Shown: positions 1 to 64,000 of the stretch, piece by piece | How the letters are laid out: every line of letters begins with the position of its first letter | How positions within the stretch are numbered: the first letter of the stretch is position 1 | NCBI GenBank assembly: GCA_050485685.1 | Contig: JBJHBW010000006.1 | Coordinates: 25,073 to 89,072, forward strand | Source: Gammaproteobacteria bacterium | GTDB lineage: Bacteria > Pseudomonadota > Gammaproteobacteria > Steroidobacterales > Rariloculaceae | DNA: 64,000 bases | Direction of reading: 5' to 3' | Position numbers and translations under genes: made by a program | Notes under the pieces: model-generated | Database searches by the model: none | What the model was told of the DNA's origin: nothing | The model's input: only the letters and a program-made list of their open reading frames with translations

Positions 1-19
1 GTCACAGAGGAACGGCAGC

Positions 20-544
20 GTGTTCGCGCCGACCACTGAGGCCGGCGCGCTTGACGGGGCGCTGCGCCGTGCGGCGCGGCTGCTCGCTACGGTCGGGGTC
101 ATCGTGCTGCTGGCACAGTCTGCGTCAATCGTGGCGGATGCCTTCTCACGGTGGCTGTTCAATACGCCGATACCGGGCATGGAAGACGTGAATATCGTGA
201 TGATCGCGGTCACGGTGGCAAGCTTCATGCCCGCGTTGTTCATCGAGCGTGCGAACATCACCGTGAATCTGGTCGGCCGGGCCGCCGGGCCGCGCGTTTC
301 GGCATGGCTCGATGCCTTCGGCCATCTGCTGGCCTTCGTATTCATCGTGCTGCTCGCCTGGCAGTACCTGCTTTATGCGGTCGATCTCGGACCGACCTAC
401 ACAGTGATACTGGAACTGCCCAAGCGTCCCGGTGCGCTGATCGTGTCGGCTTTGCTGGGCGTCAGTGCGGTGTTTCAGGGCGTGGTGCTGGCGGTTGCGG
501 TCTCGCGAATGACCGGTGTGGCACTGGAAAAGGAATCGCACTGA
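20..544 (+). CDS. dctQ: TRAP transporter small permease subunit (DctQ-like)
   Basis: 174 aa with about 4 hydrophobic helices and a DctQ-type N-terminal region. GTG start follows GAGGAA. Its stop overlaps the ATG of the large permease (TGATG). Confidence 0.8.
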   Translation: MFAPTTEAGALDGALRRAARLLATVGVIVLLAQSASIVADAFSRWLFNTPIPGMEDVNIVMIAVTVASFMPALFIERANITVNLVGRAAGPRVSAWLDAFGHLLAFVFIVLLAWQYLLYAVDLGPTYTVILELPKRPGALIVSALLGVSAVFQGVVLAVAVSRMTGVALEKESH

Positions 545-1851
545 TGGATCCTGTAGTGATTGCGATTCTCGGCACAGTGCTGCTGTTCGTGCTGATCCTG
601 TTGCACGTGCCCATCGGTGTGGCCATGGCCCTGGCCGGCGTTGCGGGTTTCGCAATGCTGGCCGGTTTCTCACCTGCGGTGGCGATTCCCGGCATCGAGG
701 CCGTGACGGCATTCGAGAGCCTGGACCTGGCCATCATTCCGCTGTTCCTGCTGATGGGCAGTCTGGCCTCGGTGTCGGGTCTGTCGTCGGACCTGTACCG
801 GGTGGCGAATGCGTTCTTCGGCCACCGACGCGGTGGACTGGCTGTCGCAACAGTAGGTGGCAGCGGCGCCTTTGGCGCCGTCTGTGGATCATCTATCGCG
901 ACGGTCGCCACCATGACGCGTGTCGCGCTGCCACAGATGCTCGAAAGGGGATACAGGCCTGCCTTCGCTGCCGGTTCCATCGCGGCGGGCGGTACACTGG
1001 GTATCGTAATTCCCCCGTCGCTGATCCTGGTGATCTACGCGATTCTCGCCGAGCAGTTTGTGCTGGCGGTGTTCTTCGCGGCGCTGATCCCGGGCATCAT
1101 TGCCGCGCTTTTTCAGATTGCCGCTGCGGGCGTCTATGCGCGTATGCGTCCGGATGCCGCGCCGGCCCAGCCACGATCTTCATGGGCACAAAGGTGGGTG
1201 GCGCTGAAAAAGGCCTGGGCGGTCGTGGCACTGGGGCTGATCGTCACGGTGGGTATCTATGGCGGCCTGGTGACGGTGACTGAGGCGGCGGCACTGGGTG
1301 CGTTTTCTGCATTCGTCCTGACGGTTGCCCGTGGGCGACTGAACCGTGAGGTACTGAAGGAAGTCGCTCGCGACACCGCGATGAATACCGGCATGATCTA
1401 CATCGTGATCGTAGGCGCATTCACATTCAGCTATTTCATCGCGCTGTCCGGATTGCCGCAGGTGCTCGTCGAGGGCATAGGCGCGATGAATGTGCCGCCA
1501 CTGGTCATCATTCTGGTTCTTTATCTGATGTACCTGCTGCTGGGTTCGATTTTTGAATCGGTCGCGGCAATGGTCATCACGCTGCCGTTCGTGCTGCCGA
1601 TCGTGACGTTCCTCGGGTTCGATCCCATCTGGTGGGGCGTCATGCTGGTCATGGTGTCGGCGATCGGCATGATCACGCCGCCAATAGGTATGAACGTGTT
1701 CGTGATACACGGCATGGTGCCCCAGCTGGCTCTGACGACCATTTTCCGCGGTGTCACGCCGTTCTTTATCGCCGATCTGCTCAGGGTGCTGCTGCTGACC
1801 CTGCTGCCGGTGCTGACGCTCTGGTTGCCCGGAAAGATGGGACTTCTCTGA
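544..1851 (+). CDS. dctM: TRAP transporter large permease subunit (DctM)
   Basis: The 435-aa polytopic protein starts at MDPVVIAILGTVLL inside the longer ORF 151..1851. DctM-like sequence throughout, translationally coupled to dctQ. The 151-543 extension is Arg-rich junk. Confidence 0.9.
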   Translation: MDPVVIAILGTVLLFVLILLHVPIGVAMALAGVAGFAMLAGFSPAVAIPGIEAVTAFESLDLAIIPLFLLMGSLASVSGLSSDLYRVANAFFGHRRGGLAVATVGGSGAFGAVCGSSIATVATMTRVALPQMLERGYRPAFAAGSIAAGGTLGIVIPPSLILVIYAILAEQFVLAVFFAALIPGIIAALFQIAAAGVYARMRPDAAPAQPRSSWAQRWVALKKAWAVVALGLIVTVGIYGGLVTVTEAAALGAFSAFVLTVARGRLNREVLKEVARDTAMNTGMIYIVIVGAFTFSYFIALSGLPQVLVEGIGAMNVPPLVIILVLYLMYLLLGSIFESVAAMVITLPFVLPIVTFLGFDPIWWGVMLVMVSAIGMITPPIGMNVFVIHGMVPQLALTTIFRGVTPFFIADLLRVLLLTLLPVLTLWLPGKMGLL

Positions 1852-1963
1852 GTCTGCGGTTTCTGTACGTAGTTTTCGCAATGGCGTTGCCGGGTCGCAT
1901 GCATTTATCGTGATTGCAACGCCCGGGGTGGTCCCGGACATCCATTCAATCCGGAGATGCGAC

Positions 1964-2437
1964 GTGAAGAAAATCAGTTCGGCAATGTCAGTCATTGTGG
2001 CCGTTCTGCTGGTGGGTGCGTCATCGAACGCGCTGGCTCAGCCAGGCGACTATCCTGAGTTCCGTGGTGTGCAGGAAATGGCCAACCGCTGGGTGCAGGC
2101 CTACAACCGTCACGATCGAAACGCCCTTGGTGCCCTCTATGCGCGCGATGCCAGGCTGATGATGCATGGTGCGCCGACCATTTCGGGCAGGGATGCCATC
2201 GAGGAATTCTGGGCCGACGACTTCCAGGCCGGTGATCCGCTGACCGTGCTCACGGTGACGCATGCCGTCGAAGGCAGCGACATGATCCTCGTGCACGGTA
2301 ACTATCAGGTCATCAACCGTGAGGACGGTACGCAGGTCGGTATGGGCCGATTCGCTCACATCTGGCTGCTGGATGGCGGCGAATGGCGCCTTGATCGTGA
2401 TATGTGGAACCGGCCGTTCGAGCCTTATCGTCCCTGA
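1964..2437 (+). CDS. secreted SnoaL-like / DUF4440 (NTF2-fold) protein
   Basis: Signal peptide (KKISSAMSVIVAVLLVGASSNALA) followed by an NTF2-like pattern (WVQAYNRHDRNALGALYARDARL ... GGEWRLDRDMW). GTG start chosen after GGAG; start uncertain. Confidence 0.55.
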   Translation: MKKISSAMSVIVAVLLVGASSNALAQPGDYPEFRGVQEMANRWVQAYNRHDRNALGALYARDARLMMHGAPTISGRDAIEEFWADDFQAGDPLTVLTVTHAVEGSDMILVHGNYQVINREDGTQVGMGRFAHIWLLDGGEWRLDRDMWNRPFEPYRP

Positions 2438-3255
2438 CGCAGCAGCGCGGTCTTCAGTTCCCGCAGCTCGGAACGTAACGCGCGGATCTCGTGTTCCAGC
2501 TGCACGCCCTCATGGTGGACCGCGGCCTCGATATGGTCGCGGTCTGCTTCATGATCGGCAGCATGCATGGTCTGCATCGTGTTGACGATGATCGCGATGA
2601 ACAGATTCAGCATCGTGAATGTCGCAATCAGAATGAAGGGCACGAAGAACACCCAGGCCATCGGGTATGAGTCCATGACCGGCCGTACGATGCCCATGGA
2701 CCAGCTCTCCAGTGTCATGATCTGGAACAGCGTATACAGCGACGAAGGCACCGAGCCGAACCAGTCCGGGAACTGCTCGCTGAACAGGCTGGTCGCCATG
2801 ACCGCAAACACATAGAAGATGATGGCCAGCAGCCCGGCAATCGCTCCGATACCGGGTACCGCATGCAGCAGTGCTTCGACAATGAATCGAAGCCTGGGCA
2901 TGGTGGAAACGAGTCGCATTACACGCAGCACACGCAGCGTGCGCAGTACGGCGAAGGGCCCGGCAGCCGGAACCAGGGCAATACCGACGACGATGAAGTC
3001 GAACACGTTCCAGGGGTCGCGGAAGAACTTTCTCCCGTGACTGATCAGTTTCGCGACGATTTCCAGCACAAACACGCTGAGGATGATCTTATCCAGGCGT
3101 ATCAGCACCGGACCTATCTGCTGCATGACGTTCGGTGACGTCTCAAGGCCCAGTGTGATCGCATTGATCACGATCAGTGCGATGATGATCCGCTGCACCC
3201 GAGGGGATTCTACCCACGCTCCGATGCTGGCGCGGTCCATGGCGGCTGTCGGCAT
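2425..3255 (-). CDS. bacterial voltage-gated sodium channel (NaChBac/NavAb family, BacNaV)
   Basis: 6TM layout with S4 carrying Arg every third residue (LRTLRVLRVMRLV). Selectivity filter FQIMTLESWSMG matches the BacNaV TLESWSM signature. C-terminal heptad-like coiled coil. Start ambiguous (TTG 3279, ATG 3255 or 3240). Confidence 0.85.
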   Translation of the reverse strand: MPTAAMDRASIGAWVESPRVQRIIIALIVINAITLGLETSPNVMQQIGPVLIRLDKIILSVFVLEIVAKLISHGRKFFRDPWNVFDFIVVGIALVPAAGPFAVLRTLRVLRVMRLVSTMPRLRFIVEALLHAVPGIGAIAGLLAIIFYVFAVMATSLFSEQFPDWFGSVPSSLYTLFQIMTLESWSMGIVRPVMDSYPMAWVFFVPFILIATFTMLNLFIAIIVNTMQTMHAADHEADRDHIEAAVHHEGVQLEHEIRALRSELRELKTALLRQGR

Positions 3256-3560
3256 TCCCTGAGATCTCCGTCCCGTCAAAACGGCGGCAAGTATGCCGTG
3301 TGAGGTTTGCGCTGGCGACCTCAGACCCCGGTGTCAGCGTATTCCCGCGCCGCTACCGGTTTTGGGCGGGGCTGTCTCAGCCCCGTTGAGGGGGTGTCGC
3401 AAAATGCAAACATATCAGGATGATGCGCGAATATGCTTTATTGTGTGTGAACTTACTGTAAGCGTATTGCATCCGTCGGGCATTGGTGTAACTCTTTGCC
3501 GCAACACGGTTGGGCTCGCTTGCGGGGGCAGCTGTTTCAACCAATTCAGAGGGATTCGAA

Positions 3561-4154
3561 ATGTTCGAACTGGGCAAGAAGGGGGCACCGGTGCGGGGTC
3601 AGGAAGACACAAGCGGTGAGCGGGAAGACAATCGGCAGACTACCGCGGCGGCCTCAGCACGGCCGGCATCGTCGTCGGCCGGCAAACGGGAGGCTGCGGT
3701 GATCGGACCGTCCATACACATCGATGGCGATCTGCGCGGTGAGGAGGACCTGCTGATCGAAGGCGAGGTCAACGGTACCGTGCAGCTGAAGAGTAACAGT
3801 CTGACGATCGGTGCAAACGGCAAGGTGCGCGCGGATGTCTATGCGCATTCCATTTTTGTCGAAGGCCTGATGGAAGGTGACCTGTTCGGATCGGAGCGGG
3901 TTGCGATCCGCAAGACCGCCGAGGTTCGCGGTAACGTCACTTCCCCTCGCGTAAGTCTGGAGGAAGGGGCGCGATTCAAGGGCTCGATCGAGATGGATGG
4001 CGAGGCCGTGAAGGCGGCGCTGGGTTCGGCGCGTGGCGCGTCCGCGTCCGGCAGCACGGGCAGCCAGGCTGCCCGGCAGACGTCAGCTTCGCCGGCTTCG
4101 AAGTCAGACGTTGCGGGCCAGGGCGCTGCCGTAAAGACCGGCGCTACCGGCTAG
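3561..4154 (+). CDS. bactofilin family polymer-forming cytoskeletal protein
   Basis: Core typical of the DUF583/bactofilin beta-helix (IGPSIHIDGDLRGEEDLLIEGEVNGTVQL ... VYAHSIFVEGLMEGDL ... GNVTSPRVSLEEGARFKGSIEM). Disordered Ala/Ser-rich tails. ATG preceded by GAGGGA. Confidence 0.8.
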   Translation: MFELGKKGAPVRGQEDTSGEREDNRQTTAAASARPASSSAGKREAAVIGPSIHIDGDLRGEEDLLIEGEVNGTVQLKSNSLTIGANGKVRADVYAHSIFVEGLMEGDLFGSERVAIRKTAEVRGNVTSPRVSLEEGARFKGSIEMDGEAVKAALGSARGASASGSTGSQAARQTSASPASKSDVAGQGAAVKTGATG

Positions 4155-4218
4155 AGCGTACAAGTCCTCAGTCCACAGCACAGAGTCGCATGCGGATTTC
4201 GCTAACCGTCAGAACTGA

Positions 4219-4830
4219 GTGAGCGTGGTCGATACAGTCAGGCGATCGGCGGAATCCCGGGAATCGGTCAACACAGCGGCGCTGAATGCGCCGCTGTTCC
4301 GTTCGGTGATTGAACGCATGCACGGCGGAGGCCGTTGGGTGGTCCTCGACCTCGGGCCTGCCAGAAGCGGTACCGTAGGCCTGTTCAGCCAGTTTCGCTG
4401 CCGCCTGGAAATTGCGGACATCGCAACCGGCATCGACGCGCTGAACGCCGCGGAGGATCCTGCTCCGCTCGCCGACGCGATGTTGCCGCCGCAAAGGGAC
4501 GAACTCGTCGATGTCGTGTTGTGCTGGGATATTTTCAATTATCTGACCCGGCCGTCGCTGCGCGCTCTGATGGACGGCATTGCGCGCAGGTGTCATGCCG
4601 GCAGCCTCGTGCACGCGCTGATCGTCTATTCAGCACCGCGTATGTCATCACGGCCGGGGCGTTACGTGCCCACCGAGGATGGCCGCACGCTCAACGTCAG
4701 CGGCAGTGGCGCGCAGATCGAATCGCCGCGTTACTCGCCTGAAGATCTGACGCTGGCGATGCCGCGCTTCACCGTGGAACGGGCCATGTTGCTGCGCAAC
4801 GGCATGCAGGAGTTTCTGTTTCGCATGTGA
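4219..4830 (+). CDS. hypothetical protein, class I SAM-methyltransferase-like fold
   Basis: Motif I-like VVLDLGPARSG and a later DVVLCWDIFNYL segment. Coding-like composition, 64 nt downstream of the bactofilin gene. Function not supported beyond the fold guess. Confidence 0.4.
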   Translation: MSVVDTVRRSAESRESVNTAALNAPLFRSVIERMHGGGRWVVLDLGPARSGTVGLFSQFRCRLEIADIATGIDALNAAEDPAPLADAMLPPQRDELVDVVLCWDIFNYLTRPSLRALMDGIARRCHAGSLVHALIVYSAPRMSSRPGRYVPTEDGRTLNVSGSGAQIESPRYSPEDLTLAMPRFTVERAMLLRNGMQEFLFRM

Positions 4831-4839
4831 CGGCGGGTT

Positions 4840-6036
4840 TCAGAACCCGTGCAGATTGAACACGTGGCCGTGATCAGGGTCGTCGCGAAACGATTCGTAA
4901 TGCAGTCTCAGCAGCTCGGCGCCGTAATCGTTGCCGTTCGGAGTGCGCACGATGCTGTGCACGTGGCGACGCAGGGGAACCTCGCGCGGGCCTGGCAGTG
5001 CGACGGGACCCTGGTGATCGAACTCAATCCAGATCACCGGGCTGTGAATCCGGTAATAGAACACAGCGTCCGGACCGACAGCGCCGCGCCACGCAAACCA
5101 GGTGTTGTCCATGTGGGCGCGTACTTCGTCCATCCTGACTTCCGCATGCCCCTCCGGCATGTGGCTGACCCACAGTGCAATCAGATTCAGCAGGCCGGCG
5201 CGCTGGCTCGCTGACAGCGACGTCGCGGCAATACCCTGATAGGGAACCACGACATTGTCACTGAACATCTCGGCCAGGTTTTCGCCACGGCGCTTCACCG
5301 GGTCGAGAACGGCCGTCTGCTGCTGGTCGGCGGACAGCGATTGCATGAATGCGAAACCCAGATCCTGCTCCTCCTCCAGAACCGATGTGCCGGCATAGAT
5401 GCCCGATTCTGCAAAGGTGGGCTCGGAACCCATGAACGTCGGTGTCATGACGATCTGATCGCCGAGAATGAAGTAATTGATGATCAGGTGGTGACCGTCC
5501 AGCTGCCATCCCCAGGGCTCGTCGGCGGAGGGAAGGCCCATCATGGTCACCCAGTACAGGTGCTCGCCATAGGCATCGAAGTTGTCCACCAGCTCGGCAA
5601 GGTGGTGATTCAGGCGCATGATGTCGCGAGTGGTTTCATAGCCCCGCGCACTCAGGGATGCACGCAGCAGCGTATAGGTGGCTTCCCGCTGGGACTCCGT
5701 CATCTCGTCCAGGCTCACGCCTTCGCGCGGGAATGCGTGAATGTTGGCCCAGTTGCGCCACTCGCTATGCGTGACCGGGAAGGTCATCGCTTCATGCTGT
5801 TCCGGTGTCAGCACGGCCAGCAGCTGTTCGGCTGCCAGACGCACCGGCTCCGTGCTGATGCCGGTTTCAGCGATCTCGAACAGGTCGAGTATCGGTGTGC
5901 CGTCCGTGGTCAGCCCGGTCAGGGGCTCAGCCAGTGCCCGTTCCGCGCGTTCGGCAAAACCCTGCGCGTGGACGGTGGCGGATGCCGCTGTGGCCAGCAG
6001 GGTCAGTGTGACAGGCCATGCCGTTCTGCTGTTCAT
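4840..6036 (-). CDS. DUF3500 domain-containing secreted protein
   Basis: Signal peptide, then motifs I recognise from DUF3500 (PWGWQLDGHHLIINYF and HSIVRTPNGNDYG). Confidence 0.7.
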   Translation of the reverse strand: MNSRTAWPVTLTLLATAASATVHAQGFAERAERALAEPLTGLTTDGTPILDLFEIAETGISTEPVRLAAEQLLAVLTPEQHEAMTFPVTHSEWRNWANIHAFPREGVSLDEMTESQREATYTLLRASLSARGYETTRDIMRLNHHLAELVDNFDAYGEHLYWVTMMGLPSADEPWGWQLDGHHLIINYFILGDQIVMTPTFMGSEPTFAESGIYAGTSVLEEEQDLGFAFMQSLSADQQQTAVLDPVKRRGENLAEMFSDNVVVPYQGIAATSLSASQRAGLLNLIALWVSHMPEGHAEVRMDEVRAHMDNTWFAWRGAVGPDAVFYYRIHSPVIWIEFDHQGPVALPGPREVPLRRHVHSIVRTPNGNDYGAELLRLHYESFRDDPDHGHVFNLHGF

Positions 6037-6096
6037 CTGTATTCCCCCGCGTTCTGTCTGCCTGTGCGAATCAGATCTTCCGCACGCCCGCCCGGA

Positions 6097-6720
6097 TCAG
6101 AGTTCGGCGATTTCTATGGCGCGGAATTCCACGACACCGGTTTCGCCCTGAATGCCGATATATCCGCGTTCATTAACGATATTGAAAGCGCGACTCAAGA
6201 GCTCGTTGTTCAGCCACACGGTCAGTTCGTCGCCCTGCAGTTCGATCTGCAGCGTCTGCCATTCGCCGGTGCCGGTTGAAAGGCGTGCAGCGTCAGCCGG
6301 GTCGAATTCGATCTCGCCCTGCGGTGTACCGTGCCGGAACACGCCGCCCACTGGTGGAAACGGGCTCTCGCCCAGCGGATTTCGCAGCTGCACCTGGTAA
6401 CTGTTGCCCGGCCAGCCGCGAATGAAATCCGAGTCGGCCACGGCGCGCACGAAGATGCCACTGTCGGCGTTCTCGGTCAGAAAGCGGAAATCGATGCGCA
6501 ACAGAAAGTCGCCATACTGTCGATCCGACCGCAGCCAGCCCTCCGGCTCTGCCACCCGAAGGATGCCGTCCTCGATGGTGAAATTTTCGTGGCTGGTGTT
6601 CTGTATGGTCCAGCCACTGAATGTGCCGTCGAACAGCGGGGTGAAGGTGTCGTTCTGCGCGCAGGCGACATTCGCAGTCAGTGCGGCGGTCACGGTCAGC
6701 AGGATCCGCGCGTGTTTCAT
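6097..6720 (-). CDS. DUF1080 (3-keto-disaccharide hydrolase-like, concanavalin-type) secreted protein
   Basis: Signal peptide. LFDGTFSGWTIQN ... FTIEDGILR ... YGDFLLRIDFRF ... NADSGIFVR ... YQVQL ... IGIQGETGVVEFRAIEI is the classic DUF1080 pattern. Confidence 0.75.
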   Translation of the reverse strand: MKHARILLTVTAALTANVACAQNDTFTPLFDGTFSGWTIQNTSHENFTIEDGILRVAEPEGWLRSDRQYGDFLLRIDFRFLTENADSGIFVRAVADSDFIRGWPGNSYQVQLRNPLGESPFPPVGGVFRHGTPQGEIEFDPADAARLSTGTGEWQTLQIELQGDELTVWLNNELLSRAFNIVNERGYIGIQGETGVVEFRAIEIAEL

Positions 6721-7121
6721 GTTCTTATCGCCTCGCCATCAGCGAGCGGTGGTTCGGCGCCGGCCAGGTCGCTGGCGTCGGAATCTGCCGGCACCACCAG
6801 CAGTGTCATGCCGTCTACGGCGACGACACGGATATCGCTGCCCGTTGCCGGCGCATCCGGTGCGTCGCCTGACCAGATCGCATCCCAGCGCTCCATGCCG
6901 ATGCGCACCCGGATGCGGCTGTCCGGCGAACCGTCGCCGGTTGCCAGAAGCTGGCCGGTGGTTCCGACCAGATGTGAGTTCACCGGCTTGTTCTCATCGG
7001 CGGCCACACGCGAAAAAAGCGCCGTGATATGGCGCCAGAGAAGCACACGGGTGACCACGTACAGCAGCGCCAGCACAACGCCGAGCAGCAGCACGCCGGT
7101 GATGATATCCAGTACCCGCAT
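6717..7121 (-). CDS. NfeD-like membrane protein (C-terminal OB domain)
   Basis: N-terminal TM helix plus an NfeD-type OB segment (GTTGQLLATGDG...IRVRIGMERWDAIWSGD...GSDIRVVAVDGMTLLVVP). Its stop overlaps the start of the downstream DUF1080 gene (ATGA). Confidence 0.55.
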   Translation of the reverse strand: MRVLDIITGVLLLGVVLALLYVVTRVLLWRHITALFSRVAADENKPVNSHLVGTTGQLLATGDGSPDSRIRVRIGMERWDAIWSGDAPDAPATGSDIRVVAVDGMTLLVVPADSDASDLAGAEPPLADGEAIRT

Positions 7122-7208
7122 TTTTCAGATTCCGTACCCAGTTCCTGACTGCCGATGACCATAGCTCAGCACGGCCCGGTGCGCCAGCGGTATGCCGCCG
7201 CCCCGCAG

Positions 7209-8105
7209 TCAGTGTGTCATCGCATAGACGATGTAGTTGACGAAAACGCGCATGGCCATCGCCGAATAATGCTCCGGATACAGAGGGTTGTCGGCGTGTT
7301 CCACGGCATCGCCGAGGTCCATGTTGTGACAGATCGCGACCATCAGGCGCCCATGATCGTCGTAGATTCCTCGCCAGACATCGTCATAGCCGTCGCGTTC
7401 GTGAATCTGTCCGGTGATCAGGTACTGTTCGCCCGGAATCTGCACGCGGTCGCTGAGATCGTAGACCGTGTGAAAGATCGGGTCGTCGTCGGGAATATCG
7501 ACTACCGGACGGTCCGGAAACACCCGCTGCATGCTGGCCATGAAAATGGCCCACTCCTGCGTGCCGTGAAAGTCATCGGCCATCAGAAATCCGCCACGCA
7601 GCAGGTACTCGCGCAGCTTTGCGGCCTGCGCGTCGGTCAGATCCCAGGTGCCTGGTTCGACCACATAAAGCCACGGCCAGTAGAAGACCTCGTCGCCGTC
7701 GTCGAGATTGACGGGCTGTTCCACGGAGCGTGCGTTCACCCGAGTCAGACGGCCCACGGCCTCGGCTACATGTCGGTCGGCGCGCGGATAGTCTATGGTC
7801 CAACTGGTACCGCCCTGACGCCAGTCCCGACCGCGCCCCCAGAACACGCCGCGGGCGGACGGGTACATGAGGCGTGCAAAAGTCCACTCGCCCGGTTCGC
7901 GGAAATCGGCAGGCAGCGGAAAGTCGTAATATTCGACGCCAGGGTACTCGCGAAACGGCGGCGGAAAAGCCGACAGCGTGCCGATCAGCAGCCAGCCGGC
8001 GGCCAGCGCTACCGTCGCCCGCATCCACCACGGGTGAAATCGGCGCGGCGGGGAGCTGTGAAGAGGTGTGTGTTGCGGTGCTTCCTTCCGGCGCGGATCG
8101 CGCAT
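7209..8105 (-). CDS. DUF4159 domain-containing protein
   Basis: Matches my memory of DUF4159 (FARLMY...WTIDYPRADRHV...EVFYWPWLYVVEPGTWDLTDAQAAKLREYLLRGGFLMADDFHG...WRGIYDDHGRLMVAICHNMDLGDA). Start set at MRDPRRK (8105); ATG 8024 is also possible. The ORF extension to 8372 would overlap the upstream gene. Confidence 0.65.
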   Translation of the reverse strand: MRDPRRKEAPQHTPLHSSPPRRFHPWWMRATVALAAGWLLIGTLSAFPPPFREYPGVEYYDFPLPADFREPGEWTFARLMYPSARGVFWGRGRDWRQGGTSWTIDYPRADRHVAEAVGRLTRVNARSVEQPVNLDDGDEVFYWPWLYVVEPGTWDLTDAQAAKLREYLLRGGFLMADDFHGTQEWAIFMASMQRVFPDRPVVDIPDDDPIFHTVYDLSDRVQIPGEQYLITGQIHERDGYDDVWRGIYDDHGRLMVAICHNMDLGDAVEHADNPLYPEHYSAMAMRVFVNYIVYAMTH

Positions 8106-8236
8106 CTGTACCTCTGACCTTCGCGGACTGGTGTTGCTCTCAACGTCGAGGGTACCGCAGCTGATGGCCGAACGCACGGCCGTACGGCATGTTCCGGCCG
8201 CATGGCCGAAGCGCCCGATGAAACGGCGCAGGCGTG

Positions 8237-9211
8237 TCAGAATATGGAGCCGAAGAACATACGGATGCCACGGCCGTTGGTCGATTCCCGGATCGCAATG
8301 CCGACCCGGTCCAGCGGGAAACCGAGAATCCTGAACGGTTCGCTGCGTCCGGCGGCGACGCCCACCTCCCACTCGTTGGCGAGGACGCCGGTCCGGCCGT
8401 CAGCGAGTTCGCGGGCATCCACAGTATCGAGATACCAGTCCCCGAGTACATGCGGTATCAAGCGCATCGTGTGCTCACGAAACTCCCAGCGTGGTACGTG
8501 AATATCGAACTCCACGCCACTGGAAATGCGTGACATGGAACGCCGTACACCCCGCTCAGGATCGTATCCGGACCAAAGCAGCCCATTGATCATCGCCGGT
8601 CGCCCCGGTGCGTCGGGCCAGCTGTAGCGGCTGCGTATGCCCACCGCGTAGATCAGCGCATCTTCACGAGTCTCGTGCTTCTGGATGCCCCAGCCAACCT
8701 GGGCACGCGCACGCAGGGTCCATCTCTCGGAGCGTGGAAATTCAAGTTCCACACCGGGCAGTACACCCAGCTGGCGCGCCTGACGCGGAGGTGCGCCATT
8801 GCCACCCTGGCTGCGGTCGAAGTTTTCCACACCCAGCGTGACGGGCGCGAGCAGCCTGATCGTACAGTTGCACCGCGAGTCCGGATCGGCTGCGCGCAGC
8901 TGCACGCGCACGGGTATACGCACGATCAGCACTTCTGAACCATCGTCAACTGAATACACACCGGTGCCGTAGTTGGCGGCATAGGCCCAGTGAAAGTTTC
9001 CGGCGGCGCCCGTCGCTCCCTGCGCGACCGCCACTGCACCGGCAGTGGGCAGCAGCGAAGTCAGCAGCCAGAGCGCGACGGCGCCAGCCAATGTCGCAGA
9101 GAGAGGGAGCGGAAGCGGCTTAGGGTTCACGGCGGCAGCATACCGGGATTTTTCTTCCCGCTGCACAGCCCGGACCGGCTTCTTGCTGTGAGACCTGCGT
9201 GCCAGCTGCAT
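8237..9211 (-). CDS. hypothetical outer-membrane beta-barrel-like protein
   Basis: Signal-like hydrophobic N-terminus, alternating hydrophobic pattern, and a C-terminal ...RMFFGSIF ending in Phe as in OMPs. No family recognised. Confidence 0.45.
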   Translation of the reverse strand: MQLARRSHSKKPVRAVQREEKSRYAAAVNPKPLPLPLSATLAGAVALWLLTSLLPTAGAVAVAQGATGAAGNFHWAYAANYGTGVYSVDDGSEVLIVRIPVRVQLRAADPDSRCNCTIRLLAPVTLGVENFDRSQGGNGAPPRQARQLGVLPGVELEFPRSERWTLRARAQVGWGIQKHETREDALIYAVGIRSRYSWPDAPGRPAMINGLLWSGYDPERGVRRSMSRISSGVEFDIHVPRWEFREHTMRLIPHVLGDWYLDTVDARELADGRTGVLANEWEVGVAAGRSEPFRILGFPLDRVGIAIRESTNGRGIRMFFGSIF

Positions 9212-9278
9212 GTTTCCGGCTGGCGGTCCGGATGACGTACCATGTTGCGCCTTTGTTCATTCACTGTGGCGACGATAG

Positions 9279-10568
9279 ATGACAGACTCCCCGGGACCCG
9301 ACGCGATGCCTGCCGGAGCCGGAAGCTCCTCTCCGGACCCTGCCGATACGGCGACTTCGCATGCCGCCGTGTCCGATGCGCCGGTCAGAGCGCCGACTCG
9401 CACAGTGCTGGTCGGTGATACCGAAGTGACACTGCTGGGCACGGCGCATGTTTCGCGCCAGAGCGCCGAAGATGTTCGTGTTGCCCTGGAACAGGGAAGC
9501 TTTGATGCGGTGGCCGTAGAGCTGTGTGAACCGCGGTTCAGGCACCTGACCAACGAGCATGACTGGCGCGAACTCGACCTGCTGCAGGTCATACGCAGCG
9601 GGCGTACCGGCATGGTGGCCGCGCAGCTGGCGTTGTCGGCGTACCAGAAGCGCCTGGCAGATCAACTCGGCGTGGAACCCGGTGCCGAAATGAAGGCAGC
9701 CGTGGAGGGTGCACAGGCGCGGAAGTTGCCGCTATGGCTGGTGGACCGCAATATCGGCATTACCATGCGCCGCGTCGTCCGTGCCGTACCCTGGTGGCAG
9801 CGCTGGACACTGATCAGTGGCCTGTTGACGACGTTTCTGAGTCGCGGTCAGATCGAGGAACGCCAGATCGAGAGCCTCAAGGAAGGGGACCTGCTGGAGG
9901 CGACGTTCACCGAATTCTCCGAGCAGTCGCCGCAACTGTACGAATCGCTGGTCGCGGAGCGCGATCGCTACATGGCGGCGCAGTTGCGTGAGTACATCGC
10001 CGCGCACAGCCCGCGCCGTGTTCTTGTCGTGATCGGGGCCGGTCATCTGAACGGGTTGTCGGGGCATCTGAAGGACGCCGCTGACCCGCATCGCGTTCGT
10101 CATGAGCTGGACCAGGTGCCACCGCCCACGCGACTGCGCCGCGCATTCCCGTGGATTGTCGTTGCCATCATCCTGACGGGTTTTGCGCTGGGTTTCATGC
10201 GCGGTCCGGAGCTGGGCTGGCGCCTGGTCACCGAATGGGTGCTGATCAACGGTACGCTGAGTGCCGTGGGTGCGCTGATCGCCGCGGCCCACCCGCTGGC
10301 CATACTCACCGCATTTCTGGCGGCGCCGCTGACCTCACTGAATCCGACCATCGGTGCCGGCATGGTGGTGGCGGCGGTGCAGACCATGCTCAGCCCGCCG
10401 CACATGGACGACTTCGACACCGTGCGCGACGACATTGCGCACCTGTCCGGCTGGTGGCGCAACCGTGTGGCGCGGGTGTTCCTGGTGTTTGTGCTGTGCA
10501 CGCTGGGATCGGCGACGGCCACCTACATCGCCGGATTCCGCATCTTTGATCATCTGACCGGCGGCTGA
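9279..10568 (+). CDS. TraB/GumN family protein
   Basis: N-terminal TLLGTAHVSRQSAEDV motif and RDRYMA...VIGAGHL motif of the TraB family. C-terminal multi-TM region. Confidence 0.8.
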   Translation: MTDSPGPDAMPAGAGSSSPDPADTATSHAAVSDAPVRAPTRTVLVGDTEVTLLGTAHVSRQSAEDVRVALEQGSFDAVAVELCEPRFRHLTNEHDWRELDLLQVIRSGRTGMVAAQLALSAYQKRLADQLGVEPGAEMKAAVEGAQARKLPLWLVDRNIGITMRRVVRAVPWWQRWTLISGLLTTFLSRGQIEERQIESLKEGDLLEATFTEFSEQSPQLYESLVAERDRYMAAQLREYIAAHSPRRVLVVIGAGHLNGLSGHLKDAADPHRVRHELDQVPPPTRLRRAFPWIVVAIILTGFALGFMRGPELGWRLVTEWVLINGTLSAVGALIAAAHPLAILTAFLAAPLTSLNPTIGAGMVVAAVQTMLSPPHMDDFDTVRDDIAHLSGWWRNRVARVFLVFVLCTLGSATATYIAGFRIFDHLTGG

Positions 10569-10653
10569 CAGTGGCGGTGACGGCAATGGCTTGCTGTCTC
10601 AGTCAGGCCGCTTGGCCGGTGACCTGCGCGGTTGCCTGTGTGTCAGGAGCGGC

Positions 10654-11769
10654 ATGGATCCGGTTGCCCATACTCTGACGGGCGCAGCGCTGGCCGCAGC
10701 CGGGCTGCGTCGCGTCACACCGCTTGCCACGACCGCGCTGCTGGTGGGTGCAAACATCGCCGACATCGATGTGCTTGTGTACCTGGGCGGCACGGCCGCG
10801 GCACTGGAGCATCGGCGCGGCTGGACACATGGTGTGCTGTCCATCGTTGTGTGGCCGTTTCTGATCGCTGTCGCATTGCTCGCCTTCGATCGTTTCGTAC
10901 GCCTGCGCCGCAGTCCAGACGCACCGCCGGCCCGCGCCGGGCCGCTGGTCATCGTGTCAGCGATTGCCGTGGTGAGTCACCCGCTGCTGGACTGGCTCAA
11001 CAACTATGGCCTGCGGTGGCTGATGCCGTTCGACGGCACCTGGTTCTATGGCGATGCGCTGTTCATCATCGATCCATGGATGTGGCTGCTGTTCGGGGGC
11101 GTCAGCTTTCTGGCGTTCTCGCAGCGCCGCTCCGCGATCGCACTGTGGCTGTTGTTCCTCGCAGTCGCTTCCTACATTGTGCTTTCACAGCCCGGGGTGC
11201 CGATGATCGCGAAACTGATCTTCGGGGCCGGGGTGGTCGGCTTTGTCACGCTGCGTGCGTCAGGCTTCAGCTGGCAGCATCGTCAGATCGCAGTGCAGCG
11301 GATCGCGCGTGCGAGTGTCGCGCTGATGGGCGTTTACATCAGTGTTGCGGTACTGGCGAATCTGCCCGCGCGTGCCGAGGTGCGTGCCGCTTTTGCAGCT
11401 GACGGAGTCGGGCCCGTACAGGCTGTCATGGTTGGACCTGTGCCCGGCAACGCCCTGGCCGGTTCGGTCATTGTGCAGACGGAGGACGCCTATCACTTCG
11501 GCGTGTGGCGCTGGTGGACGAGTCCGCGTTTTCAGCCTGCACGAGGTGACGTGGTATTGCGCGGCATGGAGGGGGAGGTCTTCGAAGCGGCGCGACAGCA
11601 GCCTGAAGCGAAGCGCTTTCTGGTATGGTCGCGATTCCCCTATGTGCAGGTGCTGGAAGACGACGACGGTTACGTAGTCCGATTCCGCGACGCACGATTT
11701 CGTGAGGTCGACCGCGGCCTGGTCGGCGGTGTCACCGTGACGCTGGATAACGGGCTGCGTCCACGATGA
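10654..11769 (+). CDS. membrane-bound metal-dependent hydrolase (YdjM/DUF457-like) with extra C-terminal domain
   Basis: Starts MDPVAHTLTGAALAAAG..NIADIDV...HRGWTHG, typical of YdjM-type proteins. Several TM helices, then a soluble tail of about 130 aa. Confidence 0.65.
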   Translation: MDPVAHTLTGAALAAAGLRRVTPLATTALLVGANIADIDVLVYLGGTAAALEHRRGWTHGVLSIVVWPFLIAVALLAFDRFVRLRRSPDAPPARAGPLVIVSAIAVVSHPLLDWLNNYGLRWLMPFDGTWFYGDALFIIDPWMWLLFGGVSFLAFSQRRSAIALWLLFLAVASYIVLSQPGVPMIAKLIFGAGVVGFVTLRASGFSWQHRQIAVQRIARASVALMGVYISVAVLANLPARAEVRAAFAADGVGPVQAVMVGPVPGNALAGSVIVQTEDAYHFGVWRWWTSPRFQPARGDVVLRGMEGEVFEAARQQPEAKRFLVWSRFPYVQVLEDDDGYVVRFRDARFREVDRGLVGGVTVTLDNGLRPR

Positions 11770-11786
11770 CATGGCTTCATGCCGGA

Positions 11787-13433
11787 TCAGGGGGAGAGCT
11801 GCAGTTCCGTGATCTTCAGTGTGCCGGGAATGTAGGTGTCGCGCCGGTAGCTGCCGACCCAGATATCATACTGGCCCTCAGCGGGACTGCTGATCACGAC
11901 CATGGGATCGAGCGTACCCATGCGCGCATCGTCGTTGCATGACCAGCTGCCGTCCGGGCGATTGACGATCAGTGTTGCGTCGCCGTCATCATCGGCCTCA
12001 AAGAAGATGCGCAGCTCTGACGAGCGCCCGCGCCAGTGCAGGCGGAGATCCGGCGCACTGGCCGCATGGCCCACACACTGATTGCCGAGATCGGAGACGT
12101 CTATCGGTCCGCCGGCCACGATGGTTGCGGTACTCGGATCGGGCGTGAAGCCGGCACGCAGCGTGACGGTGCCGAAATAGGGGTCGCGGGAGAAGTCCAG
12201 ACTGCCGCGGTCCATCGTTGCAGGATCCAGTGACAGTTCGCTGATGTACAGCGTGCCGCTGATGAAGTTGCCGGCGCTGTAGCTGCCCACCCAGATGTCG
12301 TACTGGCCCTGCGCGGGATCGCTGACGATCACCATCGGATCCAGCGTCCCGGGTCCGGCATCGTCATTGCACTGCCAGCTCGCATCGGGCTGGTTGACCA
12401 GCAGCGTGGTGTCCTGGCCGTCATCGGCAACGAACAGTATGCGCAGCTGCGAGGCGCGGCCTGACCAGCTCAGCCGGAAGTCGGGAGGTACGGCGGCGTA
12501 GCCGAGACATTCCCCGCCCAGATAATCGACATGCACCTCACCGCCGCTGATCATTTCAACGCCATGCGGGTCGGGCAGGAAGCCGCTCTCCAGGACCACG
12601 GACCCGAAAGTCGGTGGCTGGGAAAAATCCAGTCGGCCGCCGGCAATCACCGGTGACGTGGTTCCGCCTGCGATCGCGGCACGATCCTCGGACAGTCCCG
12701 CGGCCAGTGCGGCCTGGGCTGCGCCTATCGCGAGTATGCCGCCCAGTCGGCCGCCGGTATGCGTTTCCGTGCGTACGGCGGTCGGGATGCCGACGATCTC
12801 ACCCGCGGCATTGACCGCGAGGCCGCCGCTGTTCCCCGGCGAGATCTGCGCGTCGGTCTGATACCAGACCGGAAGACGTTCGTCCCCCAGCGTGCCGTTG
12901 CGTATGCTCGTCACCGCGCCTTCGGTGTAAGCCAGGAACCCTTCACCGATGGCGGGATAGCCGAAAACGAAGATTCGATCGCCGCGATGGACGTCGGGGT
13001 TAGCCGGAGAGAGAAAGGCGAGATTAATATCTGCGGTGCTGATCGGTTCTCCGGATGCGTCCCGGTCTATCGCAAGGATTGCGAAATCCACATCCCGCGA
13101 GTAGCCGGTCAGTCGGGCGCGATAGCGGCCCACCGGTGTTTCATTGACGTCTTCCAGGATCTCGATCAGGTAATCGTCGCCGTCTTCGATGACATGGCGA
13201 TTCGTGTAGATCACACCGCGAGGGTCCACCACCGTACCGGAACCAGTGGATACTGAAGCACCGCGGTCCAGCGTCACGATACGCACGACGGCTTCGGAAA
13301 TCTGGTCTATCCGTTCGCGCCCCAGACTCTGCGCCGGCGCGTCCAGCGGTATGAGTGGCAGTGCAGCCAGTGCCGAGGCCAGCAGGGCAGGCAGCAGCGC
13401 AGTGAGGCGGGCATGGTGTGAGCGGCGGTTCAT
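11787..13433 (-). CDS. secreted trypsin-like (S1/S1C) serine protease with two tandem C-terminal Cys-pair domains
   Basis: Signal peptide and catalytic triad contexts TNRHVIEDGD (His), DVDFAILAID (Asp), ISPGNSGGLAV (Ser). Followed by two homologous domains of about 140 aa. Confidence 0.8.
   Translation of the reverse strand: MNRRSHHARLTALLPALLASALAALPLIPLDAPAQSLGRERIDQISEAVVRIVTLDRGASVSTGSGTVVDPRGVIYTNRHVIEDGDDYLIEILEDVNETPVGRYRARLTGYSRDVDFAILAIDRDASGEPISTADINLAFLSPANPDVHRGDRIFVFGYPAIGEGFLAYTEGAVTSIRNGTLGDERLPVWYQTDAQISPGNSGGLAVNAAGEIVGIPTAVRTETHTGGRLGGILAIGAAQAALAAGLSEDRAAIAGGTTSPVIAGGRLDFSQPPTFGSVVLESGFLPDPHGVEMISGGEVHVDYLGGECLGYAAVPPDFRLSWSGRASQLRILFVADDGQDTTLLVNQPDASWQCNDDAGPGTLDPMVIVSDPAQGQYDIWVGSYSAGNFISGTLYISELSLDPATMDRGSLDFSRDPYFGTVTLRAGFTPDPSTATIVAGGPIDVSDLGNQCVGHAASAPDLRLHWRGRSSELRIFFEADDDGDATLIVNRPDGSWSCNDDARMGTLDPMVVISSPAEGQYDIWVGSYRRDTYIPGTLKITELQLSP
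11790..12632 (-). repeat. intragenic tandem duplication encoding two ~140-aa domains (about half of residues identical by eye)
   Basis: Copy 1 is LDFSQPPTFGSVVLESGFLPDP...CLGYAAVPPDFRLSWSGRASQLRILFVADD...SWQCNDD...GTLDPMVIVSDPAQGQYDIWVGSY. Copy 2 is LDFSRDPYFGTVTLRAGFTPDP...CVGHAASAPDLRLHWRGRSSELRIFFEADD...SWSCNDD...GTLDPMVVISSPAEGQYDIWVGSY. Confidence 0.8.
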
Positions 13434-13483
13434 TTTGCCAATAGTAGTCCTGCCCGCGGTGTCAGGAAACGACTCGGTTCACA

Positions 13484-14722
13484 TCAGCCGTCACGCAGTC
13501 CCAGCGATGGCTCAAGGCCCGCCACCTTGCGCCCGCCTATGGCGGCGGACAGCGTCGCGGCCGCGAGTGTAATGACGAGCGCCGCGACCAGATGCACGGC
13601 GCGCAACCGGCATATGGGCTGACCGTCTCCTATGTTCGGCGCAAACAGGCCGTTCAATACGGCCTGAACCATGAAGTAAGCCAGAGCGGCCACCGCCCAT
13701 GCGAGCAGTGCAGTGAACGCCGCCTGCAGAATCGGGAACCAGACGATCTGCACTGTGCGAAAGCCGATCAGGCGCAGCACACTGAACTCGCGCTGCTTGC
13801 GGTCTATATTGGCCCAGACAGTGGCAGCGAACGATGCGCAATAGCCTGCAATCGCGATCAGCGCGATGATCCAGTAGGCAATGGCGAGATTGCGGTCCAG
13901 TGTCTGCACCAGGGAAATGTCGGCGACGCTGGTGCGCACTTCGATGTTTTCGTTCAGCATGACCTGACGCAACGTCGCCACATCGTCGATGCTGCGTGCG
14001 TACAGCCGGAATCCGGCGTAGCGTCGCTCCGTGTCACGCGCTGCGCTGCCATCCCATCCCAGCGCCGGCACTGCGCGGCCGTCGAGAAAATCCTCCACGG
14101 CACCAATCAGCGGCACCGACACGAACAGCCCGTCGCGTGCGAACGCGCCCGCCGGCGCAATGCCGACCACTTCCAGCGGTAGCCGCTCCGTCTCCTGGGT
14201 GTCGCGTCGTGTCCGGGTCAGCAGTCCTTCCAGCCGGTCACCGACGTTCACGTTCAGGCGGTCGGCGGCACTGAAGCTGATGACCACGCCGGCCAGTCCC
14301 GACGGTGCAGTTGCCACGCCTGCGAGCGCGGGATCCCCGGTGGCCGACGGAATCAGTTCGACGTCGATGATGCGACCAACGGGGCTTTCCGGTGCGCGCA
14401 GGCGCATGCTGGCTGCGATCGAGCGTGTGCGCGGCACAATGAATTCCACATCGGCACGCGCTTCAAGGGTCGCCAGCCACTGGTTGTCGTAACTGCCGCT
14501 GGCCAGCGGTGTGATCTCGCGGTAGCGGGGATTCTCGACCAGTGGATCCAGCAGGTTGGAAATCAGCCCGTACTTCAGACCGAACAGCACCAGCAGCGGA
14601 ATCAGCACGGCGGCCAGAGCCAGCACGGAGCAGGCGGAAATCACCCACTCGTGGCGATAGTCACCGAAGGCAAGTCTGGTGATCAGCTGTGATCGTGACG
14701 GTGCCACGCTGGTGTCAGGCAT
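13484..14722 (-). CDS. ABC transporter permease, FtsX/MacB-type (4 TM with large periplasmic domain)
   Basis: TM1, then a periplasmic region of about 230 aa, then three C-terminal TMs with an FtsX-like loop (REFSVLRLIGF). Its start overlaps the ATPase stop by 8 nt. Confidence 0.8.
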   Translation of the reverse strand: MPDTSVAPSRSQLITRLAFGDYRHEWVISACSVLALAAVLIPLLVLFGLKYGLISNLLDPLVENPRYREITPLASGSYDNQWLATLEARADVEFIVPRTRSIAASMRLRAPESPVGRIIDVELIPSATGDPALAGVATAPSGLAGVVISFSAADRLNVNVGDRLEGLLTRTRRDTQETERLPLEVVGIAPAGAFARDGLFVSVPLIGAVEDFLDGRAVPALGWDGSAARDTERRYAGFRLYARSIDDVATLRQVMLNENIEVRTSVADISLVQTLDRNLAIAYWIIALIAIAGYCASFAATVWANIDRKQREFSVLRLIGFRTVQIVWFPILQAAFTALLAWAVAALAYFMVQAVLNGLFAPNIGDGQPICRLRAVHLVAALVITLAAATLSAAIGGRKVAGLEPSLGLRDG

Positions 14723-15641
14723 CGCACACCCTTGATGTCATGGCTTGCGGGCCGGTGAGTTCGGTTTCGTGTCGCAGGATTCGAAAGCCCGCGTTCTTTA
14801 CCAGGTCATGCGCGTGGGTGGCGACGATCAGTGTGACGCCAAGCTCCGATGTGAGCTCGGCCAGCAGATTCACAATACGCTGTGCATTGACCGGATCGAT
14901 CGCGGCCGTGGGCTCATCGGCGATCACGACAGGCGGATCATGCGCGAGCGCACGTGCGATGCCTGCACGCTGGCGCTGTCCGACCGACAGTTCGCCCGGC
15001 CGCTTGTTCAGCTGCTGTGCAATGCCAAGCCTTTCAGCGAGCCGGTCAGCGCTGTCATCGTCCGGCAGTCTGAGCAGCTGTCGTGGCAACTCAATGTTCG
15101 AGCGCACACTGAGGTAGGGCAGCAGGCCGCCGTGCTGCAGCACGTAGCCCAGATAACGGCTGCGCAGCGCCGCCAGCCGGTCAGCATCGCGTCTTGCCCA
15201 CAGTTCCAGCACGGGCCAGACCGTGCCCGGTGCCAATCCGGATCCGGTCCCCGTGTCCGCATCCGCAGCCTCGGGCATGAAATCGAATTCGTCACCGCGA
15301 TCGGGTCTCAATACCATGGCGAGCATTTCCAGCAGCGTGCTCTTGCCTGAGCCGCTCTCGCCGGTGAGAGCGATGGTTGCGCCGCGTTCAATCTGCAGCT
15401 GAGCAACCTGCAGGCGAAAACTGGTGCCCGCGGCGCTGAAGGACTTTTCGACGTTACGCAGCCGGAAAACCGCGTCGGCGCTCAGGGCAATGCCTCCAGC
15501 AGCAGGGGATAGACCGAGTCGCCATCGACGGGGCCGCCGTCCAGCGAAACCCAGAGATCCAGGTTGTCGTGCAGTGCGCGATAGTAGGCGACCTTGCTGT
15601 CGAGCTGATTGATGAACTCGAACTGCTGTTGAGCAGTCCAT
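14715..15641 (-). CDS. ABC transporter ATP-binding protein (MacB/LolD/FtsE-like)
   Basis: Walker A GESGSGKST, Q-loop, signature LSVGQRQR, Walker B VVIADEPT, H-loop ATH. The conserved core starts near FRLRNVEKSF (about 15470). The only canonical start in frame is ATG 15641, which overlaps the upstream gene by 160 nt, so the start is uncertain. Confidence 0.8.
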   Translation of the reverse strand: MDCSTAVRVHQSARQQGRLLSRTARQPGSLGFAGRRPRRWRLGLSPAAGGIALSADAVFRLRNVEKSFSAAGTSFRLQVAQLQIERGATIALTGESGSGKSTLLEMLAMVLRPDRGDEFDFMPEAADADTGTGSGLAPGTVWPVLELWARRDADRLAALRSRYLGYVLQHGGLLPYLSVRSNIELPRQLLRLPDDDSADRLAERLGIAQQLNKRPGELSVGQRQRAGIARALAHDPPVVIADEPTAAIDPVNAQRIVNLLAELTSELGVTLIVATHAHDLVKNAGFRILRHETELTGPQAMTSRVCDA

Positions 15642-17485
15642 TGCTGCCAGGTGCCAAGATCGATGTTCATGACTTCGCTGTGATACGGCAGGTCTTCCAT
15701 ATACTCGCGCATGTAGCCCAGTTCCGCCAGCGTCGTCCCGTCACCGGTAACGGTCTGCGCCGCTTCCGGATCCCTACTGATGATCGCGGCAAGGCTGCGC
15801 AGTTCGTTGAGGAATCCATGTGGCGCCAGTGCGCCTTCTTCGGCGCGGTCCAGGATGCGCCGCAGCAGGTCATGAAGATCGCTGAGCTGGTCCCGGGTGA
15901 GCAGCACGCGCACGTCAACGGATCGTTCTGCCGGTGCTTCCGGGTCGCGATCGAGCATATAGGCATTGAACAGCAGCGGCGCTGCTTCATCGTCGGCAGC
16001 TTCGCGCAGATACTGCATGCGCAGCGCATAGCCCAGCCGTGCGACACGCTCCTGGAACGAAGCCAGACCTTCACTGTCCGGCAGCGGTGCCGCGCCGGCC
16101 TGCAGCGGCTGGAAGCCGGCCGCGGCCGAAGCCACCTGTGTGGTCAGCTGATCCATCATGGCACGCAGTGCTGCACCGAAATCGCCGACGTCACCGGCTT
16201 CCACGCCGTGATAGAAAGTACCCACGTCCGCGATGTGTGCCAGTTCCCGATAGTGACGCTCGGCGTAGTCATGGTTTTCGTTACGTGCGCCCGATGCGGT
16301 CTTCAGATGGATGACCCAGGGGGCAATGCCATTGGACAGCAACCTGTCGCGCACCTGGGCGGTGGACAGGCCGGTGGTTGAGAGCGGATCGTCGGCCAGG
16401 CGCGGGCCGGCGTCGGTGATCAGAATCGCGTAACGGGCGAAATGCCCGTCCCATGAGATGTCGTCTACCGCCTGCACGAGACCGGCGAACGGATCCTCGT
16501 TGAAGTCGCGGCTGGAGACATTGGTTTCGCGCACACTGGCTACCGCGCGCATGAAGTCCTGGCCGCTGCCGGTGAGGTCGGTCACGACGCGGGATACATA
16601 CTCAAGGCCGGGTACCGCGTCAGTGTTGTCCCTGAACGTGACCACGCCGTAAGACACGCGGTCCGACAGCCCCGCAGCATCGATCTGTTCATAGACATCA
16701 CGCATGATTTCACGCGTGCGTTCAATATAGGGCTGCATGGATATCGTCGTGTCGATCACGAACACGATGCCGGCACGATACGGATCGCGATCGCGCGCAA
16801 ACTGCAGTGGCACGCTGGCCACTTCGAGCAGGCGAGCCTGGTCGTTGCCGACCAGCACGTCCTCATGGCCGAGTATAGGCACCAGATAGAAATTGCGACG
16901 AATGTCTATGAAGGTGTCGGGCTGGATCGCAGCGATCGCCGTACCTGCTACGTCGCCTTCCAGCGCGCGTTCGCGCAGCGCGCGGTAGGCTGCGACGTCA
17001 TTGCTTTCAGCAAGTTGGTACAGGGTATCGCGGTCATCGAACAGCAGGACCCGCGGCTGGCGCTCGGGATCCTTGAAGCCCACGGTCAGCGTCTGACGCC
17101 AGGTCACGCCGTGTTCATCGGCGAGCCAGCCGCGCTGGTCGCCACGACTGTCCAGGCCCACACGCAGCCATTCGCGGCCATCCACGGTGCGGCGTTCGTA
17201 GACATAGAAAACGGTGAATGGCGTGATCGCCTGCACGACCCGTCCGCCGGCCGATTCGGCAATGCCGGCACCGGGAACCGCGATCACACGCTGGTACAGC
17301 GTTTCCTTGCCTTCCAGTGTCAGGGGGCGCTGTGCCTGCGCCATGGCCGCACCAGCCGTGAACAGGCCACCCGAGATGACCGCAAAGAGGGCGAGCAGGA
17401 CCACAGCGGCTTGCCGCACAGGCGCGGCCTGGTTCGTCTCAGGTATGCCTGCCAGGCGGATTGCTGTCGTTACGTTCCGTTTCAT
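15482..17485 (-). CDS. secreted/periplasmic von Willebrand factor A (vWA) domain protein
   Basis: Signal/anchor (VVLLALFAVISGGLFTAGAAMAQA) and a central vWA fold with a MIDAS-like motif (GIVFVIDTTISM ... ILITDAG). Long N- and C-terminal regions of unknown fold. Start set at MKRNVTT, 4 nt after the upstream stop. Confidence 0.75.
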   Translation of the reverse strand: MKRNVTTAIRLAGIPETNQAAPVRQAAVVLLALFAVISGGLFTAGAAMAQAQRPLTLEGKETLYQRVIAVPGAGIAESAGGRVVQAITPFTVFYVYERRTVDGREWLRVGLDSRGDQRGWLADEHGVTWRQTLTVGFKDPERQPRVLLFDDRDTLYQLAESNDVAAYRALRERALEGDVAGTAIAAIQPDTFIDIRRNFYLVPILGHEDVLVGNDQARLLEVASVPLQFARDRDPYRAGIVFVIDTTISMQPYIERTREIMRDVYEQIDAAGLSDRVSYGVVTFRDNTDAVPGLEYVSRVVTDLTGSGQDFMRAVASVRETNVSSRDFNEDPFAGLVQAVDDISWDGHFARYAILITDAGPRLADDPLSTTGLSTAQVRDRLLSNGIAPWVIHLKTASGARNENHDYAERHYRELAHIADVGTFYHGVEAGDVGDFGAALRAMMDQLTTQVASAAAGFQPLQAGAAPLPDSEGLASFQERVARLGYALRMQYLREAADDEAAPLLFNAYMLDRDPEAPAERSVDVRVLLTRDQLSDLHDLLRRILDRAEEGALAPHGFLNELRSLAAIISRDPEAAQTVTGDGTTLAELGYMREYMEDLPYHSEVMNIDLGTWQQWTAQQQFEFINQLDSKVAYYRALHDNLDLWVSLDGGPVDGDSVYPLLLEALP

Positions 17486-17489
17486 GATG

Positions 17490-18035
17490 TCATCGTGCCC
17501 ATTGCAACAGCAGCCGCTCGGCACTCTCGTCGCCGCGGGCTGCCGCTTCTTCTGCCCACGCCTGCAGGGCGCTCAGGCGTGCTGAGGCCTCTGCCACGCC
17601 CTGCTCATGGGCAACGGTGTACCAGCGGTATGCCTGGAACGCATCAGCGTCGGGCAGCAGGCTGGTCTCGGGAGAGTGATGGTTGGGGTCGTTCATCGTC
17701 GCCAGCGCGAAGGCCGATGGCCCATGGTCGTTGCGGGCGGCGAAGAACAGCAGCAGCTGCGCATCGGCGAGCTGTCCGTCGCTCTGGAATGTCTGGGCGC
17801 TCTCAAACGCGGTTTCGTAATCGACCGCGTCGGCACTGCCTAACTGGTCCAGCAGTTCGCGAGCGTCCTGCGCCCGTTCCGGTCCCGTGATAGGTTCCAG
17901 CACGGGCCCCGGCGCAGGCTGATCGCTGCGCAGGACGAGATAAAGCCCCACGCCGATCACCAGTACCGCGGCGGCGATCACGCCGCCTGTCACCACCTGC
18001 CGCATCGCATCCGTTCGTTGATTCGACTTATTCAC
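17490..18035 (-). CDS. single-pass membrane protein with weak Sel1/TPR-like helical repeats
   Basis: GTG start 6 nt after GGAAAGG. TM helix (VVTGGVIAAAVLVIGVGLYLVL). C-terminal AFQAYRWYTVAHEQGVAEASARLSAL resembles a Sel1 repeat. First gene of the module. Confidence 0.45.
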   Translation of the reverse strand: MNKSNQRTDAMRQVVTGGVIAAAVLVIGVGLYLVLRSDQPAPGPVLEPITGPERAQDARELLDQLGSADAVDYETAFESAQTFQSDGQLADAQLLLFFAARNDHGPSAFALATMNDPNHHSPETSLLPDADAFQAYRWYTVAHEQGVAEASARLSALQAWAEEAAARGDESAERLLLQWAR

Positions 18036-18179
18036 GATATACCTTTCCCGTAAGGTTCGCAAAAACTGCCGCCGCACGCGGTGCGTACCGCAGCACACCC
18101 CTGCCGCTGATGTTTTACAAGGCGGGCGCGCCGGCTACAGTGGCAGAGTATCATCAACGCGAATGAGCGTAATGCCCCA

Positions 18180-20162
18180 ATGAAGTCGTCAACGGCACGC
18201 TCCGGAAAGCTGCGCGGACGCCGTCGCCGCCGGTCACGTCTGTTCGCGCCCGTCATCGTGCTGGTGCTGGCTCTGCTGGCGCTGTACGTCGGCGCCGCCA
18301 TGCTGTCAGGGACCTGGCTGGTGGAGCGTGCGATCGCTCGGGTCGAGCTGCAGCGGCCGGAGCTGCGAATCGCCGTGGGCGCCGTGCGGGTGCAGCCGTT
18401 CACATGGCGCGTACGCCTGACTGACGTTCAGGTGAGCGACAGCAGCAGCGGTGAGTTTCTGGAAGCGCCGGTGATCACCGCGTTCCTGCATCCGGACTCT
18501 CTGATAACCGGCGTGATCCGGCTCACTCGGGTGGCAGTCCCTGAACCCGCAATGGCCCTCAGGATCGGGTCAGCTGCGCAGCCGGGCGCCGCCGCCGGCC
18601 CAGGCGCTGCCACGCGTGCGTTCGATCCTGTGAGGCGTCTGCAACGTCTGGCGAGATTGCGGATCGACCAGTTGTCGGTTGAAGACGGCAAAGTGATGCC
18701 GTTGCCGGTCACGCCTGAAGCAGCCGGTGACGCGGGCGGCCGGGCAGGTGATCCCGGTGCCTTGGCGCTGGCTACGTTCAATCTTTCAGCGACATCCTGG
18801 CCGCCTGCCTCAGGGGCGCCTGCGCCGTGGACATTCGACCTCAGGCCGGCGTCCGGCGGCCGGATTGCGGTCACTGGCGATGCGATGACCGGCGAGACTC
18901 TGGCGCGTGGTCGCGTGCAGCTGTCGGGTATGGAGCCTGCGGTACTGGCCGGCATGGCGGTGTTGGCGGGCGATCTGCAGCGCCTGGCAGAGCTGGCCGG
19001 TACCGTGGACGTCACCGGAGAGTTTCGCGCCGTGACAGGATCTGCACGATCCGCCGCTCACATCGTGACGGATCTGGACCTTCGCGGTCACCTGGCGGCG
19101 GCCGGCCCCGTGACCATGTCGCTGACACTGGATTCGGCCGATGCGGGAGGCCCGGCTTTCCTCTGGCTTCAGCTGCATGAGGTGCCATCGTCTCTTGTGT
19201 CCCGATACACCGAACACTTGTTCGGACTTGCGGCCGAATCTCATGGTGCCGAACTGACCTGGCAGTATCGGCGCGAGCAGAATCGCCTGGACGGACAGTT
19301 GGACCTCACTGTGCGCGATCTTGTACTCGCGGCGCCCGATGATGGTGCCATGGCGCTGAATACGGATCCGGCGCTGACGGTTGCGTTGCTGCGCGACGCC
19401 GATGGCACGATCGCGCTGACGGTTCCGGTGGAGTCGCCAGTCGACGCGCGCACACAGGCTGTGGCGCTGACGGATCGGTCCCTGCAGACGCTGCTTGCCC
19501 GCCTGCCGGCATCGCCGTTCAATGCGCTTGCGGAGTTGTCCGGCCAGCACGCGCTGGACGAGACGCTGCGATTCGTGCCCGGCGACGTGGCGCCGATCGC
19601 GAGTGCCGAGCAGACAGTGCGCGCGCTGGCTGTCGCACTGCGGTTGCGGCCGGGCGTCGGGCTCGAGCTGACGGCGCCGTTCGATCCTGAGCTCGATCGC
19701 CAGAACCTGGCGATCAGACAGGTGGAACTGCATGTGACGCTGGCCACCGCAGCGGCGGAGTTCGGCGCACGGGCAGCGGAACTCGATTTCGCGTCGCCAC
19801 GCGTTCACGATGTGCTCGAGGAATTCGCCGGCGAGCGGCTGGAAGCGGGGGCGCTTGGCCGGCTGCGCATGCGCTTCGGTTTCGAGGCGGCTCAGGTGCC
19901 TTCCGGCGCGCCGGTCGCATACTACCGGGCGCTGTTCGATGCGCTTGCGGCCAACGAGCGTATCGAGGATGCCGCGCTGACGCGGCTGGCGCGATTTCGC
20001 GCGCAGTCGATCATTGCCTTGTTGAGCGCCGAAGGCATAGATGGAGAGCGTCTGTTGACGCTGCCGGCGGCTCCGGTGCCGGCGCAGGACCGGCAATGGT
20101 TCTACGTGCCAGGCCCGATGAGACTGTTCGCGGCCGGCATCGATGCTCCTGACAGGGACTGA
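18180..20162 (+). CDS. large membrane-anchored hypothetical protein (possibly DUF748/AsmA-like)
   Basis: Arg-rich N-terminus plus one TM, then about 600 aa of Ala/Leu-rich periplasmic sequence. Coding composition is good but the family assignment is only a guess. Confidence 0.4.
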   Translation: MKSSTARSGKLRGRRRRRSRLFAPVIVLVLALLALYVGAAMLSGTWLVERAIARVELQRPELRIAVGAVRVQPFTWRVRLTDVQVSDSSSGEFLEAPVITAFLHPDSLITGVIRLTRVAVPEPAMALRIGSAAQPGAAAGPGAATRAFDPVRRLQRLARLRIDQLSVEDGKVMPLPVTPEAAGDAGGRAGDPGALALATFNLSATSWPPASGAPAPWTFDLRPASGGRIAVTGDAMTGETLARGRVQLSGMEPAVLAGMAVLAGDLQRLAELAGTVDVTGEFRAVTGSARSAAHIVTDLDLRGHLAAAGPVTMSLTLDSADAGGPAFLWLQLHEVPSSLVSRYTEHLFGLAAESHGAELTWQYRREQNRLDGQLDLTVRDLVLAAPDDGAMALNTDPALTVALLRDADGTIALTVPVESPVDARTQAVALTDRSLQTLLARLPASPFNALAELSGQHALDETLRFVPGDVAPIASAEQTVRALAVALRLRPGVGLELTAPFDPELDRQNLAIRQVELHVTLATAAAEFGARAAELDFASPRVHDVLEEFAGERLEAGALGRLRMRFGFEAAQVPSGAPVAYYRALFDALAANERIEDAALTRLARFRAQSIIALLSAEGIDGERLLTLPAAPVPAQDRQWFYVPGPMRLFAAGIDAPDRD

Positions 20163-20244
20163 CGCGGCTCGTGAGAAATTCGATCCGCTTCGGGATAATA
20201 CCCGGCGCGCTGCAGGCGCCCTTGAATCCGCAACGGGACTTTCC

Positions 20245-20529
20245 ATGCAAGAAAAATCTGATCGCATCATCGTCACGGTCATAGGCCAGGACCGGGTCGG
20301 CATCATTGCCGGTGTGTCTACGGTGCTGGCCGATGCCGGCGTCAATATCGTGGATATCTCGCAGACCACGCTGCGCGAGTTCTTCACGATGATCCTGATG
20401 GCCGATCTCGGTGGTGCCGACATACGATTCGATGAGCTCAAGCAGCGGCTCGCGGCGCTAGGCGAGGAGCTGGGTGTGCGCATCGATGTGCAGCACGAAG
20501 ACGTGTTCAAGTTCATGCATCGCGTCTGA
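20245..20529 (+). CDS. ACT domain-containing protein (UPF0237 family)
   Basis: The 94-aa sequence [34 protein letters not shown]...FTMILMADL is the typical ACT fold. It is the conserved partner of UPF0210. Confidence 0.75.
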
Positions 20530-20539
20530 GGCCGGTACC

Positions 20540-21907
20540 GTGACATCCCGCTACTCGTCTCAGGAAATTCTCGAAACCATCCGTATGGTGCAGATGGAGC
20601 ACCTGGATATACGCACCATTACGATGGGCATCAGTCTTCGCGATTGTTCCGGTGCGAATGCGCAGCAGGTTGCGGAACGGGTGTACGAGAAGGTCTGTTC
20701 CCGTGCATCCCGGCTGGTTGACATCGGCAAGGAAATAGAGCGTGATTACGGCATTCCGGTCATCAATACGCGCATCTCGGTGACACCGGTTGCGCTGATA
20801 GCCGAGACCGGCGGCGAGGATGGGTACCTGGCCATTGCAGCGGCGCTGGACAAGGCGGCCGGCGAGGTCGGCGTGAATTTCATCGGCGGCTATTCGGCGC
20901 TGGTGCACAAGGGGATGACACCCGGCGATACAGCGCTGATCCGCTCCATACCCGAAGCGCTTGCAACAACCGAGCGGGTCTGTTCATCCGTGAATGTCGG
21001 CACCACGCGCGCCGGCATCAACATGGATGCAGTCGCCGAAATGGGGCAGGTGGTGGTCGCGACGGCCAGGCGCACCGCGGACCGCGATGGTCTGGGCTGC
21101 GCGAAGCTGGTCGTGTTCTGCAATGCTGTTGAAGACAACCCGTTCATGGCCGGTGCGTTTCACGGCATAGGTGAACCGGATACGGTGCTGAACGTAGGCG
21201 TGAGCGGGCCGGGCGTCGTGGCCAGCGCGATGGAGAAGGAACCGGATGCCGACTTCGGACGCCTGGCCAGCGTGATCAAGCACACTGCGTTCAAGGTGAC
21301 ACGCATGGGCGAGCTGGTTGGACGCGAAGCTTCGCGGCGGCTGGGCTTTCCTTTCGGCATCGTCGATGTATCGCTGGCGCCGACGCCGGCCGAAGGTGAC
21401 AGCGTGGCGCGCATACTCGAGACCATGGGTCTGGAGCGGGTCGGCACGCATGGTTCCACGGCCGCGCTGGCGATGCTGAACGATGCCGTCAAGAAGGGCG
21501 GGGCGATGGCATCCAGCCACGTGGGCGGACTGTCGGGTGCTTTCATTCCGCTGTCCGAGGATGCGCGCATGATCGAGGCGGCGGAGATCGGAGCGATTTC
21601 GTTCGATAAGCTGGAAGCCATGACGGCAGTGTGTTCGGTGGGCCTGGACATGATTGCCGTGCCCGGCGACACCAGTGCGGCCACCATTGCCGCGATCATC
21701 GCTGACGAAGCTGCGATCGGCATGATCAACAACAAGACCACGGCGGTACGCGTCATACCAGCGCCGGGCAGGCAGGTCGGTGACACCGTGGAATTCGGTG
21801 GACTGCTGGGGCATGCGCCGGTCATCGCCGTCAACCGATACTCGTCGGCCGCATTCATTGCCCGCGGCGGGCGCATACCGGCGCCGATACAGGCACTGGG
21901 TAACTGA
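20540..21907 (+). CDS. PFL-like UPF0210 (DUF711) family protein
   Basis: N-terminus [30 protein letters not shown] matches the UPF0210 signature. About 455 aa. GTG start 11 nt after the ACT gene stop. Confidence 0.8.
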
Positions 21908-21911
21908 CGGC

Positions 21912-22697
21912 GTGACAGAGCAGCCGATCTCACTGCGCCGTCGCGTCTGGATCCAGATCTCGCCATTCGGGTGGCCGCACGAGGGCCTGTCATGGCCGAA
22001 CCGCATCATCGTTGCGCTGATCATCGCGGCCAGCGCGACAGCGATTATCGAGACCGAGCCGACCATGCGCGCCGCGGCCCGGCCGCTCTTCATCGCGCTG
22101 GAAGTGTTTTTCGTCTCGGTATTTATCGTTGAGTATCTGACCCGCGTCTGGACATCCATCGAGGATCCGCGGTTTCACCATCCGGTGTGGGGTCGACTGC
22201 GCTATATGGTGTCGTTCTGGGCTTTGCTGGATCTGGCCGCAATTCTGCCGGTTCTGCTGATGTTCGTCGGCCCGGATGTGTTCCTGATCAGGCTGCTGCG
22301 ACTGGTGCGCATTCTTCGACTCGCGCGGCTGGGACAGTTCTCAACCGCGTTGCAGAACCTTGGTGAGGCCGTGTCGCTCAGGAGGTTTGAGCTGGCGATG
22401 AGCGCCGGCATCGCAATACTGCTGCTGGTATTCTCGTCCACGCTGCTGTATCTGTTTGAAGGCAGCGGGCAGCCGGATACCTTCGGCAGCATTCCGCGCG
22501 CGGCGTGGTGGTCAGTGGTGACGCTGACGACCGTGGGATATGGCGACGTATATCCTGTCACGGCGATGGGACGGTTGTTCGCCGCGATCACCGCGGTGGC
22601 CGGCATAGGATTGATCGCGATGCCGACGGGCATTCTGGCTTCTGCGTTCAGTGACGTGCTGCAACGACGTCGGCGCAGCCAGGAGGGCGGCGAGTGA
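21912..22697 (+). CDS. voltage-gated potassium channel (6TM Kv-type, no cytoplasmic ligand domain)
   Basis: S4 LIRLLRLVRILRLARL and pore WWSVVTLTTVGYGDVYP with the TVGYGD filter. GTG start 4 nt after the UPF0210 stop. Confidence 0.85.
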   Translation: MTEQPISLRRRVWIQISPFGWPHEGLSWPNRIIVALIIAASATAIIETEPTMRAAARPLFIALEVFFVSVFIVEYLTRVWTSIEDPRFHHPVWGRLRYMVSFWALLDLAAILPVLLMFVGPDVFLIRLLRLVRILRLARLGQFSTALQNLGEAVSLRRFELAMSAGIAILLLVFSSTLLYLFEGSGQPDTFGSIPRAAWWSVVTLTTVGYGDVYPVTAMGRLFAAITAVAGIGLIAMPTGILASAFSDVLQRRRRSQEGGE

Positions 22698-23515
22698 AAC
22701 CCGTGTCGACACTGACAATGGCTGTGCCACCATTGCCGGCATTTCTGGCCGTCGCACTGCTTGCTATGGTTCGTACCGCGGCGGCCCTGGAGCTGGAGCA
22801 GCAGTTCGATCACGTGACCGCGGAGCAGGTTGTGGCCGTGCTGCATCAGCAGTGTTTCGAAGCCGGCATGAGTGTGGAGATGCCATCCGCTACGGCAGTG
22901 AGGTGTTCGACCATTGTGCGTGACGATGAAGATCTGCCGGCCGATCTGCATATCGGTCGCTTGCATGACGGCCATGTTACCCACTATCTGGGCTTTTCCC
23001 TGGCCGTGCGTGGCGACGGCGTGCGGGTCTGGATGAACGCCTGGCTGGAGATCGCCGAATCCGACGGCGCGACGCTGGAGGAAGACCTGGAATCGCGACT
23101 GTACGCGCACCGCGTGCAGGCGTTGCTCGCAGAGCTGGCGGACGGACCGGGCAGTGCGCAGGACCGGGTGACGGCCCAGAACAACGCGACACCACACTGG
23201 TCATCGCACTACGACTCGGAATTCGATTGGCGGCTCGATGCCCACCTGCGCGCGGTGCGTGTCTGCGATCAGCGGCTGCAGGACATGGACGCAGCCGTTG
23301 TGGAAGAAGCGTTGCGCATGATCGGACTCAGGCCTCCCGGCAACCAGTTGCGTGATCGCTGCGAGGCGCTGTACGAGGTGGTGTATGAGTGGGGGCTGTT
23401 GCGTGGCGCTCAGCAGCCCGCGCTGGATGATTTTTTTGCGTATCGTGAGGCTCAGCCGGATGCCGAGCGCATTTGTTTCGGGCGGCTCGCGCTTGCGAAC
23501 CACTGCGGCGGCTGA
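22694..23515 (+). CDS. hypothetical secreted protein
   Basis: GTG start overlaps the Kv stop (GTGA). Signal-like N-terminus (LPAFLAVALLAMVRTAAALE), acidic with several Cys. No recognisable family. Confidence 0.4.
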   Translation: MKPVSTLTMAVPPLPAFLAVALLAMVRTAAALELEQQFDHVTAEQVVAVLHQQCFEAGMSVEMPSATAVRCSTIVRDDEDLPADLHIGRLHDGHVTHYLGFSLAVRGDGVRVWMNAWLEIAESDGATLEEDLESRLYAHRVQALLAELADGPGSAQDRVTAQNNATPHWSSHYDSEFDWRLDAHLRAVRVCDQRLQDMDAAVVEEALRMIGLRPPGNQLRDRCEALYEVVYEWGLLRGAQQPALDDFFAYREAQPDAERICFGRLALANHCGG

Positions 23516-23627
23516 CGGCATTGAACGCGCCGGCCGGAGGACGGCTGGTCCGCAGCGCGGATCAGCTGCGGCATTGATCAAGCGGCATACGTGAAGCGCC
23601 GCGTATGACCCGGCGTCCGTGGATTAG

Positions 23628-23704
23628 TGGTCGGGGTGATAGGATTTGAACCTACGGCCCCTGCCTCCCGAAGGCAGTGCTCTACCAGGCTGAGCTACAC
23701 CCCG
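23628..23704 (-). tRNA. tRNA-Pro (anticodon CGG)
   Basis: The reverse complement reads CGGGGTGTAGCTCAGCCTGGTAGAGCACTGCCTTCGGGAGGCAGGGGCCGTAGGTTCAAATCCTATCACCCCGACCA. It has a 7-bp acceptor stem, D and T arms (GGTTCAAATCC), anticodon loop TTCGGGA and an encoded CCA. Confidence 0.9.
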
Positions 23705-23803
23705 ACTGGGCGCCATTATATAGAGGGTATGGCGAAAAAACTGCGCGCATTCTACCAGCACCTTGTCGCGACGGGCATCCCTGATTTCGCTCGCAGGATC
23801 CGG

Positions 23804-24559
23804 ATGCCCGGATCAGCGCTTGTCGCGGTGTCCGCGGGTATTGCCGTGCTTCTGTCATGCGGCACAGTCAGCGCCGAAGTCAACAGCTACGCCACTGTAA
23901 CCAGCGAGTATGTCGCCCGTGGGCTTGCCGCGTCCGATGGTGCACCGGCGCTGCAGCTGGCTGTGGACTATCAGCATGATACCGGCTTTTTCGTCGGTGC
24001 CTGGGGTTCAAGCATAGACATCGACAATCCGACCGGTGGTCGTCGCTCAATAGAACTCAATCTGTATGCGGGCGTCCACCGGGAGCTTGGGGCGGGTTGG
24101 TCCGGCGCGTTGACCACGATCCGCTACACCTATCCGGGTGCATCCGTAAGTACATACCCTCATGAATCGGGAACTGTTTCCGCCACGCGGCGGTTCGATT
24201 ACAGCGAGTGGCTTCTGGGTGCGCAATGGGCAGGGCGAGCCTCCGCGGACAGCCGGGTGTCCATTGAGATCGGGTACAGTTCCGGCGTTTACGGTTCCCG
24301 CCAGTCGGCTCGACACCTCCAGGTTGGCGTCGGCCACATGCTGGCAAGCGGATGGGTGCTGAGCGGCTCTTTCGGGCGCAACGATCTGAGCGCGCTGCAG
24401 GTTCCCGCCTACCTGTACTGGGATCTTGGCGCTTCGGCCACCTGGTCGCGATTCACGCTGGATGTGCGCTGGTACGACAACGAAAGTGTGTACAGCGGAG
24501 GGTACGGCGGTTACGCCGCGGGTTCACGGTGGGTCGGGAGTCTGTCGGTTGCGTTCTGA
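23804..24559 (+). CDS. TorF/Gcw_chp family putative outer-membrane porin (TIGR02001-like)
   Basis: Signal peptide, then VTSEYVARGLAASDGAPALQLAVDYQHDTGFFVGAWGSSI, typical of this family, and a C-terminal ...GSLSVAF. Start at ATG 23804 (AGGA 7 nt upstream); the longer ORF runs through the tRNA. Confidence 0.65.
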   Translation: MPGSALVAVSAGIAVLLSCGTVSAEVNSYATVTSEYVARGLAASDGAPALQLAVDYQHDTGFFVGAWGSSIDIDNPTGGRRSIELNLYAGVHRELGAGWSGALTTIRYTYPGASVSTYPHESGTVSATRRFDYSEWLLGAQWAGRASADSRVSIEIGYSSGVYGSRQSARHLQVGVGHMLASGWVLSGSFGRNDLSALQVPAYLYWDLGASATWSRFTLDVRWYDNESVYSGGYGGYAAGSRWVGSLSVAF

Positions 24560-25907
24560 CGCCGACATCGCATCCATGCTTTTCGAGAACAGCGGATAAC
24601 GCCCGGCAGGCATTCAACGGTCCGTGCGGCGAATTGCTGCTCGTGGTCAGAAGCTTTTCGATGGCCGAGGGTGTCAGCGATGGCTGGCGCGCGACCAGCA
24701 GCGCGGCTACCCCGGCGACATGCGCCGCGGCCAGCGAACTGCCGGACCGATAGCCGTATCGTCCGTGCGGAACAGTGACCAGTATCTCATCAGCCGGCGC
24801 GAGAACGGCGTGAGACTGCATCAGCCTCATCGCGTGAGGCTGCGCGCCTATGACACTGCTCGCTGCCACGATGACACCGGGTACGCCTGCCGGGAAGCCC
24901 GGTGACTGGTTGCCGGCCGGCGCCGCTGCAATCACTATCCTGCCGTCGGTGATAGCCTGTTCGACCAGTCGTGACAGCAGCGTGTCGGCGGGGCCCGCGA
25001 TGCTCAGGTTGATGATGTCCACGCCCGACTCGATCGCATGTGTCAAAGCCTGCGCCAGCGTGAAACTGTTGCACCGTGCCGGCTGTTCGGGCTGAACATG
25101 CCAGCAGGCCTTCAGGACGTGTAGTCGCGCTTGCGGCGCGATACCCACCATACCGGTATGGTTGTTGGCGTTAGCGGCAATCACGCCGGCAATCGCGGTG
25201 CCATGTGCATCATCGGTGAAGTTTCCCGAGTCGCCTTCGACGAAGTCCTTGTGTTGCGCTATGCGACCGGCGAGGTCCGGGTGGCGAAGGTCCGCGCCGG
25301 TGTCGATGATCGCGATTGTTGTGCCCCGGCCGGTGCTGATGGCGTGGGCCTGCGGGATCTGCATTGCTCCCAGCGCATGCTGCAAAGGCGCATAAGGATC
25401 GTTGTAAAGCTCCGCCAACGCCGACTGCGTTTCGTATACATGCAACGGCTCGGCCGACCGGATCCCGTCAATGTCCGCCAGCCGGTCAAGTAGTGTGTCC
25501 AGATCGTGCGTCTCGGGGACGTGAAACACGATGCAGTACAAGCCCAGCGGCCGGATCGGCCACTCCGCGACCGGTTCCAGGTCAAATCTGCCGGCAATGC
25601 GCCTGGCAGTCTGGCGGACACCCGTCGACACACGATAGGCGGAACGGTTCAGATAGCGCGGCCCGGGGCGGCCGCTCAGATCCATGCGCGCCGCGTTCGG
25701 ATCGGAAATTGTCACAAGAATCTGGGTGCCGGGCCGGTCCATTGCCTGCAGCCTTTCCATCTGAGCTGGCGGCCAGACGGCTGCCGCGATCTCACTGGCG
25801 GCACTGTCTGTGTCCTGGGCCTGGCCGGGCACCGGCGCTATCAGCCAGAGCAGCAAAGTGAAGCCTGTAAGAAAGGCCGGAACCCGGACTCCGAGCGGGG
25901 CATTCAT
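24453..25907 (-). CDS. S8 family (subtilisin-like) serine peptidase with N-terminal propeptide-like region
   Basis: Signal peptide and catalytic contexts IAIIDTGAD (Asp), DDAHGTAIAGVIAA (His), SGSSLAAAHVAGVAALL (Ser). The Arg-rich last 35 or so aa look like read-through into the convergent gene. Confidence 0.85.
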   Translation of the reverse strand: MNAPLGVRVPAFLTGFTLLLWLIAPVPGQAQDTDSAASEIAAAVWPPAQMERLQAMDRPGTQILVTISDPNAARMDLSGRPGPRYLNRSAYRVSTGVRQTARRIAGRFDLEPVAEWPIRPLGLYCIVFHVPETHDLDTLLDRLADIDGIRSAEPLHVYETQSALAELYNDPYAPLQHALGAMQIPQAHAISTGRGTTIAIIDTGADLRHPDLAGRIAQHKDFVEGDSGNFTDDAHGTAIAGVIAANANNHTGMVGIAPQARLHVLKACWHVQPEQPARCNSFTLAQALTHAIESGVDIINLSIAGPADTLLSRLVEQAITDGRIVIAAAPAGNQSPGFPAGVPGVIVAASSVIGAQPHAMRLMQSHAVLAPADEILVTVPHGRYGYRSGSSLAAAHVAGVAALLVARQPSLTPSAIEKLLTTSSNSPHGPLNACRALSAVLEKHGCDVGVRTQPTDSRPTVNPRRNRRTLRCTHFRCRTSAHPA

Positions 25908-25916
25908 GCACGCACC

Positions 25917-26666
25917 TTACGGCTCGTTGTCTTGATCGACTGTGACAAGAAAGCTTTCGGCGATCAACACAGCCGGGTCGTTCTGTAGAGTTTCGACTAC
26001 CTGTGGCCAACCGTCGTGGTCCAGGGTCAGTGTATATACGCCGTTTTCGCTTGGGCCGGCTGCAATACCGAGTCCGAGTTCGCGTACGAGGCGGTCCATG
26101 GTGCTCGATGCGGCCTGCGGGCTCAGGGCCACGCGCACATAACGGCCTGCGGGCAGGCTGTCCGGAGTGGTGAGTGTGCGAAACTCGGCTGTATCGGGCG
26201 CGCGTGGCAGCACTGATAAGGTCAAGATACCCGCAAGCAACAGGATTGAGGTTGCAATTAAAGCGGCACGTGGAGCGCCTATCAGCCATGGAACCATCGC
26301 CGCCAGCCGCGCTGCCAGGACACTCATTGACCGACTGAGCTGTCCAACGATTCCCGGGTCGGTGGTCCTCGCGATACCGGAATCAGTTCCCTGCCTGTCT
26401 GTCCCGCGCCCACCCGATGGTGTTGCTCGTGCAATCAGAGCCGCGGCCCGGCTTGCCGCTGTTGCGGGTGGCATTGGATGCTCATGAAATGCGTGACCCA
26501 GTTCCCTATGCCATTGACTCAGTAGTTCCAGTTCGCTACGGCAGCGCAGGCAACTGCGCACGTGCGCGTCCACGGCTGCGTGTTCCTGCCCGGTCAAGGT
26601 GCCATTGACGAACCATGGAAGCACTTCCGCGGCCTGCTGGTGGGAGAGTTCACGCGCCGGTTTCAT
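25917..26666 (-). CDS. anti-sigma factor (zf-HC2 type, single TM)
   Basis: H-x3-C-x2-C motif (HVRSCLRCRSEL), a central TM (ALIATSILLLAGILTLSVL) and a periplasmic C-terminal domain. Start MKPARELS overlaps the sigma gene stop by 17 nt. Confidence 0.65.
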   Translation of the reverse strand: MKPARELSHQQAAEVLPWFVNGTLTGQEHAAVDAHVRSCLRCRSELELLSQWHRELGHAFHEHPMPPATAASRAAALIARATPSGGRGTDRQGTDSGIARTTDPGIVGQLSRSMSVLAARLAAMVPWLIGAPRAALIATSILLLAGILTLSVLPRAPDTAEFRTLTTPDSLPAGRYVRVALSPQAASSTMDRLVRELGLGIAAGPSENGVYTLTLDHDGWPQVVETLQNDPAVLIAESFLVTVDQDNEP

Positions 26667-27249
26667 CACTTTCTTCCTTTGCCGCTGATGCCAGTGTTGC
26701 AAGTGAAGCCTGCAGTCTGCGACGTGCATGAAACATACGGGTCTTGACGGTATTGAGTGGACAGTCGGTGATTTCAGCGATTTCGAGATAGGAGAATCCG
26801 TGCACCAGGGTCAGTTCCACCACGGTCCTGTGCTCGCTGCTGAGATTTGCGAATGCGTGCATCAGCCAATCCGATTGCTCAATGCGTGCCGCGGTGTCCG
26901 AAAGCGCATCGGGCACTTCACCATCCGGCATTGCCGGGTGCGGCGGACGCCGGCGGCGCAGTGCATTGGCCGCCATTCGCCAGGCAATCCCGAACACCCA
27001 TGTTGATACTCTGGATCGTTGCTGGAAGCGGTTCGCGTCACGCCAGACCACCAGCATCACATCGTCCGCTATCTCCTCGGCAAGCTGGGGGTCACCCAGT
27101 ATGCGCCTGACGAAGCCGAAGACCCGCGGCTGAAACGCCCTGTAAAGCGCTTCGAATGCGTCGTGGTCACCTGCAGCCACGTGTCCGAGCAGGGTCCGCT
27201 CAGGGTCGCCGTCTGCGGTGACCACCCTGTCAGGTCTCGTGCCGGTCAC
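26650..27249 (-). CDS. ECF (group IV) RNA polymerase sigma-70 factor
   Basis: Region 2 (DAFEALYRAFQPRVFGFVRRILGDPQLAEEIADDVMLVVW) and region 4 HTH (FSYLEIAEITDCPLNTVKTRMFHARRRL). Start uncertain: GTG 27249 or 27225 preferred over ATG 27360, which would overlap the upstream gene. Confidence 0.8.
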   Translation of the reverse strand: MTGTRPDRVVTADGDPERTLLGHVAAGDHDAFEALYRAFQPRVFGFVRRILGDPQLAEEIADDVMLVVWRDANRFQQRSRVSTWVFGIAWRMAANALRRRRPPHPAMPDGEVPDALSDTAARIEQSDWLMHAFANLSSEHRTVVELTLVHGFSYLEIAEITDCPLNTVKTRMFHARRRLQASLATLASAAKEESDETGA

Positions 27250-27329
27250 TGTTCGCGTCGACAGGATGATACCGTGGAGTATAACGGTTACAGCGACGCG
27301 CCATGGGTCGACGCTGGGCTCCCGTCGAG

Positions 27330-28412
27330 TCAGAAGTACGCATGCAGCTGGGCGAACCATTCGTCGCGATTCTGTGGCGCGGTGCCGGGTGTTCCGCGCA
27401 GGCGCCGGTAACCGACGCGACCCTGCAGGAACGGCACCGGGAAATATTCCCAGACTGCGCTGGTGCGGGTGCGCTGCCGCTGACCCGCTTCGGCGGGATA
27501 CAGGCGCTCGCCGGTCAGTTTCAGGTTGTGGCCGCGCGTTGGCATCCAGTTGGCTTCCAGTAGCGCGGCACGGCTGTGCCGACGTGGGCCGGTCTGGGTG
27601 TCGTCACGTATGTAGTCGACAGCCGCAAGCCAGGCTATCGGTCCGGTAAGAACTCCTGCATGGATTCCCGCCATGTTGCGGTCGCCAGCGTCCGTATCGT
27701 TGTGATTGAAACTTGCGCCGACCCGCCAGCGGCTGCGAATGTAGGTGGCATTCGTGCTGATCTGCTTGCCGTCATCGACTTCCGGTGCGCCGGCCGTGCC
27801 GTTGGTAACGGCGAACTGCGCCGACCAGCGCTGTCCGTCCAGGCCGAACTCCACGCCGGTGTCCGGTGTCGTGAAATTGATGCCGGTGGCCTGCTGGATG
27901 AAAGCGTTGTCGTCGGCCAGGCGCAGTCCGTGTGGCAGGAAGAATCGTCCAGCTCTCATGTACATCGAACCGCGACGCGGACGAAGCAGGGCATAGGACT
28001 GCCGGTTGGACGAACCTCTGGGACCGACGCGCTGATCGATATGCACCATCAATCGCTCAGGGACCAGCTGCACTGTCAGGTAGGCGAACATGTCCTGCAC
28101 TTCAAACTCTGTAGGTGGATCGTCGGCGTCATCGACGTCCATGCCGGCAACACGCGCGCGAAGATCTCCGCCGACAGATATCCAGCGATTGATGGCGCCG
28201 GTCCATGGTTCGCTGGTGGAGTCGCCACTGATGCGGTCACGTGCAAGCACATTGCTGCCCCATGCATTACCGAACACGGTTCGCTGTCCGCCGCCGCTCG
28301 GATTGACATGACAGTTCACACATTGCAATCCGCTGCGCACCGCCAGCCATGGTTCGGCATCGGCACGCTCCATCGTTGCACCAAGGCCGACTATCGTCAG
28401 CGTTAACATCAC
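27330..28412 (-). CDS. fused monoheme cytochrome-porin-like outer membrane protein (Cyc2-like architecture)
   Basis: Signal peptide ending ADA, with CVNCH (28308-28322) 11 residues after the predicted cleavage site. Then about 330 aa with alternating beta-strand pattern ending ...WFAQLHAYF. Start at GTG/ATG 28412/28409. Confidence 0.6.
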   Translation of the reverse strand: MMLTLTIVGLGATMERADAEPWLAVRSGLQCVNCHVNPSGGGQRTVFGNAWGSNVLARDRISGDSTSEPWTGAINRWISVGGDLRARVAGMDVDDADDPPTEFEVQDMFAYLTVQLVPERLMVHIDQRVGPRGSSNRQSYALLRPRRGSMYMRAGRFFLPHGLRLADDNAFIQQATGINFTTPDTGVEFGLDGQRWSAQFAVTNGTAGAPEVDDGKQISTNATYIRSRWRVGASFNHNDTDAGDRNMAGIHAGVLTGPIAWLAAVDYIRDDTQTGPRRHSRAALLEANWMPTRGHNLKLTGERLYPAEAGQRQRTRTSAVWEYFPVPFLQGRVGYRRLRGTPGTAPQNRDEWFAQLHAYF

Positions 28413-28519
28413 CGCGTGACGCAGGATCGGCAGGGCAAGCCGTGCACGGTGACAGGATGCACCAGCTTCCGGACTGGCCTTTTCAGGTGTGCCGTGCGTC
28501 CTGCCCAGGTGCGGGCCGG

Positions 28520-29452
28520 TCACTGGGCGGTGCCTCTTACTGTGAAAGTCAGTTTCAGGTCGCCGCCTTCGCGGCCGTCGCCCGACGGGAATGACCGCAC
28601 CCAATCACCGTCGAGGCGGTTTCCGGCCAGATCCAGGACAGGCGTCGGGCCGGTGCCTGTCAGGACCAGTCGATAGCTGGCGTCCCCGTGCTGCGTACCG
28701 GCCGGTGCGACATGAATAGACCGGGGATTTGCCAGCGGTACGCTGATCGATGCTATTGGGATATCGACTGCTGTGCCGGAGTCGAATGCACCATCGACTC
28801 CACTACGCTGCAATCTCACGGAACCGTAGTGCACCGTGGACGCGTCAAGCTCGCGATCGAACATGATAACGATACGTTCAGGCAGGGCCTCGATCTCACT
28901 GTCCGGGACGATAGATGATCCCAAGGCCCGTACGGCCATCATAGAGCTGGAGCTGCCCTGCTGCGCGCCTTCAGTTATCCACTGTCGAATCACATTGATG
29001 TCGCTTTGTGGTAGTGGTGGACCGCCTTCGGGCATGCGCGCTCCAACCGCCGCCGTGCCTTCAAGCTTTTGAATCAGGTAGCTGTCATCGGGATTGCCGG
29101 GTTCAACACGCATCAGGTCAGGTGCCTGAACACTGGGAACATCAACCAGCAGTCCGTAACTGTTTGCCGCATCCAGCATCAGCCCTTCCGGGGCTGCGGC
29201 TCCTGCGTGGCAGGCGGTGCAGATGGGCGTGAAGATGTGCGCCTGAATGGAAGGCAGCGTCGCTATCAGCGGGTCACCGGGCGGTGGCTGATATGGATCT
29301 TCAGGTGGTGGAGGTGGTGGTGGCGGGGCACCACCATTACCACCGCCGTTTCCCGGCGGCCCGCCGCCGCTGCTGCCGCCGCAGGCGCCGAGAAAAGTCG
29401 CAGCGAGGGCCACTGTGCATGCGCGGGCGACTTTGTACCTCGGGAATTTCAT
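28520..29452 (-). CDS. lipoprotein with cytochrome-c-type CxxCH domain (PSCyt1-like) and Ig-like C-terminal domain
   Basis: GGAGGA RBS and ATG 29452. Lipobox LGAC, a Gly/Pro-rich linker, and IFTPICTACHAG (CTACH at 29207-29221). This is followed by PGNPDDSYLIQK...MP...INVIRQWITEGA, the planctomycete-type cytochrome c pattern. C-terminal beta-rich domain. Confidence 0.6.
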   Translation of the reverse strand: MKFPRYKVARACTVALAATFLGACGGSSGGGPPGNGGGNGGAPPPPPPPPEDPYQPPPGDPLIATLPSIQAHIFTPICTACHAGAAAPEGLMLDAANSYGLLVDVPSVQAPDLMRVEPGNPDDSYLIQKLEGTAAVGARMPEGGPPLPQSDINVIRQWITEGAQQGSSSSMMAVRALGSSIVPDSEIEALPERIVIMFDRELDASTVHYGSVRLQRSGVDGAFDSGTAVDIPIASISVPLANPRSIHVAPAGTQHGDASYRLVLTGTGPTPVLDLAGNRLDGDWVRSFPSGDGREGGDLKLTFTVRGTAQ

Positions 29453-29579
29453 ATGCAATCCTCCGCCAGACCGTGATGGCCCCGAACGGGCGTATCTGTC
29501 TGCTCAGTGGTAGCAGGCAGGCCGGAGGTTCAAAGCGAAGCGGATTTTTTCAGTCCGACTGATCGAGGTACGGTCAGTG

Positions 29580-31841
29580 CTACGGAATCCAGGCGTAGCT
29601 CATCTTGATGAAGAAGACGCGGTCTGTCTCGGTCAGCGACCGGAACGTGCTGTCTTCGCGCAGGTTGCCGGAATAGCCGGCAAAGACCACTGTCTGCGGG
29701 TTCAGCTTGTATGAATACAGCAGCTGGGAACCGAAGGATTCGGTGCGTGGTTCCACGCCCGGAAAAACGTACATATCGGGATTGCGCTCTACTCGCTGGC
29801 GCTGCATCGTCAGGCGCACGAAGCTGCGCACGCTGAACTGCCAGGTCATCCGCAGGTCGGTCAGCTGGGCGTCGAAGATCGTCGGGCCTTCCTTGCCCGT
29901 GAATCGCTGCGATGTGTGCTGAAGCCGGATCAATAGATTGCGGTTCGCGTTCCACTCCAGGCTGGGCTCGAACATGACCTCATCAGCGATGCGCGCATTG
30001 GCGAAGTCTACCTGTTCGCTACGGCGAATCGCCGTGCCGACCGAGAGTCCGCCAAGCGGGCGTACCTGGCCGAAAGCGAATATTCCCTTTGCGTCGAAAA
30101 GCTCTCCGGCCCAGTACTGCTGCCGCATGATCAGGCCGGTGCGCATGAATGACTGCAAAGGACCGTTGAAAATGAAAAACAACTGTGTGTTGCGCTCAAG
30201 CAGCTGGCCGCCGTTTTCCACGGTGCGACTGTTCTGCATGCCGGTGCGCAGCTGGTTCCAGACGCGCACGCCGCCACCGTGCCAGACCCGTTCGATGTTT
30301 GCGTTGAGCTGCTCGACGCCGACGCGGCCGATGAATCCGCTGTCGGCGCGAAAACCTTCGTCCGTGGCAAAGCGATTGAAGCTCGCGTTCCACTGCCGCG
30401 TGTTGTAGTTGTACTGCACGCGGCTTGCCGAGCCTGTGAAACTGTCCTGCGGCTGCCCGTAAGCTGTGACGATCTCGTCCGGGTAGGCTGTGTCGGAGTG
30501 CAGGTACTGGAAGCGTATGTTGTGACTGTCGGTAAGCCGCAGGCGTCCGTCTATGCCGGTCACACGATTGTGATAGTCGTCGCCGGACCGCAGGGTCGTC
30601 AGAAAGCCTATTGTTGACGCGTCGCCGAAGCCACGGCTGTAGCGCCCGACAAGTGTTCTGTTCGACCGTTCAAGTCCTGCCATCGACGAGCGCTGTGACC
30701 CGGGCAGGAGCAGTGTGGTCAGCGAGTCGTCGGCGGCAAAAAGTCCGAAGGTGTTATTGCCGCTGCGGCCGGTGAGTTTGGCGCCGATATCGGGGTTCAC
30801 GACCGTGCGCGTGAAGACCGCGTTGATCGGTGTGTCGAAGTAGTCGGCACCTTCGAGAAAAAACGGACGCCGTTCCGGAAAGGATATTGCGAACGGGTTG
30901 TTGACGGTCAGCTGTGCCTGATCCGCCTCGACCTGAGAGAAGTCCGGATTCAGTGCGAAATTCGCCGTCAGGTTCGGCGTAATGCCCCAGCGCACGTTGA
31001 CGCCGACGTCGGAATCGGTGTCTGCCTTCGACAGCCTTTCAGTCACGTTGTCGTAGCGTTGTACGTGTGATGCCGTCAGTGAGGGCACGATCTCAAGGCC
31101 GCGGCCCGGGCGGGCATCGGCAAAGCCGCGTACGCGCGTGGTCTGGCACAGGTAACAGTTTCGGCCGCGTTCCTGCGGATTGATCGACAGTCGACGGCGG
31201 TTCTCGCGCGGGTAGAAGCGGATCAGGTCTATGCCCCAGGTCTGCGGCGTGTCGGTGGACGGAAAGCGCAGCTGGCTGAACGGAATCGCGAACTCGACGA
31301 TATAGCCGTTGTCGGTAATGCGGCCGGCCGAATCCCAGATCGCGTCCCACGAGCTGTCGGTGTTGCCGTTGACGTCGTCGTGGATGCGGTCAGTCTGCAC
31401 GCCGAGTGCGTTGACAAAGAACTCGAACGCGCGACGCTCATCGTTGAACGTGTCGATCACGATGCCGACTGAGTCGTCATCGAGTCCGGAGTCCCGGTCG
31501 CGAAGATATGCGCGGATGGCAGAAGGGTCCGGATCGCGTGCATGAAATGCGACCAGCAGCCTGGAGCCATCCTCGATCAGGTAAGCGGTGGTACGCACCG
31601 GAGCCGGTTCGTTTTCGCGCGGATTGGTTTCGATGTTGAGTTCGAAGGTCAGCGCATCGGCCCAGAACGGCTCATCGAGCACGCCGTCGACGCGGATAGT
31701 GCCATCGGTTCGCGGCACGACAGGAATTCCGTCGTCTGCGGCCGAACCTTGAGATGTCGGACCCGACTGCGCGCCGGCCGCGGATGCGACAATGAGCGCG
31801 ATCACCGCGGTCGCGCTTCGGTACCCCCCAAACCGGCGCAA
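29580..31841 (-). CDS. DUF5916 / carbohydrate-binding family 9-like domain protein with C-terminal beta-barrel
   Basis: Signal peptide and an N-terminal CBM9-like segment (IRVDGVLDEPFWADA...VAFHARDPDP...DSVGIVIDTFNDERRAFEFFVN). About 500 aa of beta-rich sequence ending ...SYAWIP. Confidence 0.7.
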   Translation of the reverse strand: MRRFGGYRSATAVIALIVASAAGAQSGPTSQGSAADDGIPVVPRTDGTIRVDGVLDEPFWADALTFELNIETNPRENEPAPVRTTAYLIEDGSRLLVAFHARDPDPSAIRAYLRDRDSGLDDDSVGIVIDTFNDERRAFEFFVNALGVQTDRIHDDVNGNTDSSWDAIWDSAGRITDNGYIVEFAIPFSQLRFPSTDTPQTWGIDLIRFYPRENRRRLSINPQERGRNCYLCQTTRVRGFADARPGRGLEIVPSLTASHVQRYDNVTERLSKADTDSDVGVNVRWGITPNLTANFALNPDFSQVEADQAQLTVNNPFAISFPERRPFFLEGADYFDTPINAVFTRTVVNPDIGAKLTGRSGNNTFGLFAADDSLTTLLLPGSQRSSMAGLERSNRTLVGRYSRGFGDASTIGFLTTLRSGDDYHNRVTGIDGRLRLTDSHNIRFQYLHSDTAYPDEIVTAYGQPQDSFTGSASRVQYNYNTRQWNASFNRFATDEGFRADSGFIGRVGVEQLNANIERVWHGGGVRVWNQLRTGMQNSRTVENGGQLLERNTQLFFIFNGPLQSFMRTGLIMRQQYWAGELFDAKGIFAFGQVRPLGGLSVGTAIRRSEQVDFANARIADEVMFEPSLEWNANRNLLIRLQHTSQRFTGKEGPTIFDAQLTDLRMTWQFSVRSFVRLTMQRQRVERNPDMYVFPGVEPRTESFGSQLLYSYKLNPQTVVFAGYSGNLREDSTFRSLTETDRVFFIKMSYAWIP

Positions 31842-32026
31842 GGACTTGTCTCCTGTATGACGGATTCAGCGCTTCCGGCGTTATCCGCTACTGTGCAACT
31901 GCCGATGTTATTTTGAGACTCCGGAAGCCGCGCATCATATACGCCGTTTCCAGCGAAGTCATTGGACGGTCTCCAGGTTCGATGGTTCGCTTTGTGGAGG
32001 GAGCGGTATTGGTGAGGCGTGCCCGC

Positions 32027-33121
32027 TCAGTCCGGATCGGATTGCCTGGACGGATTCAGCGCAATAGGCTCAGTCGGATTCGGCGAGAACTCCTGCTGTG
32101 CCATCTGCCACAGTGTCAGGAACAATGCTGCGATGATCGGGCCGATCACGATGCCGGCGAGTCCGAACGCGGCAAGGCCGCCCAGCGTGGACAGCAGGAT
32201 CAAATAGTCCGGAAGGCGCGTGTCGCGGCCGACCAGCATGGGTCTGAGCACGTTATCGGCGAGGCCGATCACGATTGCGCCGAACACAATCAGCATGACG
32301 CCGGCTATCCAGCTGCCGGTCGCAATCAGATAGATCGAAGCAGGTATCCACACCAGCGCCGGACCCACGGCCGGAATGATGCTGAGCAGTGCCATGACCA
32401 CTCCCCACAGCACCGGCGCACCGATGCCCAGCACCCAGAAGGCCACCCCGCCCAGCGTGCCCTGCACGACACCGACGATCAGCGTACCCTTGATCGTGGC
32501 GCGCGAAACTTCGGTGAAGCGTTCCAGCAGCACATGCTCTCGCCGTCGCCCCAGCGGCAGGGCCTTGATCAGGCCTTCCAGCATTTTCGGGCCGTCGCGC
32601 AGGAAGAAGAACAGCAGGTACAGCATCAGGAACATCAGAATCGTGAAGCGCACGGCATCCTGTCCGAATGCAATGGCACGCGAGGCGACGAAGCTGCTGG
32701 TGGCGACCGCGGCCGATGACAGCTGCGACTGGAGATCGTCGATATCCAGGCCCATGGTATCCAGCCAGCCGCTCAGCTGCGGCAGGTATGCCGTGGCTGA
32801 CTCATACCAGCTCTCGACATCGATCTCCCTGTCGCTGAGGCGCTGATACAGCGCGGTGGCCTCGGCGGCAATCGCTGCCACCACGGCGGTCAGCGGCATG
32901 ATCACGATCATCACGATGACGACGACGGTGGAAGCGGACGCGACGGAACTGCGACCGCGCATGCGCCGTTCCAGAGCGCGGTACATGGGATAGAAAAGAA
33001 TGGCCAGCGCCGCAGCCCAGAATATCGGCTGCATGAAGCCGCGTATCAGCCAGAGAAACGCGATCGTACCCGCGGCGAGCAGCAGCACGAACATGGTTCT
33101 CTGCATGGACCAGTCGTTCAT
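32027..33121 (-). CDS. AI-2E family transporter (PerM/UPF0118)
   Basis: Eight or so TM helices with typical motifs (KGTLIVGVVQGTLGGVAFWVLGI, PAVGPALVWIPASIYL, IGLADNVLRPMLVG). Confidence 0.85.
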   Translation of the reverse strand: MNDWSMQRTMFVLLLAAGTIAFLWLIRGFMQPIFWAAALAILFYPMYRALERRMRGRSSVASASTVVVIVMIVIMPLTAVVAAIAAEATALYQRLSDREIDVESWYESATAYLPQLSGWLDTMGLDIDDLQSQLSSAAVATSSFVASRAIAFGQDAVRFTILMFLMLYLLFFFLRDGPKMLEGLIKALPLGRRREHVLLERFTEVSRATIKGTLIVGVVQGTLGGVAFWVLGIGAPVLWGVVMALLSIIPAVGPALVWIPASIYLIATGSWIAGVMLIVFGAIVIGLADNVLRPMLVGRDTRLPDYLILLSTLGGLAAFGLAGIVIGPIIAALFLTLWQMAQQEFSPNPTEPIALNPSRQSDPD

Positions 33122-33128
33122 TCCTGGC

Positions 33129-34922
33129 TCACAGGTATAGCACGGGCAAGACGATGGACAGCGTAGTCCACATTATCAGCTGCAGCGGGATGCCTGTACG
33201 GAAAAAGTCCGTGAACTTGTAGCCGCCGGCGCTCATCACCAGCAGGTTGGTCTGGTAACCGATCGGCATCATGTAGGCCATGTTCGCACCAAACAGCACG
33301 GCAAGCACGAATGGCGTCGGAGGCAGCCCAAGCGTGTTGGCGATCGCCACCGCGATCGGCGTGGCGATGACGGCGACGGCGTTGTTGGTGATCACTTCGG
33401 TCAGCAGCGCGGTCAGAAGCAGCAGGCAGCTGAGTACGACCGGCGGCGGCAGGTCACGCGCAAGCGCGACGAAACCGTCCGCGATATATTCCGCGGCGCC
33501 GGTGGCAGCAAGCGTTGCGCCAAGCGCGAGGCTGGTCACGATGACCAGCACGAGGCGGGTGTCAATAGCGCTCCAGGCTTCATCCCAGGCAAGGCAGCGA
33601 CCCAGCAGCATCAGTCCCACCCCGCACAGTGCACTGGCCATGATCGGAAGTATGCCGAAAGCTGCGACGACGACGACTCCGATCATTAACGATGCTGCCA
33701 GTAACGCCTTTGCTGACCGCGGCACATGAATCGTGCGGTCCAGAATCAGCATGTTGTGGGTTTCCTTGAGCTGCTGTATGTCGCGGCGATCGCCCTGCAT
33801 CAGCAGCACGTCGCCGGTGCGCAGCAGAGGGTCGGTGCCTTCCTCGATCAGCGTCATGCGCTGACGGCCCGGGCGATGGACGCCGACCGGAAACAGTTTG
33901 CCCAGCGTTGCACTGCGCAGCTCGCTGAGTCGCTTCTTGTGCAATGGCGATTCGGCGGTGACGACGATCTCCACAAGCCGCTGATCGGGCGCGCGGCGCA
34001 GGTCGCGGTCGCTGAATCCGTCACCTATCGAATCCTGCAGCTTCTTGATCGCATCCGGTGAGCCGCGCACATGCAACCGGTCCCTGACACGCAACTTCAG
34101 GGTTGGCAGACGTGCCAGTTCCAGTGATTTGCCTCGCAGCACACGTTCGATGCGGATCTGGCCCTGCATCAGTCGCACAATGTCGGCCAGTGTCTGACCA
34201 GCGAACGGGCTGTCGTCAGTGACTTCGATGACCGCATCGAAGATACGCGGTGCACTGCCTTCCAGCGGCGAATGCCGGTCCGGCAGCAGTTTCGGTGCAA
34301 TCAGCCACAGGTAGACAATTGCCGCGCCGCCTGCGATTGCAGCGGGCAGCGCAAAGTCGAACATTTCCAGCCTGGGCACGCCAAGGTCCGCGGATACCCC
34401 CACCACCAGGAGGTTGGTCGAAGTGCCAATGGTCGTGGACATGCCGCCGATGATCGTCGCGTAGCCTACAGGGATCAGTATTCGTGATGGAGCCATGCCG
34501 ATGCGGTGCGCGACGCCGACCAGGATCGGCAACAACATGACGACGATGGGTGTGTTGTTCGCAAATGCGCTGACAAACGCGGCTACGACCAGCGTTGCCA
34601 GCAGCGCCAGTGTGCGGTTACGCAGCCAGAGCTGTACCAGCACACGGCCGACAGGGCGAAGAGCGCCGCTGATTTCCAGTCCCTTGCCGAGTATCAGCAA
34701 CAGGCAGATCGTGATCAACGCCTCGTTACCGAAGCCGCGCATGAATTCCACGCCGCGCAGACTGGTCTGTTCGGACTGATACGGGAACAGCTCAAAACTC
34801 AGTACAAGTACGAACAGGATCGCAACGCACGAGTATTCAAGCGGGATTCTCTGCCGCGTGAACAGAAAAAGAGCGATCAGCGTAATGGCTATGGCGGCGA
34901 TCGCATGCGGTTCAGGCAGCAT
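33129..34922 (-). CDS. SLC13/DASS-type permease with two central TrkA-C domains
   Basis: 597 aa with polytopic N- and C-terminal halves flanking two soluble TrkA_C-like segments (e.g. GQTLADIVRLMQGQIRIERVLR, TGDVLLMQGDRRDIQQL). Its start abuts the rarA stop (TGAATG). Confidence 0.8.
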   Translation of the reverse strand: MLPEPHAIAAIAITLIALFLFTRQRIPLEYSCVAILFVLVLSFELFPYQSEQTSLRGVEFMRGFGNEALITICLLLILGKGLEISGALRPVGRVLVQLWLRNRTLALLATLVVAAFVSAFANNTPIVVMLLPILVGVAHRIGMAPSRILIPVGYATIIGGMSTTIGTSTNLLVVGVSADLGVPRLEMFDFALPAAIAGGAAIVYLWLIAPKLLPDRHSPLEGSAPRIFDAVIEVTDDSPFAGQTLADIVRLMQGQIRIERVLRGKSLELARLPTLKLRVRDRLHVRGSPDAIKKLQDSIGDGFSDRDLRRAPDQRLVEIVVTAESPLHKKRLSELRSATLGKLFPVGVHRPGRQRMTLIEEGTDPLLRTGDVLLMQGDRRDIQQLKETHNMLILDRTIHVPRSAKALLAASLMIGVVVVAAFGILPIMASALCGVGLMLLGRCLAWDEAWSAIDTRLVLVIVTSLALGATLAATGAAEYIADGFVALARDLPPPVVLSCLLLLTALLTEVITNNAVAVIATPIAVAIANTLGLPPTPFVLAVLFGANMAYMMPIGYQTNLLVMSAGGYKFTDFFRTGIPLQLIMWTTLSIVLPVLYL

Positions 34923-36260
34923 TCAGTTCCGACTCCCCCGTTCGGCGAACCAGCGAAGGCGTTCGGCAATCTTCGCTTCCAGTCCCTGGTTGCCCGGTGC
35001 ATACCAGCGATTGCCCTTGAGCCGGTCGGGCAGAAACTGCTGACCACCGGCGTGACCGCCTTCATCGTGGTCATAACGATAACCGCTGCCGTAACCGAGT
35101 TCTTTCATGAGCTTCGTCGGCGCATTACGCAGATGCAGCGGCACCGCTTCTCCCGGGCTGTTGCGCGCGGCATCCAGTGCCTGGTTCCAGGCCTTGTACG
35201 CACTGTTGGATTTCGGCGCCGCGCAGAGATAGATCACGATCTGTGCCAGCGCAAGATCGCCCTCCGGTGAACCGAGGAACAGATACGCATCGCGGGCCTC
35301 CAGCGCCAGGCCCAGCGCGCGCGGATCAGCGAGCCCGATATCCTCGGCGGCCATGCGCACGATGCGGCGTGCGATATAGACCGGATCCTCGCCGGCATCG
35401 ATCATTCGCGCCAGCCAGTACAGTGCAGCGTCAGGATCGCTGCCGCGCACTGATTTGTGCAGCGCCGAAATCAGGTTGTAATGCTGTTCTCCTGCCTTGT
35501 CATAGCGGGGCAGGCGACGCTGCAGCAGCGCGGCCACGGCTTCTGCGTCCAGGGGCTTCTGTGGCGCGCGCCCGGCATGGGCGACATGGGTCCACACCGC
35601 CTCCAGCGCGGTCAGAGCGCTGCGTGCATCGCCGTCCGCATGTTGCGCGAGCAGCGCGAGCGCCGGCGCTTCCAACTGCAACGGCCGCGTGCCGGGTGCG
35701 TCCGCAGCAAGTCGCTCGATCGCGCGTTGCAGAAGTTCGGTGATGTCGTCTTCCGAGAGCGGCTCCAGTACGAACACCCGCATTCGTGACAGCAGCGCAG
35801 AGTTCAGCTCGAACGACGGGTTCTCCGTGGTGGCGCCGACCAGCGTGATCAGCCCTTCCTCTACGGAGGGCAGGAAGGCGTCCTGCTGGGCCTTGTTGAA
35901 GCGGTGGATCTCGTCGCAGAACAGCAGCGTGCCGCGACCATCCACGGCGCGACGCTGGCGCGCTTCGCGAATGATCTCGCGTACCCTGGGCACACCTTCG
36001 GTGACCGCACTGAACGGCACGTAGGTTTTCTCGGTGTGATTGGCCAGCAGGCGCGCCAGTGTGGTCTTGCCGCAGCCGGGCGGACCCCAGAACACCATGC
36101 TGCCGATCTGCCCGCGCGCAATGCCTTCACGCAACGGCTTGCCCGGTGCGAGCAGATGCTGCTGACCGAGGAACTCGTCCAGTGACTGCGGACGCATGCG
36201 ATGCGCCAGCGGCGCGTCGTGATCGTCGCCGCTTGTCAGGGGCAGCTTCTCCGTAACCAA
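34923..36260 (-). CDS. rarA: replication-associated recombination protein A (AAA+ ATPase RarA/MgsA)
   Basis: PLAHRMRPQSLDEFLGQQHLL, Walker A GPPGCGKTT, Walker B LLFCDEIHRFNK, plus the conserved C-terminal MgsA domain (HYNLISALHKSVRGSD, YLA.APKSN). Confidence 0.92.
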   Translation of the reverse strand: MVTEKLPLTSGDDHDAPLAHRMRPQSLDEFLGQQHLLAPGKPLREGIARGQIGSMVFWGPPGCGKTTLARLLANHTEKTYVPFSAVTEGVPRVREIIREARQRRAVDGRGTLLFCDEIHRFNKAQQDAFLPSVEEGLITLVGATTENPSFELNSALLSRMRVFVLEPLSEDDITELLQRAIERLAADAPGTRPLQLEAPALALLAQHADGDARSALTALEAVWTHVAHAGRAPQKPLDAEAVAALLQRRLPRYDKAGEQHYNLISALHKSVRGSDPDAALYWLARMIDAGEDPVYIARRIVRMAAEDIGLADPRALGLALEARDAYLFLGSPEGDLALAQIVIYLCAAPKSNSAYKAWNQALDAARNSPGEAVPLHLRNAPTKLMKELGYGSGYRYDHDEGGHAGGQQFLPDRLKGNRWYAPGNQGLEAKIAERLRWFAERGSRN

Positions 36261-36520
36261 GGGAATACGTGGTCCGAGCCGTATGTTCCGCGCATTCTAC
36301 CGGTCGCAAGCCGGTCGTGGACACGAATAACCGGTCACATCGATATGCCTGGGGATTCGTTGCCGGCTCGGGACAGAGCGGGTTCGGGCAAGTGCCGGAG
36401 CCGGTCAGGCGCGGTACACTCGGATACTGTTGGCAGATCCGGACCATAAGGACGGGACTCTCGGTGCAGGCCGATATGAGCGCGCCAGAAGTCTCAGAGG
36501 TCCGGGCCTGCGTGAGCGCC

Positions 36521-38437
36521 ATGAGGACCGAGTGCACCATGACGAGAAATATCAGATCGACGAGCCGCCGCATCCATCCTCTGAGCGCAATGTTGTGCGG
36601 GTTGTGCCTGTTTGCGACAGCCGCTGTCGGACAGTTTCCCGGGCACACGAACAAGCCGGTACTGCACGGACAGAACTGGGTGGCCATCAGCGGCAAGCCG
36701 CTGGCGTCCACGGCAGGTGCGCTTATATTTGCGCGCGGTGGCAATGCGGTGGATGCCGCCTGCGCGGTGCTGGCGGCATCGGCGACCATGTGGGACATGA
36801 TGGGGTGGGGCGGCGAGACGGCGGCGCTGATCCACAATCCCGAGACCGGTCAGGTGTTCGGCATCAACGGTGTCGGTATCGCGCCCACGGGGGCCACACC
36901 CGCGTTCTATCGTGAGCGGGGCATGTCTTTCCCGCCCGAGAACGGGCCGCTGGCGGCCACCACGCCGGGCACACCCGGCGCATTGATGGTCATGCTGGCC
37001 GAGTTCGGTACCTTGAGTCTGGAGCAGGTGCTGGAGCCGGCCATCGAAATGGCGCGCGGCTACCCGATAGAACGCTCGCAGACCGAAGTGATCGCAAGGC
37101 GCCAGTCGCTGCTGCGCCAATGGCCAGCATCGAGGGCCGTGTTCCTGCCGCACTACGATCCCATGCGTCCAACCCAGTCAGGCGCGCCACGGCCCGGCGA
37201 GCTTTTCTCCCAGCCGGACCTGCTGGCAACGCTGGAAAAGCTGGTTGAAGCAGAACGCGAGGCACTGGCCGCCGGCAGCAGCCGTCGCGACGCAATCATG
37301 GCTGCATACGACCGTTTCTATCGTGGCGATATCGCCGAGGAAATCGTCGCGGCCACGCAGGCAGGGGGCGGGCTGTTCACGATGGAGGATCTGGACCGCT
37401 GGCAGGTGCAGGTCGAAGAGGCCGTGAGCACGAACTATCGTGGTGTGGATGTCTACAAACTGCCGTCCTGGTCGCAAGGGCCCGTGATGCTGCAGACATT
37501 GAACATTCTCGAGAACATGGATCTGCGCGCGATGGGGCGCAACAGCGTGCGCTACATCCATGCAGTCAATCAGGCCATCAATCTCGCTTTCGCCGATCGC
37601 GACTTCTACTATGGCGACCCGACGGTACCGCCGATCACGCCGATACAGGGGCTGTTGTCCAAGGAATACGCACGCCAGCGTTACGAAACCATAGACTGGG
37701 AAGCAAACGATCCGATGGTGCTGCCGGGCGATCCTTATCCTTTCCAGGGTGAGGAGAATCCGTTCGCCGATCTGCTCGAGGCGTGGCGTCCCATCGTCGG
37801 ACACCGGCGCGTGCAGCTGGACACCTCGACGATGTCCGGTGATGAAGCCTTCCGCGCCGGCACCACATCCATACAGACTGCGGACGCCGATGGCTGGGTG
37901 GTGTCGATCACACCCAGCGGTGCGTGGATTCCAGCGTGGATTGCCGGCAACACCGGCATAGGACTTTCCCAGCGCATGCAGAGCTTCGTGTTCGACCCGG
38001 CACGCAACCCCTACAACGTGCTTGAACCTGGCAAGCGCCCGCGCGTGACACTGACGCCCGGTATTGCGCTGCGCGATGGTGCACCGTATCTGTCATTCGC
38101 CGTGCAGGGCGGGGATGCACAGGATCAGAATCTGCTGCAGTTCTTCCTGAACGTGCTCGAATTCGGAATGGATGTTCAGGAGGCGACGGAAGCTGCGAAC
38201 TTCAACAGTTACCAGGCACACAGTTCTTTCGGTGAAGTGGTGGCCGAGCCCGGTCGTCTTCTGGTGCGCGAGGACACGCCGGTGCGGGTCATGGTGGAAC
38301 TGCAGCGCATGGGGTACGTGATCGAGACCTGGGAGAAGACATCCGGCCCGATCAATGCCGTATATTTCGATCACGAGCACGGCACGATCTGGGGAGGGTC
38401 AAGTGACTTCGGTGAGGATCACGGAATCGCCTGGTAG
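36521..38437 (+). CDS. gamma-glutamyltransferase family protein
   Basis: Signal peptide, GGNAVDAACAV, and a nucleophile context AGTTSIQTADADGWVVSITPSG. Typical large/small subunit layout. Start at ATG 36521 or 36539. Confidence 0.85.
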   Translation: MRTECTMTRNIRSTSRRIHPLSAMLCGLCLFATAAVGQFPGHTNKPVLHGQNWVAISGKPLASTAGALIFARGGNAVDAACAVLAASATMWDMMGWGGETAALIHNPETGQVFGINGVGIAPTGATPAFYRERGMSFPPENGPLAATTPGTPGALMVMLAEFGTLSLEQVLEPAIEMARGYPIERSQTEVIARRQSLLRQWPASRAVFLPHYDPMRPTQSGAPRPGELFSQPDLLATLEKLVEAEREALAAGSSRRDAIMAAYDRFYRGDIAEEIVAATQAGGGLFTMEDLDRWQVQVEEAVSTNYRGVDVYKLPSWSQGPVMLQTLNILENMDLRAMGRNSVRYIHAVNQAINLAFADRDFYYGDPTVPPITPIQGLLSKEYARQRYETIDWEANDPMVLPGDPYPFQGEENPFADLLEAWRPIVGHRRVQLDTSTMSGDEAFRAGTTSIQTADADGWVVSITPSGAWIPAWIAGNTGIGLSQRMQSFVFDPARNPYNVLEPGKRPRVTLTPGIALRDGAPYLSFAVQGGDAQDQNLLQFFLNVLEFGMDVQEATEAANFNSYQAHSSFGEVVAEPGRLLVREDTPVRVMVELQRMGYVIETWEKTSGPINAVYFDHEHGTIWGGSSDFGEDHGIAW

Positions 38438-38473
38438 GCCGGAGCAGTCAAGGGGACCGCACCGGAGTCGACA

Positions 38474-39013
38474 ATGATGGACTTTCTGTTCTGGCTGGAG
38501 AACACCCGCATTGCCATCCTGGTCAGTCAGACCATGTACGGCTACCCGTTGCTGGAGACCATACATGCGATCGGCATGGCGCTGATGATCGGCTCGCTGG
38601 GTCTGCTCAATGCCCGGGTGCTCGGATTCCGTCCGCAGTTGCCGGTGTTCGCTGTCAGCATGCTGCTGCCGGTGGCCTGGGTGGGCTTTGCGCTGAATGC
38701 ACTGACCGGCACGGCGCTGTTCATGTCACTGGCCACCGAGTTCTGGTTCAGCATCACGTTTCGCGTGAAGATGGTGCTGGTGGTGCTGGCCGGCATCAAT
38801 GCCTGGCTTCTGGGGCGTATGTATCTGAAGCCCATGCGTGAAGCGACCGCAGGCAACGCGGGCGGGGTGGCAGGTCATGCAGCCGCCGGCACGTTGTCCG
38901 GTCATGCGCTTGAGCCTGAGCCGGAGCTCTTCGTCAAGGCGGTGGCTGCAAGTGCGTTGCTGTTCTGGTTCGGTGCACTGGTCGCCGGTCGACTACTGGC
39001 TTACACGCCATAG
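38474..39013 (+). CDS. 4-TM membrane protein of unknown function (paralog family, copy 1)
   Basis: MMDFLFWLENTRIA...ETIHAIGMALMIGS...NARVLG...AGRLLAYTP. Homologous to 39105..39581 and 57357..57827. Confidence 0.5.
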   Translation: MMDFLFWLENTRIAILVSQTMYGYPLLETIHAIGMALMIGSLGLLNARVLGFRPQLPVFAVSMLLPVAWVGFALNALTGTALFMSLATEFWFSITFRVKMVLVVLAGINAWLLGRMYLKPMREATAGNAGGVAGHAAAGTLSGHALEPEPELFVKAVAASALLFWFGALVAGRLLAYTP

Positions 39014-39104
39014 GCGTGGACCGGGCCGATCACGCACGGTGTCTGAGCGGGAATAAAGAATTGACGATGCGAAACTGACCACGCAGGGGGAGCGGGCTGT
39101 CGGT

Positions 39105-39581
39105 ATGGAATTTCTTGTCTGGCTGGAGAGTACGGCGATCGCGCACGCGATTCGCACATCGGTATGGATGTATCCGGCGTTCGAGAGCACCCACTATGTG
39201 GGTATCGCACTGCTGCTTGGCAGCCTGGTTGTCATCGACCTGCGCCTGATCGGCTATCCGCGTGTGCTGCCGATACGTGCGGTGCTGACGCTACTGCCAA
39301 TCGCGCTGGCGGGCTTTGCGATCAACGTCATCACCGGTTCACTGATGTTTGTTTACGGCGCGACGTCTTATGGCACCAGCTGGCTGTTCTGGTGGAAGAT
39401 GGGCCTCATTGTAGTGGCCGGCATGAATGCTGCGCTGTTCAAGTGGATCGTCGATCGTGACGGCGATGCATGGATGGAAAAAGGTGTAGCGCCAATGCCC
39501 CTTCAGGTGATCGCGGTCATCTCGCTGCTGCTTTGGGTTGCCGTCACCGCAGCCGGGCGGTTCATGGCTTACGTGTACTGA
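39105..39581 (+). CDS. 4-TM membrane protein of unknown function (paralog family, copy 2)
   Basis: MEFLVWLESTAIA...ESTHYVGIALLLGS...DLRLIG...AGRFMAYVY. Clear similarity to the upstream gene. Confidence 0.5.
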   Translation: MEFLVWLESTAIAHAIRTSVWMYPAFESTHYVGIALLLGSLVVIDLRLIGYPRVLPIRAVLTLLPIALAGFAINVITGSLMFVYGATSYGTSWLFWWKMGLIVVAGMNAALFKWIVDRDGDAWMEKGVAPMPLQVIAVISLLLWVAVTAAGRFMAYVY

Positions 39582-39630
39582 ACCACGGCGCTGCAGAACC
39601 GCGACATTCCCGGGCAGGGGCGTTCTCTGA

Positions 39631-40515
39631 TCACTCCCCCAGCATTTGCGCAATCGCTTCGGCCCCTCGCGCCGGCGCCATGATGTGCACGCCCGCTATG
39701 CCATCGATCTCACGCATGCCTTCGATCAGTTCACGGCAGATCTTTCGCCCTTCGGCCGCCTGATCATCGGCCGCTTCCAGGCGATGCACCACGGCGTCCG
39801 GGACATGCACGCCGAACAGATTGTCGTTCATCCAGCGTGCCGAGCGTGCGGATACGATCGGACCCACGCCTACGATGAAGGCAAGTTCTGCGGCCAGTCC
39901 TGAGTCGGTCAGCAGCTTTGCGTAATGTCGTGCGATTTCAAGATCGAAGCAGAACTGTGTCTGGATGAAGCCTGCACCTGCGTCGCGCTTGCCGCGAAGG
40001 CTGTCCGGCTTCCATTCCTTGCCCGGACGGGCCGGTACGTCGGCGCCGCCGATGAACAGCTCGGGTGGCGTATCGATCTTGCGGCCGGAGGGCAGCACGC
40101 CTTCGTCGCGCATGGTCCGTGTCATCGCCATCAGGTCACGCGAACTGAAGTCGAATACCGCCTTCGCGTCCGGCTGATCGCCGTTCTTCGGATCGTCACC
40201 CTGAAGGATCAGAACATTGCGTATACCCAGGGCCGCCGCGCCCAGGAGATCGCCTGCGAGCGCGATGCGGTTACGGTCGCGGCAGGTCATCTGCAGGATT
40301 GGCTCGTAGCCGTTGGCAGCGAGAACCGCGGCAGCGCCGAGGCTGCTCATCGTTGTGCGGCCGGCCGCGGCGTCGGTGACATTGATCGCATCCACCTTAC
40401 CGCGCAGCAGCTCCGCTTCCGCGAGCAGTGGCGCAGCACTCGCTGACAAGGGAGGTACGATTTCCGCGGTGATGACGAATTCGCCGTTCCGAATCCGGCT
40501 CTTGAGGTCTGACAT
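39631..40515 (-). CDS. methylenetetrahydrofolate reductase family protein (short MetF-like)
   Basis: 294 aa with EIVPP...VDAINVTD...MTCRDRNRIALAGDLLGAAALGIRNVLILQGDDP and a C-terminal TQFCFD...GVHIM, the pattern of the MTHFR TIM barrel. Confidence 0.75.
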   Translation of the reverse strand: MSDLKSRIRNGEFVITAEIVPPLSASAAPLLAEAELLRGKVDAINVTDAAAGRTTMSSLGAAAVLAANGYEPILQMTCRDRNRIALAGDLLGAAALGIRNVLILQGDDPKNGDQPDAKAVFDFSSRDLMAMTRTMRDEGVLPSGRKIDTPPELFIGGADVPARPGKEWKPDSLRGKRDAGAGFIQTQFCFDLEIARHYAKLLTDSGLAAELAFIVGVGPIVSARSARWMNDNLFGVHVPDAVVHRLEAADDQAAEGRKICRELIEGMREIDGIAGVHIMAPARGAEAIAQMLGE

Positions 40516-40566
40516 GGGCGGGACGCTCCATATTGTGCTTGGGGGCAGCGTGTTTCGTGGCTGTGG

Positions 40567-41013
40567 TCAGTGACCGAATATCAGGTCACGCAGCCGCTGA
40601 CGGATGTTGTCTGCATCGAGCTCGATCAGGTCCTTATCGATCTCGTTGACGACCGTTTCCCGGAGTTGGCGCCCGAATGCCGATCTCAGATGACCCAGGA
40701 ACCGTGGTTCGGCCACGACGATGATGCCGCCGAAGCGATTGCTGTTACGGGCCGATTCGAGATGATCCGCAATGTCCTTGGCAAATCGAATGGCGGCCTG
40801 CTCCACGGGGGAAACCGGAGGACTCTTGGAATGTCGGCGCGAACTGCCGCTGGAGAAGGTGCGTCCCGGTCTGTCGGAGTCTATATCCTGGTTCTTGAGA
40901 CCGGCTTGAGGGGAAGTGAGGCCTGGTAATTCGGTCAGGGGGCCATGGCGGGTGCTTTGGCTGAACAGCCTGCAATGCGCCTTGTCGGCGACGACAACCC
41001 AGTTATCAGTCAT
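40567..41013 (-). CDS. host attachment protein family (PF10116-like)
   Basis: WVVVADKAHCRLF... and ...IIVVAEPRFLGHLRSAF...EIDKDLI match the family pattern. Confidence 0.7.
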   Translation of the reverse strand: MTDNWVVVADKAHCRLFSQSTRHGPLTELPGLTSPQAGLKNQDIDSDRPGRTFSSGSSRRHSKSPPVSPVEQAAIRFAKDIADHLESARNSNRFGGIIVVAEPRFLGHLRSAFGRQLRETVVNEIDKDLIELDADNIRQRLRDLIFGH

Positions 41014-41146
41014 TAGGCTTGATGCTCCGGATCATGGTGTGCCGCCTGTGCTCTTATGGGGTGCACAGGTCGTTGCTATCAATCGTACAATTCACACGCC
41101 ATCAGCGCTACGACCAAACCGGTTTTTTTATATAAATCATAACGTT

Positions 41147-42031
41147 TTGCGTACGCCCAGTTACACCGTTCACGACGGTTTCGCGTTGCCCATGGGCTTC
41201 CCGGTGCCGGCATTCATCTCCGCGCTGGAGTTCGTTCCGAGCGCTGACGACTTTATTCTGGCCACCTATCCGAAATGTGGAACCACCTGGGTGCAGCACA
41301 TCATGTATCTGCTGCTGCACGACGGGCAGCCGTTAAAGGCGGATCAGCGACTGGATCAGGTGTTTCCGCATCTGGAGGAAGCGGGTGGGCAGTTCGTCCG
41401 CGCCATGCCGGTGCCGCGGCTGATCAAGACGCATCTGCCGTTGGAGCGCATCCGGCTGCTCGATGAGCCGCGCTATGTCCATGTCGCGCGCAACCCGTTC
41501 GACTGCGCCGTGTCGTTCTTCCATCACACCCGGGGATTTCCGCGTCACTACGACTTTGCCGACGGCGCGTTCGATGATTTTTTCGAGTGCTTCATCGCCG
41601 GAAAAGTGGATTTCGGCGACTACTTCGATCATCTGCTGCCCTGGATGGCGGCAAGTCATGCCCCCAACGTGCTGTTTCTGACCTACGAAGGCCTGCATGA
41701 CGATACCGCCAGCGAAGTGTGCCGGATCGCCGAACACCTGGGAGGCAGGGCAGCTGCCGCAGCGCGGAATCCGGACGTGCTCGCGACCGTGCTGGCGCAC
41801 TCCCGTTTCGATGCGATGCGCCGCGAACAGCAACGCTGGTCCAGCGCGCGGCCGGAGGGAATGCCTCCGTTCGTCAGGCGAGGCGAGGTGGGTGACTGGC
41901 GCCGGCACTTCAGTGGTGAACAGGCACGTCGACTGGCGCAGAGGTTCCGCGTCCGCACCCGCGGCACTGATGCAGCGAATCTCTGGCCGGACATCATCGC
42001 GGAAGCGGAAGCACACAAGACCCCGACGTAA
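41147..42031 (+). CDS. cytosolic-type sulfotransferase (Sulfotransfer_1 family)
   Basis: PAPS 5-prime-phosphosulfate loop TYPKCGTTW, catalytic-His region RLIKTHLP, 3-prime-phosphate region YVHVARNPFDCAVSFFHH, and C-terminal RRGEVGDWRRHFS. Start uncertain (TTG 41147 or ATG 41192). Confidence 0.75.
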   Translation: MRTPSYTVHDGFALPMGFPVPAFISALEFVPSADDFILATYPKCGTTWVQHIMYLLLHDGQPLKADQRLDQVFPHLEEAGGQFVRAMPVPRLIKTHLPLERIRLLDEPRYVHVARNPFDCAVSFFHHTRGFPRHYDFADGAFDDFFECFIAGKVDFGDYFDHLLPWMAASHAPNVLFLTYEGLHDDTASEVCRIAEHLGGRAAAAARNPDVLATVLAHSRFDAMRREQQRWSSARPEGMPPFVRRGEVGDWRRHFSGEQARRLAQRFRVRTRGTDAANLWPDIIAEAEAHKTPT

Positions 42032-42105
42032 TCATTGTCACCGGGAACGGGGGCGAAGCGAAGCGTCGGGAATTCACAATTGGAATCTTGAAAAGGAGTT
42101 TGCAA

Positions 42106-42426
42106 ATGGAAAGCAGCAGTACAGCCGGCAGCATCGAAACCGAACTTGAGGCAGCTGTGTTTCGACGTCTTCTGGCGCACCTGAACGAGCGAAAGGACGT
42201 GCAGAACATCGAGCTGATGATCCTGGCCGGTTTCTGCCGCAACTGCCTGAGCAAGTGGTATGTGGAGGCAGCGAGTGAACAGGGCGTGGAGCTTGATCTG
42301 GAAACCGCGCGCGAGAAGGTCTACGGCATGCCTTACAGCGAGTGGAAGGAAAAGCACCAGCCACCCGCGACGCCGGAGCAGCTTGAACGCTTTGAAGCCG
42401 TGCAGAAGGGCAAGGCAGGCAGCTGA
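42106..42426 (+). CDS. DUF1244 domain-containing protein
   Basis: AAGGAG RBS 6 nt before the ATG. AVFRRLLAHL...ELMILAGFCRNCLSKWY...YGMPYSEWK is the DUF1244 signature. Confidence 0.75.
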   Translation: MESSSTAGSIETELEAAVFRRLLAHLNERKDVQNIELMILAGFCRNCLSKWYVEAASEQGVELDLETAREKVYGMPYSEWKEKHQPPATPEQLERFEAVQKGKAGS

Positions 42427-42428
42427 AC

Positions 42429-43427
42429 CTAGAAGCGTCGCTCTATCGCGAACCGCGCCAGCTCCCGCAGACCTTCCCGGTAGCGTGATTTCGGAAGTGG
42501 CTCAAGCGCTGCGATCGCGTGCTGTGCTTCCTCGCGAGCCCGTTCCGCGGTGTACCTGAGGCCACCCGATGATTCGATCGCAATCTGGATGGACGTGAGA
42601 TTCTGCGTGCCGCCGGTTTCGATGGCTTCGCGAATCATGTGCCTTTCAGCTGCGCTGCCGTTGGCCATCGCGTAGATCAGCGGCAATGTGGGTTTGCCTT
42701 CAGCGAGATCGTCACCAATGTTCTTGCCGAGTTCATCAGGGCTTGCGTCGTAATCGAGCGCGTCATCGACGAGCTGGAACGCCCTGCCCAGGTGCCGTCC
42801 ATAGGTGATCAATGCCTGCTCCGTGGCTTCATCCTGCCTGGCCAGGATTGCGCCAATGCGCGTGCCGGCTTCGAAGAGTTTCGCCGTCTTGCGATAGATT
42901 ACTTCCATATAGTCCGCTTCGCTGATGTCCGGGTTGTTGCAGTTCATCAGCTGCAGAACTTCGCCTTCGGCAATCGTATTGGTGGCGTTTGCGAGCACCT
43001 CGAGAATCTTCAGCTCGCCGATGTCCACCATCATCTGGAACGAACGTGAATAGAGAAAGTCGCCTACCAGCACGCTGGCCTGATTACCGAACAGAGAATT
43101 GGCCGTGGACTGGCCGCGACGCATCTCGGAGCTGTCCACGACGTCGTCGTGCAGCAGTGTGGCGGTGTGAATGAATTCGATGATCGCGGCGGCGGCGACA
43201 TGATCCTCGCGGTCACAGCCGCAGGCGCGTGCGGCCAGCAGCACCGCCAGCGGGCGCAGGCGCTTGCCGCCATGATGAATGATGTGATGGGCGACCTGAT
43301 TGACCAGTGCAACGTCGCTGCCCAGGCGGCGGTAGATCATCCGGTTGACCGCGGCCCAATCGTCGCCGACAAGGCCACGCAGCGCGTCCAGTGAGACTGG
43401 CGCGGATCGTGATTCAGCAGGGTGCAT
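42429..43427 (-). CDS. ispB: octaprenyl-diphosphate synthase (polyprenyl synthetase)
   Basis: First DDxxD motif ATLLHDDVVD, second FQLVDDALDY, GKRLRP. Divergent from rplU as in E. coli. Confidence 0.9.
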   Translation of the reverse strand: MHPAESRSAPVSLDALRGLVGDDWAAVNRMIYRRLGSDVALVNQVAHHIIHHGGKRLRPLAVLLAARACGCDREDHVAAAAIIEFIHTATLLHDDVVDSSEMRRGQSTANSLFGNQASVLVGDFLYSRSFQMMVDIGELKILEVLANATNTIAEGEVLQLMNCNNPDISEADYMEVIYRKTAKLFEAGTRIGAILARQDEATEQALITYGRHLGRAFQLVDDALDYDASPDELGKNIGDDLAEGKPTLPLIYAMANGSAAERHMIREAIETGGTQNLTSIQIAIESSGGLRYTAERAREEAQHAIAALEPLPKSRYREGLRELARFAIERRF

Positions 43428-43540
43428 AATTTTTCGATGATGCCTGATAGCCGTACGCTTGGCGAGTCTGCCGGAGCCGGCGCGCGAGCCGGTCCGGTGC
43501 CCGGGCTTGCCGCTGCGGCCCGCGGGGGAGTCGTGGTGCG

Positions 43541-43569
43541 TTGACCGCAGTCCCCGCAGTCACTAGAAT
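43541..43569 (+). promoter_or_regulatory. candidate sigma-70 promoter for rplU-rpmA
   Basis: TTGACC (43541-43546), a 17-nt spacer, then TAGAAT (43564-43569), about 95 nt upstream of the rplU start. Confidence 0.5.
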
Positions 43570-43663
43570 TCGCGCTTTTCCGCGTTCCCCCGCGGGCGTC
43601 CCCTATGGGATGATTTCCCTCAGGGTCCCGGAATTTCAGCCAGATTTTCAGGAGTAATTCCAC

Positions 43664-44065
43664 GTGTATGCGGTTTTTCGAACGGGCGGCAAGCAGTACC
43701 GGGCCAGCGAGGGTGACAAACTGCGCGTGGAACGCCTCGAGGCCGGTGTCGGTGACGCGGTCGAGTTTGATCAGGTCCTGCTGGTTGGTGAAGGCGCCGA
43801 TGTGAAGGTCGGATCTCCGCTGGTCAGTGGCAGTGTGGTCAAGGCCACCGTGACTGCGCAGGGGCGAGCGAAAAAGATCGACGTCGTGAAGTTCAAGCGT
43901 CGCACTGGCTACAAGCGCCTGCGCGGCCACCGTCAGTCATTCACCGAAGTGCAGATTACCGGCATAGGCGGCGCTGCTGGCGGCCGCAAGCGCGCCTCAA
44001 GCAAGGCCAAGACCGACACGAAGGCGGCTGAAGCCGCCGACAGCAACAGCGATACCGCGGAGTAA
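43664..44065 (+). CDS. rplU: 50S ribosomal protein L21 (with ~30-aa Lys/Ala-rich C-terminal extension)
   Basis: [23 protein letters not shown]...[31 protein letters not shown] start after GGAG. Confidence 0.95.
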
Positions 44066-44070
44066 GATTC

Positions 44071-44331
44071 ATGGCACACAAGAAAGCCGGCGGCAGTTCA
44101 AAGAACGGTCGCGATTCAGAAAGCAAACGACTTGGCGTCAAGCATTTTGGCGGCGAGCAGGTTCGTGCCGGGAATATCCTGGTGCGCCAGCGCGGCACCC
44201 GTTTTCATCCGGGCGTGAACGTTGGGCTTGGCCGCGATCACACGCTGTTCGCGACCGTCAGCGGTCGTGTCGTGTTCGAGACCAAGGGGTCCCGCAATCG
44301 CAAGTTCGTCAGCGTGATCGCTGCTGAGTAA
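44071..44331 (+). CDS. rpmA: 50S ribosomal protein L27
   Basis: [48 protein letters not shown]. Confidence 0.97.
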
Positions 44332-44374
44332 GTGCCGGCTGCCGCGGTCGCGGCAGAATGCGGTTACCATGAAA

Positions 44375-44398
44375 AGCCCCGCCATGCGGGGCTTTTTC
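44375..44398 (+). terminator. rho-independent terminator/attenuator between rpmA and obgE
   Basis: AGCCCCGC-CAT-GCGGGGCT stem (8 bp, GC-rich) followed by TTTTTCTGTTT. Confidence 0.6.
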
Positions 44399-44418
44399 TG
44401 TTTCCGGACTCGGCCTGA

Positions 44419-45784
<1,366 letters not shown>

Positions 45785-45874
45785 GAACCTGTTTCCTGCA
45801 CGGGTTGACGGGCCATGGCCCGAAAAGGGCGGTATTATTCGGGCCCCCGCACAGTGAGTCAAGCCGCAAGCCCT

Positions 45875-47470
45875 ATGAGTTCCGCGCCAGACGCCGGTCA
45901 ATCGCCGGAGCGCCTGTTCCGGTCCACGTCGGTGGTCAGTGTGATGACGCTGCTGTCGCGGATCAGTGGCCTGGCGCGCGATATCGGCTTTTCGCGCTGG
46001 TTCGGCGCCGGAATCATCACCGACGCATTCTTCGTCGCATTCAAGATCCCGAACCTGCTGCGCCGGTTCTCCGCCGAGGGTGCGTTTGCCCAGGCCTTCG
46101 TGCCGGTGATATCCGAGTATCGCGCCACGCGCTCTGCGGACGAGGCGAAGGAACTGATCGATCGCATGGCCGGTACGCTGACGGTGGCGCTGTTCGTCGT
46201 GACCGCGATCGGCGTGATTGCCGCGCCGGTGCTGATCATGATCTTCGCGCCCGGATTCATCGACGACGACGGTCGGTTCGATCTCGCCAGCGGGATGCTG
46301 CGGCTGACGTTTCCGTATCTGCTGTTCATTTCGCTGACGGCGCTGGCCGGCAGTATCCTCAATACGTATCGCCGGTTCGCGGTGCCGGCCTTCACGCCCG
46401 TGCTGCTCAACGTGACGCTGATCGCGTTCGCAGGCTGGGTCGCGCCGCGCATGGCCAACCCCGGCATGGGCCTGGCGCTGGGCGTGTTCGCGGCCGGCAT
46501 CGTGCAGCTGACGTTTCAGCTGCCGTTTCTCGCCAGGGCGGGTCTGTTGCCGAAGCCGAAGTGGGGCTGGCGGCATGACGGTGTGCGCCGCGTGGGCCGT
46601 CTGATGCTGCCGGCCATCTTTGGTTCCTCGGTCGCCCAGATCAACATACTGCTGGACACGCTGATCGCGTCACTGCTGATCACCGGCAGCATCAGCTGGC
46701 TGTATTACTCCGATCGGCTGGTGGAATTTCCGCTGGGCGTATTCGGCATCGCGCTCGCGACCGTGATCCTGCCGCATCTTTCCGAGCAGCATGCGGTGGC
46801 TTCGCGGGAACGCTTTTCGGCGCTGCTGGACTGGGCCCTGAAGCTGGTGCTGCTGGTCGCGCTGCCGGCCGCGCTGGGGCTGGCCCTGCTGGCTGCGCCG
46901 CTGATCGCAACGATCTTCTATGGCGGTGAATTCACCGAATTCGATGTGCGCATGACGGCAGCCAGCCTGATCGCGTATGCGCCGGGTCTGATCGCATTCA
47001 TTCTCGTGAAGATACTGGCACCCGGTTACTTCGCCCGTCAGGACATGCGCACGCCGGTGCGCTATGGCGTGCAGGCGCTGGTAATGAATATGGTGCTGAA
47101 CATTATCTTTGTGGTGACGCTGGTGCGGACGGGCTGGGCACCGGCGCACACCGGGCTTGCCGCCGCGACGGCACTGTCATCGTTCTACAATGCGGCGATG
47201 CTGTATCGGGGACTGCGCAGGGAAGGGGTGTATCTGCCCGGTGACGGCTGGGTGCGGCTGGGGCTGCGTGTGATGGCGGGATGCATCGCAATGAGTGCGT
47301 TCCTGCTCTGGGCCAGTGCCGACACCAGCGTGTGGCTGGATGCGGGCGTGTCCGGACGCATCGCGTCGCTTGCCGTCTGCGTGATCGGGGGGATGGGCGT
47401 GTATTTCGCTGTGTGTCTCGCCACCGGTCTGCGGCCGCGAGACCTTCTGTTGCGCCCCAGGGCGGACTGA
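45875..47470 (+). CDS. murJ: lipid II flippase MurJ (MviN)
   Basis: SRISGLARDIGFSRWFGAGIITDAFFVAFKIPNLLRRFSAEGAFAQAFVPV and 14 or so TM helices. Start at ATG 45875 or 45815. Confidence 0.9.
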   Translation: MSSAPDAGQSPERLFRSTSVVSVMTLLSRISGLARDIGFSRWFGAGIITDAFFVAFKIPNLLRRFSAEGAFAQAFVPVISEYRATRSADEAKELIDRMAGTLTVALFVVTAIGVIAAPVLIMIFAPGFIDDDGRFDLASGMLRLTFPYLLFISLTALAGSILNTYRRFAVPAFTPVLLNVTLIAFAGWVAPRMANPGMGLALGVFAAGIVQLTFQLPFLARAGLLPKPKWGWRHDGVRRVGRLMLPAIFGSSVAQINILLDTLIASLLITGSISWLYYSDRLVEFPLGVFGIALATVILPHLSEQHAVASRERFSALLDWALKLVLLVALPAALGLALLAAPLIATIFYGGEFTEFDVRMTAASLIAYAPGLIAFILVKILAPGYFARQDMRTPVRYGVQALVMNMVLNIIFVVTLVRTGWAPAHTGLAAATALSSFYNAAMLYRGLRREGVYLPGDGWVRLGLRVMAGCIAMSAFLLWASADTSVWLDAGVSGRIASLAVCVIGGMGVYFAVCLATGLRPRDLLLRPRAD

Positions 47471-47480
47471 GCGGGTCGAC

Positions 47481-48422
47481 GTGCGCCTTTACAGACACCA
47501 AAGCTCCTTGCGCCGCGCTGGTGAGGACCGTGCAATCGCCGTCGGCGTGTTCGACGGACTGCACGTCGGCCATCGCGCCATCCTGAAGAGCCTGAAGGCC
47601 GAGGCGCAGGTGCTCGAATGCCCGGCCATGGTGTTCTCTTTCGAGCCCATGCCATCGGAATTCTTTGCGCCGGACAATCCTCCGCCCAGGCTCACACGCT
47701 TTCGCGAGCGCTTCGAGCTGCTGCGCGAAGCCGGCGTAGATGAGTTTTTCTGTCCGCACTTCGGTGCCGTGCGAGCGCTGGAGCCGGATGCCTTCATCAG
47801 CGAACTGCTGGTGCATGGACTGCGTGCACGCCATGTGGTGATCGGACACGATTTCCGATTCGGTGCGAACCGGCGCGGCACCATCGAACAGCTGGAAGCG
47901 GCCGGGCGCCAGTACGGATTCGGCATCACCGCGCTGCCGGCGGTGTTTCTGCACGGCCGGCGCGTCAGCAGCACGGCGATCCGCCAGGCGCTGGCGGCCG
48001 GCGATCTGGCGATGGCAAGGCAGATGCTCGGCCGTGACTATGCCATGTCCGGTCGTGTCGTACGCGGGCGCGGACTGGGGCGCGAACTCGGCTTCCCTAC
48101 CGCGAATGTGAACCTGAACCGCCGCCAGACGCCGGTGGACGGCATTTTCGCCGTTCATGTCACCGGGCTGGGTGCGGAGCCTTTGCCGGGGGTCGCCAGC
48201 GTAGGCACGCGGCCCACGGTCGGCGGTGGCGCGCCGCTGCTCGAGGTCTTCCTGTTCGATTTTGACGCCGACATCTACGGCTGCTACATCACCGTGCATT
48301 TCGTACGGCGCCTGCGCGAGGAACGCCATTTCCCGTCCATGCAGGCGCTGCGTGAGCAGATGGCAATCGATGCCGATCAGGCACGGGCGGTCCTGCAGCA
48401 GACCGAGTCCAGGGTTCCCTGA
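47481..48422 (+). CDS. ribF: bifunctional riboflavin kinase / FAD synthetase
   Basis: AIAVGVFDGLHVGHRAIL (nucleotidyltransferase) and the C-terminal kinase GRELGFPTANV...YGCYITVHFVRRLREERHF. GTG start. Confidence 0.92.
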   Translation: MRLYRHQSSLRRAGEDRAIAVGVFDGLHVGHRAILKSLKAEAQVLECPAMVFSFEPMPSEFFAPDNPPPRLTRFRERFELLREAGVDEFFCPHFGAVRALEPDAFISELLVHGLRARHVVIGHDFRFGANRRGTIEQLEAAGRQYGFGITALPAVFLHGRRVSSTAIRQALAAGDLAMARQMLGRDYAMSGRVVRGRGLGRELGFPTANVNLNRRQTPVDGIFAVHVTGLGAEPLPGVASVGTRPTVGGGAPLLEVFLFDFDADIYGCYITVHFVRRLREERHFPSMQALREQMAIDADQARAVLQQTESRVP

Positions 48423-48476
48423 GTCAGGCCATTTCAGGCTGCGTCCTGCCGCCAATTGCAGTAGACTCGCGCCCCA

Positions 48477-48792
48477 ACAGCGACGATGGGGACGAGTAGC
48501 CGGGCCCCGATGAGAGCAGCGAGCGGGAGATGGTGTGAGTCCCGCCTCATGACCCCGGCGAATATCACCCCGGAGCTGCCGACCGAAACGGGATAAGAGG
48601 GGCTGTGCCAGATGCGAACGGCAGCCCGGCGACGCAACGTCAGCACACTGAGCGGCGTTGTCTGAAGATCCCCGAGTAGACTCGGACGGCCGGCCACCGT
48701 GACAGGGCCGCGACTGGCGCTGCCAGTCGGCAAGGTCGACGGCCGCAAGGCCGCGACGAAACCGGGTGGTACCGCGATCCCGATCGCCCCGG
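48477..48792 (+). promoter_or_regulatory. T-box riboswitch leader (Ile specifier AUC) upstream of ileS
   Basis: Stem I (48477-48578) has a K-turn-like base (CAGC-GACGA / GGA-GCUG), GAGUA, an AG-rich bulge, distal loop GAUGGUGUGAG, and specifier loop GAAU-AUC-A (AUC at 48564-48566). Stem III at 48735-48757 has a GCAA tetraloop. Invariant T-box core GGGUGGUACCGCG at 48764-48776. The antiterminator-type fold is CCGGG[UGGUACC bulge]GCGAU-CCCG-AUCGC-CCCGG (48762-48792). Confidence 0.8.
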
Positions 48793-48816
48793 TGTGTGGC
48801 TCGCAAAGCTTAAGGC

Positions 48817-48876
48817 CACGCTTCAGCTGAAGCGTGCGCGGCCTCTCCGGGACGCTTCACTTCTTTCCTGAAGCGT
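48817..48876 (+). promoter_or_regulatory. paired inverted repeats in the ileS leader (possible expression platform)
   Basis: CACGCTTCAG/CTGAAGCGTG (48817-48836) and ACGCTTCA-cttctttcc-TGAAGCGT (48852-48876). The four arms can pair in two mutually exclusive ways. No U tract follows either hairpin. Confidence 0.45.
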
Positions 48877-48951
48877 GCATGACAGGTGCGGCGCGAGGCA
48901 GTGTTGTCCCCGCAGGCCGCGACCGACGGCAGTGGCGAAAGGGATCAGGCA

Positions 48952-51900
48952 ATGTTCGAACAGGTACCGGCACGTTACGACGGCCCCGCGCTGGAGCGCC
49001 GGGTGCTCGACTTCTGGCGTCAGGAAAAAGTCTTTGAACGTATCATCGCGTCCGGAGAGGGCAGGCCGGCCTTCGTGTTCTATGAAGGCCCGCCCACCGC
49101 GAACGGCCGCCCCGGCATACATCATGTGTTGGCACGAACCTTCAAGGATCTGTTTCCGCGCTACAAGACTATGCGCGGCTATCACTGTCCGCGACGCGCC
49201 GGCTGGGATACGCACGGCCTGCCGGTGGAGCACGAGGTCGAAAAGACGCTAGGCATCTACGACAAGAAGCGTATCGAGCAGGAAGTCGGCATCGCCGAGT
49301 TCACGAAGCGCTGCCGTGAGTCGGTGATGCGCTACGTCGCCGACTGGGAGGCGATGACCGAGCGTATGGGCTTCTGGGTGAACTTCGAGGAAGCCTATTT
49401 CACGCTGCACAACGACTACATCGAAAGCGTCTGGTCGCTGCTGAAGACGATCTGGGATCGTGGCCTGATCTACCAGGGCTACAAGGTGGTGCCGTACGAC
49501 CCGCGCATTGGTGCGACGCTGTCGTCACACGAAGTCGCGCTCGGTTACCGGGAAGTCGAGGATCCGTCCGTTTATGTGCGCTTCCGTGTCGCGGGCGAGG
49601 CGAACACCAGCTTTCTGGTGTGGACGACGACGCCGTGGACGCTGCCGTCCAACCTGCTGCTGGCGGTGCACCCGGACGTGGAGTATGCGCGGGTTCGTGT
49701 CGGTGGCGATGCAGATGCGTCCGGTGGTGAGCCCCAGGTGCTGATTCTCGCGCGCGAACTGCTCGGCACCGTGCTCGGCAACCGTGGCGCCGATGTCGAT
49801 GCCACAGCCAGTGCCGGTGCCAGTGTCGACGCCAGTTCCGATACGGCTGATGCCGACGCGGGCGACGGCCATGACAGCGCAGACTACGAAGTCGTGTCCT
49901 TTCACAAGGGCAGCGAACTCGTCGGCATGCGCTACGAACGGCTGTTCGACTGGCTGGATGCCGGCGATGCCGACATCTGCCGTGTGGCCGCCGCGGATTT
50001 CGTGACCATGGATTCGGGCACCGGCATCGTCCACATTGCGCCGGCCTATGGCGAGGACGACCTGAAGGTCGGCAGGCAGAACGGCGTGCCGGTGCTGCAC
50101 GGGGTCGGCGATGACGGTTATTTCCTGCCTGAGGCGAAACCGGTGGCGGGTCTGTTCTTCAAGGAAGCCGATCCCGTCATCACCGCTCTGCTGCGTGAGC
50201 GCGGTCTGCTGTTCCGTGAAGGGAAATATCTTCATAACTATCCTTTCGGCTGGCGTACCGGCGATCCGCTGATCTACTTCGCCAAGCATGCGTGGTACAT
50301 CCGCACCACGGATTATCGCGAGCGCATGGTGGCGCTGAACCGCACCATCAACTGGGTGCCCGAGAACATCCGCGAAGGACGCTTCGGCAACTGGCTGGAG
50401 AACAACATCGACTGGGCACTGTCGCGCGAGCGCTTCTGGGGTACGCCGCTGCCGGTGTGGACGGATGGTGAAGGCGATTTCATCTGCGTGGGCTCTGTTG
50501 CGGAACTGGCCGAAAGGGCCGGACGGGATCTCACCGGACTGGACCTGCATCGTCCGGCCGTTGACGACGTGACTTTCACGCATGAAGGTCGCGAGTATCG
50601 CCGCGTGCCCGAAGTCATCGACTGCTGGTTCGATTCCGGCGCGATGCCGTATGCGCAATCGCACTATCCGTTCGAGAACAGGGAAATCTTCGAACAGAAC
50701 TTTCCGGCCGACTTCATCTGCGAGGCCATCGATCAGACGCGCGGCTGGTTCTATACGCTGCACGCGATCGCGACCATGGTGTCGGATGATGTGGCATACC
50801 GGAACGTGATCTGCCTGAGTCACATCGTCGATCAGGACGGCAAGAAGATGTCGAAGTCGCAGGGGAACATCGTGGACCCCTACGACGTGTTCGATCATGT
50901 CGGTGCCGATGCACTGCGCTGGTACTTCACGGCGCGGGTGGCGCCGGATGTGCAGAAGCGCGTGTCGGTGGACATCATTGCCGACGTTGCGAGCAGCTTC
51001 ATCAACACGTTCTGGAACACGTACGCATTCTTTGTCATGTACGCACGTCTGGACGGATTCGATCCGAAGTACGACGTCGACTGGCGTCGCAGGCCGGAGA
51101 TCGATCGCTGGGTGCTGGCGCTGCTGGACGACACGGTCGAGACCGTGACGGCCGCGCTCGATGCCTACGACGCGCAGACGGCCGGGCAGGCCATCGAGCG
51201 TTTCGTGGACCAGCTCAGCAACTGGTATATCCGTCGCAATCGCCGCCGCTTCTGGAAAGCGGCCAGCGGTGACGACAAGCAGGCGGCTTACCTGACGCTG
51301 CATGAGTGCCTGGATGTGATCCACCGGCTGATGGCGCCGTTCGTGCCGTTCCTGGCCGAGGAAGTGCATCGCAATCTGGTGCGGGGCCTGAATGACCATA
51401 CGCCGGCCAGCGTGCACATGCGCGAATGGCCCGTTGCGTGCGCCGACAGACTGGACCGCAGGCTGCTGGCCGAGACCGAGGTCGTGCAGCGCGTCGTGGG
51501 ACTGGGGCGTTCGGCGCGTAATGCGTCGAAGCTGAAAGTGCGTCAGCCGCTGAAGCGCATACTCGTGCGTGTGCCGAATGCGGCAGCGCAGGATGCGGTG
51601 AGGCGTCACGAAGATCAGATCCTCGAGGAACTGAACGTCAAGGCCGTGGAGCTGATTCCGCCGGACGCAACACTGGTGAGCTATCGCATCAAGCCGAACC
51701 TGCCGGTGGTCGGCAAGCGCTATGGCAAGCTGATTCCGGCGATACGGGAGTTTCTTGCCACTGCCGATGGCGCGGCAATCGCGACCGCGGTCGCGGCCGG
51801 CGAAACGCAGGTGTTCACGATTGCCGGGCAGGCGGTCGAGTTGACGCCCAACGCGCTGCTGGTCGAAACCGCATCGGCGGAAGGGTTCGCGTGTGCAGAG

Positions 51901-52245
51901 GAGGGCGGTTATCTGACCGGGCTCGATACGCATCTGGACGACGAGCTGCGACGTGAGGGTCTTGCTCGCGAGCTGGTACGATCGGTGCAGGAGGCGCGCA
52001 AGCAGGCGGGCCTTGAAGTGTCGGATCGCATCGTGCTGTTCGTCGATGGCGGGGAGCGTGTTCGCGACGCGCTGGAAACCTTCCGCGATTATCTGATGAA
52101 TGAGACCCTGGCGAGCCGGTTCGAGAGGCCGGCGGCGGATGCGTATGAAGTCGAAGGTGGCGAAGGCGACGACCGGTGGCGTATTGCGCTGGCCAGGGAT
52201 GCGGGCGGTGTGAGATCCGATGGCGGTGAATCCGGGCAGGGATGA
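48952..52245 (+). CDS. ileS: isoleucine--tRNA ligase, long type 2 (Thermus/eukaryote-like) form
   Basis: Starts MFEQVPARYDGPALERRVLDFWRQEKVF. Has FYEGPPTANGRPGIHHVLARTFKDLFPRYKTMRGY (HIGH region) and KMSKSQGN, and is about 1097 aa. The upstream in-frame GTG 48886 is rejected by comparison with my recollection of the Thermus N-terminus. Confidence 0.95.
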   Translation: MFEQVPARYDGPALERRVLDFWRQEKVFERIIASGEGRPAFVFYEGPPTANGRPGIHHVLARTFKDLFPRYKTMRGYHCPRRAGWDTHGLPVEHEVEKTLGIYDKKRIEQEVGIAEFTKRCRESVMRYVADWEAMTERMGFWVNFEEAYFTLHNDYIESVWSLLKTIWDRGLIYQGYKVVPYDPRIGATLSSHEVALGYREVEDPSVYVRFRVAGEANTSFLVWTTTPWTLPSNLLLAVHPDVEYARVRVGGDADASGGEPQVLILARELLGTVLGNRGADVDATASAGASVDASSDTADADAGDGHDSADYEVVSFHKGSELVGMRYERLFDWLDAGDADICRVAAADFVTMDSGTGIVHIAPAYGEDDLKVGRQNGVPVLHGVGDDGYFLPEAKPVAGLFFKEADPVITALLRERGLLFREGKYLHNYPFGWRTGDPLIYFAKHAWYIRTTDYRERMVALNRTINWVPENIREGRFGNWLENNIDWALSRERFWGTPLPVWTDGEGDFICVGSVAELAERAGRDLTGLDLHRPAVDDVTFTHEGREYRRVPEVIDCWFDSGAMPYAQSHYPFENREIFEQNFPADFICEAIDQTRGWFYTLHAIATMVSDDVAYRNVICLSHIVDQDGKKMSKSQGNIVDPYDVFDHVGADALRWYFTARVAPDVQKRVSVDIIADVASSFINTFWNTYAFFVMYARLDGFDPKYDVDWRRRPEIDRWVLALLDDTVETVTAALDAYDAQTAGQAIERFVDQLSNWYIRRNRRRFWKAASGDDKQAAYLTLHECLDVIHRLMAPFVPFLAEEVHRNLVRGLNDHTPASVHMREWPVACADRLDRRLLAETEVVQRVVGLGRSARNASKLKVRQPLKRILVRVPNAAAQDAVRRHEDQILEELNVKAVELIPPDATLVSYRIKPNLPVVGKRYGKLIPAIREFLATADGAAIATAVAAGETQVFTIAGQAVELTPNALLVETASAEGFACAEEGGYLTGLDTHLDDELRREGLARELVRSVQEARKQAGLEVSDRIVLFVDGGERVRDALETFRDYLMNETLASRFERPAADAYEVEGGEGDDRWRIALARDAGGVRSDGGESGQG

Positions 52246-52778
52246 AGCGGAGAACGACGATGACTGAACGACAGTGGTTCTCTCTGCGCGCCGGCGCCTC
52301 CAACTGGCTGTGGCTGACGCTGGTTGTGATCGTGCTCGATCAGTGGACCAAGTTCGCGATCATGGCGAACTTCGAGGAATTCGAACGGCTCACGCTGCTG
52401 CCGATGCTTGAGTTCATGCGACTGCATAACGAAGGCGCGGCATTCAGCTTCCTGGCCGATGCCTCCGGCTGGCAACGCTGGCTTTTCACCGGCATCGGTC
52501 TTGCCGTCAGTGTGGCACTGTTCATATGGCTGCGGCTGCTGCCGGCGAAGGGGCAGGGCATACTCGCGGCGGGTCTGGCACTGGTCATGGGCGGCGCGCT
52601 CGGTAATGTCATTGACCGCGTACTGTGGGGTCACGTCGTGGACTTTATCCGCGTGCACTATCAGGATTGGTATTTCCCTGCGTTCAATGTTGCCGACTCG
52701 GCGATCACGATCGGCGCCGGGTTACTGATCCTGGACAGCCTTCTGGAGTTCCGGCGTGGCCGGAAACCGGACAGTTGA
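52242..52778 (+). CDS. lspA: lipoprotein signal peptidase (signal peptidase II)
   Basis: LDQWTK, NEGAAFSF, GGALGNVIDR, FNVADSAI motifs. The ATG overlaps the ileS stop (ATGA). Confidence 0.9.
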   Translation: MKRRTTMTERQWFSLRAGASNWLWLTLVVIVLDQWTKFAIMANFEEFERLTLLPMLEFMRLHNEGAAFSFLADASGWQRWLFTGIGLAVSVALFIWLRLLPAKGQGILAAGLALVMGGALGNVIDRVLWGHVVDFIRVHYQDWYFPAFNVADSAITIGAGLLILDSLLEFRRGRKPDS

Positions 52779-52837
52779 CAGCCTCTGCGGAAGATTCTGC
52801 ATCGATGTGCTGGGGTGGTTGCGAAAGCGTTGGCAGG

Positions 52838-53599
52838 TTACAGGCTGACGTCCAGCAACAGAGCGGCCCCCGATAGCAGCAGGATCACGATCAGCAGCCA
52901 GCGCAGGAACTCCGCGCCCCGAGTGACCGCCATGTGCACGGCGACCCAGGCGCCGGCCGCCTGGCCGCTGGCAAGCAGCAGGCCGAGGCTCCAGACCACC
53001 TGGTCATGGACCATGAACACGATCAGCGATGCGGCGCCGAGCAGCAGTACGATGACGTTCTTCAGGACGTTGGCACCGAGCAGGTTGTAGCCGGCGCCTA
53101 GCACCAGCGCGGCGAGCAGGAAGATGCCGACACCCGCCTGAATGAAGCCGCCGTATATGCCAAGCCCGAAGAAGATCAGCGCGTGCCACCAGCGATAGCC
53201 GTCGGCGTTGTCGGCATGCGCTTCTATCCAGCGGCGTGGTTTCAGCAGTACGACGAACAGCATGATCAGCATCAGCGCGCCAATGGTCCGGCGCAGCAGT
53301 TCTTCGTCCAGATCAGCGGCGAGCTGAGCGCCGATCACCGAGCCGATCACGGCTGGCAGGAGAATCTTCGCCGTGCCGTGCAGGCGCAGTACGCCGCGTC
53401 GGCGAAACGCGGCAATCGCGACGATGTTCTGCACAACGACGCCGACGCGGTTGGTGGCGTTGGCTTCGTTGGCCGGCAGTCCGAACAGAATCAGCAGTGG
53501 CAGCGTGATCAGCGATCCGCTACCTGCCAGTGTGTTGATGAAGCCGGCGACGAACCCGAGCAGCGGTGCGGCGATCAGCAAAAGCAGGTTGTGATCCAC
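52838..53599 (-). CDS. sulfite exporter TauE/SafE family protein
   Basis: GFINTLAGSGSLITLPLLILFGLPANEANATNRV and a repeated half with about 8 TM helices. Confidence 0.8.
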   Translation of the reverse strand: MDHNLLLLIAAPLLGFVAGFINTLAGSGSLITLPLLILFGLPANEANATNRVGVVVQNIVAIAAFRRRGVLRLHGTAKILLPAVIGSVIGAQLAADLDEELLRRTIGALMLIMLFVVLLKPRRWIEAHADNADGYRWWHALIFFGLGIYGGFIQAGVGIFLLAALVLGAGYNLLGANVLKNVIVLLLGAASLIVFMVHDQVVWSLGLLLASGQAAGAWVAVHMAVTRGAEFLRWLLIVILLLSGAALLLDVSL

Positions 53600-53731
53600 T
53601 ATGTCGGGTGCCCGGTTGAGTCAGCGAAGCGGATGGCAAGGTCATGTCCGGCCAGTGACAGACGCACGCATGGCCGCTCGAAGCCTTCACAGGAGCCGCA
53701 GGTACTGCGGCGAAAGTATACCGGAACCGGG

Positions 53732-54145
53732 CTACCAGCAGCGGTCGTGCGGATCGGGCGTTGCTTCCTTCAGTCCCTGCGCGTTGATCGTGAATTGCTC
53801 GCACTCCCTGTCGGACTGCATCCGTGCGGTGACGGTCGCGCGTGCGGTGAAAGTGCTGTGGTTGGCCCCTGCATCAACGCTCAGCCGATAGCGTCCGCTG
53901 TCGGTCAGCACGCCGGATGCGGCCGGGTAGCCGAGGTTACGAAGGTCGCTGGTGTAGCGGTTGCCGTTGAGCAGATAAAAGCGCTCCTGATCCGCATGGA
54001 TTCTCAGCAGGGCAATGCGTGCCTCGTTGCGATGAGCGCGCAACGTGTAATCACGATACGACGGCACCGCCACCATGGTCAGGATGCCGACAAGCGCCAC
54101 GACGATCAGCAATTCGATCAGCGTCATGCCTCGAACTGGAGTCAT
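53732..54145 (-). CDS. pilE: type IV pilin-like protein PilE
   Basis: Prepilin leader MTPVRG / MTLIELLIVVALVGILTMVAVPSY with Glu+5. C-terminal Cys pair. The start overlaps the pilX stop (ATGA). Confidence 0.8.
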   Translation of the reverse strand: MTPVRGMTLIELLIVVALVGILTMVAVPSYRDYTLRAHRNEARIALLRIHADQERFYLLNGNRYTSDLRNLGYPAASGVLTDSGRYRLSVDAGANHSTFTARATVTARMQSDRECEQFTINAQGLKEATPDPHDRCW

Positions 54146-54699
54146 TGGTCCAGAACCTGCGCCCAACCGGTACGTATCGGTGGCTGGTCAGAGTTGAAGG
54201 TTAAGCAGGAGAGGTCGCTGCAGTCATCGATCGCGGCGGCACAGGCGTCGTCGAGACATGGGGACTGCGATTCGAGGTCGGAGACAAGGGCGTAGAAACC
54301 CTGCACGTGTGTGGCGCGCGCATCGCGGGGCGCGGTTGCCGTAGCGTGCATCTCGAAATGCACCGCCCTGATATCGGCAGTGTGCGCCGGCGCGTCCTCT
54401 GCGGCCGGAGGAGGCAGAGTGATCGCCTTCAGCGCTACGGTGACGATGAACGTACTGCCGTCATCACGCGTACCTGACATCGGGCCGGGCGTGACGCGCC
54501 CGTCCAGCCTTATCGCGGCTGCCATGGTCTCGATGCCTGCCTCGGCGGCGTCGAAGGCCTGTTGTCGTAAGCGTTGACTGTCCGTCAGCATCAGTTCCAG
54601 GCGCGCCGTTTTCATGCCGGCGGAGGCCAGTATCGACAGGACTGCCAGGACGACGAGACTGGTGACCAGTGCGGCGCCATGCTGATGGAATCGCATCAT
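54142..54699 (-). CDS. pilX: type IV pilus minor pilin PilX-like
   Basis: PilX_N-like hydrophobic N-terminus (GAALVTSLVVLAVLSILASAGMKTARLE). The start abuts the pilW stop. Confidence 0.65.
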   Translation of the reverse strand: MMRFHQHGAALVTSLVVLAVLSILASAGMKTARLELMLTDSQRLRQQAFDAAEAGIETMAAAIRLDGRVTPGPMSGTRDDGSTFIVTVALKAITLPPPAAEDAPAHTADIRAVHFEMHATATAPRDARATHVQGFYALVSDLESQSPCLDDACAAAIDDCSDLSCLTFNSDQPPIRTGWAQVLDQ

Positions 54700-55691
54700 G
54701 GCCGTACCATGTTTCTCATCGCGACCGTCCGCGATGCTACGAGCCGACGGTAGCCATCGTTCGGCGGCAGAAAATCGGCATCCGCGTAGCGATAGCGTGT
54801 CGCGTCGTGATAGCCGGGCTCGGGGCGCTCTGACCGGACGCGAATCCATACTCTGGCCGCAAGAATCTGTACCCACGCAGCCGCGCTGTTCGACGGATCA
54901 AGAACGGGATGGTCCGGATGCACGTAGCGATTGATGACGCCGTGGCCGTCAGCGCCGGGCGCATCGGTATCCACGCCGAACATCACCTGCAGGTCTTCGA
55001 CACCGGGCAGCACCTCCTGATCGACAATGCGTGGACCGGATGCGCCGCCCTGCAAGATTTTCATGCGCAGGGAAGGTATCTCGAAGTCGCCGCCTGTCAG
55101 CGTGGACGTCGGGCTGACGTAAAAGGCGCGGACCGAGATCGGGTGAATCTGCGTCTCATTCGCCGATACGGATGGGGGCAGTGCAGTGCCCTCGAACACG
55201 ATCGGCGAAGCGAACGGTGCAGTGGCGACATAGAGCGTGCCGGCTGTACGGTTTGTGACCGGCAGCGAATCCGCCCGGCGTATGACGATCGTGTCGGACT
55301 CGGTCGGCTGACGATTCCGGTACGGTGCGCAGCCGAGGTCATAACGGTTGTTCGAGGCTTCCAGACTGCGATGCAACGACAGGGTCCAGTCCTCGCCACA
55401 GTCATTGCCAACGGCGAGCCCGGTCGGTTCGATAATCGGCGCCATCATTGTCTGGTCCGCAGCGAATACGGCGGTCGACAGTCCCAGATAGCCGCTCAAC
55501 CGCAAGTCAGCTTCCAGTGCATCCAGTGCAAACCGGGCGTTTTCCTGCAGGCGGGCGACGGCCTCATTGACGGAGTAGAGGCTGCGTACGTGCTCCAGCA
55601 GCCTGAAGCTGCCAAGGATCAGCAGAGAGCCGATGGCCAGTGCCACGACAAGCTCGAGAAGCGAGTAGCCGCTGTCGATCGCGCATCGCAT
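54696..55691 (-). CDS. pilW: type IV pilus minor pilin PilW
   Basis: G/YSLLELVVALAIGSLLILG prepilin-type N-terminus, about 330 aa, operon position. Confidence 0.75.
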   Translation of the reverse strand: MRCAIDSGYSLLELVVALAIGSLLILGSFRLLEHVRSLYSVNEAVARLQENARFALDALEADLRLSGYLGLSTAVFAADQTMMAPIIEPTGLAVGNDCGEDWTLSLHRSLEASNNRYDLGCAPYRNRQPTESDTIVIRRADSLPVTNRTAGTLYVATAPFASPIVFEGTALPPSVSANETQIHPISVRAFYVSPTSTLTGGDFEIPSLRMKILQGGASGPRIVDQEVLPGVEDLQVMFGVDTDAPGADGHGVINRYVHPDHPVLDPSNSAAAWVQILAARVWIRVRSERPEPGYHDATRYRYADADFLPPNDGYRRLVASRTVAMRNMVRP

Positions 55692-55694
55692 GGG

Positions 55695-56246
55695 CTACCG
55701 TTCCGCGATTCGCAGCTGTGCGTCGTAGCGCATCAGATCGTTGCCGCCCGTACCGGGTTCGTGCCAGGTCACCGTGACGGCGACAGCGGATGTGGCTGAT
55801 GCGTCAGCAGTTTCAACCGTGCCGATACCACCCGGCAGCGCAGCAGTCACCGTAATACCCCAGTCGAACAGGTCCTGTGCTGCGCGTTCGTGCGCGGTGC
55901 AGGGGGCCGTGAACGCGCGCGTGTCGCAATTGTGGTCCGCGGCTGCGTCGTTGTAAGCGGCCAATCCATCGCGGTTGACCCGCATGCGTTCGCTGATGTC
56001 GCTGACAAGGTCCAGCGCGTGGGTGCGTGCGATGGTCGTGCGTGTCATCAGCAAGGTATGAACTGACAGGGCGGCAATGCCGGTCATGCCGATCGACATG
56101 ATCAGCAGCGAAACCAGCACTTCAAGCAGCGTGAATCCGGCGGCGTCGGACGAGAGCGAGGGCTCGGCTGCACGACGCGACTTGCACACAGTCAAGGTGC
56201 GGTGCCGGACTGCTGAGACATTCTTCACGGCTGCAGATCCGGACAT
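55695..56246 (-). CDS. pilV: type IV pilus minor pilin PilV
   Basis: G/FTLLEVLVSLLIMSIGMTG N-terminal methylation motif. Start uncertain (ATG 56246, TTG 56195 or GTG 56189). Confidence 0.75.
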   Translation of the reverse strand: MSGSAAVKNVSAVRHRTLTVCKSRRAAEPSLSSDAAGFTLLEVLVSLLIMSIGMTGIAALSVHTLLMTRTTIARTHALDLVSDISERMRVNRDGLAAYNDAAADHNCDTRAFTAPCTAHERAAQDLFDWGITVTAALPGGIGTVETADASATSAVAVTVTWHEPGTGGNDLMRYDAQLRIAER

Positions 56247-56797
56247 GTCAGCGCCTGTCCGTCCGCGCTTTCCGGCGTCGTACGCGGGCGCCCTGTGTAG
56301 CTGATGACAATTGCGCGTGCGGCATCGCTGCCTCGTCGGTCGCAGAATGTGATCGTGCCGTTCGTGCTGCGGCGCTGGAACGGGCGAAACGCGTAGTTAG
56401 CGCGGTTGGAATGAATCATCACGCCCTGAACCGGCGAGAGGATCAGCAGCGGCTGCTGGTCAGGGCGCAGCTGCAGTCCGGTGGTCGCGCTGGTCGTCGC
56501 GAACAGCATCCATTGCAGGGACTGCGTCGCGACATCCGCGCAGCTTGACCTGTCCTCGGTAGGGCAGAGGACGACGTCCCGCCCCTGTCGTGCCGATTCT
56601 GCCCGCGCGAGCTGCACCGCGGTCACGAACGCATTGACTGCCGCAGTGCGCCGCGCATCCAGAATGTACGACTGCAACGCCGGCCCGGCTGATGAAAGCA
56701 CGACGCCCAGCACCGCAAGCGTGCACATCAGCTCCCAAAGCGTGAAGCCGGCCGGCGTATGACAGGGGAGCAGGAGATTTCGTCTGTAACCACGCAT
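56225..56797 (-). CDS. fimT: GspH/FimT family pseudopilin
   Basis: G/FTLWELMCTLAVLGVV prepilin motif and a GspH-like body (AVNAFVTAVQLARAESARQG...ITFC). First gene of the minor-pilin operon. Confidence 0.7.
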   Translation of the reverse strand: MRGYRRNLLLPCHTPAGFTLWELMCTLAVLGVVLSSAGPALQSYILDARRTAAVNAFVTAVQLARAESARQGRDVVLCPTEDRSSCADVATQSLQWMLFATTSATTGLQLRPDQQPLLILSPVQGVMIHSNRANYAFRPFQRRSTNGTITFCDRRGSDAARAIVISYTGRPRTTPESADGQALTCPDLQP

Positions 56798-56963
56798 GTC
56801 GTCAAACTACGGCACACGCCATCACATCGTGAGTCCCGAATCCGGCGCATTCGCCACGAAAAGCGGGCGGCAGCCGCCCAGGCAGGCAGGTTGCCCGTGT
56901 TCGCGACTGTGCTATCGTGTACAGGCGAAGTGAATTCATTTCGACACCAGAGGTTCCGGAACC

Positions 56964-57347
56964 ATGCGAAAATCGATACTGACTCTGGCAGCCGGTGGCC
57001 TGACTGCATCGCTGCTGATGTTCTCGAATTCATCTGCTCACCACGGCTGGGCCTGGGCTCAGGATGCGCAGACGGAAATGACCGGCACCATCAGCGACAT
57101 CTATTTCGGCTTTCCGCACCCGCGGCTGATAATTGAAACCACGGACGGACAGTGGACCGTGGACCTTGGCAATCCACGCCAGACCGAAGATGCCGGGTTC
57201 GTGGAGGGTGAAGCAGCGATCGGCGATCAGGTGCTGATCCGCGGCCATCGCTCCGCCGATGACAATGAGAAGCTGATCAAGGCGGTACGTGCGACCATTG
57301 ACGGTCGCCAGTACACGTTCTATCCGCAACTGCTGCGCGAAGACTGA
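56964..57347 (+). CDS. small secreted protein (DUF6152-like; mature N-terminus begins HH)
   Basis: Signal peptide ending SSA followed by HHGW. 127 aa, beta-rich. The family call is from memory only. Confidence 0.5.
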   Translation: MRKSILTLAAGGLTASLLMFSNSSAHHGWAWAQDAQTEMTGTISDIYFGFPHPRLIIETTDGQWTVDLGNPRQTEDAGFVEGEAAIGDQVLIRGHRSADDNEKLIKAVRATIDGRQYTFYPQLLRED

Positions 57348-57356
57348 CAGTAAAGC

Positions 57357-57827
57357 GTGGAGCTGCTGACTGCTCCGTTCGCCGCGTGGCTGGCGGCGGC
57401 TCCGCGCCTCATCGGTCCTTACTACCCGTACCTCAACGCCACGCACATTCTGTCGCTGGCGCTGCTCGTAGGCGCGATTACGACCCTGGACCTGCGCCTG
57501 CTCGGCGTGTTCAGTCGCTTCAGTGCAGCGCAGCTTGCCCCGCCCCTGACACGTATGGCCGGCATAGGTCTAGCCGGTGCATTGCTTACCGGCGTACTGC
57601 TGTTCAGTGTGCAGCCGACCTTTTATGCGGCAAACAGCGCGTTCCGACTGAAGCTGTTGTTACTCGTAGCGGCGATTATCAATGTGGTTGTTGTAAGGCG
57701 CCTGCCTTCGTGGCGGGCGCTTCGCGATGGTGCGTCGATTGCGCCGGTGCTGCGGCTGACCGCTGCATTGTCCCTGACGCTGTGGATCTGCGTCCTGTTC
57801 GCCGGGCGCTGGGTCGCGTTTGTCTGA
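57357..57827 (+). CDS. 4-TM membrane protein of unknown function (paralog family, copy 3)
   Basis: NATHILSLALLVGA...DLRLLG...AGRWVAFV. Same conserved His / DLRL-G / AGR-x-x-A pattern as 38474..39013 and 39105..39581. Lies 9 nt after the upstream gene. Confidence 0.5.
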   Translation: MELLTAPFAAWLAAAPRLIGPYYPYLNATHILSLALLVGAITTLDLRLLGVFSRFSAAQLAPPLTRMAGIGLAGALLTGVLLFSVQPTFYAANSAFRLKLLLLVAAIINVVVVRRLPSWRALRDGASIAPVLRLTAALSLTLWICVLFAGRWVAFV

Positions 57828-57856
57828 GTCGTGTCAGGTTGCCGGCGCCTGCCTGG

Positions 57857-58726
57857 TCACAGGGTCCCGGCAAAGTAGACGGTCAGCAGTTCGTCCAGTG
57901 TTTCATGGTCGGTGACACCGGGCTGCATCACCTCATCGAAGCGCAGGCCCTTCACGTCGAACAGATACTCCATCAGCACGCGGGCAATGTAGTAACACGC
58001 GGGATGGAAAAAGCCTTCCTCGGTGATAATCGTGGATCGTGCGATACAGTCGTAGTTCATCGGCCTGAAGCCACCGCCACCATCCATCAGCCAGGAAATG
58101 TCGTTGGCCAGAAACCGTTCTACACTGTTGCGAATGTGGTAGTCAGGGTCCGCCAGCGTGCCGGTGGAAGCGGCGATAAAGTCTGCATAGCCTTCCTGTT
58201 TCCACATCGGGATGCTCGCGATCTCACGTGCACCAAAACGGGCCATGAGCAGGGTGTGCACGACTTCGTGGGTGAGAATCTGGGTGAGATTAACGGCGTT
58301 CCCGGTCTGCGGATGGCGGAGCGCGTTGTTCGGAATGTCTGGCACACGAAAGGTTACGATGTGGCTGATCCACGGTGGCGCGCTGGCGTTGAAGGTGAGA
58401 CTGGGAGCCAGGCCGATAGTCTGCTGCACCAGCCATGTACGCACACTCTGCACATGGCGGAATGTGCTGTTGTCGTGACCGAAGAATACGTCGTGCCGCA
58501 ACGTTGGATCATTGATCGTGCTGGTCGCAAGTGCGGCTTCGACTTCCTGCAGTACGAACCTGAGGTCTTCATGCAGGTCGGTCTGTGAATGCACGGTGAA
58601 GTTGCCATGCTGGAACTGTTTGGCAAACAGCACGCCGGGGAAGAACAGCAGTGCCAGATACGCGACGACCGGCAGAAACAGTCCGATGAAAGCAAACGCG
58701 GTGACTTTGATGGCCTTGCGCATCAT
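57857..58726 (-). CDS. membrane-anchored putative zinc metallopeptidase (gluzincin-like HExxH...E)
   Basis: N-terminal TM (AFAFIGLFLPVVAYLALLFF). HEVVH followed 20 aa later by WKQEGYADF, the spacing and context of MA-clan gluzincins. No specific family recognised. Confidence 0.5.
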   Translation of the reverse strand: MMRKAIKVTAFAFIGLFLPVVAYLALLFFPGVLFAKQFQHGNFTVHSQTDLHEDLRFVLQEVEAALATSTINDPTLRHDVFFGHDNSTFRHVQSVRTWLVQQTIGLAPSLTFNASAPPWISHIVTFRVPDIPNNALRHPQTGNAVNLTQILTHEVVHTLLMARFGAREIASIPMWKQEGYADFIAASTGTLADPDYHIRNSVERFLANDISWLMDGGGGFRPMNYDCIARSTIITEEGFFHPACYYIARVLMEYLFDVKGLRFDEVMQPGVTDHETLDELLTVYFAGTL

Positions 58727-58779
58727 TCGGCCATTCTCCGCTTGCGTATTGCCTGGCCTCGCAAGCCAGACGCCGAAAC

Positions 58780-60075
58780 TCAGCCCTGCGTCGGGCTAAT
58801 GATGTAGCGCGCAAATACGCGGGTTCTTTCGGGAATCTCACCGTCGACCATGCGCGGCCGGAAATTCCGTCCCTCGATCAGGCGAGTGAGGTTGCGTATC
58901 TCGGTGCGGGACGGGTTACCGTTTGTATTCAGAATCTGAACGCGTTCGGCTCTCCCGTAGCGCGTAATGTCGAACGCAACATCGATATAGTCGCCGGTGG
59001 GCTGCTCTTCGGTGATGGCAACGAAAACATTAGGATCGAATGCAGGCAGCAGGACGGGGACAGTTGGTGAGAAAAATTCGTTTACTGTGGCCTGTTCCAC
59101 ACCGAGCTGATTCATTCGGGAGAATGCGACTTTGTACTGATTGCTGATGTGGTCATAGTTCGAGAAGTTGCGGGTCCGATGCATGCGCCGCAGATTGAAG
59201 TCGGCAATGTGAATGTACAGTTCGGTCAGGCGCAGCATTGTTCCGGCGTCACCGGGGACGTTGGTGAATACCCGGTTCAGCGTGGATCCGACTCCACGAT
59301 CACCGAACGGCTGTACCGACTGCAGTTCCTCGCTGTTTCGAATGACGTCGTACACGAGCTGTTCCAGCTCGTCGCTGCTGTGAAGGTCGTTGCGCAGCAG
59401 GGCTTCCATCGCCTGGGACTGGTAGTACCCGATCTCCCTCAGCAGCGATCCCAGTGCCGCACGCCTGCTGCCGGAGGTGCAGCTTGATGGGCCCATTGCG
59501 GACGCTGTGGTCATCATGTTTCGAATGTGTGGCGACTGCGAGTAGTAACAACCGAGGATCATCTCGGCCGGAAACCCGCCGGCGCGATACTGGGACAGAA
59601 CTTCAGATCGCCTGGCGACAACGTCGCGGTAAATCGGCAGAGTGGCGATATCGCCCGCATGGGCCTGTGCCAGCCGAAGCATGTTCTGCTCGTAATCCCA
59701 GGCGGCCATCACGTCGCCGCTGGCATACAGCGACTCGGTCATCTGCCGCATCACCAGCACTTCCTGAAGCGTGCTGAATCCATGGTTTACGCGAATCACC
59801 GCTCTGGCACGCGCAAAAGCCGCGATCGCCATCTGGTGTTCGTCCCGCTCCTGATGGAACAGGCCAAGGGAGGTCAGCGGCTCGATCAGTTCCGGTGAAT
59901 TGGGGCCGCCCCGCACCTCAGCATTCTCAATCTGGTCGAGAAGTTCGTTATAAGGCTCGGATTCGTAAGGATCGGAAGCTGCCAGTGTCTGACCAGAAAA
60001 AGACGCAGAGGCGATCACGAGCATCAGAATCGTGCCCGGGAGTCGCAAGGGGCGTCCTGTCATGATTGCGATCAT
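58780..60075 (-). CDS. secreted hypothetical protein with helical-repeat N-terminal half and TonB_C-like C-terminal domain
   Basis: Signal peptide (ILMLVIASASFSGQTLAA). The C-terminal YIDVAFDITRYGRAERVQILNTNGNPSRTEIRNLTRLIEGRNFRPRMVDGE resembles the TonB C-terminal fold. Start M46 or M50 of the ORF. Confidence 0.4.
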   Translation of the reverse strand: MIAIMTGRPLRLPGTILMLVIASASFSGQTLAASDPYESEPYNELLDQIENAEVRGGPNSPELIEPLTSLGLFHQERDEHQMAIAAFARARAVIRVNHGFSTLQEVLVMRQMTESLYASGDVMAAWDYEQNMLRLAQAHAGDIATLPIYRDVVARRSEVLSQYRAGGFPAEMILGCYYSQSPHIRNMMTTASAMGPSSCTSGSRRAALGSLLREIGYYQSQAMEALLRNDLHSSDELEQLVYDVIRNSEELQSVQPFGDRGVGSTLNRVFTNVPGDAGTMLRLTELYIHIADFNLRRMHRTRNFSNYDHISNQYKVAFSRMNQLGVEQATVNEFFSPTVPVLLPAFDPNVFVAITEEQPTGDYIDVAFDITRYGRAERVQILNTNGNPSRTEIRNLTRLIEGRNFRPRMVDGEIPERTRVFARYIISPTQG

Positions 60076-60239
60076 GAATCGGATTTCCGCAATCAGCATG
60101 ATGAGATTCAACTCTATCACGGATTTTCCCCGGCGCGTCCATGGTGACCGGCTTTTTCCGGAGACTGCCGGCCACCGTGGCGCGGGATGCCGGGCGCGAA
60201 ATCGAGGCACCGTTTCGGATCTATGAACGCAGCCTTTTC

Positions 60240-61088
60240 TCAGAACACCGCGCCGGAATCGTCGCCACTTCGTACTGCTTGTTCCAGGAGATCGGCAGCC
60301 TCGAACTCGGCACGATATCGGCGCATGTCTTCATCGCTGAGCTTCAGCAGCGCCAGCTCCTTCCTGAGATCACGCAGGATCTCCTCTTCGCCCAGCGCAA
60401 CGGCCAGCTCAGCACGAGCCGCCAGAACACGGGCGTAATCCACAACGGCCGATGGCTCTGCCCGGCGAAGTGCATTATCGAGCTTGCGTGCGGCAGCCCG
60501 GTCATCGTGATAGGTGTCGCGCAGAAAGACGGCCGCCTCCAGCGCACGCAACAGAGGCGATTGAGTGCGGGCGATACCCGAGAGCGTGCGCCCGAACCCT
60601 CGGTCATCGTGCGCATTGGTGTCGTAGTCGTAATCCGGCTCATCCCTGGCGATGAACTGCAGCTGGTTGCCATCGCCGTCATACACAGTGAACCTCGTGT
60701 TTCCTGTTCGGAGTCTGGTGATGCGGGGAGCGCCTGATACGGGCAGACCGCGATATGTGGCTCGCAGGCTTTGCGCCATGGCGCGATAAAGGCGTGACAC
60801 GTTGTTCACCATGACCAGGCACGACGCCGCATGTTCCGCGCTCATCTTGCGGATGCCGTGGAAATGCAGTTCGAAGGGACCCCATTGGGTCGCTGCGTAG
60901 CTGTACGGAGTGCTTTGCTCGAAGGTTACATGGAATCCGAGCGCGCGGTAGTGGCGCAGAGCGTGCTCCAGGGATGCACAGCGAAACACCGGAACGATCG
61001 TGGCGTTCGGCTCTATGGCTTGCGAGAGTGAAGAAGCAGATTCGGTCAACTTTCGGGCTCCCGTCCGTCGTGGGCCGTTGATGATCAC
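60240..61088 (-). CDS. VOC (glyoxalase/bleomycin-resistance-like) domain protein with helical C-terminal extension
   Basis: IVPVFRCASLEHALRHYRALGFHV...GPFELHFH... is VOC-like. The C-terminal half is Ala/Arg/Glu-rich and helical. Confidence 0.45.
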   Translation of the reverse strand: MIINGPRRTGARKLTESASSLSQAIEPNATIVPVFRCASLEHALRHYRALGFHVTFEQSTPYSYAATQWGPFELHFHGIRKMSAEHAASCLVMVNNVSRLYRAMAQSLRATYRGLPVSGAPRITRLRTGNTRFTVYDGDGNQLQFIARDEPDYDYDTNAHDDRGFGRTLSGIARTQSPLLRALEAAVFLRDTYHDDRAAARKLDNALRRAEPSAVVDYARVLAARAELAVALGEEEILRDLRKELALLKLSDEDMRRYRAEFEAADLLEQAVRSGDDSGAVF

Positions 61089-61359
61089 TGAGGCCGCGAA
61101 TTAAATGATCATCTGCGCGAAGGAGGAGGATAGGTCGTTCCCGGCCTGGCGGTCGAGATTGGCAGGCGGCGTCAGTTGCTATCTGAAGTGCTGCCGAATC
61201 CGGCCAGGAGCCGGATTGAGTCGTGATCGAGGTCATCTGCTGCAAGGGAAATCTGGTCGTTCGGATTCGCTATCGGCATACTGGAGACAGCACCTCGCCG
61301 GACTGAATGGAGGCCCTGTTCACGTGACCTCATCCTTGGAAAGCGATCGCGCGCAGGCG

Positions 61360-63329
<1,970 letters not shown>

Positions 63330-63430
63330 TGACCGGCGGGGGCGCCTCGCTGTGCCGAGCTGCCGTGGCGCAATCCGGTGCTGCATGGCACTGCGGTTGA
63401 TGACCCATGCGTGATGATGAGGAAGCATTG

Positions 63431-64000
63431 ATGTTCGATCGGATGAAAGAACTCTCGCGGTCGCGGCACTCGGATCCGGCACAGCTGAACCGGTCGCCGC
63501 GGAATTTTGCGAAGTGGCTGGGATCAGGCGTGCTGTGCGCGGCCTTTGCAGGCCCGGCTCTGGGGCAGGGCAGCGAAGCAGCTGACGGCATTGCGCTGAC
63601 ACAGGCCACGTGTACCGGCACCTCGCTCTCGACCACCATCGCGGCTGGAGCTATCCGTGAGCCGGTTTCAGCCGTCGTGCTGGATTCGGTGGAATGGGTG
63701 GCGGCCAGCGAGAACGTTGCCGCGCACTGCCTGGTCAGCGGTCGTCTGCAACCGGTGGATACCAGTAACACGGCGCAGCCGATACGCTTCGGCGTTGCGC
63801 TGCCCGACGCCTGGAACAGGCGTTCCATACAGCTCGGCGGCGGCGGCATGAACGGCACGGTGCCGCGATTGACCGGCGGCGTCGGCGGTTTCGGCGGGCC
63901 CGCGGCGCTGACCGAAGGTTACGTGACCTACGGCAGTGACTCCGGTCATGCCAGCGATCCCGTCTGGGCGTTGAACGATGAGGCCATCCGCAATCTCGGT
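63431..64000 (+). CDS. tannase/feruloyl esterase family alpha/beta hydrolase (5-prime partial, runs off window)
   Basis: Not in the ORF track because it has no stop in the window. My translation is MFDRMKELSRS...FAGPALGQG (signal)...IRFGVALPDAWNRRSIQLGGGGMNG...GYVTYGSDSGH, which is the N-terminal pattern of this family. Confidence 0.7.
   Translation, partial: MFDRMKELSRSRHSDPAQLNRSPRNFAKWLGSGVLCAAFAGPALGQGSEAADGIALTQATCTGTSLSTTIAAGAIREPVSAVVLDSVEWVAASENVAAHCLVSGRLQPVDTSNTAQPIRFGVALPDAWNRRSIQLGGGGMNGTVPRLTGGVGGFGGPAALTEGYVTYGSDSGHASDPVWALNDEAIRNLG

Follow-up and report, generated by a model that had tools for sequence, protein, structure and literature searches.

Known relatives of the locus

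The TagQRST-PpkA response of Pseudomonas is triggered by outer-membrane damage, and two of its components, TagT and TagS, constitute an inner-membrane ABC complex with ATPase activity (PMC6657622, PMC7817224); PpkA itself contains an extracellular VWA sensor domain (PMC3224232). Homologues of the tag and ppkA genes have also been reported in host-associated Deltaproteobacteria that mostly lack T6SS genes (PMC3608642). Additionally, the cassette described here has been noted beside srfABC (PMC3608642; bioRxiv 10.64898/2026.09.18.752743). The Srf-linked relatives have been read as a simplified LolF-type system for toxin processing, and SrfA, with which some family members pair, is kinase-like (bioRxiv 10.64898/2026.09.18.752743).

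A comparison of these systems with the window (the whole 64-kb stretch of DNA that was analysed) reveals that the operon in Table 1 is a stand-alone relative of TagTS and of the PpkA sensor, with no kinase or T6SS genes nearby.

Table 1. Genes of the operon, the adjoining S1 protease gene and the divergent neighbour (positions in the window).
Feature	Position	Strand	Remarks
Anchored Sel1-repeat protein	17490-18005	-	171 aa from ATG 18005
vWA protein	15482-17485	-	667 aa ORF
ABC ATPase	14715-15641	-	longest ORF 308 aa
FtsX permease	13484-14722	-	412 aa ORF
S1 protease	11787-13433	-	548 aa ORF
DUF748 (AsmA-like) membrane protein	18180-20162	+	divergent neighbour; Pfam DUF748 7e-44

Organization and conservation of the operon

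The sequence-only reading had placed five closely spaced genes on the minus strand, and both the ORFs and their junctions are borne out. The Sel1 and vWA genes are separated by 4 nt, the ABC and FtsX genes overlap by 8 nt, and a gap of 50 nt, in which no terminator-like site is found on the minus strand, precedes the S1 gene. The ABC ORF has a single canonical in-frame start, ATG 15641, which lies 160 nt inside the vWA gene; similarity to TagT begins near nt 15476, so the true start of the ATPase is uncertain. For the Sel1 gene, longer GTG starts are possible at 18035 and 18098, and the ATG in Table 1 is supported by the alignment of homologues, which begin at the MRQ/MNR position. The domain assignments of the five proteins also hold.

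The neighbourhood was compared in 87 related loci, including 80 GTDB species loci, each viewed over approximately 20 kb, with per-gene counts taken over 85 loci. Almost all of the 87 keep the Sel1, vWA, ABC and FtsX genes in collinear order, and the four genes co-occur across many gammaproteobacterial lineages. A homologue of the Sel1 protein is encoded immediately upstream of the vWA gene in every locus (85/85), the ABC gene follows the vWA gene directly in 83 of the 85, and the FtsX gene is present with its order and strand kept in 81. The four loci without FtsX comprise two contig ends and two loci that lack the ABC pair, and the pair is inverted in one locus among the 85. In L073 and L082, the Sel1 and vWA genes are kept and the ABC pair is not adjacent, which indicates that an ABC pair in cis is not an absolute requirement. 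Downstream of the operon, no further gene on its strand is conserved in the 85 loci. The conserved unit is thus a four-gene operon that encodes a Sel1 anchor, a vWA protein, a TagT-like ATPase and a TagS-like permease. The proposed co-occurrence of the genes is confirmed for these four and not for the S1 gene, which is restricted to the closest relatives, and the view of all five genes as one module is abandoned.

On the opposite strand, the DUF748 gene has the identical divergent arrangement in 22 loci, all with a vWA protein identity of approximately 52% or more, and is absent from more distant loci; it is conserved as a neighbour within the closer clade alone, and any functional link is putative.

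The vWA protein corresponds to the periplasmic region of PpkA

The vWA protein begins with a signal peptide (h-region 26-44, AMA-QA), which is followed by an N-terminal β-rich domain (approximately 55-225), the vWA domain (approximately 238-455) and a C-terminal helical/mixed domain (approximately 470-667) that ends in an invariant ...LP tail. The Pfam VWA match is weak (1e-3, below the gathering score). The AF2 model matches the vWA domains of integrin beta-I and SpaC (E 7e-9), and the residues D245-x-T-x-S249 and D358, of MIDAS type, are invariant across the family; together with the signal peptide, these features sustain the earlier description of a periplasmic vWA/MIDAS protein. The model has only moderate confidence (pLDDT 73), falling to low in the C-terminal domain.

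Residues 49-667 of the protein align to residues 409-1028 of P0170 (E 8e-97), a Pseudomonas PpkA that shares 71-82% identity with named PpkA proteins of the genus and, like P0141, has an N-terminal Pkinase domain. In blastp, the identity to P. protegens PpkA 405-1027 is 36% (E 3e-111). The vWA protein is therefore homologous to all of the periplasmic part of PpkA, although it is secreted with a signal peptide. It matches 1320 representative clusters with a cut-off of E<=1e-3 and 453 with E<=1e-30, and almost all of the alignments span its residues ~40-667. Members of approximately 1000 aa are rare (5 of the top 150; two with Pkinase and one with AAA_22), and many members that lack the kinase are closest to PpkA.

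The Sel1-repeat anchor protein

The protein encoded upstream of the vWA gene starts with approximately six cytoplasmic residues and a transmembrane helix (7-25), after which the conserved motif PITGPERA and a variable linker lead to a Sel1-like periplasmic domain of approximately 100 aa. Its AF2 model has a pLDDT of 90, and the best PDB matches in Foldseek are the Sel1-repeat proteins 6orc, LpnE and LceB (prob 1.0, E 0.02-0.1). The single N-terminal helix and these matches agree with the earlier assignment of a membrane-anchored Sel1-like protein. In the Srf-linked loci, a profile of the Sel1 domain also picks up the gene that precedes vWA (8e-14 in L088 and 3e-6 in L086).

The ABC pair is homologous to TagT and TagS

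The ATPase contains an ABC_tran domain (Pfam, 4e-26) with a Walker A motif (GESGSGKS), a Q-loop, an LSVGQ signature and a Walker B motif (VVIADE). It is 48% identical to P. protegens TagT (E 9e-66), as compared with 33%, 31% and 29% for E. coli LolD, MacB and FtsE, respectively. The permease has a Pfam FtsX domain at residues 285-405 (6e-10), and its predicted topology consists of TM1 (31-49), a periplasmic loop of approximately 230 aa (50-278) and three further TM helices. Its identity to P. protegens TagS is 44% over 405 aa (E 2e-93 to 3e-94), whereas E. coli LolC is 21% identical (E 0.7). These results show that the two proteins are specific homologues of TagT and TagS. The homology to TagS extends over the full length of the permease, and no PDB sequence relative of the permease is found at E<=0.01.

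The pair consists of a separate ATPase and an FtsX-type permease whose four TM helices are interrupted, between TM1 and TM2, by a large periplasmic domain. It conforms to the type VII layout of MacB, LolCDE and FtsEX, as had been recognized from the sequence, and the mechanism is probably of the same kind. However, sequence similarity to these systems is low (the permease is 21% identical to LolC and has no PDB sequence match), no partner of the MacA/TolC, LolA/B or EnvC type is present, and the conserved partners are the vWA and Sel1 proteins.

Alternatively, the pair might act in Lol-like sorting or export and pull a protein out of the inner membrane's outer leaflet to hand it outward. In that case, the vWA and Sel1 proteins would serve as the cargo or as a periplasmic chaperone, and what is moved could be either the vWA protein or an unlinked lipoprotein. 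The best NCBIfam scores of the ATPase are to the LolD and FtsE models, although far below the cut-offs, and the LolF-type interpretation of the Srf-linked relatives (bioRxiv 10.64898/2026.09.18.752743) points in the same direction. Additionally, surface adhesins often contain vWA domains, SpaC is among the fold matches, and the vWA protein itself is secreted. However, in PpkA a TM helix links the same 620-aa region to a cytoplasmic kinase, which indicates that it is a resident inner-membrane sensor there and cannot be cargo. Neither the vWA protein nor the Sel1 protein has a lipobox cysteine, the identity of the permease to LolC is low, and no LolA/LolB-like, membrane-fusion or outer-membrane-channel gene is conserved beside the operon. 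We consider this explanation unlikely.

The S1 protease is a lineage-specific neighbour

The S1 protease has a signal peptide, a Pfam Trypsin_2 domain (3e-22) and the catalytic triad H80/D118/S202, and its two tandem C-terminal domains of approximately 140 aa each are 59% identical to one another (E 1e-62), which agrees with the secreted protease carrying two tandem domains described previously. A phmmer search of the PDB retrieves DegQ/DegS (6e-16) for residues 13-235 only, and residues 252-548 match no Pfam family. The trypsin-fold domain, the H-D-S triad and the signal peptide are shared with HtrA, DegS and DegQ, whereas the PDZ domains of these proteases are replaced by the two tandem copies of an unassigned domain.

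The S1 gene is found behind the permease gene in just three places, namely the window, L005 (91% identity) and L094 (89%). The other 85 of the 87 related loci lack it, among them L095 (82%), in which the permease gene is followed directly by ydjM-traB, and all 80 GTDB species loci. Homologues with 53-66% identity are located on other contigs, with no gene of the module within 7 kb. In other lineages, the downstream gene is unrelated to S1 and encodes a Peptidase_C1 protein without a signal peptide or a 239-aa protein, or no gene follows.

The sequence-only reading had proposed regulated periplasmic proteolysis by all five genes, in which the ABC pair controls the S1 protease and the vWA and Sel1 proteins serve as adaptors, in the manner of FtsEX with EnvC, PcsB or RipC. 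The short, terminator-free gap after the permease gene and the preservation of this adjacency in both close relatives are consistent with such control, as are the secreted, HtrA-like nature of the protease (the HtrA family is tied to envelope stress) and a serine protease gene on the opposite strand near the Srf-type locus L088. However, the S1 gene is confined to two related loci and its homologues occur without the module, so protease control is not supported as a conserved function; additionally, the locus lacks a coiled-coil adaptor like EnvC or PcsB. As a conserved function it is already largely refuted, and we regard the five-gene explanation as very improbable. The S1 protease is a recent downstream insertion in a narrow lineage rather than a conserved partner. 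The gene is probably co-transcribed here by read-through from the operon, and in the lineage of the window the module may have taken on the protease as an output.

Comparison with TagQRST-PpkA and the SrfABC-linked cassette

Over their full lengths, the vWA protein, ATPase and permease resemble the periplasmic region of PpkA, TagT and TagS, respectively. The T6SS locus of P. protegens has the order PpkA-TagT-TagS-TagR-TagQ, which vWA-ABC-FtsX parallels, and PpkA and the vWA protein share the vWA/MIDAS residues as well as the ...LP tail at the C-terminus. The combination had been considered undescribed, which does not hold, as the three central genes are ordered homologues of the PpkA sensor region, TagT and TagS, which belong to the threonine-phosphorylation pathway (TagQRST-PpkA-Fha1-PppA) of the Pseudomonas H1-T6SS. 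Unlike PpkA, the vWA protein has a signal peptide in place of the Ser/Thr kinase domain and TM tether. Unlike the window operon, the P. protegens locus has no Sel1-repeat anchor. TagR (an FGE-sulfatase protein), the TagQ lipoprotein, PppA, Fha and T6SS core genes are not found nearby: searches of the 64-kb window and of the 85 loci (within 10 kb) revealed no kinase, PppA, Fha, TssJKLM, TagF, TagR or TagQ gene. No description of a stand-alone, kinase-less form with a Sel1 anchor and without TagR/TagQ was found in the literature.

In the SrfABC-linked cassettes (plasmids of Klebsiella, Haematospirillum and Cereibacter, as well as Haemophilus and Xenorhabdus), the four-gene core is retained in order with Sel1 directly upstream of vWA, and the identities to the window are 38% (vWA), 41-42% (ABC) and 38% (FtsX). 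On the plasmids, the series is SrfABC, a Sel1/TPR protein, vWA, a Lol-like ABC protein, FtsX and a SUMF1 protein, which is TagR-like (32% identity to TagR, E 1.5e-50, blastp). Unlike the operon in the window, these cassettes add srfABC upstream and the SUMF1 and small proteins downstream, and in their bitopic Sel1 partner the N-terminal 150-170 aa form a cytoplasmic domain that the window protein lacks.

These relatives raise the question of whether the four proteins sense envelope damage and signal to a kinase, a T6SS or another effector encoded elsewhere. The only tested role of PpkA (sensor), TagT and TagS, of which the three central proteins are specific homologues, is the post-translational activation of the T6SS (PMC6657622, PMC7817224), and other family members are fused to kinase or AAA_22 ATPase domains or paired with SrfA (bioRxiv 10.64898/2026.09.18.752743), which indicates that signalling is a recurrent use of the family. 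However, a cytoplasmic domain for inward signalling is lacking in all four proteins, including the Sel1 protein with its short cytoplasmic end, and neither T6SS genes nor kinase, phosphatase or FHA genes lie in the window or within 10 kb in the 85 loci. A T6SS or a separate kinase may be encoded in other parts of these genomes. The Deltaproteobacteria with tag/ppkA homologues likewise mostly lack T6SS genes (PMC3608642). Regulation of a remote effector is quite improbable in our judgement.

A proposed role within the envelope

We favour, with about even confidence, the reading that the four-gene unit is an ATP-driven, kinase-less TagTS-PpkA-like envelope module. The ATPase and permease would assemble as a TagT2-TagS2 ABC complex of type VII in the inner membrane, and ATP hydrolysis would move the periplasmic domain of approximately 230 aa, as in MacB, LolCDE and FtsEX. 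Mechanotransmission, as suggested earlier, is still the most plausible type of mechanism; the distribution of the S1 gene does not support the protease as its conserved target. The vWA protein would be exported by Sec and tethered to the surface of the inner membrane by the Sel1 protein, which would replace the TM tether of PpkA, and it would dock on TagS, possibly by its C-terminal tail. Driven by the ABC cycle, the integrin-like MIDAS site may then alternate between binding and releasing an envelope ligand. Both putative contacts, Sel1-vWA and vWA-TagS, are suggested by gene linkage only.

In Pseudomonas, this core may have gained a link to a kinase, along with TagR and TagQ, for T6SS triggering, and in the Srf-type loci it is paired with the bitopic Sel1 protein and the kinase-like SrfA. 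In the operon of the window, the ABC ATPase is the only cytoplasmic part of the four proteins, and the lack of a kinase or other inward output indicates that the work is probably done within the envelope itself. The role of the operon is probably envelope maintenance or protection against outer-membrane or lipid damage.

Gene organization and encoded proteins

Five ORFs are present on the minus strand, and the coordinates, spacing and domains assigned to them in the sequence-only reading are borne out by ORF, Pfam, transmembrane and structure-model checks. In gene order, a 4-nt gap separates the small-protein and vWA genes, the vWA and ABC genes overlap, the ABC and permease genes overlap by 8 nt, and 50 nt lie between the permease and protease genes. 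The ABC ORF has a single canonical in-frame start (ATG, GTG or TTG), an ATG at 15641 that lies 160 nt within the vWA gene. Its similarity to TagT starts at approximately 15476, near which no canonical start codon is present; the gene therefore has either a long overlap or a non-canonical start. No terminator-like site was found by scanning the minus strand of the operon, and the scan of the operon for promoters and terminators yielded nothing beyond the shuffled expectation, which leaves the transcription units unsettled by this approach.

Coordinates of the module genes and flanking features
Feature	Position (nt)	Strand	Remarks
Small anchored protein	17490-18005	minus	171 aa; ATG start; longer GTG starts at 18035 and 18098
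vWA protein	15482-17485	minus	667 aa
ABC ATPase	14715-15641	minus	308 aa (longest ORF)
FtsX-type permease	13484-14722	minus	412 aa
S1 protease	11787-13433	minus	548 aa
DUF748 (AsmA-like) membrane protein	18180-20162	plus	divergent from the operon
ACT-domain and DUF711 proteins	20143-21907	plus	overlapping gene pair; adjoins the DUF748 gene; pair also in the related loci L094 and L095
324-aa ORF	8237-9211	minus	ends ...GSIF, outer-membrane beta-barrel-like; no Pfam family matched

The small protein contains one transmembrane helix, and its AF2 model (pLDDT 90) places helices at residues 63-75, 79-90, 95-105, 122-134, 140-156 and 160-170, which pair in antiparallel fashion to form a Sel1/TPR-like solenoid. 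The PDB structures closest to this model are Sel1-repeat proteins (prob 1.0, with weak E-values of 0.02-0.1), and Pfam Sel1 gives no match at E<=0.01.

Pfam assigns ABC_tran to the ATPase, FtsX to the permease and Trypsin_2 to the S1 protease. The permease comprises TM1 (residues 31-49), a loop of ~230 aa (50-278) and three further TM segments, and the Walker A, Walker B, Q-loop and signature motifs of the ATPase are intact. The pair thus has the features of the type VII ABC superfamily, namely a cytoplasmic ATPase and an FtsX-type four-TM permease in which a large periplasmic domain separates TM1 from TM2, and these matches, topology and motifs confirm the MacB/FtsEX/LolCDE layout that had been read from the sequence. 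Searches of PDB sequences with the permease and with the vWA protein returned no matches.

The vWA protein carries an N-terminal signal peptide. Its VWA Pfam match is weak and below threshold; its AF2 model (pLDDT 73) matches the integrin beta-I and SpaC vWA domains with an E-value of 7e-9. The first MIDAS-type motif is D245-T-T-I-S249, a DxTxS variant of DxSxS, and the residues D245, S249 and D358 are invariant throughout the family.

Comparison with the TagQRST-PpkA pathway

Residues 52-667 of the vWA protein align with residues 405-1027 of PpkA from P. protegens at 36% identity (blastp, E 3e-111). The ABC ATPase shares 48% identity with TagT (E 9e-66), compared with 33%, 31% and 29% for LolD, MacB and FtsE of E. 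coli, respectively. The permease is 44% identical to TagS over 405 aligned residues (E 2e-93) and only 21% identical to E. coli LolC (E 0.7), and on this comparison the reading of the pair as ordinary LolCDE, MacB or FtsEX orthologues is rejected. In the P. protegens locus, the series Fha-TssJ-TssK-TssL-TssM-TagF-PppA-PpkA precedes four genes in the known TagT-TagS-TagR-TagQ arrangement, which code in turn for an ABC ATPase, an FtsX permease, an FGE-sulfatase protein and a lipoprotein. These identities and the shared gene order identify the three central genes as specific homologues, in collinear order, of the sensor region of PpkA, of TagT and of TagS. The combination had previously not been recognised as a described system, a view that this homology overturns.

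Two studies describe TagT and TagS as an inner-membrane ABC complex with ATPase activity (PMC6657622, PMC7817224), and a third treats the extracellular part of PpkA as a TagR-interacting VWA sensor domain (PMC3224232). The pathway reacts to outer-membrane damage, for example that caused by polymyxin, EDTA, BamA/LptD depletion or T6SS/T4SS attack (PMC6657622, PMC7817224), and the signal that it senses in damaged Pseudomonas outer membranes is still open (PMC7817224).

The module and the TagQRST-PpkA pathway have in common a periplasmic vWA sensor region and the adjacent TagT and TagS in the same order. They differ in that the sensor of PpkA is fused to a Hanks-type Ser/Thr kinase domain through a TM helix, whereas the vWA protein of the window has a signal peptide instead. 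No Pkinase domain is found in the vWA protein by Pfam, and the PpkA kinase domain has no tblastn match in the window or in 85 stand-alone loci. With P. protegens queries, neither the periplasmic FGE-sulfatase/SUMF1 protein TagR nor the outer-membrane lipoprotein TagQ is matched by tblastn in the window, the absence of TagQ being less certain given its short, low-complexity sequence; within 10 kb of the module in the 85 loci, TagR gives one weak, distant match (locus L064) and TagQ gives none. Fha, TssJ, TssK, TssL, TssM, TagF and PppA are found neither in the 64-kb window nor within 10 kb in the 85 loci. Additionally, the Sel1 protein encoded in the window operon has no counterpart in the T6SS locus of P. 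protegens.

The module might nevertheless regulate a T6SS in trans, a reading that we consider quite improbable: it has no domain able to carry a signal inward, and no T6SS linkage occurs in the 85 loci. The module itself is a stand-alone, four-gene relative of TagTS-PpkA with no kinase and no nearby T6SS genes, and we hold this composition and homology with high confidence.

Conservation of four genes

For the synteny analysis, 87 related loci were collected: L001-L005, L094 and L095 came from look-ups of exact proteins, and L006-L085 represent GTDB species sampled with one genome each. The GTDB loci were found with a 10-sequence alignment of the vWA family (A2), a 29-member alignment (A1) being too divergent, and the window proteins were searched against 85 loci for the synteny counts. 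A homologue of the small protein is encoded immediately upstream of the vWA gene in all 85, the ABC gene lies downstream of the vWA gene in 83, and the permease gene is next in order in 81, with two of the four misses, those in L007 and L053, falling at contig ends. In L078, the ABC-permease pair is inverted. Two loci, L073 and L082, keep the Sel1 and vWA genes with no TagT/TagS-like pair within 10 kb. The genes downstream of vWA are unrelated ones in each of these loci and include, in L073, one CheW-like and one CheB-like ORF as read from their sequences.

Among the lineages represented by the related loci are Woeseiaceae, Sedimenticolaceae, Candidatus Thiodiazotropha, Chromatiaceae, Arenicellales and many unnamed Gammaproteobacteria, and their vWA proteins are 44% to 91% identical to that of the window. 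The vWA protein, the ABC pair and the Sel1 anchor therefore stay linked over wide evolutionary distances without TagR, TagQ or a kinase. Clustering of the ORFs within 3.5 kb upstream and downstream in the 85 loci revealed clade-specific neighbours only and no other conserved fifth gene. The most widely kept neighbour is the divergent DUF748 gene, which is present in 22 of the 85 loci and only in the closer clade; a putative link of this neighbour to outer-membrane lipid homeostasis is tempting. ExeA-like AAA_22 genes occur downstream of the operon in six loci.

The S1 protease is a local neighbour

The S1 protease carries a signal peptide, and its catalytic triad is H80/D118/S202. Its C-terminal 297 aa (window 11787-12680) consist of two tandem 140-aa domains with 59% identity between them, and no Pfam family and no PDZ domain are detected in this region. 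The protease thus shares the trypsin-like catalytic domain and triad with the HtrA family, whereas tandem 140-aa domains take the place of the PDZ domains of HtrA.

Besides the window, the protease gene adjoins the module only in L005 (91% identity) and L094 (89%) and is absent from 85 of the 87 related loci. In L095 (82%), the convergent genes ydjM and traB, which flank the protease in the window, come immediately after the permease gene. Elsewhere, the permease gene is followed by a gene for a 239-aa protein, by no same-strand gene, or by a gene for a Peptidase_C1 protein without a signal peptide and then an AbiEii toxin gene. Conversely, metagenome contigs that encode protease homologues at 53-66% identity, each homologue bearing one or two C-terminal domain copies, carry no module gene within 7 kb of them. 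Synteny in both directions thus delimits a conserved unit of four genes, and the protease is a recent, lineage-specific neighbour. The vWA, ABC and FtsX genes keep company, and the S1 gene, found in two of the 87 loci, does not; a five-gene operon conserved with the protease is rejected.

The same evidence bears on the earlier model in which the ABC pair controls the protease in the manner of FtsEX. As a conserved function, such control is disfavoured by synteny in both directions, although a local recruitment in the lineage of the window is possible; overall, we regard this model as very unlikely. Pfam detects no coiled-coil, LytM or CHAP protein in the operon, and the ABC pair is not accompanied by the conserved periplasmic hydrolase or coiled-coil adaptor that characterizes FtsEX-type control of EnvC, PcsB or RipC. 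An anti-phage defence system was also considered and rejected, as the PADLOC matches are limited to generic ABC/AAA and trypsin domains.

The vWA family and its cytoplasmic partners

With 1320 representative clusters at a threshold of E<=1e-3, of which 453 reach E<=1e-30, the vWA family is very large; nearly all of the clusters align over residues ~40-667. The kinase domain is missing in most of the closest representative clusters. JGI names many of the kinase-less members "serine/threonine-protein kinase PpkA", which is a misleading annotation carry-over from the shared sensor region. A few members are ~1000 aa long, two of which (P0141 and P0170) have an N-terminal Pkinase domain; P0170 is a Pseudomonas PpkA, with 71-82% identity to proteins named PpkA in P. 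chlororaphis and P. protegens. In the metagenomic protein P0124 (1041 aa), an N-terminal AAA_22/AAA_16 ATPase domain is fused to the vWA sensor region, which gives the family, next to the kinase, a second type of cytoplasmic output.

The C-terminus of the vWA protein (window 15482-15510) bears a strictly C-terminal "...[VY]P[VIL]xLxxLP" tail that all full-length members of the family share, PpkA included. The tail ends in ALP in 120/120 close relatives, in TLP in 119/119 Pseudomonas PpkA proteins and in xLP in most of 135 diverse representatives. This tail peptide might dock onto TagS or onto a TPR/Sel1 partner.

Full-length vWA homologues with 38% identity are present in 126 plasmid records (tblastn), 114 of which are from Klebsiella. 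The gene order in Klebsiella, Haematospirillum and Cereibacter is SrfA-SrfB-SrfC, a ~340-aa protein, vWA, ABC, permease and a SUMF1-type protein, the last of which is 32% identical to TagR. The ~340-aa protein is bitopic: its cytoplasmic domain (150-170 aa) leads into a TM helix, which a Pro/Ala linker connects to a Sel1 domain. It is matched by the profile of the window Sel1 domain (8e-14 in Haematospirillum and 3e-6 in Klebsiella). By tblastn, Klebsiella SrfA, SrfB, SrfC and SUMF1 have no match in the window. In L086 (Klebsiella pneumoniae NZ_CP029739.1) and 113 other Klebsiella plasmids, the genes form a nine-gene cluster (SrfA, SrfB, SrfC, bitopic Sel1, vWA, ABC, permease, TagR-like SUMF1 and a small protein with a hydrophobic N-terminus) that adjoins a tellurite-resistance gene on large IncFIB-type plasmids. 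Homologues of tagQRST/ppkA have been reported adjoining srfABC in T6SS-less genomes (PMC3608642), and a "Lol-like ABC + vWA + SUMF1" cassette that flanks srfABC has been described in a study that also ascribes kinase-like, TM and lipocalin features to SrfA (bioRxiv 10.64898/2026.09.18.752743).

The unit, in which the 620-aa sensor region of PpkA goes together with TagT and TagS, is accordingly widespread and has at least three contexts: linkage to a T6SS, linkage to Srf genes and a stand-alone form. The Srf, PpkA and AAA-fusion contexts therefore indicate one periplasmic core with different cytoplasmic parts. This core couples to a fused kinase, to a fused AAA ATPase or to a bitopic Sel1 protein plus SrfA, and in the clade of the window it couples to nothing.

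Proposed mechanism and implications

By analogy with its relatives, the ABC pair would operate as a type VII mechanotransducer whose periplasmic domain works on the vWA protein. The Sel1 protein would keep the secreted vWA protein at the inner membrane, in place of the TM tether of PpkA, and the putative MIDAS site may bind an envelope ligand. The site of action is probably the envelope itself because no inward output exists. We consider this overall mechanism to be about evenly poised between right and wrong. Of the earlier proposal of a mechanotransduction-controlled protease/adhesion module, the assigned ABC type and mechanotransmission as a general idea survive; synteny removes the protease from the unit.

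Alternatively, the ABC pair might act in Lol-like export with the vWA protein as its cargo. This reading is unlikely and is weakened because the equivalent region of PpkA is a membrane-tethered resident domain; additionally, the vWA protein has no lipobox, and no LolA/B-, MacA- or TolC-type partner is conserved.

Extending the mechanism of an ABC pair acting on a Sel1-held vWA protein, we tentatively speculate, at a rather low level of confidence, that the four-gene operon could be the ancestral, self-contained TagTS-PpkA sensor. Its MacB-type motor would switch a Sel1-anchored, integrin-like MIDAS protein so that this protein captures a damaged envelope component and then removes or repairs it. 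The kinase-coupled triggering of the T6SS in Pseudomonas and the coupling to SrfABC would be later additions that read out this activity, as histidine kinases do for BceAB-type transporters.

Lacking TagR, TagQ, a kinase and a cytoplasmic domain, the stand-alone form is the smallest of all, and it therefore offers a simpler system in which to find the MIDAS ligand and the job of the ABC motor. The results suggest that the "tit-for-tat" sensing of the T6SS was built upon an older and much more widespread envelope module.

Follow-up and report, generated by a model that had tools for sequence, protein, structure and literature searches.

The window, by which we mean the whole 64,000-nucleotide stretch of DNA that was analysed, carries adjacent genes for a putative fused haem-porin and a lipoprotein cytochrome c, and we think it somewhat probable that their products form an outer-membrane/periplasm electron-transfer pair which works like Cyc2 while belonging to a separate, unnamed sister family. 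The reading is built on the anatomy of the two genes, the conservation of their motifs, a predicted barrel, profile-level homology between the haem segments of the porin and of Cyc2, synteny, and a promoter motif conserved upstream of the pair. Judged by its sequence motifs, the porin is a member of a very large family, something that the initial annotation had overlooked.

The porin and lipoprotein genes

The features of the locus are collected in Table 1.

Table 1. Features of the haem-porin locus, in window coordinates
Feature	Position	Strand	Description
TorF-family (Gcw_chp) putative small porin	23729..24559	+	TIGR02001 101 bits (cutoff 47); PF09694 E 4e-21; 43/80 loci
Secreted S8 (subtilisin-family) serine peptidase	24453..25907	-	Peptidase_S8 E 1.4e-36; 48/80 loci
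Membrane anti-sigma factor	25917..26729	-	N-terminal zf-HC2 (HxxxCxxC), 26.5 bits; 42/80 loci
ECF sigma factor	26650..27360	-	Coordinates of the listed ORF; likely start GTG 27249 or 27225; within 8 kb in 53/80 loci
Fused haem-porin	27330..28523	-	Signal peptide, 57-residue N-terminal CVNCH segment, 16-strand beta-barrel, C-terminal ...QLHAYF
Lipoprotein monohaem cytochrome c	28520..29452	-	Lipobox LGAC, Gly/Pro tether, PSCyt1-type domain with CTACH, Ig-like (Big_5) domain
Candidate ECF-type promoter, TTGAACC-N17-CACTGA	29504..29533	-	79 nt upstream of the lipoprotein ATG

The porin had been described as a protein of 360 amino acids. The end of its ORF at 27330 and its mature protein stand, but GTG 28412 is probably not the start: a likelier one is GTG 28523, which overlaps the lipoprotein stop codon as GTGA and has an AAGAGG Shine-Dalgarno sequence 9 nt upstream. 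From this codon the precursor is 397 aa, the same length as an identical public protein (P0001), and the mature porin is identical with either start. The signal peptide, the CVNCH motif (28308-28322) and the terminal HAYF were all recovered as described, the motif being the sole CxxCH in the protein and lying some 11-12 residues past the predicted cleavage site between ADA and EPW. It is kept in homologues, its two Cys and its His being invariant in 31/31 aligned homologues and 100% conserved among 216 full-length family members. Across the latter the residues in and near the haem site (E, P, C, C, H, GGG and R) show 98-100% conservation. A distal haem ligand shared by all 216 sequences was not found, a His four residues from the C-terminus being 83% conserved.

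The family comprises 2,193 cluster representatives (E <= 1e-3), mostly from Steroidobacteraceae and Woeseiaceae, and at least 434 loci in a one-genome-per-species collection; literature searches yielded no description of it. Its members are typically about 360-370 aa long, and their barrel sequence is unusually well conserved. The window porin carries the family N-terminus AEP[YW][LIM]A[VIL]xxGxxCxxCHxNxxGGGxR, the L3 motif LPYGLRLxDD (FLPYGLRLxDDxAFIRQ in the family) and the C-terminal [LV]Hx[FY]F. Two long family members were considered as lipoprotein-porin fusions and rejected: P0211 has a Cys-rich insertion instead, and P0200 looks like a frameshifted gene call.

Against Pfam and NCBIfam the window porin returned zero matches. 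Among its 31 homologues Porin_O_P matched 13 and Porin_4 six, some of them weakly, and one homologue is named by NCBI merely "porin family protein". A profile search of PDB sequences with the porin gave just chance-level matches to cytochrome c552 around the CxxCH. The beta-barrel postulated earlier is borne out by the AlphaFold model, which has 16 strands (pLDDT 73) behind the haem segment, and by Foldseek, in which the model resembles OprP and general porins of 16 strands (E 4e-13 to 3e-11; OprP, 2o4v, at 3e-11). The haem segment is not placed in the barrel by AlphaFold because pLDDT is below 50 over residues 30-74.

The gene upstream was said to encode a lipoprotein, and its LGAC lipobox, tether and CTACH motif (29207-29221) are indeed present. 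The direct Pfam match of the window lipoprotein to PSCyt1 scores 15.3 bits, below the cutoff of 22; many of its homologues carry precomputed PF07635 (PSCyt1) and/or PF13205 (Big_5 Ig-like) assignments. The lipid-attachment Cys, the CxxCH and an M-P pair are invariant in 30 lipoprotein homologues, and the M-P pair is presumed from this conservation to supply the axial Met of the haem. The Ig-like domain is confidently modelled (residues 174-305, pLDDT above 90) and matches the Ig folds of CopC and SbsC in Foldseek, a comparison that informs on this domain alone, the cytochrome domain being modelled at pLDDT below 50. Directly after the lipid Cys comes a Gly instead of an Asp, and under the E. 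coli rule this suggests that the lipoprotein is sorted to the outer membrane.

That this lipoprotein is the partner of the porin, as had been proposed, is strengthened by the fact that its gene directly precedes that of the porin in 76 of 80 related loci, by the translational coupling at GTGA, and by its retention beside deep-branching relatives. A lipoprotein-type cytochrome adjoins the porin in four of five distant family members, the fifth (L201) having no cytochrome neighbour. Extra c-type cytochromes lie beside the porin and lipoprotein in L202, L204, L205 and L206, and L202 additionally has a cytochrome b562. Woeseiaceae forms of the partner have two haems, whereas the window partner has one CxxCH. 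Neither Ccm genes nor other cytochromes were found in the 64-kb window.

The adjacent ECF sigma system

The promoter motif conserved upstream of the pair is TTGAACC-N17-CACTCA, and the site listed in Table 1 is its single match in the window on either strand. In 2.2 Mb of related loci it occurs 71 times, 40 of these matches lying ahead of the lipoprotein gene and 15 ahead of the gene for the ECF sigma factor (together 55/71). TTGAAC and CACT.A are the only invariant blocks of the promoter region in an 8-taxon alignment. A second promoter was sought between the porin and sigma genes; the spacer there is not conserved in comparison with L121 and L122.

The sigma factor has Sigma70_r2 and Sigma70_r4_2 domains and matches TIGR02937 (sigma70-ECF) with 79.6 bits against a cutoff of 42.9. 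The anti-sigma gene, with a likely start at ATG 26666, follows directly downstream, and the TorF-type porin gene is convergent with that of the S8 peptidase. In the 80 loci the sigma, anti-sigma and S8 genes are often transcribed divergently from the porin-lipoprotein pair, and the whole sigma/anti-sigma/S8/TorF module is also found beside a Cyc2 with canonical motif (locus L058), where the S8 copy is 40% identical. The DUF5916/CBM9 outer-membrane gene directly upstream of the pair (29580-31841) was left out of the system because none of the 80 related loci has a homologue.

From its promoter and neighbours, the pair is apparently the target of the adjacent ECF sigma system, a point missed before. 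A function in stress or sensing would be at least as compatible with such control as one in energy metabolism. One may ask whether the haem-porin and cytochrome are a redox or metal sensor that signals to the anti-sigma factor in the manner of cell-surface signalling, with the S8 enzyme as the anti-sigma-cleaving protease, so that the pair would sense the signal and also be a target of the response, in the way that FecA does for FecIR. We hold this to be unlikely, while recognizing that 42-53 of the 80 loci have the sigma, anti-sigma and S8 genes within 8 kb, that the pair and the sigma gene share one promoter motif, that the module recurs beside the Cyc2 of L058, and that the hosts are not generally known as lithotrophs. 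Where long flanks are available, about one third of the loci show no sigma gene in the vicinity of the pair, and the five distant family members are without a called sigma or anti-sigma gene (four of those contigs being under 5 kb), their porins being flanked by cytochromes or unrelated genes. No domain was found that would connect either the porin or the lipoprotein with the anti-sigma factor, and control of a gene by a sigma factor does not make its product a sensor.

Relation to Cyc2

Cyc2 is defined by a signal peptide, a single N-terminal CXXCH and a 16-strand barrel like that of OprO/OprP, together with the motifs AXPXFAR[Q/K][T/Y] upstream of the CXXCH, which its authors used as an inclusion filter, and PXL 4 residues downstream (PMC8406198). 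The initial annotation had assigned the porin to this type. As regards architecture the assignment was sound, since the signal peptide, the lone N-terminal CxxCH and the predicted 16-strand porin are all there; membership of the Cyc2 family is not supported, AxPxFAR[QK][TY] and PxL being missing from the window porin and from 270 family proteins (P.FAR[QK][TY] occurs in 0 of the 270 retrieved). At the position of the first motif the window porin reads AEPWLAVRS (family EP[YW][LIM]A[VIL]), which agrees with Cyc2 in its spacing and at the A, P, hydrophobic, A and G positions. After the haem His it reads VNPSGGGQR, with a family consensus of xNPxGGGxR where Cyc2 has PxL.

For further comparison we used 84 motif-positive metagenomic Cyc2 sequences with a median length of 458 aa. 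NCBIfam has no model matching canonical Cyc2 and is therefore unusable as a test of membership. A surrogate Cyc2 HMM built from the 84 sequences gave the window porin about 7 bits and any porin family member at most 34.6 bits; reciprocal scores were <=35 and <=20 bits and came mainly from the signal peptide and haem motif. Clusters 1-3 of Cyc2 are those of McAllister 2020 and Keffer 2021 (the latter PMC8406198). The FeGenie filter for Cyc2 is >=365 aa, beside which the window porin measures 360 aa (from GTG 28412) or 397 aa (from GTG 28523). Canonical Cyc2 motifs were not found elsewhere in the 64-kb window. The Cyc2 homologues that have been reported from Woeseiaceae, which cluster with the Cyc2 of Tenderia, are a different protein from the haem-porin (PMC6850669).

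Remote homology between the haem segments of the porin and of Cyc2 is supported by sequence comparison. The Cyc2PV-1 peptide QTGAACLSCHFQTFPALNAFGR (PMC8406198, Table S1) matches the porin N-terminus without gaps, and from the mature N-terminus the ungapped pattern xPx[F/L]A..xGxxCxxCH is shared by the porin family with Cyc2PV-1 and the 84 metagenomic sequences. With hhalign the full-length porin family and Cyc2 aligned at Prob 98-99%, and the N-terminal haem segment alone at Prob 96.5% (E 7e-10, score 44.1). Controls in the form of column shuffles preserving CxxCH scored 25.2 +/- 2.7 (highest value 31.9), and a haem region without relation to Cyc2 scored 22.2, so the haem segment lies about 7 sd over the CxxCH-only controls. 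The barrels alone did not align significantly (E 0.08), so that homology to Cyc2 is claimed on the strength of the haem segment and the shared fold.

It is improbable that the porin is nonetheless a true, divergent Cyc2 orthologue serving lithotrophic or detoxifying Fe(II) oxidation. The common architecture and the homologous haem segment would agree with this, and the barrels of Cyc2 are themselves poorly conserved (PMC8406198). The absence of both motifs from all 270 family proteins, the low reciprocal HMM scores, a length of about 360-370 aa against a Cyc2 median of 458 aa, and the family's own GGGxR, conserved L3 motif and C-terminal LHxYF all argue the other way. Least credible, and in our opinion very improbable, is an ordinary solute porin with an N-terminal Cys pair that is structural or binds metal without haem and with an incidental cytochrome neighbour: the weak Porin_O_P or Porin_4 matches, the NCBI name of one homologue and the N-terminal segment left unplaced by AlphaFold would fit it, but the His of the CxxCH is fully conserved along with both Cys, the flanks match the Cyc2 segment, which in Cyc2PV-1 has been demonstrated experimentally to bind haem (PMC8406198), well above CxxCH-only controls, and even deep branches of the family keep a c-type cytochrome gene next to that of the porin.

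Proposed function and comparison with known systems

The reading that we prefer, an electron-transfer pair working like Cyc2, would operate as follows. The porin precursor would be exported and one haem c joined to CVNCH near the mature N-terminus. The short haem segment, too small for a free cytochrome fold, would pack at or inside the periplasmic mouth of the barrel. A small redox-active solute, for which Fe(II) is the leading but unproven candidate, would enter the pore and exchange an electron with the porin haem. The electron would pass to the monohaem (His/Met) cytochrome c of the lipoprotein, which would hang from the inner face of the outer membrane by its Gly/Pro tether, and would finally reach the respiratory chain. 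The operon promoter would be read by the adjacent ECF sigma factor, itself held by the membrane zf-HC2 anti-sigma factor. The genes for the S8 protease and for the TorF-type porin are part of the same conserved neighbourhood. Given this control and these neighbours, expression is probably not constitutive but switched on by a cue from the envelope. To our knowledge the hosts, which include Steroidobacter, Peristeroidobacter, Povalibacter and Woeseiaceae, are heterotrophs and not known iron oxidisers.

More tentatively, and with rather less confidence than we place in the function of the pair, we suggest that there is a second family of fused haem-porins, each with a dedicated lipoprotein cytochrome c and, in Steroidobacterales, with an ECF switch of its own. 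Soils and coastal sediments contain Steroidobacteraceae and Woeseiaceae in very large numbers. If the suggestion is correct, these heterotrophs of soil and marine sediment have an inducible outer-membrane electron gate, which might serve for electron uptake or for the oxidation of Fe(II), Mn(II) or reduced organics. Microbial iron oxidation is inferred in metagenomes mainly from Cyc2 as the genetic marker, and Cyc2 is defined in part by a motif that the haem-porin family is without; the Cyc2-based searches now in use would miss this second family. Should the pair conduct electrons through the outer membrane, surveys would underestimate the potential for iron oxidation and for extracellular electron transfer, and the heterotrophs among Steroidobacteraceae and Woeseiaceae would gain an unsuspected redox trait. 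The conserved ECF promoter would constitute a specific regulatory switch, which canonical Cyc2 is without. Several hosts (Steroidobacter, Peristeroidobacter, Povalibacter) have been cultured, which makes possible a direct search for the inducing signal and, by way of the signal, for the substrate.

Among known systems the closest is Cyc2 itself (A. ferrooxidans Cyc2, Mariprofundus Cyc2PV-1), with which the haem-porin has in common the signal peptide, the single CxxCH about 11-12 residues from the mature N-terminus, an N.FG element shortly past the haem motif, a 16-strand barrel resembling OprP and general porins, adjoining periplasmic c-type cytochromes and, at L058, the same ECF/anti-sigma/S8/TorF neighbours. 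It differs in being roughly 90 residues shorter, in a barrel sequence without detectable similarity to those of Cyc2, in the family's own GGGxR, L3 and LHxYF motifs, in an obligate PSCyt1-type lipoprotein partner where Cyc2 has Cyc1 (cytochrome c4), and in its heterotrophic Steroidobacterales hosts, among which there are no known iron oxidisers.

The porin-cytochrome complexes MtrCAB, MtoAB/PioAB and Geobacter Pcc likewise have an outer-membrane barrel and a periplasm-facing c-type cytochrome encoded side by side, and follow the same logic of an electron path across the outer membrane. Their barrels have 20-26 strands and sheathe a separate multihaem (8-10 haem) cytochrome, whereas here there are 16 strands, the porin has its own single haem motif and the partner has one CxxCH. 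The phosphate-selective porins OprO/OprP (PF07396) share the 16-strand fold of the Foldseek match and account for the weak Pfam matches among the homologues; they are without a haem motif, the window porin is without a Pfam match, and the conserved L3 motif of the haem-porin family has an acidic DD pair. In regulation the locus recalls FecIRA-type signalling, with an ECF sigma factor and membrane anti-sigma factor beside an outer-membrane protein operon that has a sigma-type promoter. It departs from FecIRA in having no TonB-dependent transducer and, in place of FecR, an anti-sigma factor of zf-HC2 type, together with an S8 protease and a TorF-type porin.

Gene order and linkage of the pair

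The 23.7–29.5 kb region of the window carries a series of minus-strand genes headed by those of a lipid-anchored cytochrome c (the lipoprotein) and of a signal-peptide protein with a haem motif and a predicted barrel (the haem-porin). Translation agreed with the initial annotation in that CVNCH and CTACH are the sole CxxCH motifs of the haem-porin and the lipoprotein, respectively, that the former lies 11 residues past the predicted cleavage site (ADA/EPW), and that the haem-porin ends in ...QLHAYF. Its start appears to need correcting to GTG 28523, since this codon and the TGA of the lipoprotein overlap in GTGA, and AAGAGG precedes it by 9 nt. The resulting 397-aa precursor has the length of the identical public protein P0001, and the mature protein is the same with either start codon.

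The gene of the putative TorF-family (Gcw_chp) porin converges on that of the S8 peptidase, with a 3' overlap of ~107 nt. The S8 ORF ends in ~35 Arg-rich residues that look non-coding, so an earlier stop or a sequence error is possible. A 310-aa ORF listed from 23627 begins within the tRNA-Pro gene, and the real start of the TorF-type gene is most likely ATG 23729. On its upstream side the pair is adjoined by a gene for a 753-aa DUF5916/CBM9-like outer-membrane protein, an arrangement local to this genome, since none of 80 related loci has a homologue. Housekeeping genes are also encoded in the window; cytochrome c maturation (Ccm) genes and further cytochromes were sought within it and none were found.

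Features of the window and, where counted, their occurrence near the pair in related loci
Feature	Position	Strand	Order of transcription	Loci (of 80)
tRNA-Pro (CGG)	23628-23704	-
TorF-family porin	23729-24559	+		43
S8 peptidase	24453-25907	-	5	48
zf-HC2 anti-sigma factor	25917-26729	-	4	42
ECF sigma factor (ORF)	26650-27360	-	3	53
Haem-porin	ends 27330	-	2
His357 codon of haem-porin	about 27342-27344
CVNCH of haem-porin	28308-28322
Lipoprotein	28520-29452	-	1
CTACH of lipoprotein	29207-29221
DUF5916/CBM9-like protein	29580-31841	-

The proposal that the lipoprotein is the partner of the haem-porin was upheld by gene adjacency: a lipoprotein homologue lies directly upstream of the haem-porin gene in 76 of 80 loci from a one-genome-per-species collection. 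These were the best 80 of 434 confirmed matches and come from Steroidobacter, Peristeroidobacter, Povalibacter and Woeseiaceae as well as Nevskiales and Lysobacterales MAGs. Contig sequence around five distant members of the family was also read. Three (L204, L205 and L206) have a lipoprotein-type cytochrome gene directly upstream; in L202 a multidomain version lies downstream, accompanied by genes for a further cytochrome c, a cytochrome b562 and a YHS-domain protein; and L201 has no such neighbour. From the adjacency in 76/80 loci and in four of the five distant members, the linkage of haem-porins to c-type cytochromes is old and recurrent, and it is the strongest evidence from gene context for electron transfer. 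The L202 genes form an apparent operon (L202:1436-5855) specifying a YHS-domain lipoprotein, the haem-porin, the multidomain cytochrome (559 aa), a cytochrome c lipoprotein and the cytochrome b562; in its first cytochrome-like domain the 559-aa protein carries CACH, not CxxCH.

The lipobox Cys, a Gly/Pro-rich tether, IQxxVFTPxCxxCH, RMP (the Met of which is presumed to be axial) and IRQWIxxGA are each invariant or nearly so in 30 lipoprotein homologues. Many homologues carry PF07635 (PSCyt1) and PF13205 (Big_5), and the C-terminal domain is modelled confidently by AlphaFold as an Ig-like fold, in agreement with the Ig-like domain suggested to follow the cytochrome domain. Forms of ~400 aa, common among Woeseiaceae-type homologues, add a second, C-terminal cytochrome c domain. 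In 13 homologues, mostly from Woeseiaceae MAGs, CxxxxCH (e.g. CAVSGCH, CATSGCH) replaces CxxCH; haem attachment at such a site may depend on a dedicated lyase. Examples are L158, L186 and L194 (read over their first 110 residues), and L161 and L181 (first 60 residues).

Candidate promoter and regulatory neighbours

About 60–80 nt ahead of the lipoprotein start codons, in otherwise unalignable intergenic DNA, lies TTGAAC(C)-N17-(G/C)CACTCA. Of 71 matches to the strict motif on both strands of the 80 loci (2.2 Mb), 40 precede the lipoprotein gene and 15 are found at the 5' end of that for the ECF sigma factor; the single match on either strand of the window is at 29532, 79 nt upstream of ATG 29452. 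The sigma factor recognizing it is, we infer, the adjacent ECF sigma. Relative to the pair, transcription of the regulatory neighbours is often divergent. A 13-nt tandem repeat at L145 (GGCGAATGAACCC) contains four copies of the -35 element of this candidate promoter, some 85–125 nt before the lipoprotein gene begins (near 6940-6980).

The haem-porin family

The haem-porin matched nothing in Pfam or NCBIfam. A word-indexed search returned >1,000 homologues, nearly all without a name (rarely "porin family protein", "Cytochrome c domain-containing protein" or "Phosphate-selective porin O and P"), and of 1.84 billion cluster representatives searched by profile, 2,193 matched at E <= 1e-3. Database labels for the family are hypothetical or porin, and no description was found in the searchable literature.

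Structure prediction agreed with the proposed barrel. In an AlphaFold model from a 31-sequence alignment (mean pLDDT 73), the part between residue 78 and the C-terminus forms exactly 16 beta-strands and is preceded by a low-confidence N-terminal segment. Foldseek against the PDB retrieved the 16-strand porins chitoporin, Omp32, OprP (2o4v) and PorB (E 4e-13 to 3e-11); 13 of the 31 homologues gave weak Porin_O_P matches and six gave Porin_4 matches.

The haem motif proved conserved in the family: the 31 aligned sequences, all of which keep both Cys and the His, have the N-terminal consensus AEPYLAVRxGLKCxxCHxNPxGGGMRNAFGN, and in 216 full-length members E, P, C, C, H, GGG and R are 98–100% conserved. 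P0211 (583 aa) has a ~230-residue insertion, rich in Cys, Glu and Lys, between haem motif and barrel. The best-conserved motif of the family, FLPYGLRLxDDxAFIRQxTGINF, occupies the long strand 5-6 connection, which in the model would correspond to the L3 position of classical porins. Four positions from the C-terminus ([LV]Hx[FY]F) the 216 members have His (83%) or Asn (14%). By strand alternation this His should face the lumen close to the periplasmic rim, making it (His357 here) a candidate second haem ligand; canonical Cyc2 sequences have no equivalent.

Relation to Cyc2 and proposed role

Cyc2, the outer-membrane iron oxidase, is defined by a signal peptide, one CXXCH with AXPXFAR[Q/K][T/Y] upstream and PXL downstream, and a 16-strand barrel like OprO/OprP (Keffer et al. 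2021, PMC8406198). Scanning metagenome contigs with the back-translated motif gave 84 full-length Cyc2 proteins (median 458 aa), among them L069, whose haem peptide differs by one residue from that of Mariprofundus Cyc2PV-1 (QTGAACLSCHFQTFPALNAFGR; mass-spectrometry table, PMC8406198). From the mature N-terminus Cyc2 (I-P-A-F-A-R-Q-T-G-x-x-C-x-x-C-H) and the window protein (E-P-W-L-A-V-R-S-G-L-Q-C-V-N-C-H) align without gaps, and N.FG soon after the haem motif is common to both. With hhalign, the families matched over full length (Prob 98-99%, E 1e-12 to 1e-16) and over the haem segment alone (Prob 96.5%, E 7e-10, score 44.1), but not significantly over the barrel (E 0.08). Column shuffles of the Cyc2 segment that kept CxxCH scored 25.2 +/- 2.7 (maximum 31.9), and the unrelated haem region of the lipoprotein 22.2; the flank similarity, about 7 sd over the shuffle mean, is therefore specific.

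None of 270 family proteins has PxFAR[QK][TY], however, and NPxGGGxR stands in place of PxL. A Cyc2 HMM gave the window protein about 7 bits and no family member more than 34.6, while the family HMM gave Cyc2 proteins at most 19.5 bits. The Cyc2-like reading of the initial annotation thus holds for the design and the haem segment and fails for membership; from these sequence comparisons we conclude that the haem-porin belongs to a sister family that shares the design of Cyc2 and is not a Cyc2. The locus L058:8450-13484 includes a canonical-motif Cyc2 protein (PSFARQTGYVCAVCH, then GGG as in the haem-porin family), which may be an intermediate linking the two. Its gene lies upstream of TorF-like, ECF sigma, anti-sigma and S8 genes (S8 40% identical to that of the window), the same set as near the pair, which ties both families to one type of regulatory module.

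The best-supported reading is electron transfer at the outer membrane by a pair under ECF control. A haem c would be carried on the short N-terminal segment, located at the mouth of the 16-strand pore or within it, and would exchange electrons with a solute that enters the pore; the haem-porin would hand electrons on to the tethered lipoprotein. By analogy with Cyc2, Fe(II) is the candidate substrate, and a cation would fit the conserved acidic pair of L3. Control by an ECF sigma factor suggests that the role of the pair is inducible, possibly protective or sensing. The fused cytochrome-porin design is already known from Cyc2; new here are the family's own motifs, its obligate partner and its apparent dedicated regulatory switch.

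Follow-up and report, generated by a model that had tools for sequence, protein, structure and literature searches.

T-boxes are treated as a Gram-positive hallmark, and a first-pass annotation of the DNA analyzed here placed one in front of ileS in a genome whose gene order looked gammaproteobacterial. The locus raises two questions: whether the spacer between ribF and ileS holds a genuine isoleucine T-box and, if so, how such an element would act on the gene that follows it. Throughout, the window denotes the whole stretch of 64,000 nucleotides under analysis, the window's leader denotes its own element upstream of ileS, and L-numbers (L012, L163 and so on) denote loci of relatives.

The ribF-ileS spacer and its T-box match

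The ribF reading frame ends with the stop at 48422 and ileS starts at the ATG at 48952, a start placed by N-terminal homology (MFEQVPARYDGP) to its homologues, leaving a spacer of 529 nt that is indeed unusually long (530 nt in the first-pass annotation). Public gene calls extend the ileS open reading frame into the leader, and the public protein cluster to which the window's IleS belongs carries PF19302 as its C-terminal domain. The gene order around the element is ispB / rplU-rpmA-obg / murJ-ribF-ileS-lspA. A leader peptide in the spacer was ruled out, as its short open reading frames contain no Ile codons and are not conserved.

We searched positions 48380-49000 with cmscan under permissive settings and found a significant match to RF00230 on the forward strand, at 48474-48794, with 62.7 bits and E=2.9e-13 over model positions 1-219, which is the full length of the model. 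The score stays below the RF00230 gathering score of 93, a curation cut-off and not a structural feature. Stem II carries an insertion of 89 nt, more inserted sequence precedes Stem III and the leader is high in G+C (about 65-68%), which together account for the shortfall. At gathering scores, the sole Rfam match in the whole window is a tRNA-Pro, and no tRNA-Ile gene lies within the window against which the specifier could be checked.

The motifs that the first-pass annotation had read from the letters were recovered where it had placed them (Table 1). Those in Stem I include the K-turn/AGUA, the AG bulge and the distal loop GAUGGUGUGAG, and the specifier loop at 48560-48567 reads GAA-U-AUC-A. 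Both the specifier and the antiterminator align to RF00230 with a posterior probability near 1, and the covariance model aligns Stem II (with its AGUA) as well as Stem IIA. The Stem III pairs have low posterior probability in the Rfam alignment over 48735-48757, and the GCAA cap that had been described there is present. Within the antiterminator, helix A1 pairs 48762-48766 with 48788-48792 and helix A2 pairs 48774-48778 with 48783-48787, while the core GGGUGGUACCGCG at 48764-48776 contains the 7-nt bulge UGGUACC (48767-48773), as had been claimed. The UGGU of this bulge is compatible with a tRNA of discriminator A73. With an AUC (Ile) specifier upstream of ileS, the specifier amino acid is that of the regulated gene.

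The window shares a hexamer of the form TA(G/C/A)ACT, equally spaced from Stem I, with L163, L162, L083, L105, L130, L112, L098, L141 and L165. A consensus sigma-70 scan found no full promoter in the leader, so that the proposal concerns a conserved -10-like hexamer only; its conservation suggests that the leader probably carries its own promoter. At L162, genes of opposite orientation lie between ribF and the T-box, so ileS would need a promoter of its own at that locus.

Table 1. Positions of features in and around the window's ileS leader.
Feature	Position	Strand	Basis or remark
Putative -10 promoter element TAGACT	48462-48467	+	12-14 nt upstream of Stem I
T-box leader, Stem I through antiterminator end	48474-48794	+	Full RF00230 match; homologous leaders at >60 related loci
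Stem I (K-turn/AGUA, AG bulge, distal loop, specifier loop)	48480-48576	+	Covariance-model alignment
Distal loop GAUGGUGUGAG	about 48528-48541	+	Read from sequence
Specifier codon AUC (Ile), followed by conserved purine A48567	48564-48566	+	Sequence; aligned at the RF00230 specifier position
Stem II and Stem IIA/B, with S-turn-like GAGUAGA at 48674-48680 and variable apical insertion at 48591-48668	48577-48702	+	Covariance-model alignment, 89-nt insertion
Stem III, GCAA tetraloop at 48745-48748	48735-48757	+	Sequence; hairpin in centroid fold; kept in L163 and L162
Antiterminator/antisequestrator	48761-48793	+	Covariance-model alignment, posterior probability near 1.0
Proposed anti-Shine-Dalgarno strand GAUCCC-GA-UCGCC, over helix A2 and loop	48776-48788	+	Predicted pairing with 48934-48946
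Lineage-specific insert between T-box and Shine-Dalgarno region; hairpins at 48794-48821, 48818-48835 and 48852-48876	48794-48925	+	In the window and L163 only; absent from L162
Shine-Dalgarno region GGCGA-AA-GGGAUC, 3' strand of proposed sequestrator	48934-48946	+	Folding, predicted
ileS, type-2 (MupA-like) isoleucyl-tRNA synthetase, 1097 aa	48952-52245	+	TIGR00392 926 bits; MupA model 806 bits

A family of homologous leaders and its history

We collected relatives of this locus from an IleS scan of GTDB species representatives and a metagenome scan that added 80 loci. Among the GTDB representatives, the closest IleS relatives (58-76% identity) are all from MAGs, labelled Woeseiaceae, Acidiferrobacteraceae, Arenicellales, Chromatiales or Gammaproteobacteria; outside these MAGs, identity falls to 42-49% (Chloroflexota, Actinomycetota, Clostridia and others). 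The T-box recurs in Gammaproteobacteria MAGs (Woeseiaceae and relatives), where at least 54 distinct leaders have it before a closely related type-2 ileS. The exact core GGGUGGUACCGCG was found 60-260 nt upstream of ileS at 16 of 20 gammaproteobacterial genome loci and about 45 metagenome loci; at one of those 16, L018, an open reading frame lies between T-box and ileS and the core is 741 nt upstream.

The AUC specifier is invariant across all 54 aligned distinct leaders. When the Rfam-derived Stem I structure was applied to these 54 leaders, 91.2% of alignment cells were paired, compared to 35-53% in slid registers, and 18 of the 21 pairs showed compensatory change. The Stem I covariation score was 0.49 compared to 0.21 for shuffled alignments, with none of 500 shuffles reaching 0.49. 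In about 57 relatives CCGGG, UGGUACC and CCCGG are essentially invariant; the outermost antiterminator pair, examined for covariation, is not consistently paired across relatives and so gives no information, and the remainder of helix A1 is invariant. Sequence change in Stem II is concentrated at its apex, which is 62% identical between the window and L163, compared to 95-96% in the flanks. The low RF00230 score of the window's leader is shared by its relatives, including L162 (65.1 bits) and the canonical Woeseiaceae leader L012 (61.0 bits), which has a perfect terminator. The whole clade scores under the gathering score, a shortfall that reflects clade-wide insertions and G+C, and the family is therefore missed by standard annotation.

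These comparisons bear on whether there is a T-box here at all. The sub-threshold score, together with a compositional bias of 23.4 bits in the window's match, would fit a chance resemblance in a G+C-rich spacer; the alternative considered beside it is a mis-binned Gram-positive or Chloroflexi contig. However, the E-value was obtained across the full model, the homologous element covaries in 54 leaders, and it holds the same position before ileS at more than 60 loci. Against mis-binning, proteobacterial synteny is contiguous around the element, and the window's Obg, MurJ, RibF and LspA match proteins on MAG contigs of up to megabase length. The comparative data refute both chance resemblance and mis-binning, and we regard the probability that this is no T-box as negligible. 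Judged from sequence and covariation, 48474-48794 is a genuine T-box riboswitch of class I architecture with an AUC specifier for tRNA-Ile(GAU).

The gammaproteobacterial lineage that the first-pass annotation had read from gene order is supported by both synteny and homology. Obg and IleS of the window have named homologues in Gammaproteobacteria MAGs only, its Obg, MurJ, RibF and LspA share 55-98% identity with proteins of such MAGs, and the Obg-MurJ-RibF-IleS-LspA order is common to the relatives on contigs of up to 2.4 Mb. The taxonomic oddity of the element also holds, since the searchable literature lists proteobacterial T-boxes only for leuA in the deltaproteobacteria Geobacter sulfurreducens and Pelobacter carbinolicus (PMC2494555). 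Those leuA T-boxes resemble the window's leader as isolated occurrences beyond the Gram-positive phyla, but they differ in class (Delta), in regulated gene, in specifier and in having no link to a horizontally acquired synthetase. A 2025 survey still called T-boxes restricted to Bacillota (PMC12452182). Among open-access papers naming both subjects, we found none describing a gammaproteobacterial or pseudomonadotal T-box, as far as checked, and none in open-access text pairing a T-box with Woeseia, so that an earlier mention may exist elsewhere.

In architecture, the window's leader is closest to the class I ileS T-boxes of Bacillota (Bacillus subtilis, Staphylococcus aureus). It shares with them the K-turn, the long Stem I with AG bulge and distal-loop platform, the AUC specifier with its purine, the Stem II S-turn, Stem IIA/B, Stem III, an antiterminator with a UGGN bulge and the same regulated gene family, and the window's marine and soil relatives also retain an overlapping intrinsic terminator like that of Bacillota class I. 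In contrast to the Bacillota elements, it occurs in an uncultured gammaproteobacterial host before a type-2 ileS, contains large Stem II insertions at about 65% G+C, and has no terminator, with 157 nt from antiterminator to start codon.

The first-pass annotation had called the riboswitch probably horizontally acquired. This remains plausible, and the relatives refine it to an old transfer into the ileS2 clade followed by vertical descent. In a rough neighbor-joining tree of the N-terminal 250 aa, gammaproteobacterial IleS2 is monophyletic and falls among IleS2 sequences from Chloroflexota, Actinomycetota and Bacillota that come with a T-box. On this comparative evidence the T-box is ancestral to the large gammaproteobacterial ileS2 clade, and vertical descent after an old transfer follows from that placement. 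The nearest outside IleS relatives, at about 45-49% identity, are in Chloroflexota, Actinomycetota and Clostridia, which makes an ancient co-transfer of leader and gene likely, and the two were probably acquired together from a T-box-rich phylum. Stem I profile matches to Chloroflexota, Clostridia and Actinomycetota leaders were all similarly weak.

Within the clade, the basal and mostly marine members carry ileS2 and its T-box as a stand-alone unit amid unrelated genes, and the window's soil lineage carries both inside the classical ribF-ileS-lspA slot. In that slot the T-box is kept in the window with L163 and L162, in L083 with L091 and L094, in L105, and in L165, which was found after the tree was built and is absent from it. 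The T-box is missing from a large sister clade that shares the ribF-ileS-lspA context and whose spacer measures only a few tens of nucleotides, and L133 and L135 retain a truncated remnant (34.2 bits) from which Stem I is deleted and the AUC is gone. These gene contexts are most economically read as the result of an old transfer of ileS2 together with its leader, after which the pair descended vertically, was relocated and eroded.

The region between antiterminator and start codon

In most T-box relatives, the 3' strand of the antiterminator (CGCCCCGG) also supplies the 5' side of a strong hairpin that is followed by a U-run, the textbook class I arrangement, and enforcing the antiterminator in relatives with such a canonical terminator costs +11 to +15 kcal/mol. 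After the window's T-box, we found no intrinsic terminator, either by consensus scan or by folding from the T-box 3' strand for a hairpin with a U-run, and a terminator is likewise missing in the other relatives of the ribF-ileS-lspA context. The absence of a canonical terminator from the window and the absence of the T-box from its closest sister lineages are two points beyond the first-pass annotation.

The untranslated spacer from antiterminator to start codon (48795-48951) is largely taken up by an insert specific to the lineage of the window and L163, in which hairpin stems are kept and loops vary between the two loci. U-rich sequence occurs in it at one place, the loop of a hairpin, and L163 does not conserve that loop. 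Because the first hairpin after the T-box (48794-48821) begins past helix A1, it is no competitor of the antiterminator. We considered the palindromes at 48818-48835 and 48852-48876 as a REP element, against which speaks that they are unique in the window, and as a terminator/anti-terminator relay, for which the unconserved U-rich loop, in a comparison of three sequences, gives no support.

The leader could still attenuate transcription, through a non-canonical terminator (without a U-tail or factor-assisted) or through Rho within 48795-48951. Termination is the ancestral mode, as in most T-box relatives an intrinsic terminator overlaps the 3' strand of the antiterminator, and L162, L083 and L165 retain a competitor hairpin that re-uses antiterminator bases, albeit with no U-run. 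Transcriptional T-boxes typically have a long Stem I with an elbow platform (PMC7583486), and the long untranslated spacer offers room for Rho. However, no hairpin with a U-run was found in the window, its first downstream hairpin leaves the antiterminator free, and its single U-rich stretch is the unconserved loop. The spacer is also not rut-like, with G (0.34) above C (0.30), which disfavors a Rho-dependent site, and less energy separates the antiterminator from the competing fold than in canonical relatives. Taken together, continued attenuation appears improbable.

We considered whether the Shine-Dalgarno region could be a pairing partner of the antiterminator, and found that the predicted duplex between 48776-48788 and 48934-48946 has an energy of -22.0 kcal/mol, the strongest of any same-length stretch of the leader (shuffle p about 0.005). 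This helix is present in both the minimum-free-energy and centroid folds of the full leader, and in the modelled tRNA-free state its pair probabilities are 0.83-0.94 compared to 0.04-0.05 for the antiterminator, values to be read with the span of the helix in mind, as it reaches about 150 nt around the lineage-specific insert and long-range pairs are easily over-predicted at 65% G+C. Enforcing the antiterminator in the window's leader costs +4.6 kcal/mol and raises the probability that the Shine-Dalgarno region is unpaired from 0.25 to 0.53, a modest gain. The stability of the full leader does not exceed that of shuffled sequences (z=-0.41), a comparison that is uninformative in such G+C-rich RNA.

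Conservation of this pairing is uneven among relatives. L162 keeps GAUCCC/GGGAUC (p 0.02-0.04) and adds a local GAUCGCC/GGCGAUC hairpin, with an antiterminator cost of +9.5 kcal/mol. For pairing between the Shine-Dalgarno region and the antiterminator, L083 is a borderline case, and L091, L094 and L105 give no significant result; in L091, L105 and L165 the antiterminator faces essentially no competitor. The sequestrator helix has no covariation support, because the window, L163 and L162 carry identical pairing bases, and it is not conserved beyond these three loci. At L161, whose IleS is 87% identical, the Shine-Dalgarno region is altered to GGAAUC (G to A at 48943), a change that would bear on covariation, and the contig ends 37 nt upstream of ileS.

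Loss of the terminator could instead have uncoupled the aptamer, leaving a decaying relic in front of an effectively constitutive ileS that is heading toward the complete loss seen in the sister clade. The short, T-box-free spacers of that large clade in the same ribF-ileS-lspA context are compatible with this, as are the L133/L135 remnant, which has lost Stem I and AUC, and the antiterminators of L091, L105 and L165, which have essentially no competing fold (ddG 0 to +0.3). We compared the window to other T-boxes of the ribF context, in lineages whose IleS proteins are 76-88% identical, and found that the platform (34-51% identity) has diverged as much as neutral sites, represented by four-fold-degenerate ileS sites (48-61%). 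In contrast, Stem I is 73-84% identical and Stem III with the antiterminator 76-87%. The aptamer is thus far more conserved than four-fold-degenerate sites, indicating purifying selection even though the terminator is gone. In addition, neither AUC nor the UGGUACC bulge nor helix A1 is damaged, substitutions in Stem I are compensatory, and the Shine-Dalgarno pairing partner in the window is statistically unusual. Selection on the aptamer speaks against a pure relic and argues for some retained tRNA-dependent output, and we regard the relic reading as unlikely.

With the terminator lost and a long-range Shine-Dalgarno helix predicted in its place, a translational output is most likely for the window's leader. 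The leader would be transcribed from its putative promoter just past ribF and would control the type-2 ileS. In the competing ground state, the 3' half of the antiterminator (48776-48788) would pair with the Shine-Dalgarno region (48934-48946). When tRNA-Ile is uncharged, AUC would be bound by its anticodon and UGGU by its NCCA end, and these two contacts together would stabilize the antiterminator-like helix. The Shine-Dalgarno region would thus be free with uncharged tRNA and sequestered when tRNA is charged or absent. We give about an even chance to this model of a functional Ile T-box whose output is translational, through predicted sequestration of the Shine-Dalgarno region; non-canonical termination and a regulatory relic are its serious alternatives.

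Comparison with translational T-boxes and meaning for the clade

Translational ileS T-boxes are known from Mycobacterium smegmatis, M. tuberculosis and Nocardia farcinica (Sherwood et al. 2015, as cited in PMC7583486 and PMC7778990). As far as those citing accounts describe them, the window's leader resembles these actinobacterial elements in its type-2-like ileS, its Ile specifier and the absence of an intrinsic terminator, and, by the predicted folds, in an antiterminator 3' half that would sequester the Shine-Dalgarno region with a small energy gap between folds. Translational T-boxes need balanced conformer stabilities (PMC7583486), and the small gap in the window fits the bistability expected of them. 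Most actinobacterial T-boxes, in the same accounts, have a truncated or ultrashort Stem I and a Shine-Dalgarno sequence adjoining the discriminator domain, whereas the window's leader has a full-length Stem I and a Shine-Dalgarno region about 150 nt away. The truncated Stem I that is typical of class II, though not obligatory, is thus absent, and a few translational T-boxes are known to retain a long Stem I (PMC7583486). The actinobacterial elements and the window's leader have the T-box core in common and are otherwise not directly related in sequence. For TBDB, translational T-boxes were sought in Actinobacteria only.

The locus therefore holds a known kind of element in a host class unreported in the searchable open-access literature, within a sizeable and previously unannotated clade. 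One clade may preserve an evolutionary series of a transferred ileS2 T-box, a proposal we hold tentatively: it would run from the stand-alone cassette with a classical intrinsic terminator in Woeseiaceae and relatives, through relocation in the window's lineage, to remnants and loss in sister lineages. The middle stage, equally tentative, would combine the ribF-ileS-lspA slot and a lost terminator with long-range sequestration of the Shine-Dalgarno region and a full-length Stem I. If this series is true, the window's T-box would be a translational one found outside Actinobacteria and built on class I architecture, and among Gammaproteobacteria it would be the first T-box system to be described.

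As type-2 IleRS is the form of the enzyme insensitive to mupirocin, how it is regulated in Gram-negative hosts is of some practical interest. Gammaproteobacteria that are abundant in the environment, Woeseiaceae and soil relatives, carry a conserved, covarying family of Ile T-boxes in front of type-2 ileS. Because the clade includes leaders with a terminator, without one, truncated and absent, platform change after transfer is directly testable in it. The recipient phylum favors translational control, and the family bears on how riboswitch expression platforms may change following transfer.

Variable and inserted segments within the T-box leaders

We compared the ileS leader of the window with that of L163, a locus on the same branch, and found that the apex of Stem II shares just 62% identity between the two, against 95-96% for the remaining leader, and that both versions fold into two sub-hairpins. 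To judge from these identities, the apex is a local patch within the riboswitch that is either hypervariable or recombined. In these two loci only, about 130 nt of lineage-specific sequence is inserted between the T-box and the Shine-Dalgarno region. It comprises three hairpins whose arms are the repeated ACGCUUCA/UGAAGCGU; these hairpins occur nowhere else within the window, and the insert may have originated as a mobile palindrome.

Several related T-boxes contain inserted palindromes, very long (50-110 nt) and near-perfect, within either the terminator hairpin loops or the expression platform. From their sequences, they look like MITE-type insertions that leave the terminator stem intact. 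The T-box remnant of L133 and L135, two related loci, retains the K-turn and antiterminator, with 8 nt in place of the distal two-thirds of Stem I; it carries neither an AUC specifier nor a terminator.

Coordinates of features in the window and in related ileS loci
Feature	Locus	Position	Strand	Remark
Subtilisin-like protease	Window	24453-25907	-	484 aa
Stem II apex	Window	48591-48668		
Lineage-specific insert	Window; also L163 only	48794-48925		~130 nt
IleS2 low-complexity insertion	Window	49789-49884		IleS aa ~280-311
T-box remnant	L135; also L133	3798-3932 (L135)		34.2 bits
Palindromes in terminator hairpin loops	L115, L123, L146, L059			
Palindromes in platform	L091, L094			
DUF924 gene and RHH-type pair	L162	4329-5413		RHH-type pair in opposite orientation
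ORF between terminator and ileS	L018	5300-5995		Arenicellales

Gene context of related loci

In L162, also on the window's branch, a DUF924 gene and an RHH-type pair lie between ribF and the T-box. The T-box of L018 sits 741 nt upstream of ileS because an ORF separates its terminator from the gene. Among the marine and Woeseiaceae relatives (most of L001-L019 and L096-L159), ileS2 with its T-box adjoins neither ribF nor lspA, standing isolated amid unrelated genes for an aldo-keto reductase, an SDR, hydrolases and a DsbA-like protein.

Coding sequences of the window and the start of ileS

Elsewhere in the window, the subtilisin-like protease finds its top NCBIfam match, under the cut-off at E=5.7e-46, in the mycosin model of type VII secretion, which is unexpected in a gammaproteobacterium. 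The window's IleS2 itself contains an Asp/Ala/Ser-rich low-complexity insertion of roughly 30 residues; comparison of these proteins found none in L162 or in L013, another relative, and one 6 residues shorter in L163.

Public gene calls place the IleS start 5' of the homology-supported ATG at 48952 (region concerned, 48886-48951). The NCBI protein (1113 aa) starts at 48904, so that its ORF runs into the leader, as does that of the 1127-aa JGI homologue. Because these ORFs extend into the leader, such too-early starts would mask the Shine-Dalgarno sequence and part of the regulatory region.
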